Positions 1 to 24,869 of a DNA stretch of 24,869 nucleotides are shown piece after piece (the stretch's first letter is position 1; the number at the start of each line of letters is the position of its first letter). The translations under genes were made by a program, and so were the position numbers. This DNA comes from a virus (taxonomy: Duplodnaviria; Caudoviricetes). The stretch spans positions 1-24,869 of the IMG/VR virus record IMGVR_UViG_3300032328_000502; one strand, given 5' to 3'. The notes under the pieces are model-generated. The model did no database searches and was not told the DNA's origin. It worked only from the letters and a program-made list of their open reading frames with translations.

Positions 1-37
1 AAAAAATCCCTGAACGGTTTTGCATCTTTAATTATCC

Positions 38-139
38 TAAAAGACATTACGAAGATCATCAAAAAATCCCAGAAAGTTTGGGCGGTATACAAACAATATA
101 TCCTGATACAATTATCTCTATAGTAAAAGACATTACGAA
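38..139 (+). repeat. 16-bp direct repeat TAAAAGACATTACGAA (38-53, 124-139) in a non-coding region
   Basis: Exact copies read directly; AAAAAATCCC also occurs at 1 and 61, with an inverted copy near 219-228. Confidence 0.8.
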
Positions 140-242
140 AGCCTATTTATTTTTCCCAGATTATCCAAACATTATATACATTTTTAAAACATTTGTCTAT
201 GGTTTTTGGATATTTTTGGGGATTTTTTATATGTTTTTATAC

Positions 243-271
243 TTGACAAATAAGGGTTTTATGGGTATAAT
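243..271 (+). promoter_or_regulatory. Consensus sigma-70/SigA promoter
   Basis: TTGACA (243-248)-N17-TATAAT (266-271); no credible ORF follows. Confidence 0.8.
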
Positions 272-427
272 CCAGGAAAAAAGGATTTGACATATGAAGG
301 TTTTTATGATATGGGGTTTGGTTTGAACTGTCGCATTACGGCCGCCTCTTATAAAGATGCTCCATTCCCCATTTCACTCCATTTTCCTCCACCTAAACCC
401 TATGATAATATAATCAGTAATATATTT

Positions 428-480
428 TGTGGATAACTTGTGGATAAACATGTGGATAACTATGGATATATTGTGTATAA
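428..480. promoter_or_regulatory. Cluster of DnaA boxes (origin-like)
   Basis: TGTGGATAA at 428, 439 and 451, TGTGTATAA at 472 (reverse complements of TTATNCACA), degenerate TATGGATAT at 461; 10-12 bp spacing. Confidence 0.8.
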
Positions 481-500
481 CTTACATATTTTTCAGGGTA

Positions 501-704
501 TTATCCAAGGGTAACGGTATTATCAAGGGGTACTTCACCCTGATATCCCGTATGGCATTTCTTGCAATATGACTTAGGAGCCTTTGCTCTTGGCTTTCCT
601 TCAACCAGGATAATCTGTCCTATGGAATCCATATGGATCAATATCTCATCTACAGTCTTTGTATATACTATAGGAGTTAAAAGTGTATTACATATAGGGC
701 ACAT
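501..704 (-). CDS. Small zinc-binding hypothetical protein, leaderless
   Basis: CPIC...PIVY...CKKC; TGCTAGAAT extended -10 ends 6 nt before the ATG. Confidence 0.75.
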   Translation of the reverse strand: MCPICNTLLTPIVYTKTVDEILIHMDSIGQIILVEGKPRAKAPKSYCKKCHTGYQGEVPLDNTVTLG

Positions 705-710
705 AAGACT

Positions 711-769
711 ATTCTAGCATATACCGTCGCAAATTGCCATATGGGGATATTTGCCATATGGGGTATAAT
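711..769. promoter_or_regulatory. Divergent leaderless promoters with a duplicated operator-like site
   Basis: Minus-strand TGCTAGAAT (719-711); plus-strand TATAAT (764-769); TTGCCATATGGGG at 734-746 and 751-763. Confidence 0.65.
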
Positions 770-775
770 TGCTGT

Positions 776-883
776 ATGACTGGACTAACATGTTCTATAT
801 GTGGAAATAATAATGCTTCTCAGGTAACTACCTCAGCAACCTATTGTGTTAGTTGCTATGGTAAATATTATAAGAAGCCTTGA
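776..883 (+). CDS. 35-aa CxxC/CxxC zinc-finger microprotein (not in ORF track)
   Basis: MTGLTCSICGNNNASQVTTSATYCVSCYGKYYKKP; ATG 6 nt after TATAAT. Confidence 0.6.
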   Translation: MTGLTCSICGNNNASQVTTSATYCVSCYGKYYKKP

Positions 884-908
884 CATACCGCCTGATTTAG
901 GCTATGAT
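880..908 (+). promoter_or_regulatory. Sigma-70-type leaderless promoter
   Basis: TTGACA (880-885)-N17-TATGAT (903-908), then 6 nt to ATG 915. Confidence 0.75.
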
Positions 909-914
909 AGAGGT

Positions 915-1007
915 ATGTGTAATAAATGTAAAATGGCTAGAGAAAATATTGAGTATTGGGATACTCATCAGACTATGCAGGATGGGAATATTTGGTGTGC
1001 AAAATGA
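915..1007 (+). CDS. 30-aa Cys/His microprotein (not in ORF track)
   Basis: MCNKCKMARENIEYWDTHQTMQDGNIWCAK; leaderless start; ATGA overlap with the next gene. Confidence 0.6.
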   Translation: MCNKCKMARENIEYWDTHQTMQDGNIWCAK

Positions 1008-1165
1008 GCTTAGATGATATGATGTTAAAAATAGAAATAGCAGATAGATTAGACCAGGAATCCTATGATGTATGGGATAGGGCTAAGGTAATGAAGAATC
1101 AAGACTATCACGATGGTGTAGTCAGGGGTCTTAAGATGGCTGCAGATCTTGTAAGGAAACTATGA
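1004..1165 (+). CDS. Hypothetical phage protein (start revised from 956 to 1004)
   Basis: ATGA coupling at both ends; MSLDDMMLK... Confidence 0.65.
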   Translation: MSLDDMMLKIEIADRLDQESYDVWDRAKVMKNQDYHDGVVRGLKMAADLVRKL

Positions 1166-1269
1166 AAGAGCCACGTATTATGAAGATGGACTGGAAAGCT
1201 TTGGGCTATGAAAGGGTGTGGGTAAATGGCAAGATCAGATGGGTTCCACAGCAAACTAGAAAAGACTAG
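1162..1269 (+). CDS. 35-aa hypothetical microprotein (not in ORF track)
   Basis: MKEPRIMKMDWKALGYERVWVNGKIRWVPQQTRKD; ATGA overlap. Confidence 0.55.
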   Translation: MKEPRIMKMDWKALGYERVWVNGKIRWVPQQTRKD

Positions 1270-1567
1270 AATCCTTCCACTTAGATGTATAGGTAACATA
1301 TGTGGAGCATATGCAGGTAATCATCTAGTTAAGTGTTTTGATTATGATGAAGAAGGTAAGTTAGGCTTTGCCTATAAATACCACTCAATAATGTATACAA
1401 TATTAAATAAGCCTTATGAATTATGGGGCACATATTATACCCTTGATAGTAAGGCTTGGTTAGATGAAATTAAAAAAAATGTAGCAGGTCAAAATTGGGA
1501 TGACTATGATGAAGATGGTATAGCCTATTGGGAGAAAGTAACCGATAGCGAGTCGGAAGACTCGTAA
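1226..1567 (+). CDS. Hypothetical phage protein
   Basis: 113-aa ORF in the operon direction, acidic C-terminus. Confidence 0.65.
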   Translation: MARSDGFHSKLEKTRILPLRCIGNICGAYAGNHLVKCFDYDEEGKLGFAYKYHSIMYTILNKPYELWGTYYTLDSKAWLDEIKKNVAGQNWDDYDEDGIAYWEKVTDSESEDS

Positions 1568-1590
1568 GGTGGTTTGTGATTCTATTTTTG

Positions 1591-1627
1591 CGCCGAACTT
1601 GACGTACTTATCGCCGAACTGTATAAT
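1591..1627 (+). promoter_or_regulatory. Leaderless promoter with a CGCCGAACT direct repeat
   Basis: TTGACG (1599-1604)-N17-TATAAT (1622-1627), 6 nt to ATG 1634; CGCCGAACT at 1591 and 1612. Confidence 0.75.
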
Positions 1628-1633
1628 GTATAT

Positions 1634-1846
1634 ATGACACATGATGAATTGCTAGAAAAAGTAAGTAACTATAAGGATGCTGGGCTTGGCTCTTTAGTAG
1701 CCCTTCGTTCAGTAGTGGCACTGCATAAGCCATACCAACATGAGGCAGTTAGCTATGTCTTCTGTGTGGGCTGTACGCTAGACTTAGATTTAGCCCCACC
1801 TTATCCTTGTGAAACTATTCAGGCTATTGAAAAGGAACTAATATGA
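1634..1846 (+). CDS. Small metal-binding phage protein
   Basis: LHKP...CVGC...YPCETIQAI pattern; leaderless start. Confidence 0.75.
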   Translation: MTHDELLEKVSNYKDAGLGSLVALRSVVALHKPYQHEAVSYVFCVGCTLDLDLAPPYPCETIQAIEKELI

Positions 1847-2049
1847 TAAACATGGAAATACCAGATCCATTCCAAACCTTTGTAGCCAAGAAGTATGCCA
1901 ATGCCAAAGGGTATGTTCATGACTTCTTTACTGAGGAATGGTCTTATAACTGCTTATCTTGTAAAGAAGATATGTCTGCACCTACCCGCAAAATTATGAC
2001 AAAGATTAGATTATTCCATACTAGAAATGAGTGTTTAGGTGGATACTGA
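1843..2049 (+). CDS. Small hypothetical protein (CxxC...H...C)
   Basis: ATGA overlap; CLSC...HTRNEC. Confidence 0.7.
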   Translation: MINMEIPDPFQTFVAKKYANAKGYVHDFFTEEWSYNCLSCKEDMSAPTRKIMTKIRLFHTRNECLGGY

Positions 2050-2134
2050 AGAATTTGATTTAGAGTTTACTGTTGAAGAAATGATTAATCTCTACGGTAT
2101 TAATAGCCTTGAAGATTTAGATAGGATTGACTAA
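2039..2134 (+). CDS. 31-aa acidic microprotein
   Basis: GTG start; MDTEEFDLEFTVEEMINLYGINSLEDLDRID; TAATG coupling to the next gene. Confidence 0.5.
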   Translation: MDTEEFDLEFTVEEMINLYGINSLEDLDRID

Positions 2135-2256
2135 TGGATACTGAAGAACAGTTTGATAAAGAGTATGATGTAGATGCAATTGCCCAGTCAATAGTTGACA
2201 GGATAAAAGCTGAAGTTAAGGCTGAGAGTTCTAATAAGAAGAGGCACAATCAATGA
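2134..2256 (+). CDS. 40-aa microprotein
   Basis: MDTEEQFDKEYDVDAIAQSIVDRIKAEVK...; coupled at both ends. Confidence 0.55.
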   Translation: MDTEEQFDKEYDVDAIAQSIVDRIKAEVKAESSNKKRHNQ

Positions 2257-2396
2257 CAAATAATATACTTATATTTCTATGGGGAATGCTTGCTGGTTAC
2301 ATGGTTGCTAGTGTTAGCATTGCTTTTACTTTAGTTAATAAGGGATACCGCTCAGTTAGCGAGATTCCAGATAAGGAGTTATCTAATGAAGCATGA
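2253..2396 (+). CDS. 47-aa single-TM microprotein
   Basis: MTNNILIFLWGMLAGYMVASVSIAFTLV...; GAGG SD, ATGA overlap. Confidence 0.55.
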   Translation: MTNNILIFLWGMLAGYMVASVSIAFTLVNKGYRSVSEIPDKELSNEA

Positions 2397-2484
2397 AGAC
2401 TTAAATGATCCACATACATATTGGAAAGAAATACTTGTTGTAGTGGCTATCTTATCATTCTTGCTTGGTGTTTTAGTTGGATGA
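2386..2484 (+). CDS. 32-aa C-terminal TM microprotein
   Basis: AAGGAG SD; MKHEDLNDPHTYWKEILVVVAILSFLLGVLVG. Confidence 0.55.
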   Translation: MKHEDLNDPHTYWKEILVVVAILSFLLGVLVG

Positions 2485-2585
2485 GATATTGCGATTATTG
2501 CAATGCCCCGCTAGATGGCAATGCCTGTTTGTATTGCTATAATAATAAAGAATCATTAGAAGAGTTTGACAATGAAGATGATTGA
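2481..2585 (+). CDS. 34-aa zinc-finger microprotein with an acidic tail
   Basis: MRYCDYCNAPLDGNACLYCYNNKESLEEFDNEDD; ATGA overlap. Confidence 0.55.
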   Translation: MRYCDYCNAPLDGNACLYCYNNKESLEEFDNEDD

Positions 2586-2621
2586 TGATATGATATATAT
2601 ACGAGTAGAGAGAAGAAACAA

Positions 2622-3029
2622 ATGAATCCAAAGGTAACAATAGTAGGGCGTATTGGAACAGATCCAGAAGCAATTGGAACATCTGGTGTCCGTATGCGTG
2701 TAGTAACAAATGATCGCATTAAGAATCCACAAACAGGTGCATGGGAAGATCGTGATACATCTTGGTGGACAGTAAAGGCTTGGAAGACTCTTGCAGATCA
2801 GGCTAAAGCTACCCTTAAGAAGGGTCAAGAAGTAATTATTGTTGGAACAATCTATCAAGAAAGTTGGACAGATAGTTCTGGTGCAACAAAAACATCTTAT
2901 GAAATTAATGCTGAATCACTTGCATTGACAATGCATAGTTTAACTAAGGATATGCCAGGAGTTGTTCATTCAGCACCAAAGGTTGCTTCTGAGCCAACAG
3001 AGGATCCTTGGAAAAAGGTAAATGTCTAA
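2622..3029 (+). CDS. ssb: Single-stranded DNA-binding protein
   Basis: VTIVGRIGTDPE, WEDRDTSWWTVKAW, LKKGQEVIIVG: actinobacterial-type OB-fold SSB motifs. Confidence 0.92.
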   Translation: MNPKVTIVGRIGTDPEAIGTSGVRMRVVTNDRIKNPQTGAWEDRDTSWWTVKAWKTLADQAKATLKKGQEVIIVGTIYQESWTDSSGATKTSYEINAESLALTMHSLTKDMPGVVHSAPKVASEPTEDPWKKVNV

Positions 3030-3240
3030 TTTTGATGATCTAACTGATGATCAAAAGTCACAGGTCATGAACTTAGTTATTCTAACTGTGAAAGAAATCA
3101 GAGAGCAAATTGCTAATGATATTGAGTATACCTATGAGGTCTGGTCAACTCATGGCAAAGCAAAAAGTCGTAGAACTAAAAAAGCATTTGAAGTCTGTGC
3201 AGATATTGCAAGAGGCTTAAATGAAGTTGTAGACAAATAA
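3022..3240 (+). CDS. Hypothetical phage protein
   Basis: 72-aa ORF overlapping the ssb stop. Confidence 0.7.
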   Translation: MSNFDDLTDDQKSQVMNLVILTVKEIREQIANDIEYTYEVWSTHGKAKSRRTKKAFEVCADIARGLNEVVDK

Positions 3241-3261
3241 TTGTTAAGGGGGTAGGTTTAG

Positions 3262-4029
3262 TTGCAAAATATTATTCCTACCCCTGAAATAATTAATAAG
3301 CTTAATGGTTTTGGACCGTTATATATAATCAATCTAAAGCGACGTACAGACAGATATGATCGTATGATAGATTTAATTAACAGGAATAATATAACCGATT
3401 ATACTTTTATTGAAGCAGTTGATGGCAATGAAAACATTGATCATTTAATTGATAATATTGAACAAAAACACAGATCTATTCCAACAATGTTAGAGATTGC
3501 TACAACAATTTCTCATATAAAGGCAATAGAGCATTGGATTAATACATCTGATACTGAGTATGCTATATTTGCAGAAGACGATCTTTCTGATGAAACAGTT
3601 CAGTATTGGGGGTGGACTTGGACAGAGTTTATTTCTGCAATAAAATTTGACTATGATGTTTTACAGTTATGCCAAACTCAATTTACAAAAACAGATCACA
3701 AGGTTCATAATAGAATGAGGACTGACTATAGTGCAGGACTTTATATTTTAAAACGTGAACATGCAAAGGGTATTCTAGATAGAATGATCTATAATGGAAA
3801 ATATAAGGTTAATGACCAAAGGTCAAAGGTTTTGGCAGACCATACCACGATTTTTGGAAATACAAATAAAGCCTATTCCTGTGGTCTATTTACCTACGAT
3901 ACCGACACAAAATCAGACGTGAACCCAGGTGGGACTAATCTTCATAAAAAATCAAAGGACCTAGTCCTTGCCTTTTGGAGAGAAAATAAAATATCTTTAC
4001 AGGATTTTATTCAAAACTACAAAAAGTGA
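3262..4029 (+). CDS. Glycosyltransferase family 25-like
   Basis: YIINLKRRTDR, FIEAVDG, SHIKA, IFAEDD motifs; TTG start with a G-rich SD. Confidence 0.85.
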   Translation: MQNIIPTPEIINKLNGFGPLYIINLKRRTDRYDRMIDLINRNNITDYTFIEAVDGNENIDHLIDNIEQKHRSIPTMLEIATTISHIKAIEHWINTSDTEYAIFAEDDLSDETVQYWGWTWTEFISAIKFDYDVLQLCQTQFTKTDHKVHNRMRTDYSAGLYILKREHAKGILDRMIYNGKYKVNDQRSKVLADHTTIFGNTNKAYSCGLFTYDTDTKSDVNPGGTNLHKKSKDLVLAFWRENKISLQDFIQNYKK

Positions 4030-4060
4030 TATAATTGTTATCTAGCTTTTATCGACAAAT

Positions 4061-4122
4061 CTGCATCATCTGCAGTATAAACATAGATGACGACCTGAGT
4101 ATGTCGCTACATAAACTGCTCA
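4061..4122 (+). ncRNA. Candidate sRNA with two tandem H-type pseudoknots
   Basis: PK1: CUGCA/UGCAG stem, loop UCAUC pairs with GAUGA; PK2: CGAC/GUCG stem, loop UGAGUA pairs with UGCUCA; upstream TGATATAAT at 4027-4035. Confidence 0.5.
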
Positions 4123-4123
4123 C

Positions 4124-4152
4124 TTGACTTACAGGCGTGTATGTAGTAGAAT
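4124..4152 (+). promoter_or_regulatory. Sigma-70-type promoter for the glycosyltransferase/tRNA unit
   Basis: TTGACT (4124-4129)-N17-TAGAAT (4147-4152). Confidence 0.7.
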
Positions 4153-4179
4153 TAGTGTAAAGGGAAAAGGGGTGGGCTT

Positions 4180-4947
4180 ATGGCACACAGCATCAAAGAA
4201 GGCATTACATTAGGTTGGTGTGATAACGGTTCTGTTGAAGGACGATTTGCAAGCGGTATCGCTAATACAATAATTGAGGCACCAAAGCATAAGATAAATA
4301 TTGAAAATACTATTCGTGTTAATGGAAACCAAATTGCAAGACAGAGACAGTCATTGTTTGATCATTGGGCAGACTTCTCAAATAGTGAGTGGTTGCTTTG
4401 GGTAGACTCAGACATTGTGATCAATCATGAGATTATTAAAATGTTGTGGAGTGTTGCAGATAAAAAGACAAAGCCTATTGTTACTGGAACATATTTTGTT
4501 TCTAACCAAAATGAACAAACTTTAATGGAGCCAGTACCCTCTTTGTATATGGAAACAGGTGATGAGTTTCAAACAAAGATTATTCATCCACTTCCAGAAA
4601 ACAAAGTTATTCCTGTAGACATTGCTGGCTTTGGTCTTATGCTTATGCATAGATCTATTATTGATCCAGTAAGACAGGCTGCTAATGGGTATTCCGTTTT
4701 TGGAGAAAAACAAAATCCTGGTGCACAGTTTGTTAGTGAAGATGTTGCTTTCTGTCGTTATGTAAAAAAAGCTGGCATTCAACTTTATGCTCACACTGGT
4801 GCACTTGTTCCACATATGAAAACATTTTCATTTGATAAGAACTATTACAATATTTATTGGAATGGTATTAACGAAGGCAAGATTAGAAAGCCAGGACGTG
4901 GACTAGTTGATAAGGATCCAGTAAAGGAACAAGATGGTGTGTCTTAA
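4180..4947 (+). CDS. GT-A fold (GT2-like) glycosyltransferase
   Basis: IARQRQ, LLWVDSDIV (DxD), GFGLMLMHR, SEDVAFC motifs. Confidence 0.8.
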   Translation: MAHSIKEGITLGWCDNGSVEGRFASGIANTIIEAPKHKINIENTIRVNGNQIARQRQSLFDHWADFSNSEWLLWVDSDIVINHEIIKMLWSVADKKTKPIVTGTYFVSNQNEQTLMEPVPSLYMETGDEFQTKIIHPLPENKVIPVDIAGFGLMLMHRSIIDPVRQAANGYSVFGEKQNPGAQFVSEDVAFCRYVKKAGIQLYAHTGALVPHMKTFSFDKNYYNIYWNGINEGKIRKPGRGLVDKDPVKEQDGVS

Positions 4948-4955
4948 TGACACAT

Positions 4956-5029
4956 GCACCAATAGCTCAGTTGGTCAGAGCCCCAAACTCATAATTTGGT
5001 CGTCGTAGGTTCAAGTCCTACTTGGTGTA
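4956..5029 (+). tRNA. tRNA with CAT anticodon (elongator Met or Ile2)
   Basis: Full cloverleaf: GCACCAA/TTGGTGT, GCTC/GAGC, CCAAA-CTCATAA-TTTGG, GTAGG-TTCAAGT-CCTAC; no encoded CCA. Confidence 0.93.
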
Positions 5030-5033
5030 CGAT

Positions 5034-5104
5034 GTGGATATTGCATAGTGGTAGTGCGTAACCTTGCCAAGGTTAATGTGCGGGTTCGATTCCCGCTATC
5101 CGCT
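5034..5104 (+). tRNA. tRNA-Gly(GCC)
   Basis: GTGGATA/TATCCGC, TAACC-TTGCCAA-GGTTA, GCGGG-TTCGATT-CCCGC, U73. Confidence 0.93.
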
Positions 5105-5106
5105 CT

Positions 5107-5463
5107 ATGAAAACATGTAGCAAGTGTAAACTTGTTTTAGATTACTCAGAGTTTTCACCTTCTTCTGGTGGTAAATATTTAAGACCTGAGTGTAGAAAGT
5201 GTGCAAAAAAATTAACAAAGCGTAGAGAAGAATTAAAAAAAGAGTTTGGTTATCCTGTTAATGATTACATTTGTCCAATATGTTTAAAGAATGAAGAAGA
5301 GTTAAAGGGTACTGGTGGAAATGCTAGTATTTGGGTGGTAGATCATAACCATAATACAGATGAGTTCAGAGGACATATCTGCCATAACTGTAATCGTGGT
5401 CTTGGTGTTTTTCAGGATGACATAGAAAGACTTGAGAGAGCAATAAAATATTTATCTCTGTAA
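5107..5463 (+). CDS. Endonuclease VII-family (beta-beta-alpha-Me) nuclease, putative homing endonuclease
   Basis: CPIC...VDHNH...RGHICHNCNRGLG plus an N-terminal CxxC/CxxC. Confidence 0.85.
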   Translation: MKTCSKCKLVLDYSEFSPSSGGKYLRPECRKCAKKLTKRREELKKEFGYPVNDYICPICLKNEEELKGTGGNASIWVVDHNHNTDEFRGHICHNCNRGLGVFQDDIERLERAIKYLSL

Positions 5464-5525
5464 CTCAGCGGAAGAGTGACACCCTTCTAAGGTGTAGGTC
5501 GCAGGTTCGAATCCTGCCAGGGATG
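5454..5525 (+). tRNA. tRNA-Arg(TCT)
   Basis: ATCTCTG/CAGGGAT, ACACC-CTTCTAA-GGTGT, GCAGG-TTCGAAT-CCTGC; A20 and G73 Arg identity elements. Confidence 0.93.
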
Positions 5526-5554
5526 CTATAATAGATTAAAACAAAGGGGTAATT

Positions 5555-6514
5555 TTGGCACACATAGTTTTCTTGGGTAATTTTGAAGTAGAGTATAGTA
5601 GTGAGAACCATCATGCTAAGTCTTTAGAGTCTCTTGGTCATACCGTTGAAAAGCTGCAAGAGCGTGTAGCAAGAACAGAAGTCATACTTAACAGTGCACT
5701 AAATAGCGATCTATTCATATGGGTACATACTCATGGATGGAAAACAGTTGGAAAGATTACGATGGACTCTGTTTTAGCCAGATTAAAAAATGCTGGTGTT
5801 CCAACAATGACATACCATCTTGATTTATGGTTTGGTCTAGATAGACAACAGGACTTAAGCGGAGATAACTTTTATAAAACCATTGGACATTTCTTTACAG
5901 TTGACAAGCTAATGGCTGATTGGTTTAATGAAAATACTCAAGTTAAAGGACACTTTTTACCTGCTGGAGTTTATGATAAAGAGTGTTTTGTACATAAAGA
6001 TTATAATAAAAAAGAGTTTGATCAGGATATTATTTTTGTTGGCAGCAAAAGATACCATCACGAGTATCCATATAGACCACAACTAATTGAATACCTAAAG
6101 TCTAAGTATGGTAAAAGATTCTTGCATGTTGGTGGAGATGGTGATACTGGAACAATTCGTGGTGAAGCATTAAATAGAATATATGCACGTAGTAAGATTT
6201 CTATTGGTGATAGTCTTAACATAGGATTTAAATATCCACACTACACAAGTGATAGATTGTTTGAAAGTACTGGTCGTGGTGGCTTTACTATCTACCCTCG
6301 CATTGAAGGTCTTCAAGAATATTTTGAAGATGGAAAAGAGATCGTGTTTTATGAGCATGGCAACCTAGAAGATCTATCAAACAAGATAGATAAGTATCTA
6401 GAAAATGATGTTGAGCGTGAGAAGATCCGTATGGCTGGGCATGAAAGAACAAAGCAGGAGCATACCTATATGCATAGGTGGTCAACCATTATGAATGAGT
6501 TGGGAATAAAGTGA
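5555..6514 (+). CDS. CgeB-like / Glyco_trans_1_2 glycosyltransferase (GT-B)
   Basis: DIIFVG, IYARSKISIG, SDRLFES, FEDGKEIVFY, HTYMHRW; TGCTATAAT promoter at 5524-5532. Confidence 0.85.
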   Translation: MAHIVFLGNFEVEYSSENHHAKSLESLGHTVEKLQERVARTEVILNSALNSDLFIWVHTHGWKTVGKITMDSVLARLKNAGVPTMTYHLDLWFGLDRQQDLSGDNFYKTIGHFFTVDKLMADWFNENTQVKGHFLPAGVYDKECFVHKDYNKKEFDQDIIFVGSKRYHHEYPYRPQLIEYLKSKYGKRFLHVGGDGDTGTIRGEALNRIYARSKISIGDSLNIGFKYPHYTSDRLFESTGRGGFTIYPRIEGLQEYFEDGKEIVFYEHGNLEDLSNKIDKYLENDVEREKIRMAGHERTKQEHTYMHRWSTIMNELGIK

Positions 6515-7365
6515 AGTATGTAGTAGTTGTTCCTTATACAGTACAATCCGTAATGGATGAGTTTATGTCAACATGTAAGCTTGAAAATGTTTTAAAGATT
6601 GATAACACTACAAATAATATTGGATGTATGGCAAGCCATAACCTTGGTGTTGATAAGATGTATGAAACCGACTCCGACTGGCTTATTGTGATTAGCCCAG
6701 CAATTCGTTTTGGTGCTGCTGGAGGTTTAGACTTTGTAGAAAAATTAAAAACCACTAAGCATAAGATTGTAGAAAGCATGGGTGTTTTTGGCTGGCATTT
6801 AATTGCCTTTCATAAAGATGTTATAGATAAAGTTGGAAAGTGGGATACCAACTTTACTCCATATGGATATGATGATCTTGATTATAGTATTAGAATTCAA
6901 AAAGCTTTTCCATTTGCATTTTCAGATGAGGAAAAGTTTGCCGTTAACTCTGAAAAAATGCTTCTTTGGACAAAAGAATTAGTTGATGTAAAAGATACAA
7001 TAATGTCACATAGCATGAAGCTAAATAAAATAAATACAGATGATCCACACCATAGAAAATACTACGAAAAAAAGTGGGGCGCAACTCCTGGAACAGGAGA
7101 ACATTTGCTCAATACATATGAACACCCATTTAATAATCCTGAAAATGATATAAAATATTTTTCTAATGATTACTATAATGAATGGATAGAAAAAAAATCA
7201 ACTAAAAACAATACAAAATTTAAAGAAACATTAATCACATGTACAAATTGCAGTAATACTTTCAAATATGATTCAACAAATATTGAAAGCAATATAGAAA
7301 TAACCACTTGTGGTGTTTGTAATCCAGTAATTGTCTACCATAACGGATTGAGGGAAATAAAATGA
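6511..7365 (+). CDS. GT2-like glycosyltransferase with a C-terminal bL31-like zinc ribbon
   Basis: NIGCMASHNLG, VGKWDTNFTPYGYDDLDYSIR, YYEKKWG; C-terminal ETLITCTNCSNTF...ITTCGVCNP. Confidence 0.8.
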   Translation: MKYVVVVPYTVQSVMDEFMSTCKLENVLKIDNTTNNIGCMASHNLGVDKMYETDSDWLIVISPAIRFGAAGGLDFVEKLKTTKHKIVESMGVFGWHLIAFHKDVIDKVGKWDTNFTPYGYDDLDYSIRIQKAFPFAFSDEEKFAVNSEKMLLWTKELVDVKDTIMSHSMKLNKINTDDPHHRKYYEKKWGATPGTGEHLLNTYEHPFNNPENDIKYFSNDYYNEWIEKKSTKNNTKFKETLITCTNCSNTFKYDSTNIESNIEITTCGVCNPVIVYHNGLREIK

Positions 7366-8075
7366 CAGAGATGGTAAAAGCCGTTATTAACGGAGAGTTT
7401 GAAATTGTTTTGCCTAAGCATCGTGCAGATAGACCAGATTGGTATCTAGAGCATGGCTGGGAAAAACTAAGACTAAAGTCAATGCACGAAAATATTGGTA
7501 AAGGCGATGTTGTTTATTATGTTGGTGCTGAAGAGGGAGAGATGCCTGCCCTATGCCAAATGTGGGGTGCAGAAGTAGTTTTATTTGAACCTAATCCAAA
7601 AGTTTGGTCACACTTTCCACTACTATGGAGTGCAAATGGTTTAGAAAAACCAATTATTTCTATTCCTGGATTTGCATCAGATAAAGATAATGATCTTGCA
7701 CGTATTTATTATAATGAGTTCCCGCCAGAAGCAGATTCACCAATTGAGGCTGCACATGGATTTAAAGAACTACAATATGAAGCAGATATGTATGGTCAAA
7801 CAAAGATTGACACTCTAGTATATGAAAAAGGAATTAAGCCACCTACAGCAATATCTCTTGATGTTGAAGGTAGCGAATGGCGTGTACTTGGTGGTGCAGA
7901 AAAAGTTATGAGAGAGTTTAGACCAAAGATCTGGTTATCTGGTCATCCAGAGTTTATGATGATGTATTGGCAAGAATACCTTTATGATCTTAGACAATTT
8001 ATTAAAAACATTGGTTATATCGAACACTTAATAGACTACCAGCATGAGGTTCATTTTTATTATGAACCAATCTAA
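7362..8075 (+). CDS. FkbM-family SAM-dependent methyltransferase
   Basis: YYVGAEEG, FEPNP, ISLDVEGSEWRVLGGA. Confidence 0.85.
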   Translation: MTEMVKAVINGEFEIVLPKHRADRPDWYLEHGWEKLRLKSMHENIGKGDVVYYVGAEEGEMPALCQMWGAEVVLFEPNPKVWSHFPLLWSANGLEKPIISIPGFASDKDNDLARIYYNEFPPEADSPIEAAHGFKELQYEADMYGQTKIDTLVYEKGIKPPTAISLDVEGSEWRVLGGAEKVMREFRPKIWLSGHPEFMMMYWQEYLYDLRQFIKNIGYIEHLIDYQHEVHFYYEPI

Positions 8076-8916
8076 ATGTTATTTGTATTCTTTTAGTGAA
8101 CAAGATTGTGCTGCTGATAAATGGGATTACGGTTTACTAAAAGAAATATTTGATAAGTATAAAGTAGATCAAATTAAGGTAACATCCATTCCCAAAGCTG
8201 ATCGTGGTTTTGTTGTAGTTCCTGGACCTCAAAACCTAGGCCATGAAAAAGAGGTTAATAATCAAATACAAAACCTTTCAAGAGTTGTTTTATTTATTAC
8301 AGGGGATGAAGAGGGTAGGTTTGACATAAGTAAGATTAGTCATCCTAATGCTGAAATATGGATTCAATACCCTCATGAAAAACACCAAGGCTATAATAAA
8401 ATACCAATAGGTGTACCTCAGCATCTCAAGAAGTTGGTTCCTAACTATCCTTCTAAATATCATGACTTGTATTTTGGTGGACAGATCACTCATCCTAGAC
8501 GAGAACAGTTGGCCGATGCTATAAAGGACATGCCAAATGCCCTTTTTAAGCCAACAGAAGGCTTTGCACAGGGAGACAAGCCCTTAGACTACTATCGCAT
8601 ACTGGCCAGTGCCAAGATTGCTCCTGCGCCCTCTGGGGCGGTAGTTATTGACTCTTTTAGGCTCTTTGAGGCCATAGAGATGTTATGCTTGCCAATTGCT
8701 GATAGGGTTGACGCAAAGGGCAATACCATAGAATTCTATCAAGATGTTTTTGGATACGAGATACCAGTTACTCACGTATCTGACTGGTTTGAGTTACATA
8801 AATTGACCCCTAAGTTATTGGAACAATATCCAAACAATATGCACAGGGTAGTTTCTTGGTGGATAAAATATAAGAGAGATTTAGGTATTAAGATTATGAG
8901 ACAACTAAATGGGTAA
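8062..8916 (+). CDS. Exostosin (GT47)-like glycosyltransferase (start 8062 or 8044)
   Basis: LYFGGQ, SAKIAPAPSG, SFRLFEAIEMLCLPI. Confidence 0.7.
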   Translation: MNQSKCYLYSFSEQDCAADKWDYGLLKEIFDKYKVDQIKVTSIPKADRGFVVVPGPQNLGHEKEVNNQIQNLSRVVLFITGDEEGRFDISKISHPNAEIWIQYPHEKHQGYNKIPIGVPQHLKKLVPNYPSKYHDLYFGGQITHPRREQLADAIKDMPNALFKPTEGFAQGDKPLDYYRILASAKIAPAPSGAVVIDSFRLFEAIEMLCLPIADRVDAKGNTIEFYQDVFGYEIPVTHVSDWFELHKLTPKLLEQYPNNMHRVVSWWIKYKRDLGIKIMRQLNG

Positions 8917-9640
8917 AGACGATGTAACAATTATTGTTGTCACCTCTGTGTTGCCAAGCCATCCAGACACAACAATTCTTGATGAAACTATTAGAGAAGT
9001 TCGGATCCATTTTCCAGAAAATGAAATCATTTTGCAAATTGATGGCCTGCGTGAAGAAAGATTAAACAGAAAAGCAGACTATGATGAGTTTAAAAACCGT
9101 GTTCTTTGGAAGTGTTTGCATGAATGGAAAAATGTTTTACCAATAATTTTTGACAACCATAGTCATCAGACAACAATGATGAAAGAAACAGTTGATTTAA
9201 TACAAACATCTGCCATGCTTTATGTTGAAGGAGATGCTCCCCTTACTGGTGATAGACATATTCACTGGGAAGAATGCTTAGACATGTTGGAGTTTGGTGA
9301 AGCAAACACAATTAGGTTTCACTTTGAAGCAGTAATTCCTACAGATCATAATCACCTTATGCTTGAAAAGAAAGGCAACTTTTTAAAAACAATTCAGTGG
9401 AGTCAAAGACCTCATTTATCTTTAGTTAAATATTATAAAGATATTATTCTTCCCTTTTCTGATGAAAAAACTTTCATTGAAGATAGATTTCATGGCAAAG
9501 TTCAAGATGATGGTTGGAATGCACATAAACTTTGGATATACCATCCAGATGGAGATATAAAGCGTTCATATCATTTAGATGGACGTGCGGGTACTAGAAA
9601 GTTTACAGGAGATGATGAAGCATGGGGGCTAACTGAATGA
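8909..9640 (+). CDS. Putative GT-A fold glycosyltransferase
   Basis: N-terminal beta strand TIIVVTS..PSHP, LYVEGD (DxD-like), YHLDGR; coupled within the GT operon. Confidence 0.55.
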   Translation: MGKDDVTIIVVTSVLPSHPDTTILDETIREVRIHFPENEIILQIDGLREERLNRKADYDEFKNRVLWKCLHEWKNVLPIIFDNHSHQTTMMKETVDLIQTSAMLYVEGDAPLTGDRHIHWEECLDMLEFGEANTIRFHFEAVIPTDHNHLMLEKKGNFLKTIQWSQRPHLSLVKYYKDIILPFSDEKTFIEDRFHGKVQDDGWNAHKLWIYHPDGDIKRSYHLDGRAGTRKFTGDDEAWGLTE

Positions 9641-10671
9641 GACTTGGTATTATTGCAAGGTCTGATAATACTGGACTAGGAAATCAAACTAGAGAATTAG
9701 CTAATATGCTTAATCCAACCAAGATTATGCTCATTGACTCAACACCTTTTAATAAAAACAATCAGCATCCAGAATGGTATGAAGGATATAATATACATCC
9801 AGTAAGGGGCTTTCCAAAGTCTAATGATATAACTGAATTTATTCGTGGGCTAGATGTTGTATTGACCTGTGAAACATTTTATAACCATCAATTTATAGAT
9901 CTTGCAAGACGTGCTGGTGTTAAGACTGTTTTACAGTATAACTATGAGTTCTTGGATCATTTAAATAATAAAGATTTAGCACTGCCAGATGTATTCCTAG
10001 CACCAAGCTTATGGAACTTTGAGCGTATGACTGAGTTATTTGGTAGTAAAACTATTATTTCATATTTACCGCCACCAACAGACCACACATTGTTTGATGG
10101 CATAAGAGAAAATAACTACTCAAAACACCATAATAGAATACTTCATATCGGAGGCAAAGCTGCTTCTGAGGATAGAAATGGAACAAATTCTGTTGTTGAG
10201 ATGCTAAAGTATTCACAAGAAGATTTTCAGGTTGTTATCAGAACACAGACTCCGCTATCTATACATTGTGATAATCCAAGACTTATTATAGACAACAACA
10301 ATTCAGAAAGCCGTGAGGCTATGTATGATGGTTTTGACGCAATGGTTTTGCCAAGAAGATATGCTGGACTATGCTTGCCAATGAATGAGGCTCTAATGTC
10401 TGGTCTTCCAGTATTTATGACAGATATTTCACCAAATAACAAGATACTTCCACAAGAGTGGTTAGCGCAATCTAATAAGATTACTACTTTAAGAACAAGA
10501 GCAATACTTGATGTTTATGCTGCTGATCCAAGAAACCTTGCACGTATTGTTGATGGATACATGAAAGAAAAAAACACAACTGCTCAAAAGGAAAAAGCTT
10601 TTAATATTGGAACAAATAACTTTTCTGTTGAAAATCTAAAACAAAAGTATCTAGATATTTTAGAGAAATAA
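9637..10671 (+). CDS. GT4-family glycosyltransferase
   Basis: MVLPRRYAGLCLPMNEALMSGLPVFMTD signature. Confidence 0.88.
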   Translation: MRLGIIARSDNTGLGNQTRELANMLNPTKIMLIDSTPFNKNNQHPEWYEGYNIHPVRGFPKSNDITEFIRGLDVVLTCETFYNHQFIDLARRAGVKTVLQYNYEFLDHLNNKDLALPDVFLAPSLWNFERMTELFGSKTIISYLPPPTDHTLFDGIRENNYSKHHNRILHIGGKAASEDRNGTNSVVEMLKYSQEDFQVVIRTQTPLSIHCDNPRLIIDNNNSESREAMYDGFDAMVLPRRYAGLCLPMNEALMSGLPVFMTDISPNNKILPQEWLAQSNKITTLRTRAILDVYAADPRNLARIVDGYMKEKNTTAQKEKAFNIGTNNFSVENLKQKYLDILEK

Positions 10672-10697
10672 AAAAGCGGATCCGAAGATCCGCCTTT
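10670..10697 (-). terminator. Intrinsic terminator between convergent blocks (possibly bidirectional)
   Basis: Minus strand GCGGATC-TTCG-GATCCGC then a T-run; CTTT on the plus side. Confidence 0.85.
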
Positions 10698-10712
10698 CTA
10701 TATAAGATAAAC

Positions 10713-10979
10713 TTACTTCTTATCAGCAGGCTTCTTTGCAGCCTTCTTCTTAATGACCTTTGCATTCTTTAGTGCTGCTTCAATGTCTGATTCAGCAGGC
10801 ATACGTCCAAATGCCTTGTCATTAGGGTTAACTGCTCTTAATACCACTGGTACAAGCGCACCAACTAGTGAGTATACAAGAGTTTCTGGATCTGTCACAC
10901 CAGCTGCGTACATTGCAGTTGCTGCACCAAGAACTGATCGTCCGTATGATGCAAGTACTGCTTTAATTTGTTGATTCAT
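10713..10979 (-). CDS. Small membrane protein, holin-like
   Basis: Two hydrophobic segments, basic KKKAAKKPADKK tail, AGGAGG SD. Confidence 0.6.
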   Translation of the reverse strand: MNQQIKAVLASYGRSVLGAATAMYAAGVTDPETLVYSLVGALVPVVLRAVNPNDKAFGRMPAESDIEAALKNAKVIKKKAAKKPADKK

Positions 10980-11034
10980 TTTATTCCTCCTAGGATATAT
11001 TTTTTTATTAGTATAGTGTAGCCAGTCATGTTTT

Positions 11035-11202
11035 TCATCTGTCTACCACGATATACTCTCTGTGATGTTTTTCACAGAAGTCTACGTATCTTGTTTCTGT
11101 CATTGCAAGTATTTTTGCTTCTTCAATGCATTCTTGTATTTCACATACAGCATAGTCATAGCGAATGCTATCTTCAAACTTTTTGATTTTAAGATGTTTC
11201 AT
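11035..11202 (-). CDS. 55-aa hypothetical protein (start revised to 11202)
   Basis: ATGA overlap with the upstream gene; C..C...FCEKH. Confidence 0.6.
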   Translation of the reverse strand: MKHLKIKKFEDSIRYDYAVCEIQECIEEAKILAMTETRYVDFCEKHHREYIVVDR

Positions 11203-11408
11203 TCTTTCATTCCATAATCTTTGCTTGGATTTTCTGGATGATCTATTGGTGTGGGTGCTGTACACATAGTGCCACAGTCATGACATTGTATGTCTAAATG
11301 ATACATTCCAACCATATAGGTAGAAGCATCAAATGATACCAGCGCTCTAAATAAAGTACCGCCACAACTTGGACACTCACAAGTTGGTATTCCTCTAGCG
11401 TCTATCAT
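11199..11408 (-). CDS. Zinc-ribbon protein
   Basis: CPSCG...CHDCG. Confidence 0.75.
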   Translation of the reverse strand: MIDARGIPTCECPSCGGTLFRALVSFDASTYMVGMYHLDIQCHDCGTMCTAPTPIDHPENPSKDYGMKE

Positions 11409-11820
11409 CGACTTCCTCTGGTAATAATTTTTTTAAATCTTTATATGCCGAAGATATTTTTTTCATTGAATGGTAATGTGGATAAGCATCTCCAACTATT
11501 CCATACTCATCAAAGTACATAATTTCTGGTTCAATATCTCTAATAAATTTTTCTAATTCTTTTTGAACATCTTCAATATATTCAAATGCCCAATCACGAG
11601 AATCAGATAAAAATTTAATAAAGTTTTCTTTATGAATGTCTTGTTCGTCTTTGCTTATTGGAGACTGCATACTTAATTCAAAAGCTTCACGCATACTTGA
11701 GTTTAATGAAACCATCTGTGCAAAAGACCTGCTAACTACCTTTAGTCTTTTGAGTGCAGAAAAGTATGCAATAGCAAAAGACACAGCAAACAGACTAGCA
11801 ACTATAAGACCAATTTTCAT
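11395..11820 (-). CDS. Membrane-anchored hypothetical protein
   Basis: N-terminal TM; TGATACAAT promoter at 11852-11844. Confidence 0.75.
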   Translation of the reverse strand: MKIGLIVASLFAVSFAIAYFSALKRLKVVSRSFAQMVSLNSSMREAFELSMQSPISKDEQDIHKENFIKFLSDSRDWAFEYIEDVQKELEKFIRDIEPEIMYFDEYGIVGDAYPHYHSMKKISSAYKDLKKLLPEEVDDRR

Positions 11821-11849
11821 TCTATCCTTTTTCTCTCAATACTATTGTA

Positions 11850-12758
11850 TCACTGATATCCATATACATCTTTAAAATTGACCCCTGTTATTTTTTCATA
11901 ATCTTCCAATGCTCTTACTGAGCCTACACCATAAATGCCAGACTCTATACCACATAAGATTATTTTTTGTTTTTCCCAAGATTTTAACTCTAAGTGTTTC
12001 CAAGATACTGTTTTAAAATTTTCAGCATCCCATACTTTTTTATATTCTGGTCTAAGATAAAAATGATATAATATAACTTTTGATGGTGAATATATGTCCC
12101 ATCCTCTAGTCCATGCTCTTACTGCAAAACATAACTCTTCACCAAAAAAACTAATGTCTGGGTCATATGGAACTTCATTAACTATATTTCCAGTAGTAAA
12201 AATAAAACCAGCCAACACAGTTGTTGACTCTTCAGGATATTTTTTTTGACGATCACTAAACTCTACTCTTTTAGCTGTCCAGTTATTTCTTCTGGTAAAC
12301 AAAGGCTTTTGCTTAGTAGGATATGCAGGCATCTTCTTATTATTTTTAATAAAAAATATAGAATTATCTGGTTCAATGGTAAATGGAGCAGGGAAAGCAG
12401 AAAGAATAATTTTATCATTATTGGCAATCTGTTTTGCCTTATCGTGTTCATCTATACACATAAGATCCCAGTCTTTTTCAAACAATGTATGTGAATCTAT
12501 TTGCAAAAAGTATTCTTGATTATTATATGCTTTCATTGCAATCGATCTTGCATACCCCGCTCCCCTTGCTTCTTTTGGGTGCATAGTTATTAAACTTAAA
12601 TTTGGAACCCAAGATAAATCTGGGGTACTATCTTCAAAGTCTTGAATAACTATTGAAAAATACAGTTCATCTGGATTTGCAGCATTGCTTATTGCAGATC
12701 TAATAGTCCTAGTTAGTTCTGGATCACGATAGCTTGCTATTGATATAAATATGCTCAT
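11850..12758 (-). CDS. GT60-like (Skp1/Gnt1-type) protein GlcNAc-transferase
   Basis: IFISIASYRDPEL, YFLQIDSH..F...WD, FFGEE...RAWTRGWDIYSP. Confidence 0.85.
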   Translation of the reverse strand: MSIFISIASYRDPELTRTIRSAISNAANPDELYFSIVIQDFEDSTPDLSWVPNLSLITMHPKEARGAGYARSIAMKAYNNQEYFLQIDSHTLFEKDWDLMCIDEHDKAKQIANNDKIILSAFPAPFTIEPDNSIFFIKNNKKMPAYPTKQKPLFTRRNNWTAKRVEFSDRQKKYPEESTTVLAGFIFTTGNIVNEVPYDPDISFFGEELCFAVRAWTRGWDIYSPSKVILYHFYLRPEYKKVWDAENFKTVSWKHLELKSWEKQKIILCGIESGIYGVGSVRALEDYEKITGVNFKDVYGYQ

Positions 12759-12768
12759 TGTTTACACA

Positions 12769-12999
12769 CTACTTGATTGGTTCTCTTGTAACCAATACAA
12801 TTGCGCCTTCCATCTCTAGTGCTTTTTTTACTATCGCCACATACCTAACTGCCTCTAATTTTTCATCATGGCTCATATGTAAAAATGATTTCTCATTTAG
12901 TTTAATAGTTAAAAAATTCTCATTATCTATTAATGTTACACCAAAATTTTTAGGTGCAGCAATAGAATGAAAAGCCCTACGCATTGTATCTGTATACAT
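12769..12999 (-). CDS. Hypothetical phage protein
   Basis: 76-aa ORF, TAATG-coupled. Confidence 0.75.
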   Translation of the reverse strand: MYTDTMRRAFHSIAAPKNFGVTLIDNENFLTIKLNEKSFLHMSHDEKLEAVRYVAIVKKALEMEGAIVLVTREPIK

Positions 13000-13208
13000 T
13001 ATTCTTCTTTTCTCCAGTGTAAAAATGATTTAATATATACAAAACCATATGCTACGGCAGCAAATATAAAACCGTATTGCTTGGTTGTTAGAGCATACAC
13101 AATCCATAGTACTTCATTAAGACATAGGATTAACCAACCCCAGATTGTCTTACGACCAACAAAGAATATACCAGTAACTCCAATAGCAGCTAATACATAT
13201 GACCACAT
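12999..13208 (-). CDS. 3-TM membrane protein resembling half a PnuC transporter
   Basis: Three hydrophobic helices, RKTIWGW, C-terminal W before a basic tail. Confidence 0.6.
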   Translation of the reverse strand: MWSYVLAAIGVTGIFFVGRKTIWGWLILCLNEVLWIVYALTTKQYGFIFAAVAYGFVYIKSFLHWRKEE

Positions 13209-13209
13209 A

Positions 13210-13494
13210 TTATTGATCCATTGTTAGTGATTGCCAAGTTAAAGACCATTGTTCTTTTGATCTATGACTATTAAATTCTCTTGAGATCTCTCCACCTTCT
13301 AGATAGATACCGCCCCATATACCCCACTCTTTTCCTGATACGCCATTGGCAAAACATGTTTTTGCTACTGGACATGTTCTACAAATAGAGTCAACAAACT
13401 CTCTACTTTCCATTTTTTCTTCATAATCATCAAAGAACATGTTTGTATCAGAGCCCAGACATTGAGCGTTATCTTTCCACAGGTGCTGTTTCAT
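13210..13494 (-). CDS. whiB: WhiB-family Fe-S transcription factor
   Basis: C-x..-CRTCPVAKTC and GIWGG motif. Confidence 0.93.
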   Translation of the reverse strand: MKQHLWKDNAQCLGSDTNMFFDDYEEKMESREFVDSICRTCPVAKTCFANGVSGKEWGIWGGIYLEGGEISREFNSHRSKEQWSLTWQSLTMDQ

Positions 13495-13495
13495 A

Positions 13496-13705
13496 TTAGC
13501 CCCTATATCTGTTTGGAATGTCCCATCCGTTACGAGTGACCTTATAAACTCTTTGCATGTACCAAAGACCCTTTACTCTCACACCGTTAACGGCAGTACG
13601 TGCAGAATCAGATCTCTTAAGATCCACTACATCCCAGCCCACCCAAGAAAGGTTGCTGTTTGCTTTTACAATCTTTTCCATCTTTTCTAAATTAGTTACG
13701 ATCAT
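13496..13705 (-). CDS. Hypothetical phage protein
   Basis: 69-aa ORF with a GGGG SD in a tightly packed operon. Confidence 0.75.
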   Translation of the reverse strand: MIVTNLEKMEKIVKANSNLSWVGWDVVDLKRSDSARTAVNGVRVKGLWYMQRVYKVTRNGWDIPNRYRG

Positions 13706-13713
13706 ACTTCCCC

Positions 13714-14064
13714 CTAGTATTTAAAAATTCCGACTTCAACGTTTTCTAGTTCTGCCTTAGCAACAAGTTTTGATGTTGTTTGCTTTGGATTACAAAGGTA
13801 TGCAAAATAATTTACATGCATCATGTTTTCTTCTACCCAATATGATGGAACTTTGTAATATTTAATTTTTCTTCCTCTTGCCTTCATACCACGTTCTGAA
13901 AGGTTTGAAAATTCAGAGACCATGGCATTGATTCTTACAGGACCTACCGAATAAATCTCAAAATCTGTATCATCTTTTCTCATACCAGATAGTGCAACAC
14001 CCATGGCACGAATGAAAACGCTGTAGTCATTAAACTCATTGGTCCCCTGGACTACTACTATCAT
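13714..14064 (-). CDS. SLOG/YspA-like protein (tentative)
   Basis: N-terminus IVVVQGTNEFNDY resembles the SLOG hhhGSRxFxDY motif. Confidence 0.5.
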   Translation of the reverse strand: MIVVVQGTNEFNDYSVFIRAMGVALSGMRKDDTDFEIYSVGPVRINAMVSEFSNLSERGMKARGRKIKYYKVPSYWVEENMMHVNYFAYLCNPKQTTSKLVAKAELENVEVGIFKY

Positions 14065-14455
14065 CTTTTTTCCCTTTTCTTAGGTTGTCTAATATAAAAA
14101 GCATCTTATCTATATCCTGTTTAGACATATTTGATATCTCAACAGGTTTTGCTGTCATATCAATAATGTCACCATTATTAGTTTCAGCAAAATAAAAGAC
14201 ATTATTTTTCACCCAGTAAGCTTTATTGTCTATAACAATAATCTTAATCATGGTTTTGCCAGCATGTTCTGCTGACTGTGATTTTATTTCTTTTTTATTA
14301 TTTATTTTTTTAGGTACAAAACTTATAATTGTTTGATGAATATCGCTTTGACTATAGCGAACACTTCTCAAAGTTTTTGAAATTTTGTACTTGTTTAATT
14401 CAATTATAGACCAAGAAGCAGCCAATGTCAAGCCAATAGCAAAAACATACTCCAT
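14036..14455 (-). CDS. Membrane-anchored hypothetical protein
   Basis: N-terminal hydrophobic segment, 139 aa. Confidence 0.7.
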   Translation of the reverse strand: MEYVFAIGLTLAASWSIIELNKYKISKTLRSVRYSQSDIHQTIISFVPKKINNKKEIKSQSAEHAGKTMIKIIVIDNKAYWVKNNVFYFAETNNGDIIDMTAKPVEISNMSKQDIDKMLFILDNLRKGKKDDSSSPGDQ

Positions 14456-14463
14456 GTTATTTA

Positions 14464-14634
14464 TTATTCAGATTTTGTTTTACTTATTTTGGTAGCAGGA
14501 ACTGGCTCAGTTGGTGTCATAACAAGCTTATTTAACTTGATCTGTGACTGCAATAACTGTAACTCTAAGTCTGCTGCTTTTTGCCTATAAAAGTTAAGTA
14601 ACTGATTAACTTCTTCAATTTTCATATCCTCCAC
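14464..14634 (-). CDS. 56-aa coiled-coil protein (not in ORF track)
   Basis: GTG start after AAGGGG; MEDMKIEEVNQLLNFYRQKAADLELQLLQSQIKLNKL... Confidence 0.7.
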   Translation of the reverse strand: MEDMKIEEVNQLLNFYRQKAADLELQLLQSQIKLNKLVMTPTEPVPATKISKTKSE

Positions 14635-14638
14635 TGCA

Positions 14639-15004
14639 CTACCCCTTTCTGAAACTAAATGGGCTACCTACCCAAGTTTTATTTGCCTTTTCTCTTTCTA
14701 CAATTGCACGGCTCCAGGAAAATCCTGCATCTCCGCCCCACGCTTCCCACATAATTCTTCCATTTGATGGGAACTCTGGTCCATCATAAAAACCTTTTCC
14801 TTTTTTATCTACTTCATGACGAGAAAAGAAAGAATACATTCTCTTAACAGTATCAAGAGACATTGGAGAACCATTGACAATATCTGTTGCTCTACCCCAA
14901 CCTACAGGGGTTCCAGCACCAGTTGCCTTACCTTCTTCTTTCCATTTCAAAGCACGTCGTGCAGCAGCTTTCATGCCAGCATTTGGTGAATATGTATCAG
15001 CCAT
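14639..15004 (-). CDS. Conserved phage protein, putatively head-associated
   Basis: RMYSFFSRH...PSNGRIMWEAWGGDAG, a pattern recalled from phage head-region proteins. Confidence 0.7.
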   Translation of the reverse strand: MADTYSPNAGMKAAARRALKWKEEGKATGAGTPVGWGRATDIVNGSPMSLDTVKRMYSFFSRHEVDKKGKGFYDGPEFPSNGRIMWEAWGGDAGFSWSRAIVEREKANKTWVGSPFSFRKG

Positions 15005-15005
15005 T

Positions 15006-15998
15006 TTACTTTACAAATGGATTTAGATCAAAGATTGATCCACTCCAGTTGCCCATTCCCTTTGTTGCATTGTTGCGCCAATCTTCAGGAAGCATTTCCA
15101 TCATTCCTAGTGCTCTTGCACGACTTATAATGTGCTGCTTAGCAGCTGCATAGTTTGATGCACGGCCTACAGATTGAATTGCATTCTGAAGATCTCCGCC
15201 ATTTGCAATTGGAAACGAACCGTCTGGCATTGCCATACCTGACTCTGCCATTGCACGACGTGCATCCGTTGAATAGTCTCTCTTATCCATGTCTTCTCCT
15301 TTATATGTACCGCCACGACGCTTGTATTCTCCAACTACCCATGCGTTTGCAACGGCAGAAGGATAAACGTCAAACTTATCTTTTGCTTCCCTAATAACTG
15401 TTTCATAAAGTCTTGGATTAGAAGGAGTTGATCCACCTCTTCTTGGCTCAATCATATCTGCGTAATTAGGCTTGGCTTTATCCATATCTTCTGCATCTTC
15501 ATATGGTGCATTAGCCATCTCAGATTTACCAATTGATGAATCATACATTGCCATAGCAACTTCGCTATCTTCTGGCTCTTGTGGAAGAGGATCAATAGCA
15601 ACCATAAGAGACATCATGCATCCTGTATATAAGTTTGTTGCTTCCCAGAATCCATTTTCTTCTTGTTCGAATAACTGAAGAAGTACCGCTGGATTTTCAG
15701 CAGATGCTTCTAAAGTGTACTCTCCACCTGAAACACCAAGCATACCTTCACGCATAACGTGTACTACCTGACCAATGTGGACCTCTTCATCAGATCCGTG
15801 CGCTGTCATGGCGAAATCGCCTTCTTTAAGATTTGGCATTACTTTACCTATGTTTCCTTCGCTAGTATTAATTGCATAAATTTGAGCAGCAGCTTGTGCT
15901 CTAGTCTTATGGCAGCCCATAACTTCGTTTGTTCCATCCTTAAGTGCGGGGAACCCAGAACAACCGTATGATCCTTCTTGTCCGATGTGATATGGCAT
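15006..15998 (-). CDS. Modular phage protein (DUF5872-like and DUF6582-like modules), putatively virion-internal
   Basis: YPSAVANAWVVGEYKRRGGTYK; AMPDGSFPI...DLQNAI...GRA; leaderless promoter at 16013-16005. Confidence 0.7.
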   Translation of the reverse strand: MPYHIGQEGSYGCSGFPALKDGTNEVMGCHKTRAQAAAQIYAINTSEGNIGKVMPNLKEGDFAMTAHGSDEEVHIGQVVHVMREGMLGVSGGEYTLEASAENPAVLLQLFEQEENGFWEATNLYTGCMMSLMVAIDPLPQEPEDSEVAMAMYDSSIGKSEMANAPYEDAEDMDKAKPNYADMIEPRRGGSTPSNPRLYETVIREAKDKFDVYPSAVANAWVVGEYKRRGGTYKGEDMDKRDYSTDARRAMAESGMAMPDGSFPIANGGDLQNAIQSVGRASNYAAAKQHIISRARALGMMEMLPEDWRNNATKGMGNWSGSIFDLNPFVK

Positions 15999-16010
15999 AA
16001 CTTCATTATA

Positions 16011-16358
16011 TCAGACTTCTGGAGTTTTAAGGAGACGCTTTATCTCCTCTAAAGACCATAGTTCTTGGGTTGTTAGTTTACTTAATTCTTCTTTATCTAC
16101 TGCTTTTTCTGCTAATCTTACCGCTGGGTTTTCTTCAAGGAAATCAATATCTAAATACCCCTTTTCCCAAAGGGTCATAATCTCAGAATTAACAAAATTA
16201 AGATGATCTTCATATAAGTCTGGCATAACATCTTTTATTTTATTAGTAAAAGCATAAAGAAATTCACCATTTGAATCATCAATACCAACTACCTCTAGTG
16301 CATTTTCTAGTAAAAGTTGATCAATTATTTTTTGCTCTTCTGAATCTGGATTATTCAT
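16011..16358 (-). CDS. Acidic hypothetical protein
   Basis: 115-aa ORF in the operon. Confidence 0.75.
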   Translation of the reverse strand: MNNPDSEEQKIIDQLLLENALEVVGIDDSNGEFLYAFTNKIKDVMPDLYEDHLNFVNSEIMTLWEKGYLDIDFLEENPAVRLAEKAVDKEELSKLTTQELWSLEEIKRLLKTPEV

Positions 16359-16611
16359 CTTCTGCCTTTATATTTATAAAATTTTCTAGTTGGACTCTTG
16401 TTTGTGCGCCAGTAATTCTTTTTACTTCAACACCGTCTTCAATTAAAATAAAGGTTGGAACAGACTTTATATCAAATCTTTTTACTAATTCCATTTCAGA
16501 ATCCACATCTATCATCTGAAACTTAATAGCACTTTCTCTATTCATTTCTTCAACAATTGGCTTTACTTTTTTACAAGGATTACACCAATCTGCTGTAAAA
16601 TAATAAATCAT
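16351..16611 (-). CDS. trxA: Thioredoxin
   Basis: FTADWCNPCK, IDVD, IKSVPTF. Confidence 0.92.
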   Translation of the reverse strand: MIYYFTADWCNPCKKVKPIVEEMNRESAIKFQMIDVDSEMELVKRFDIKSVPTFILIEDGVEVKRITGAQTRVQLENFINIKAEDE

Positions 16612-16865
16612 TAGTAGTCTTTACCCTTTGCTTTATTTTCAATTAGTTTATCTCTTTCATCAACAATAGTAAGTGAAAACGCCATCATTTTCTTATACCC
16701 TTCGGCATTGTCCATGATTTTGTTATAATGATGACCACAAAACATTAGGTCGCCAGTTAAACCAGTAACCTTCACTAGTGCTTCTGCTGCACATGAGTCA
16801 CAGCGATCTGTTGGTTTTAAAACCCAATCTTTTTCCACAATCTCTTCTGTAATCATTGTACTCAT
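16611..16865 (-). CDS. Small actinobacterial-type zinc-binding protein
   Basis: DRCDSCAAEA...LMFCGHH. Confidence 0.75.
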   Translation of the reverse strand: MSTMITEEIVEKDWVLKPTDRCDSCAAEALVKVTGLTGDLMFCGHHYNKIMDNAEGYKKMMAFSLTIVDERDKLIENKAKGKDY

Positions 16866-16876
16866 AGTATATACCT

Positions 16877-17053
16877 TTACTTTTTGTTGTCTGTTGAATA
16901 GAAACCTGAACCATTAAAAATTACACCAACAGAACCAGTCCATTGTCTTTGCATTATCTCATTACAGCACGATGGCTCTCTGTCTTCACCGAATCCTCTT
17001 TCAAATTCAATAGACATTGAGCACACCGTGCACTTGTAATCGTACTTTGGCAC
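16877..17053 (-). CDS. FmdB-family zinc-ribbon protein (not in ORF track)
   Basis: MPKYDYKCTVC...PSCC...FNGSGFYSTD. Confidence 0.85.
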   Translation of the reverse strand: MPKYDYKCTVCSMSIEFERGFGEDREPSCCNEIMQRQWTGSVGVIFNGSGFYSTDNKK

Positions 17054-17196
17054 TAATTAGAACCTTTTGCCTTCTGGCCACGATATCCAGTCTTCTTTTT
17101 ATTCATAGATCCTGGAGTTTTATAGCCAGCACCCCCAGGTGTTGCTGCAATTCTTTGCTCTAGTGCTTTTTTTACTTTATCTAAATGCTTTCCCAT
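17053..17196 (-). CDS. 47-aa basic microprotein (not in ORF track)
   Basis: MGKHLDKVKKALEQRIAATPGGAGYKTPGSMNKKKTGYRGQKAKGSN; abuts the endolysin stop, TAGTG coupling downstream. Confidence 0.65.
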   Translation of the reverse strand: MGKHLDKVKKALEQRIAATPGGAGYKTPGSMNKKKTGYRGQKAKGSN

Positions 17197-17838
17197 TTAC
17201 TTTACCTGATTGCCTTTACCGCCACCAGATGACTTCTTTGCAACAGGCTTTGCAGCCTTCTTAGCAGCATCTGGAGATGTAGCCTTAGCAGGTGTTGCTG
17301 TTAACTTGTTTAGTAGTGGAGCATTCTCTTCACCAGCATAAACTGGACGACCCCAACCAACTACAGCATTGACTAACTTCTTCTTGTTATTCTTTACATA
17401 ACCACGAGTCTTCTCAACGCACATTCCGCCATTGCGCTGGTCTCCCTTTGCAGTTCCTGAAGTGTTTCCTTCAATAACTTGAATTGTTCCATCTCCGTTG
17501 TTCTTAATACAAATACCAACATGTGAAATACGATTTACACCATCTTCTGGGAAATCAAAATAAATCCAGTCTCCTGGCATTGGGTCATCATTACGTGCAT
17601 CTGACCAACGGCCTTCCTTCTTAAACTGATCTGATGCTGCTACTGTTGAAGCAGACTTTGGAAACTTTGCTACACCCGCTGTGTGGGCACACCATGAAAC
17701 GAATGACTGGCACCATGGTTGGAAATTTACCTTTATCCATGCACCGTACTTTGTTTCATTATCCTTGGGACCTTCAATGGTTCCCAACTCTTTCTTTGCA
17801 ACCTCAATGATTGCTTCTAAACTTCCTTTTACTGACAT
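17197..17838 (-). CDS. CHAP-domain endolysin
   Basis: PWCQSFVSW (catalytic Cys), SHVGI (His), IEGNT; AGGAGG SD; TGCTATAAT promoter at 17875-17867. Confidence 0.88.
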   Translation of the reverse strand: MSVKGSLEAIIEVAKKELGTIEGPKDNETKYGAWIKVNFQPWCQSFVSWCAHTAGVAKFPKSASTVAASDQFKKEGRWSDARNDDPMPGDWIYFDFPEDGVNRISHVGICIKNNGDGTIQVIEGNTSGTAKGDQRNGGMCVEKTRGYVKNNKKKLVNAVVGWGRPVYAGEENAPLLNKLTATPAKATSPDAAKKAAKPVAKKSSGGGKGNQVK

Positions 17839-17875
17839 ACTTTCCTCCTGTAATGTAAGATATTCTATTATAGCA

Positions 17876-18151
17876 TTACGAAGCTTTGTTTGTCAATCTG
17901 TCATAAGTTCTTATTCTATGACAGTTAGCACAGACTACTTCGCATTTTGCTATTTCTTTTTTAATTGCTGCCCAAGAAAATCCATCGTGAATCATCCTAG
18001 AAACATTATATTTTTTATCTTTTAAATGATCAAAATCTAAAACTATTGGATTTGTAACTCCACAATCTTTGCAACCAGATGCTTGTTTTATCTCTGACAG
18101 TCTTTTTTTAAACTGCTGCTTATTGTAATGTACCAACTCTTTGTCAGTCAT
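17876..18151 (-). CDS. Small HNH endonuclease
   Basis: CKDCG...LDFDH...CEVVCANCHRIRT; TGATATAAT promoter at 18168-18160. Confidence 0.85.
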   Translation of the reverse strand: MTDKELVHYNKQQFKKRLSEIKQASGCKDCGVTNPIVLDFDHLKDKKYNVSRMIHDGFSWAAIKKEIAKCEVVCANCHRIRTYDRLTNKAS

Positions 18152-18179
18152 AGAATTTAATTATATCAAATAATATTAA

Positions 18180-18264
18180 GCCCCACACAGGCAATTCACC
18201 TGACTTGCGCCACGGTCTCTATCCAATGGGTAACTAATCCATCACTAAGGTCCTGTGTGGGGAC
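18180..18264 (-). ncRNA. Candidate ~85-nt structured RNA (three-way junction)
   Basis: 11-bp closing stem CCCCACACAGG/CCUGUGUGGGG; internal hairpins UGAUGG/CCAUUG and ACC.UGGC-GCAA-GUCA.GGU; TACAAT 6 nt upstream. Confidence 0.6.
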
Positions 18265-18276
18265 ATTCATATTGTA

Positions 18277-18726
18277 CTACTTGATTTTGATTGTTTTAGG
18301 CTTCTTATCTTCTGGAACAATACGATCAATACTAATATTGAGCCTACCGTCCTTAAGTTCTGCCCCAGTTACTTCCATGTACTCACCAAGAGCAAATGAT
18401 CGTACAAACTTACGACCTGCGATTCCCTTGTGAACAACTTCAGCATCTGCTACTTCAACAATCTCACCCTTGATAATTAATGTTCCATCATCTACTGAAA
18501 TATTAATATCTTCTTTTGTAAATCCAGCAATAGCTAGAGACAGTCTATATGTATCTTCATCTAGTTTAAGAAGATCATATGGAGGATACGATTGTGAATT
18601 TGTTTTATGTGCACTATTAAGACGTGCTATTTCTTTGTTGAAGCCAATAAAAAATGGATCATTTAACATTGAATTCCATGCAGAGTTAAACGTATATGAT
18701 CCATTAGGTGTATATCTTGTTACCAT
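18277..18726 (-). CDS. Small heat-shock protein (Hsp20/IbpA-like)
   Basis: YPPYDL, LAIAGF, HKGIAGRKFVRSFAL, AELKDGRLNI, PKTIKIK. Confidence 0.93.
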   Translation of the reverse strand: MVTRYTPNGSYTFNSAWNSMLNDPFFIGFNKEIARLNSAHKTNSQSYPPYDLLKLDEDTYRLSLAIAGFTKEDINISVDDGTLIIKGEIVEVADAEVVHKGIAGRKFVRSFALGEYMEVTGAELKDGRLNISIDRIVPEDKKPKTIKIK

Positions 18727-18792
18727 TTTATTCCCCTTTCAAGCGAATAAGTTAATGTACCCCCATCAGGCAGGTACAAATCTATTATATCA
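18724..18792 (-). promoter_or_regulatory. hsp20 promoter and ROSE-like RNA thermometer 5' UTR
   Basis: TGATATAAT at 18792-18784; hairpin UUAUUCGCUU-GAA-AGGGGAAUAA hides the SD and contains UCGCU. Confidence 0.65.
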
Positions 18793-18796
18793 AACT

Positions 18797-18976
18797 TTAC
18801 TCTTTAATTTTAAAAACTACTTGGCAAGGATCTCCACCCTCGTCCCACTCTAGCATTTCTTCTTCTGTCATGTATGGATCACCATCGTGTGTATTACAAA
18901 ATGGCTCAGTGATCCAGCCTCTATCAATACCGTTGTTTAACCAAATATCAAACTCATTATAATCTTCTTCTAACAT
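18797..18976 (-). CDS. 59-aa acidic protein, leaderless (not in ORF track)
   Basis: MLEEDYNEFDIWLNNGIDRGWITEPFCNTHDGDPYMTEEE...GGDPC; TATAAT 6 nt upstream. Confidence 0.75.
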   Translation of the reverse strand: MLEEDYNEFDIWLNNGIDRGWITEPFCNTHDGDPYMTEEEMLEWDEGGDPCQVVFKIKE

Positions 18977-18991
18977 AGTAATATTATACCC

Positions 18992-19510
18992 CTAACCTTG
19001 AACAAAGTCAATTGGACCAATACATGATGAGCTAAATTCAATAGCACATCCTAAAGCAAGAGCAAGCCTACGCTTTGGATCTTTATGATTTTGGGTAGCA
19101 TGAAGAGACCCAATAGCGTAGTCTGCCCCTGATCCTATGGCAACATAATCTCTGTCATAGGAAATCATAGTAAACCCTTCTGCTTCATGTTCATAGAGTT
19201 TACCTTTTATACCAATAAGAAGGGATATTTCACTATCTTTACCGCCAATATCCCATTCGTTATAAAATTCTTTAAGTGATTTTAAAAACTTTCCATGCAT
19301 AAACTTATCTACATTACCCTCTGGAATTGGTGGAATAAAATTATATTGAATAATTTGTGCATCAAATGTACCAGCATACCCAAAAACATAAGGACCAGAT
19401 TTCCATATTTTTGGTTTGTCAATTGAAACAATATAGCTGCCTTCAGAGGCACCACGTTCACCAGCAAGGTGAACCTTGCCATCTTTCATTATTCCTGCAA
19501 TACAAGTCAT
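18992..19510 (-). CDS. Ntn-hydrolase, HslV/proteasome-beta-like peptidase
   Basis: N-terminal Thr (MTCIAG), K..K, GYAG, AIGSGADYAIGSL. Confidence 0.8.
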   Translation of the reverse strand: MTCIAGIMKDGKVHLAGERGASEGSYIVSIDKPKIWKSGPYVFGYAGTFDAQIIQYNFIPPIPEGNVDKFMHGKFLKSLKEFYNEWDIGGKDSEISLLIGIKGKLYEHEAEGFTMISYDRDYVAIGSGADYAIGSLHATQNHKDPKRRLALALGCAIEFSSSCIGPIDFVQG

Positions 19511-19537
19511 GCCTACCCCTAAGTTTACTGTATTACC

Positions 19538-19566
19538 AGTATATCAGAGGCAGGCATGGCTGTCAA
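19538..19566 (-). promoter_or_regulatory. Sigma-70-type promoter
   Basis: TTGACA (19566-19561)-N17-TATACT (19543-19538) with TG extension. Confidence 0.75.
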
Positions 19567-19576
19567 ACAGGGTATA

Positions 19577-19876
19577 TTAGGCCTTAGATGCCTTCGCTCT
19601 ACGTATTTCTACGGCAGCATCTTGTACTGTTTTTGCATTTTTATCTGTGGTAGAAAATGCTGCATTAATCTCATCTGCTGATAGCTTTCCGTCGTCCATA
19701 AATGCACGAGCTAACTTCTCAACAACAACTGCTACTGCACTGAGTCCAGCAACTGTCATAGCCTTTGCTACTGAGATTCCTGCGATTGCGCCTGCACCAA
19801 TTACTGCTAAAGCATTTGCTGCAAACACTGCAAGGATACGCATTAAAATATTCCAAATATTTTTTACACCGTTCAT
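19577..19876 (-). CDS. Membrane protein
   Basis: Two Ala/Gly-rich TM segments, DDGKLSADEINAAF. Confidence 0.75.
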   Translation of the reverse strand: MNGVKNIWNILMRILAVFAANALAVIGAGAIAGISVAKAMTVAGLSAVAVVVEKLARAFMDDGKLSADEINAAFSTTDKNAKTVQDAAVEIRRAKASKA

Positions 19877-20058
19877 TATTCTTGCTCCTTATTTCTAAAT
19901 GGACTAGTAATTATCCATATTGCTGTTGTTACCATAATTCCATATCCAACAACAGTTTTTGCACTACCGTCCAACACTACCCAGGCAATAAACATTCCAA
20001 GGAGGGTCCATGCCTGATCGATCATATCTTTTACTATATTTTTTACTATTCTTACCAT
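19876..20058 (-). CDS. Small 2-TM membrane protein
   Basis: WTLLGMFIAWVVLDGSAK; coupled to both neighbours. Confidence 0.75.
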   Translation of the reverse strand: MVRIVKNIVKDMIDQAWTLLGMFIAWVVLDGSAKTVVGYGIMVTTAIWIITSPFRNKEQE

Positions 20059-21806
20059 TTTCTTCCTCCTCTTGAAACTGGTGAATTGGCTCCTGAGCCT
20101 CCACCAGAACTTCCCCCACCAGAACCGCCGCCTGTAGCCCCTCCTGCAGCGACTGCAGCTGCATTAATTGCTGCTCCCGCAGCAACAACTGTTGCAACAA
20201 CCATCTCTGTTGCTTCTTCTCTTTCTTCTGTGGTCATATCTGCACCAATGCTTCCAAGTGCTTGTAGTGCTGCACCTGGATCTGAAAACGCTGCCTCCAG
20301 TAATGCTCCTGGATCTTGTACTAGCTCAATATTTGCAGCAACTTCAGCAGTAATAACAAGAGCATTTCCATTTTCGTCAGTACGAACCTCAATTGGCGTG
20401 GATGCTGGAAGATCAGAATATGATACTCCAGATGCTTGTACTTGTGCTGCTGAGATAGACTCTCCTGGTTTTAGGTCTGCAACTAATGATGTTACAACTG
20501 CAGCAACTTCTTCCTTTGATAATTCTTTCCCAGCCTTTGCTTCTGCAGCAATCTTTTCTAGCCTTTCTTCTTCTGCTTTTTCAGCAGCAATACGATCTGC
20601 TTCTTGCTTAGCTTTTATTTCTGCTGCCAAGCGATCAGATTCAGACTTTGCTTTTGCTTCTGCAGCTAATTTTTCTTCTTCATCTTTTTTCTTTGCTTCT
20701 TCTGCGGCAAGTCTTTCTGCTTCAATCTTAGCTAAACGCTCAGCCTCAGCTTCTGACTCCGCCTTAAGACGAGCTTCTTCTTCAGCCTTTGCCTTTAGCT
20801 CAGCAGCAATTCTCTCAGCCTCAATTTTTGCAAGTCGTTCTGCTTCCGCCTTAGCCGCTGCTTCTGCTTCAAGTTTTTGTCGTTCTATTTCTGCCAAACG
20901 TGCTGCTTCTGCAATTGCTGCTAATCTTTGTCGCTCAAGTTCTGCTAGTCTTTCTTGTTCAGCAATTGCTGCAAGTCTCGCTGCTTCTTGTTGGGCTGCT
21001 AGTAATGCTGCTGCCTCTGCTTGAAGTCTTGCTTCTTCTTTAGCCTTGGCTTCCGCTTCAGCCTTAAGTCTTTCTTCTTCCGCTAAGGCTTCTATCTCTG
21101 CTGCAATTCTTGCTGGATCATTAACATAAACTGAACTAATATTTGATATATTAGAATACACTCCTAATGTATCATTATCTGATCTTACATTAAATGAATA
21201 TACCTTATCTAAGCCATCTGTGTTTACTACTGATATTGGAATTGTAATAGATGTATTTAATGCATTTGAGTCTCCAACATTACCTGTTGCAATGCCCCAA
21301 CCATTTGACCCAGTAGACCAACTTATGGCATACCTTTCAACTGATACATTACTAACTGTTGGTGCCGACCAAGATAACAAGACTGATTGATTTACTTCAT
21401 CAATTACTGCAATAAGATTAGATGGACTATTTAAAATCAACGGCTCTGATGCTGGTATTGGCTCAATTGATAATACTACAGAAAGTTTTTTGTATGTGCC
21501 ACCGCATGGATCACCAAAAATACCGTTGGTTGCAGAAATAACTAATGATTCATTTTTAATATATGCTTGAACAATAGATGTTGAATTTGCTGCGTGACAC
21601 TTGCCAATAGTGTAATTTGCTGGAGTTCCATATGAAGCAAATGCTACACCATGAATTTTAAATCCTTCTGGAGCTGATAGCCTGAGTACTTGGCCTTCTC
21701 CAACTGTTGCTGATATCTCAGTAATTGACCCATTAGCATTATTATTAAGTGCTAATGGAAATAAAGAAAGAATTGCTACTAAAACAATACGCAAAAATAC
21801 TTTAAT
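20052..21806 (-). CDS. Exported surface protein: signal peptide, SUEL-type lectin, FN3, coiled-coil stalk, C-terminal anchor (start ATT 21806 or TTG 21794)
   Basis: FASYGTP...CHA...FGDPCGGTYKKL (SUEL lectin); PSNL...LSWSAP...YSFNVRS (FN3); A/E/K/R repeats; hydrophobic Gly-rich end. Confidence 0.8.
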   Translation of the reverse strand: MKVFLRIVLVAILSLFPLALNNNANGSITEISATVGEGQVLRLSAPEGFKIHGVAFASYGTPANYTIGKCHAANSTSIVQAYIKNESLVISATNGIFGDPCGGTYKKLSVVLSIEPIPASEPLILNSPSNLIAVIDEVNQSVLLSWSAPTVSNVSVERYAISWSTGSNGWGIATGNVGDSNALNTSITIPISVVNTDGLDKVYSFNVRSDNDTLGVYSNISNISSVYVNDPARIAAEIEALAEEERLKAEAEAKAKEEARLQAEAAALLAAQQEAARLAAIAEQERLAELERQRLAAIAEAARLAEIERQKLEAEAAAKAEAERLAKIEAERIAAELKAKAEEEARLKAESEAEAERLAKIEAERLAAEEAKKKDEEEKLAAEAKAKSESDRLAAEIKAKQEADRIAAEKAEEERLEKIAAEAKAGKELSKEEVAAVVTSLVADLKPGESISAAQVQASGVSYSDLPASTPIEVRTDENGNALVITAEVAANIELVQDPGALLEAAFSDPGAALQALGSIGADMTTEEREEATEMVVATVVAAGAAINAAAVAAGGATGGGSGGGSSGGGSGANSPVSRGGRKW

Positions 21807-21860
21807 TTTTTTCTCCTACTAGTTGTGGTGGTAACTAATAGTCTTATTATATCATTTTAT

Positions 21861-21895
21861 AAAACAAAAAAGGGAGCCAAGTTAATGACTCCCTC
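21861..21895 (-). terminator. Intrinsic terminator
   Basis: AGGGAGTCA-TTAACT-TGGCTCCCT then TTTTTGTTTT; next promoter TGATATAAT at 21854-21846. Confidence 0.8.
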
Positions 21896-21910
21896 AGTTG
21901 TTGGAATAGA

Positions 21911-22990
21911 TTACTTCTTTAGAGCAACCTTAGCTTTTGGATTCTTTGCATTCCACTTCTTTGCTAGAGCATTATACTCTGCAATGTAAGTTGCCTTTGC
22001 AAGATCTGCTGCTGCTTTTGCTGTTGCTGCTGTTGCATCATATGCTGACTTAACATCTGCAAGAGCCTTATCTGCTGCTGCCTTTGCAGTTGCTGCTGCT
22101 GACTTAGTTGCATCATGTGCAGCCTTTTCAGATGCAAGTGCTGCAGTTGCTGCTGCAAGTTCTGCCTTAAGTTGTGTAACTTGAGCATTAAGATCAGAAA
22201 CTACAAACTTAGCAATTGCTGACTTTACAGGTGCTGAAAGACCAGTTACAACAGTTGCTGCATTTGCTCCTGTTACCACCGCTGTAATTTCTCCTGCTAC
22301 TGCTGTAACAAGTGCCTCAGTCTTTGAACCAATTACTGTCACTGGAGTTACGCCTGCTGCAGAAGTTACTGCTGAAGTTGTAAATGTCTTTGTAACTGAA
22401 TTATCAGCAAAAGAAGAACCGATAAGCGTTACAGAAAGACTCTCTGATGCTACTGGATTACCAAATACATCTGTTGCAGATGCTGTAATTGTTGGAACTG
22501 TTCCAACTGCTGTTGATGCAGGCACTGAAAGTGCAACATTGTGTGCTGAACCTGCTGTTCCCTGCACATAAACGATTGTTGAGTATGCACCATTTACAAT
22601 TGTTACTGAACCAACTGTTGTTGAAGTTGTGTATGCGTAAACTGTCAAAACAGTTCCTGCTGAAGGTAAAGATAGTGAAGGAACTCCACTAGCGGTTGTA
22701 ACTGTTGCAGGTGTTGCAGTATTTAGTGCTGATACCAACTTAACTGTTGATGAAGCAGTAAAAACAACTGATGTTCCTGTGACTGCTGTTGCTGCAATAG
22801 CAACCGATGTGCCTGCTGTAATTGTATTTGCTGAAGGCACTGCTACCGTCTTTGGTGCTGCAGATGTTGTTACATTTGTTACACCATCAACTGTTACTAC
22901 AGGTGCTGATGCGTTTGATGATGTAGCCATTAGCATTGTGCCAGTCAGGGCTGCAGCGATGACTAAGCTGATCTTTTTAAATGAATTCAT
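21911..22990 (-). CDS. Secreted Ala/Thr/Val-rich surface protein with an Ig-like region and a C-terminal coiled coil
   Basis: Signal peptide MNSFKKISLVIAAA; TITASATDVFGNPV (Big-1/invasin-like); AAGGAG SD. Confidence 0.75.
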   Translation of the reverse strand: MNSFKKISLVIAAALTGTMLMATSSNASAPVVTVDGVTNVTTSAAPKTVAVPSANTITAGTSVAIAATAVTGTSVVFTASSTVKLVSALNTATPATVTTASGVPSLSLPSAGTVLTVYAYTTSTTVGSVTIVNGAYSTIVYVQGTAGSAHNVALSVPASTAVGTVPTITASATDVFGNPVASESLSVTLIGSSFADNSVTKTFTTSAVTSAAGVTPVTVIGSKTEALVTAVAGEITAVVTGANAATVVTGLSAPVKSAIAKFVVSDLNAQVTQLKAELAAATAALASEKAAHDATKSAAATAKAAADKALADVKSAYDATAATAKAAADLAKATYIAEYNALAKKWNAKNPKAKVALKK

Positions 22991-23005
22991 TTTTCTCCTT
23001 GTTTA

Positions 23006-24790
23006 TTAGATTAATTTATATTCGTCTAGATAATCTCTGATATCTTCAGGAATGTCCCTAGATTCTAATTCTAGCATATCCCTTTGCTTTTGTGCAAGTC
23101 GGGATGCACTAGACCAAGTATGGATCTCAATTTCTAGATTGGGATCTTTACTGGTATGGGATATTGCTCCAAATACCGCCCCACAAACGGCATCTGCCAA
23201 GTCCTTAGATTTCTTGCGTGGGTGGTCAACTTTATTATTTTTCATAATTTTAAGTTCACTCATCTCATCAAGCAATAAAGGAATCATTGGCATAGCAACT
23301 CTTTCCTCATATATCATCATTGCTAAATCTTCATAATGTTTTTTAGCAACAGAAACAGTATCAGTTCTTATACCAACAGCCTTTAGTTCATTTTGAATAT
23401 CAAAAGACTGCCATCTATCAAACGATACCATTCCAATATTAAATCCTTCTCTACGAAGGTTTTGTATCCATAACTTTACCTCAGATAGGTTTACAGGGCC
23501 TTCTACCTTTGGTTCCCACCAAGCAACAGCATCTACTATTACGATTGGTGCTACTTGCTCATAATCTTTAATTACTTGAATACTTACCCATTTATCAACA
23601 TGGGCAATTGCTACAGCACATTTGTCATGCTTTTGTGCAAGGTCGGCATGAACATAATAGACCTTGTTCGGATCTGGCTTAAAACCAGGATCAAATCTTC
23701 TATGACTATCCACAGGGTTTCTTAAAGTCATGCATCTTTCTAGCTTATCCTTTTGCTTAAAGAAAGCATCAGATGAATATGTGGGGGTACATAAGAAACG
23801 CATCATTGCATCTCCCATATCTTTAAAGAAAGACATCTTAAAATCTTCAATACTTCTAGTAGGGTTTACTTCCCATGTGGGTCTTTTAAGTGCATATACC
23901 TTTGGTATTTTATATGAAACAATATGGTCTTCTTCCCATACAATTTCAAGTTGATTTCCTGAATCATCATGTGGTAAATCAGGATTAATAATATATGTAT
24001 GTCTACGTTCTATTACATCTTTATCCATGATTACATCGTCATACCGCTTTGAAATAAAATCACCCTGATATCTTGGGAAAGAAAGCAAAACAACTTTACC
24101 TAAGTCTGGAAAACGAGAGTCTACTGTACCGCTAAATGCTTTATATATATTTTCTGCAGTCTTGCCTTGATCATTGCCAGTGCCAACTTCAGATGCAAAT
24201 CCAGAAATCTCATCAAGTACTGCCATAAGCAAGTTCAAACCCTCATGAGATTCACGTTCTGAGTGACCAGAGTAAACAGTAATAGACTTATCAAACTCAA
24301 CGCTATCTGCCTTTGGATTATATTTGCCAGCAAACCATGGAGATCTTTCAATCTTGCTCTTAAAACCTTTGAAGAAAACATTCTTAGCCTGTTGAGCGTT
24401 TACTGCAACGTTAATAATATCTATAGCGTCTCCGCTTGGCTTTCCAAAATATCTGGCAGGGTCTTTAAGGCAAAGTAACTTGTAAACAACATAAGCACAA
24501 GCAACAGTGGAAACAAAATCTTTGCCACTACCCTTACCCAACTGTAAAATGATTTCGTTTTTTGTATATTTTGCATAGTATTTGCTACCTTCAATTGAAC
24601 CCATCAACTCTTCTAGATCTTCTTTTTTGTAGATCTGACTCATAGCCTCAACAATGTCATACTGAATTTCAGATAGGGAGGGTTGACCAAGAAAATCTGG
24701 AGACTCAACAAATGTCTTTGCATCTACTGGAATCTCATCAAAATTATTTTCTTTTAATACCTCTAAGAAATCATTGAACATCGTGGACAA
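23006..24790 (-). CDS. terL: Terminase large subunit
   Basis: Walker A GKGSGKD, Walker B AVLDE, nuclease HADLA...FDRWQS...KDLADAV. Confidence 0.9.
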   Translation of the reverse strand: MSTMFNDFLEVLKENNFDEIPVDAKTFVESPDFLGQPSLSEIQYDIVEAMSQIYKKEDLEELMGSIEGSKYYAKYTKNEIILQLGKGSGKDFVSTVACAYVVYKLLCLKDPARYFGKPSGDAIDIINVAVNAQQAKNVFFKGFKSKIERSPWFAGKYNPKADSVEFDKSITVYSGHSERESHEGLNLLMAVLDEISGFASEVGTGNDQGKTAENIYKAFSGTVDSRFPDLGKVVLLSFPRYQGDFISKRYDDVIMDKDVIERRHTYIINPDLPHDDSGNQLEIVWEEDHIVSYKIPKVYALKRPTWEVNPTRSIEDFKMSFFKDMGDAMMRFLCTPTYSSDAFFKQKDKLERCMTLRNPVDSHRRFDPGFKPDPNKVYYVHADLAQKHDKCAVAIAHVDKWVSIQVIKDYEQVAPIVIVDAVAWWEPKVEGPVNLSEVKLWIQNLRREGFNIGMVSFDRWQSFDIQNELKAVGIRTDTVSVAKKHYEDLAMMIYEERVAMPMIPLLLDEMSELKIMKNNKVDHPRKKSKDLADAVCGAVFGAISHTSKDPNLEIEIHTWSSASRLAQKQRDMLELESRDIPEDIRDYLDEYKLI

Positions 24791-24869
24791 CTGTTATTAC
24801 CTCTCCCTCTTTTGCAATAGAGGAAAGTCTTTGCATAATAATATCACGTACTTCTGGATGTGATGATGC
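24771..24869 (-). CDS. 3' end of the upstream gene (possibly terminase small subunit), partial
   Basis: Open frame ASSHPEVRDIIMQRLSSIAKEGEVITVVHDVQ* overlapping the terL start; function from position only. Confidence 0.5.
   Translation of the reverse strand, partial: ASSHPEVRDIIMQRLSSIAKEGEVITVVHDVQ

Follow-up and report, generated by a model that had tools for sequence, protein, structure and literature searches.

The window, a 24,869-nt stretch of a Caudoviricetes record, encodes a 284-aa protein in which a predicted glycosyltransferase (GT) is followed by a C-terminal domain that sequence comparison confirmed as a true homologue of the zinc-binding core (residues ~9-43) of the type-A ribosomal protein bL31. 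This fusion was seen solely in a cassette for glycan building, in uncultured lake phages that probably infect actinobacteria, and the domain is kept by selection yet optional. A preliminary description of the window had proposed that a ribosomal-protein domain was captured, and the sequence, the profiles, the predicted fold and a single origin of the fusion bear this out. As for its role, the truncated core is likely an optional docking module, plausibly in the phage glycan-building machinery and possibly on the ribosome, but not a ribosomal protein.

The fusion protein and its bL31 core

Relatives of the fusion protein (Table 1) reached 79-91% identity along its full length, and the gene was seen at 17 viral loci. 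The peptide quoted in the preliminary description was recovered as K236-P272 of the ORF at 6511-7365 (+), encoded by 7216-7326, and the junction between GT and domain was spanned without indels by contigs from three further runs of a single study, which are possibly non-independent of the window.

Table 1. Features of the fusion gene and its surroundings in the window (aa, amino acids; res, residues)
Feature	Position	Strand	Basis or remark
Cassette gene, GT-B glycosyltransferase (Glyco_trans_1_2)	5555..6514	+	Pfam E 6e-27; synteny
GT-bL31 fusion gene, 284 aa	6511..7365	+	GTG start overlaps upstream stop; own stop overlaps next ATG
Predicted GT-A-fold glycosyltransferase domain, res 1-217	6511..7161	+	PHROG 2456, AF2, Foldseek
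Helix (res 220-232) and flexible Lys/Asn linker	7162..7218	+	pLDDT <50 at res 232-236
bL31 Zn-binding core, res 237-272 (bL31 ~9-43), three strands	7219..7326	+	Profile and predicted fold
Cys244/247/267/270 of the core	codons at 7240, 7249, 7309, 7318	+	ORF translation
Short non-bL31 tail replacing FYTG and the 30S-binding arm	7327..7365	+	Overlaps start region of next gene
Cassette gene, FkbM-family methyltransferase	7362..8075	+	Pfam E 1.6e-10; TIGR01444 above cut-off
Cassette gene, RXYLT1/GT47-like (weak match)	8044..8916	+	Pfam RXYLT1_C E 7e-5, under cut-off
Cassette gene, conserved 243-aa protein, no family match (Pfam, NCBIfam, PHROG)	8909..9640	+	In 17/17 and 27/28 loci
Cassette gene, GT-B glycosyltransferase (group 1-like)	9637..10671	+	PHROG 2170 E 1.5e-9; Pfam E 2e-4
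Nearby GT60-type (Pfam GlcNAc) transferase, opposite cassette	11850..12758	-	PF11397 E 1e-58

The preliminary description had recognised a bL31-like zinc ribbon on a glycosyltransferase, and profile and decoy comparisons revealed that the likeness exceeds both chance and that of generic zinc ribbons. On the whole protein, the NCBIfam model PRK00019 (L31) matched at E 1.4e-4 and Pfam returned no L31, just two weak zinc-ribbon families; on the domain fragment, PRK00019 reached E 2.6e-6 and Pfam Ribosomal_L31 was the best family (E 9e-4, 19.8 bits), above the generic Zn_ribbon_5 at E 6e-3, though the curated cut-offs were missed (Pfam, 19.8 vs 27 bits; TIGR00105, 17.8 vs 38.35; PRK00019, 27 vs 70). 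Across the aligned phage domains, 20/20 matched PRK00019 and 19/20 matched Pfam L31. In a sequence search of the PDB, 11 of 12 matches were L31, and the domain profile retrieved 37 PDB sequences, the top 29 of which were all L31 (best E 7.7e-9; first non-L31 at E 0.22). Searching 1.84 billion representative proteins with this profile gave 656 matches at E <=0.001; among the matches listed besides one family member, 145/149 fitted the bL31 Cys pattern, the other four being three Cys-repeat proteins, which were set aside, and one truncated bL31. Furthermore, shuffles with the Cys residues fixed never reached the real score (0/200 decoys for each of 15 domains, taken from the 20 aligned and scored with a profile of 42 actinobacterial bL31, three of them from genomes flagged unpublished). 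The predicted fold of the domain (AF2) comprised three strands, as in the bL31 N-domain, and structure searches with it returned ribosome chains at weak scores, namely in 50/50 Foldseek rows shown (best E 9e-3; many identifiable as L31) and in 15/16 VIA rows (Z <=4.3).

The four putative Zn-ligand Cys residues (CxC/CxxC ... CxxC) and a Phe were invariant in 20/20 aligned domains, across both subclades of the fusion. The preliminary description had compared the domain with a bL31 pattern, the four Cys of which are present; the window, however, has CxxC where most bL31 (96%) have CxC, and the His of the CHP motif is Asn. That a generic zinc ribbon came to resemble bL31 by convergence is very improbable. 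The domain is short (36 aa) and stays below the curated cut-offs, and no fold match reached E 0.001 (best VIA Z, 4.3), yet the L31 entries at the head of the PDB profile matches, the bL31 pattern in nearly all listed matches of the large protein search, and the decoys, always below the real score, have already largely refuted such convergence.

For the N-terminal part, the GT assignment came from PHROG 2456 (E 1.9e-7) and a GT-A fold match, and Pfam gave none. The AF2 model of residues 1-217 had a GT-A fold (mean pLDDT 83), with K4CP (chondroitin polymerase), the PBCV-1 capsid GT and STIV A197 as its best Foldseek matches (E 7.5e-5 to 4e-4, TM 0.3-0.5), and its Atlas structure neighbours carried GT2/GT7C families on 11-42% of members. 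The GT domain showed the conserved motifs GY(D/E)DLD, MxHS, KWG, and PF, and D122, D124, and H167 were invariant across the GT family (120 proteins). At residues 62-64 (window 6694-6702, +), which we take to be the site of the DxD metal-binding motif after strand 4, S-A/P-A replaced the expected DxD in 20/20 fused forms, and among 100 unfused homologues these positions held Ser in 95, Ala in 83, and Ala in 91. The absence of DxD is a family-wide trait, in fused and unfused forms alike, and the family is possibly metal-independent or has an altered GT-A active site; sugar transfer by the fusion protein is its predicted function.

Origin, host and cassette of the fusion

In total, 233 homologues of the fusion protein were found and 120 were listed. 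The survey of orthologues for the domain, as suggested in the preliminary description, located it in 19/120 listed homologues of one clade, representing 843 member sequences by cluster size, with fragments among them; the other listed homologues either stop after the GT or have different extensions. In a quick tree built from the GT part (120 proteins; P0065 was left out as chimeric), the 20 domain bearers, including the window's, fell into one clade (SH-aLRT 98), the sister group of which consists of domainless GTs ending just past the helix that precedes the domain. At the sequence level, a single origin of the fusion within one GT clade was shown. The fusion clade splits into a CxxC and a CxC subclade with ~53% identity between them, and the motif was kept by 55/56 listed members of four domain-bearing clusters vs 0/14 in a domainless cluster. 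Scanning viral sequences for the domain yielded 37 loci, 15 of them on contigs already in the set; of the 22 read directly, 20 were in GT frames, one was cut by the contig end and one was frameshifted. In the locus L053, a short deletion between A-runs (~290-310) puts the bL31 domain out of frame, either by natural loss or by assembly error.

The domain tolerates loop insertions of four and eight residues, the eight-residue one (P0017, P0018, P0020, and L017 at 907-1086) resembling a tandem duplication of the third strand. P0009 looked recombinant, its N-terminal half resembling the CxxC subclade and its C-terminal half the CxC subclade, and P0123, on a 505-base contig, had a differing N-terminus and may be a chimera. 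Two further proteins (P0080 and P0096, 442-443 aa) joined the same GT to an FkbM methyltransferase domain (PF05050), suggesting that the GT C-terminus accepts different fusions.

No other fusion partner or standalone phage form was seen in two near-length and 21 longer matches (7999 candidates were scored in the longer search), and relatives of the fusion were found neither in cultured phages nor, by word patterns, in GTDB genomes. Host bL31 used as a query against viral contigs found six loci; of the three that were read, two encode longer bL31 that lack the Cys motif and the third is a fragment, none of them in the GT cassette as far as the sequence covered. Standalone, longer bL31 of this Cys-less, type-B-like kind lay on the viral contigs L199 and L200 (both 3001-3240), of which L199 was read. 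Five related phage contigs (fragments 24-47% complete) carried no second bL31. In a 36-column tree of 108 cores, the phage domains sat on a long branch and no donor lineage was singled out; 42 actinobacterial bL31 (including Nanopelagicales) scored 29-41 bits, no better than the 39-48 bits of other bacteria.

The window terminase was 53% identical to those of Streptomyces phages of 125-134 kb, and phage genomes near 107 kb are estimated because related contigs were rated 24-47% complete. The window also holds genes for WhiB, a described actinophage marker (PMC10202952), and SSB as well as three tRNAs, at ~36% G+C. At this G+C content, a freshwater actinobacterium such as Nanopelagicales is the probable host. 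The full-length profile was run on 301 genomes of the presumed host order; 73 matched, each time with the C-terminal part included, and all of the matches that were checked (9/74) were host rpmE. Other genes of the window included one for a 580-aa protein (20052-21794, -) with SUEL lectin-like and FN3-like domains (both sub-cut-off) followed by a long Ala/Glu-rich coiled coil, and a proteasome-subunit-like (Ntn) gene (18992-19510, -) that also occurs in three related contigs. The genes for tRNA-Met, tRNA-Gly, and tRNA-Arg, together with an endonuclease VII-like gene, lay within the glycosyltransferase region (4956-5526, +).

All full-length domain-bearing loci (17/17) were in the cassette, where the RXYLT1-like, 243-aa, and GT-B genes followed downstream and FkbM was present in 15; the neighbours found in only some loci included sugar epimerases, methyltransferases, and a Stealth-like protein. 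As a control, domainless alleles were examined at 28 loci, comprising 25/31 of one set (six partial loci being omitted) and 3/17 of another, the other 14/17 of which were contigs with the domain that had been covered before. The domainless GT occupied the same cassette slot in 27/28 loci, the exception (L252) being distant and rearranged, and its neighbours included the RXYLT-like gene in 27/28, the 243-aa gene in 27/28, and FkbM in 24/28 loci, with some neighbours 80-90% identical to the window's. A bL31-like ORF was present in 0/28 domainless loci. Because domainless alleles fill the same slot without such an ORF, the domain is an accessory and not a required step.

The PF11397 transferase is presumably a GT60 enzyme and a candidate initiator of protein O-glycans. 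Based on this neighbour and the fold relatives of the GT, a protein-linked glycan is the suggested product, and the cassette presumably assembles glycans on virion or surface proteins of the phage. DNA or the cell wall, as proposed in PMC10202952, may instead be the acceptor. A 359-aa Ser/Thr/Ala-rich protein with a signal-peptide-like start (21911-22990, -) adjoins the terminase and is a candidate glycan acceptor; it found no match in five host genomes, and a look-alike lies beside the terminase in L197.

Possible roles of the captured core

Residues kept and lost were assessed by comparing the 20 phage domains with 145 bL31, a set picked by the phage profile and hence biased towards the phage domain. 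The phage domains kept F/Y, E, V/I, G-N-x-F-K, a Ser (100% in both sets), L/I, V/I, and mostly the Pro (70%), and lost M-K, I-H-P (79/84/92% in the 145 bL31; absent or rare in the 20 phage domains), the acidic residue two before the third Cys, and the His and F-Y-T-G after the last Cys (H, F, Y/F, T, and G at 90-100% in bL31; absent or rare in phage domains). The C-terminal arm was lost as well, as the protein ends 12 residues past this Pro and has no 30S-binding arm (bridge B1b/B1c). Since MKxxIHP, H-FYTG, and this arm are missing, the phage domain is presumably unable to act as bL31 or to form a subunit bridge. In E. coli, deletion of bL31 residues 2-8 abolished autorepression and partly reduced complementation, which the authors ascribed to lower 50S affinity (PMC7297116); because of this effect on autorepression, the phage domain probably cannot repress rpmE either.

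Selection on the core was estimated from pairwise comparisons of related sequences, with wide intervals. Core dN/dS was 0.22 in both subclades when Cys-anchored (8 and 13 sequences; intervals 0.10-0.52 and 0.11-0.39) and 0.42 (0.22-0.86) when alignment-based, with comparators of 0.12 and 0.09 for the GT and 0.11 (0.04-0.19; 13 sequences) for host rpmE. The intervals exclude 1, showing purifying selection on the core at the level of these estimates; its point estimates lie above those of the GT and of host rpmE, with the intervals of phage core and host rpmE overlapping. Moreover, one sheet face (T240, I242, F251, Y253, S255, I262, I264, and T266) was conserved and mostly hydrophobic, reading T-V-F-T-S-I-V-V in the host, T-I-F-Y-S-I-I-T in phage A, and V-V-F-S-S-L-V-T in phage B. 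On this face, which was assigned by strand alternation rather than by coordinates and was set after the bL31 column comparison, pN was 0.014 and 0.063 vs 0.134 and 0.167 on the other face. It is presumably the face with which bL31 packs on uL5. Host R25, Y34/F34, and E36, kept in 13/13 Nanopelagicales bL31, were replaced in the phage domains.

That the core is a nearly neutral passenger, kept in frame merely because an unfolded tail would harm the enzyme, is improbable. Domainless alleles coexist with domain-bearing ones, the L053 deletion shifts the domain out of frame and core dN/dS is above that of the GT, as a passenger would suggest; against this, the Cys residues and the Phe are invariant although the subclades have diverged to ~53% identity, nearly all listed cluster members (55/56) retain the motif, the dN/dS intervals exclude 1, and a stop codon could drop the tail at no cost. 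Less probable still is a zinc store or a Zn/redox switch tuning the enzyme. Type-A bL31 has been described as a loosely bound Zn store (PMC5137454) and the Cys residues are invariant, but one Zn per enzyme would make a small store and the conservation of the sheet face would be left unexplained.

Of the roles considered, a docking module repurposed within the glycosylation machinery is plausible, if somewhat short of probable. The domain would bind Zn and fold as a three-stranded ribbon on a flexible linker, and its conserved face would pack on the enzyme's own tail, a cassette partner or the acceptor protein, thereby stabilising or positioning the enzyme. The preliminary description had raised two functions, ribosome docking and a repurposed structural module, and the second is narrowly favoured because the folding unit is kept, its flanking motifs have disappeared on either side, and cassettes lacking the domain persist. 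However, the non-ribosomal partner is hypothetical, a host-like conserved face would also be expected from retained uL5 binding, and the phage core and host rpmE have overlapping dN/dS intervals. In addition, the kept part lies in the N-domain that binds uL5 and 5S rRNA (PMC7530986, PMC7297116), and a phage protein with a bL12 domain was detected in 70S ribosomes (PMC6375957).

[quoted passage not shown] Variants of this tethering would have glycans built near new phage proteins, native bL31 displaced with no bridge to the 30S, or a ribosomal component modified. In bL31, the N-domain contacts uL5 and 5S rRNA and the C-terminal part the 30S head (PMC7530986, PMC7297116, PMC9966373, PMC5137454); the kept segment belongs to the N-domain that binds uL5, and the arm that was lost is what binds the 30S. 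Consistent with tethering, one face is conserved and host-like with the same Ser in every sequence of both sets, Zn-type bL31 occurs in 5/5 Nanopelagicales genomes, bL31 is loosely associated and exchangeable (PMC7297116, PMC5137454), and single-peptide evidence placed a fused phage bL12 in ribosomes (PMC6375957). On the other hand, the loss of MKxxIHP and H-FYTG would put affinity well below that of resident full-length bL31, a 235-residue enzyme stands in place of an N-terminus that may contact 5S rRNA, and the cassette persists domainless in 28/28 loci examined. Since domainless alleles also fill this slot, the pathway does not need docking. The central protuberance also lies far from the exit tunnel, which weighs against tethering. 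Complex prediction with Planktophila uL5 (31-row alignment) and the domain (20 rows) scored 0.00 in two runs, in which the partner fold was uncertain and the controls were unfolded, and it was counted neither for nor against binding.

The fuller scenario, in which the captured core takes the bL31 site on uL5, removes the bL31 bridge to the 30S and puts the GT on the host ribosome, glycosylating a ribosomal component or nascent phage proteins, is somewhat less likely than the tethering itself. Glycosylation of ribosomal proteins by the fusion enzyme has no support in the present analysis, and a search for ribosomal-protein glycosylation in bacteria found no paper under that phrase.

Significance and comparison with known systems

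The fusion represents a traceable capture of part of a ribosomal protein by a phage, fixed on a predicted enzyme, and the natural alleles with and without the domain in one gene slot provide a ready-made control pair for captured ribosomal domains. If the domain docks on uL5, it would make a ribosome-targeted phage glycosyltransferase, probably in phages of abundant freshwater actinobacteria, and no such enzyme was found described in the literature searched; if the captured core acts as an enzyme-targeting tag, a ribosomal protein would have been reused for that purpose; and if it does not dock on uL5, a ribosomal zinc ribbon would have been reused as a general module. Moreover, the JGI automatic annotation names many 274-301-aa members (cluster of P0006) 'ribosomal protein L31', and such naming can inflate phage ribosomal-protein counts and mislead surveys.

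Among viral glycosyltransferases of capsid proteins, the PBCV-1 enzyme (2p72) and STIV A197 (2c0n) share the GT-A fold and are among the best fold matches, whereas the phage GT is only 7-10% identical to them (TM 0.3-0.4) and has no DxD where one is usually found. Viral GT gene clusters are a further common feature of the phage GT, these enzymes and the glycosylation of mycobacteriophage virions (Freeman et al. 2023, as cited in PMC12619734).

Both larger phage proteins with ribosomal domains and aquatic viral contigs with bL31 are known (PMC6375957). The preliminary description knew of no GT-bL31 fusion, and the literature searched, which left most subscription papers outside its scope, held no report of one, so that the fusion is apparently new. 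The 15 uncultivated aquatic viral contigs with bL31 genes (pN/pS 0.14; PMC6375957) likewise place bL31 sequence under purifying selection in aquatic phages; they are described as bL31 genes, with no GT fusion mentioned in the accessible text of that paper, and some of them may be the fusion.

With type-A bL31/RpmE (PF01197, TIGR00105, PRK00019), the phage domain shares the core (~9-43), the four Cys, the predicted three-strand fold and the pattern F/Y-x-E-x-x-V-x-C-x(1,2)-C-G-N-x-F-K-x-x-S ... L/I-x-V-x-x-C-x-x-C-x-P; unlike type-A bL31, it forms the C-terminus of a 235-aa enzyme, without MKxxIHP, H-FYTG, and the 30S-binding arm. The closest precedents are the bL12 domain in Salmonella phages FSL SP-058/076 and a bL9 N-domain with a replaced C-terminus (Mizuno et al. 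2019, PMC6375957), the bL12 fusion having been seen in ribosomes as one peptide and being absent from the tagged pull-down. As in those proteins, a ribosomal domain lies inside a larger phage protein of which domainless homologues exist. According to the text available from that study, the partner domains there have no known function and the bL12 interaction residues are kept, whereas GT-bL31 pairs its domain with a predicted enzyme of a conserved cassette and has lost the bL31 motifs that flank the core.
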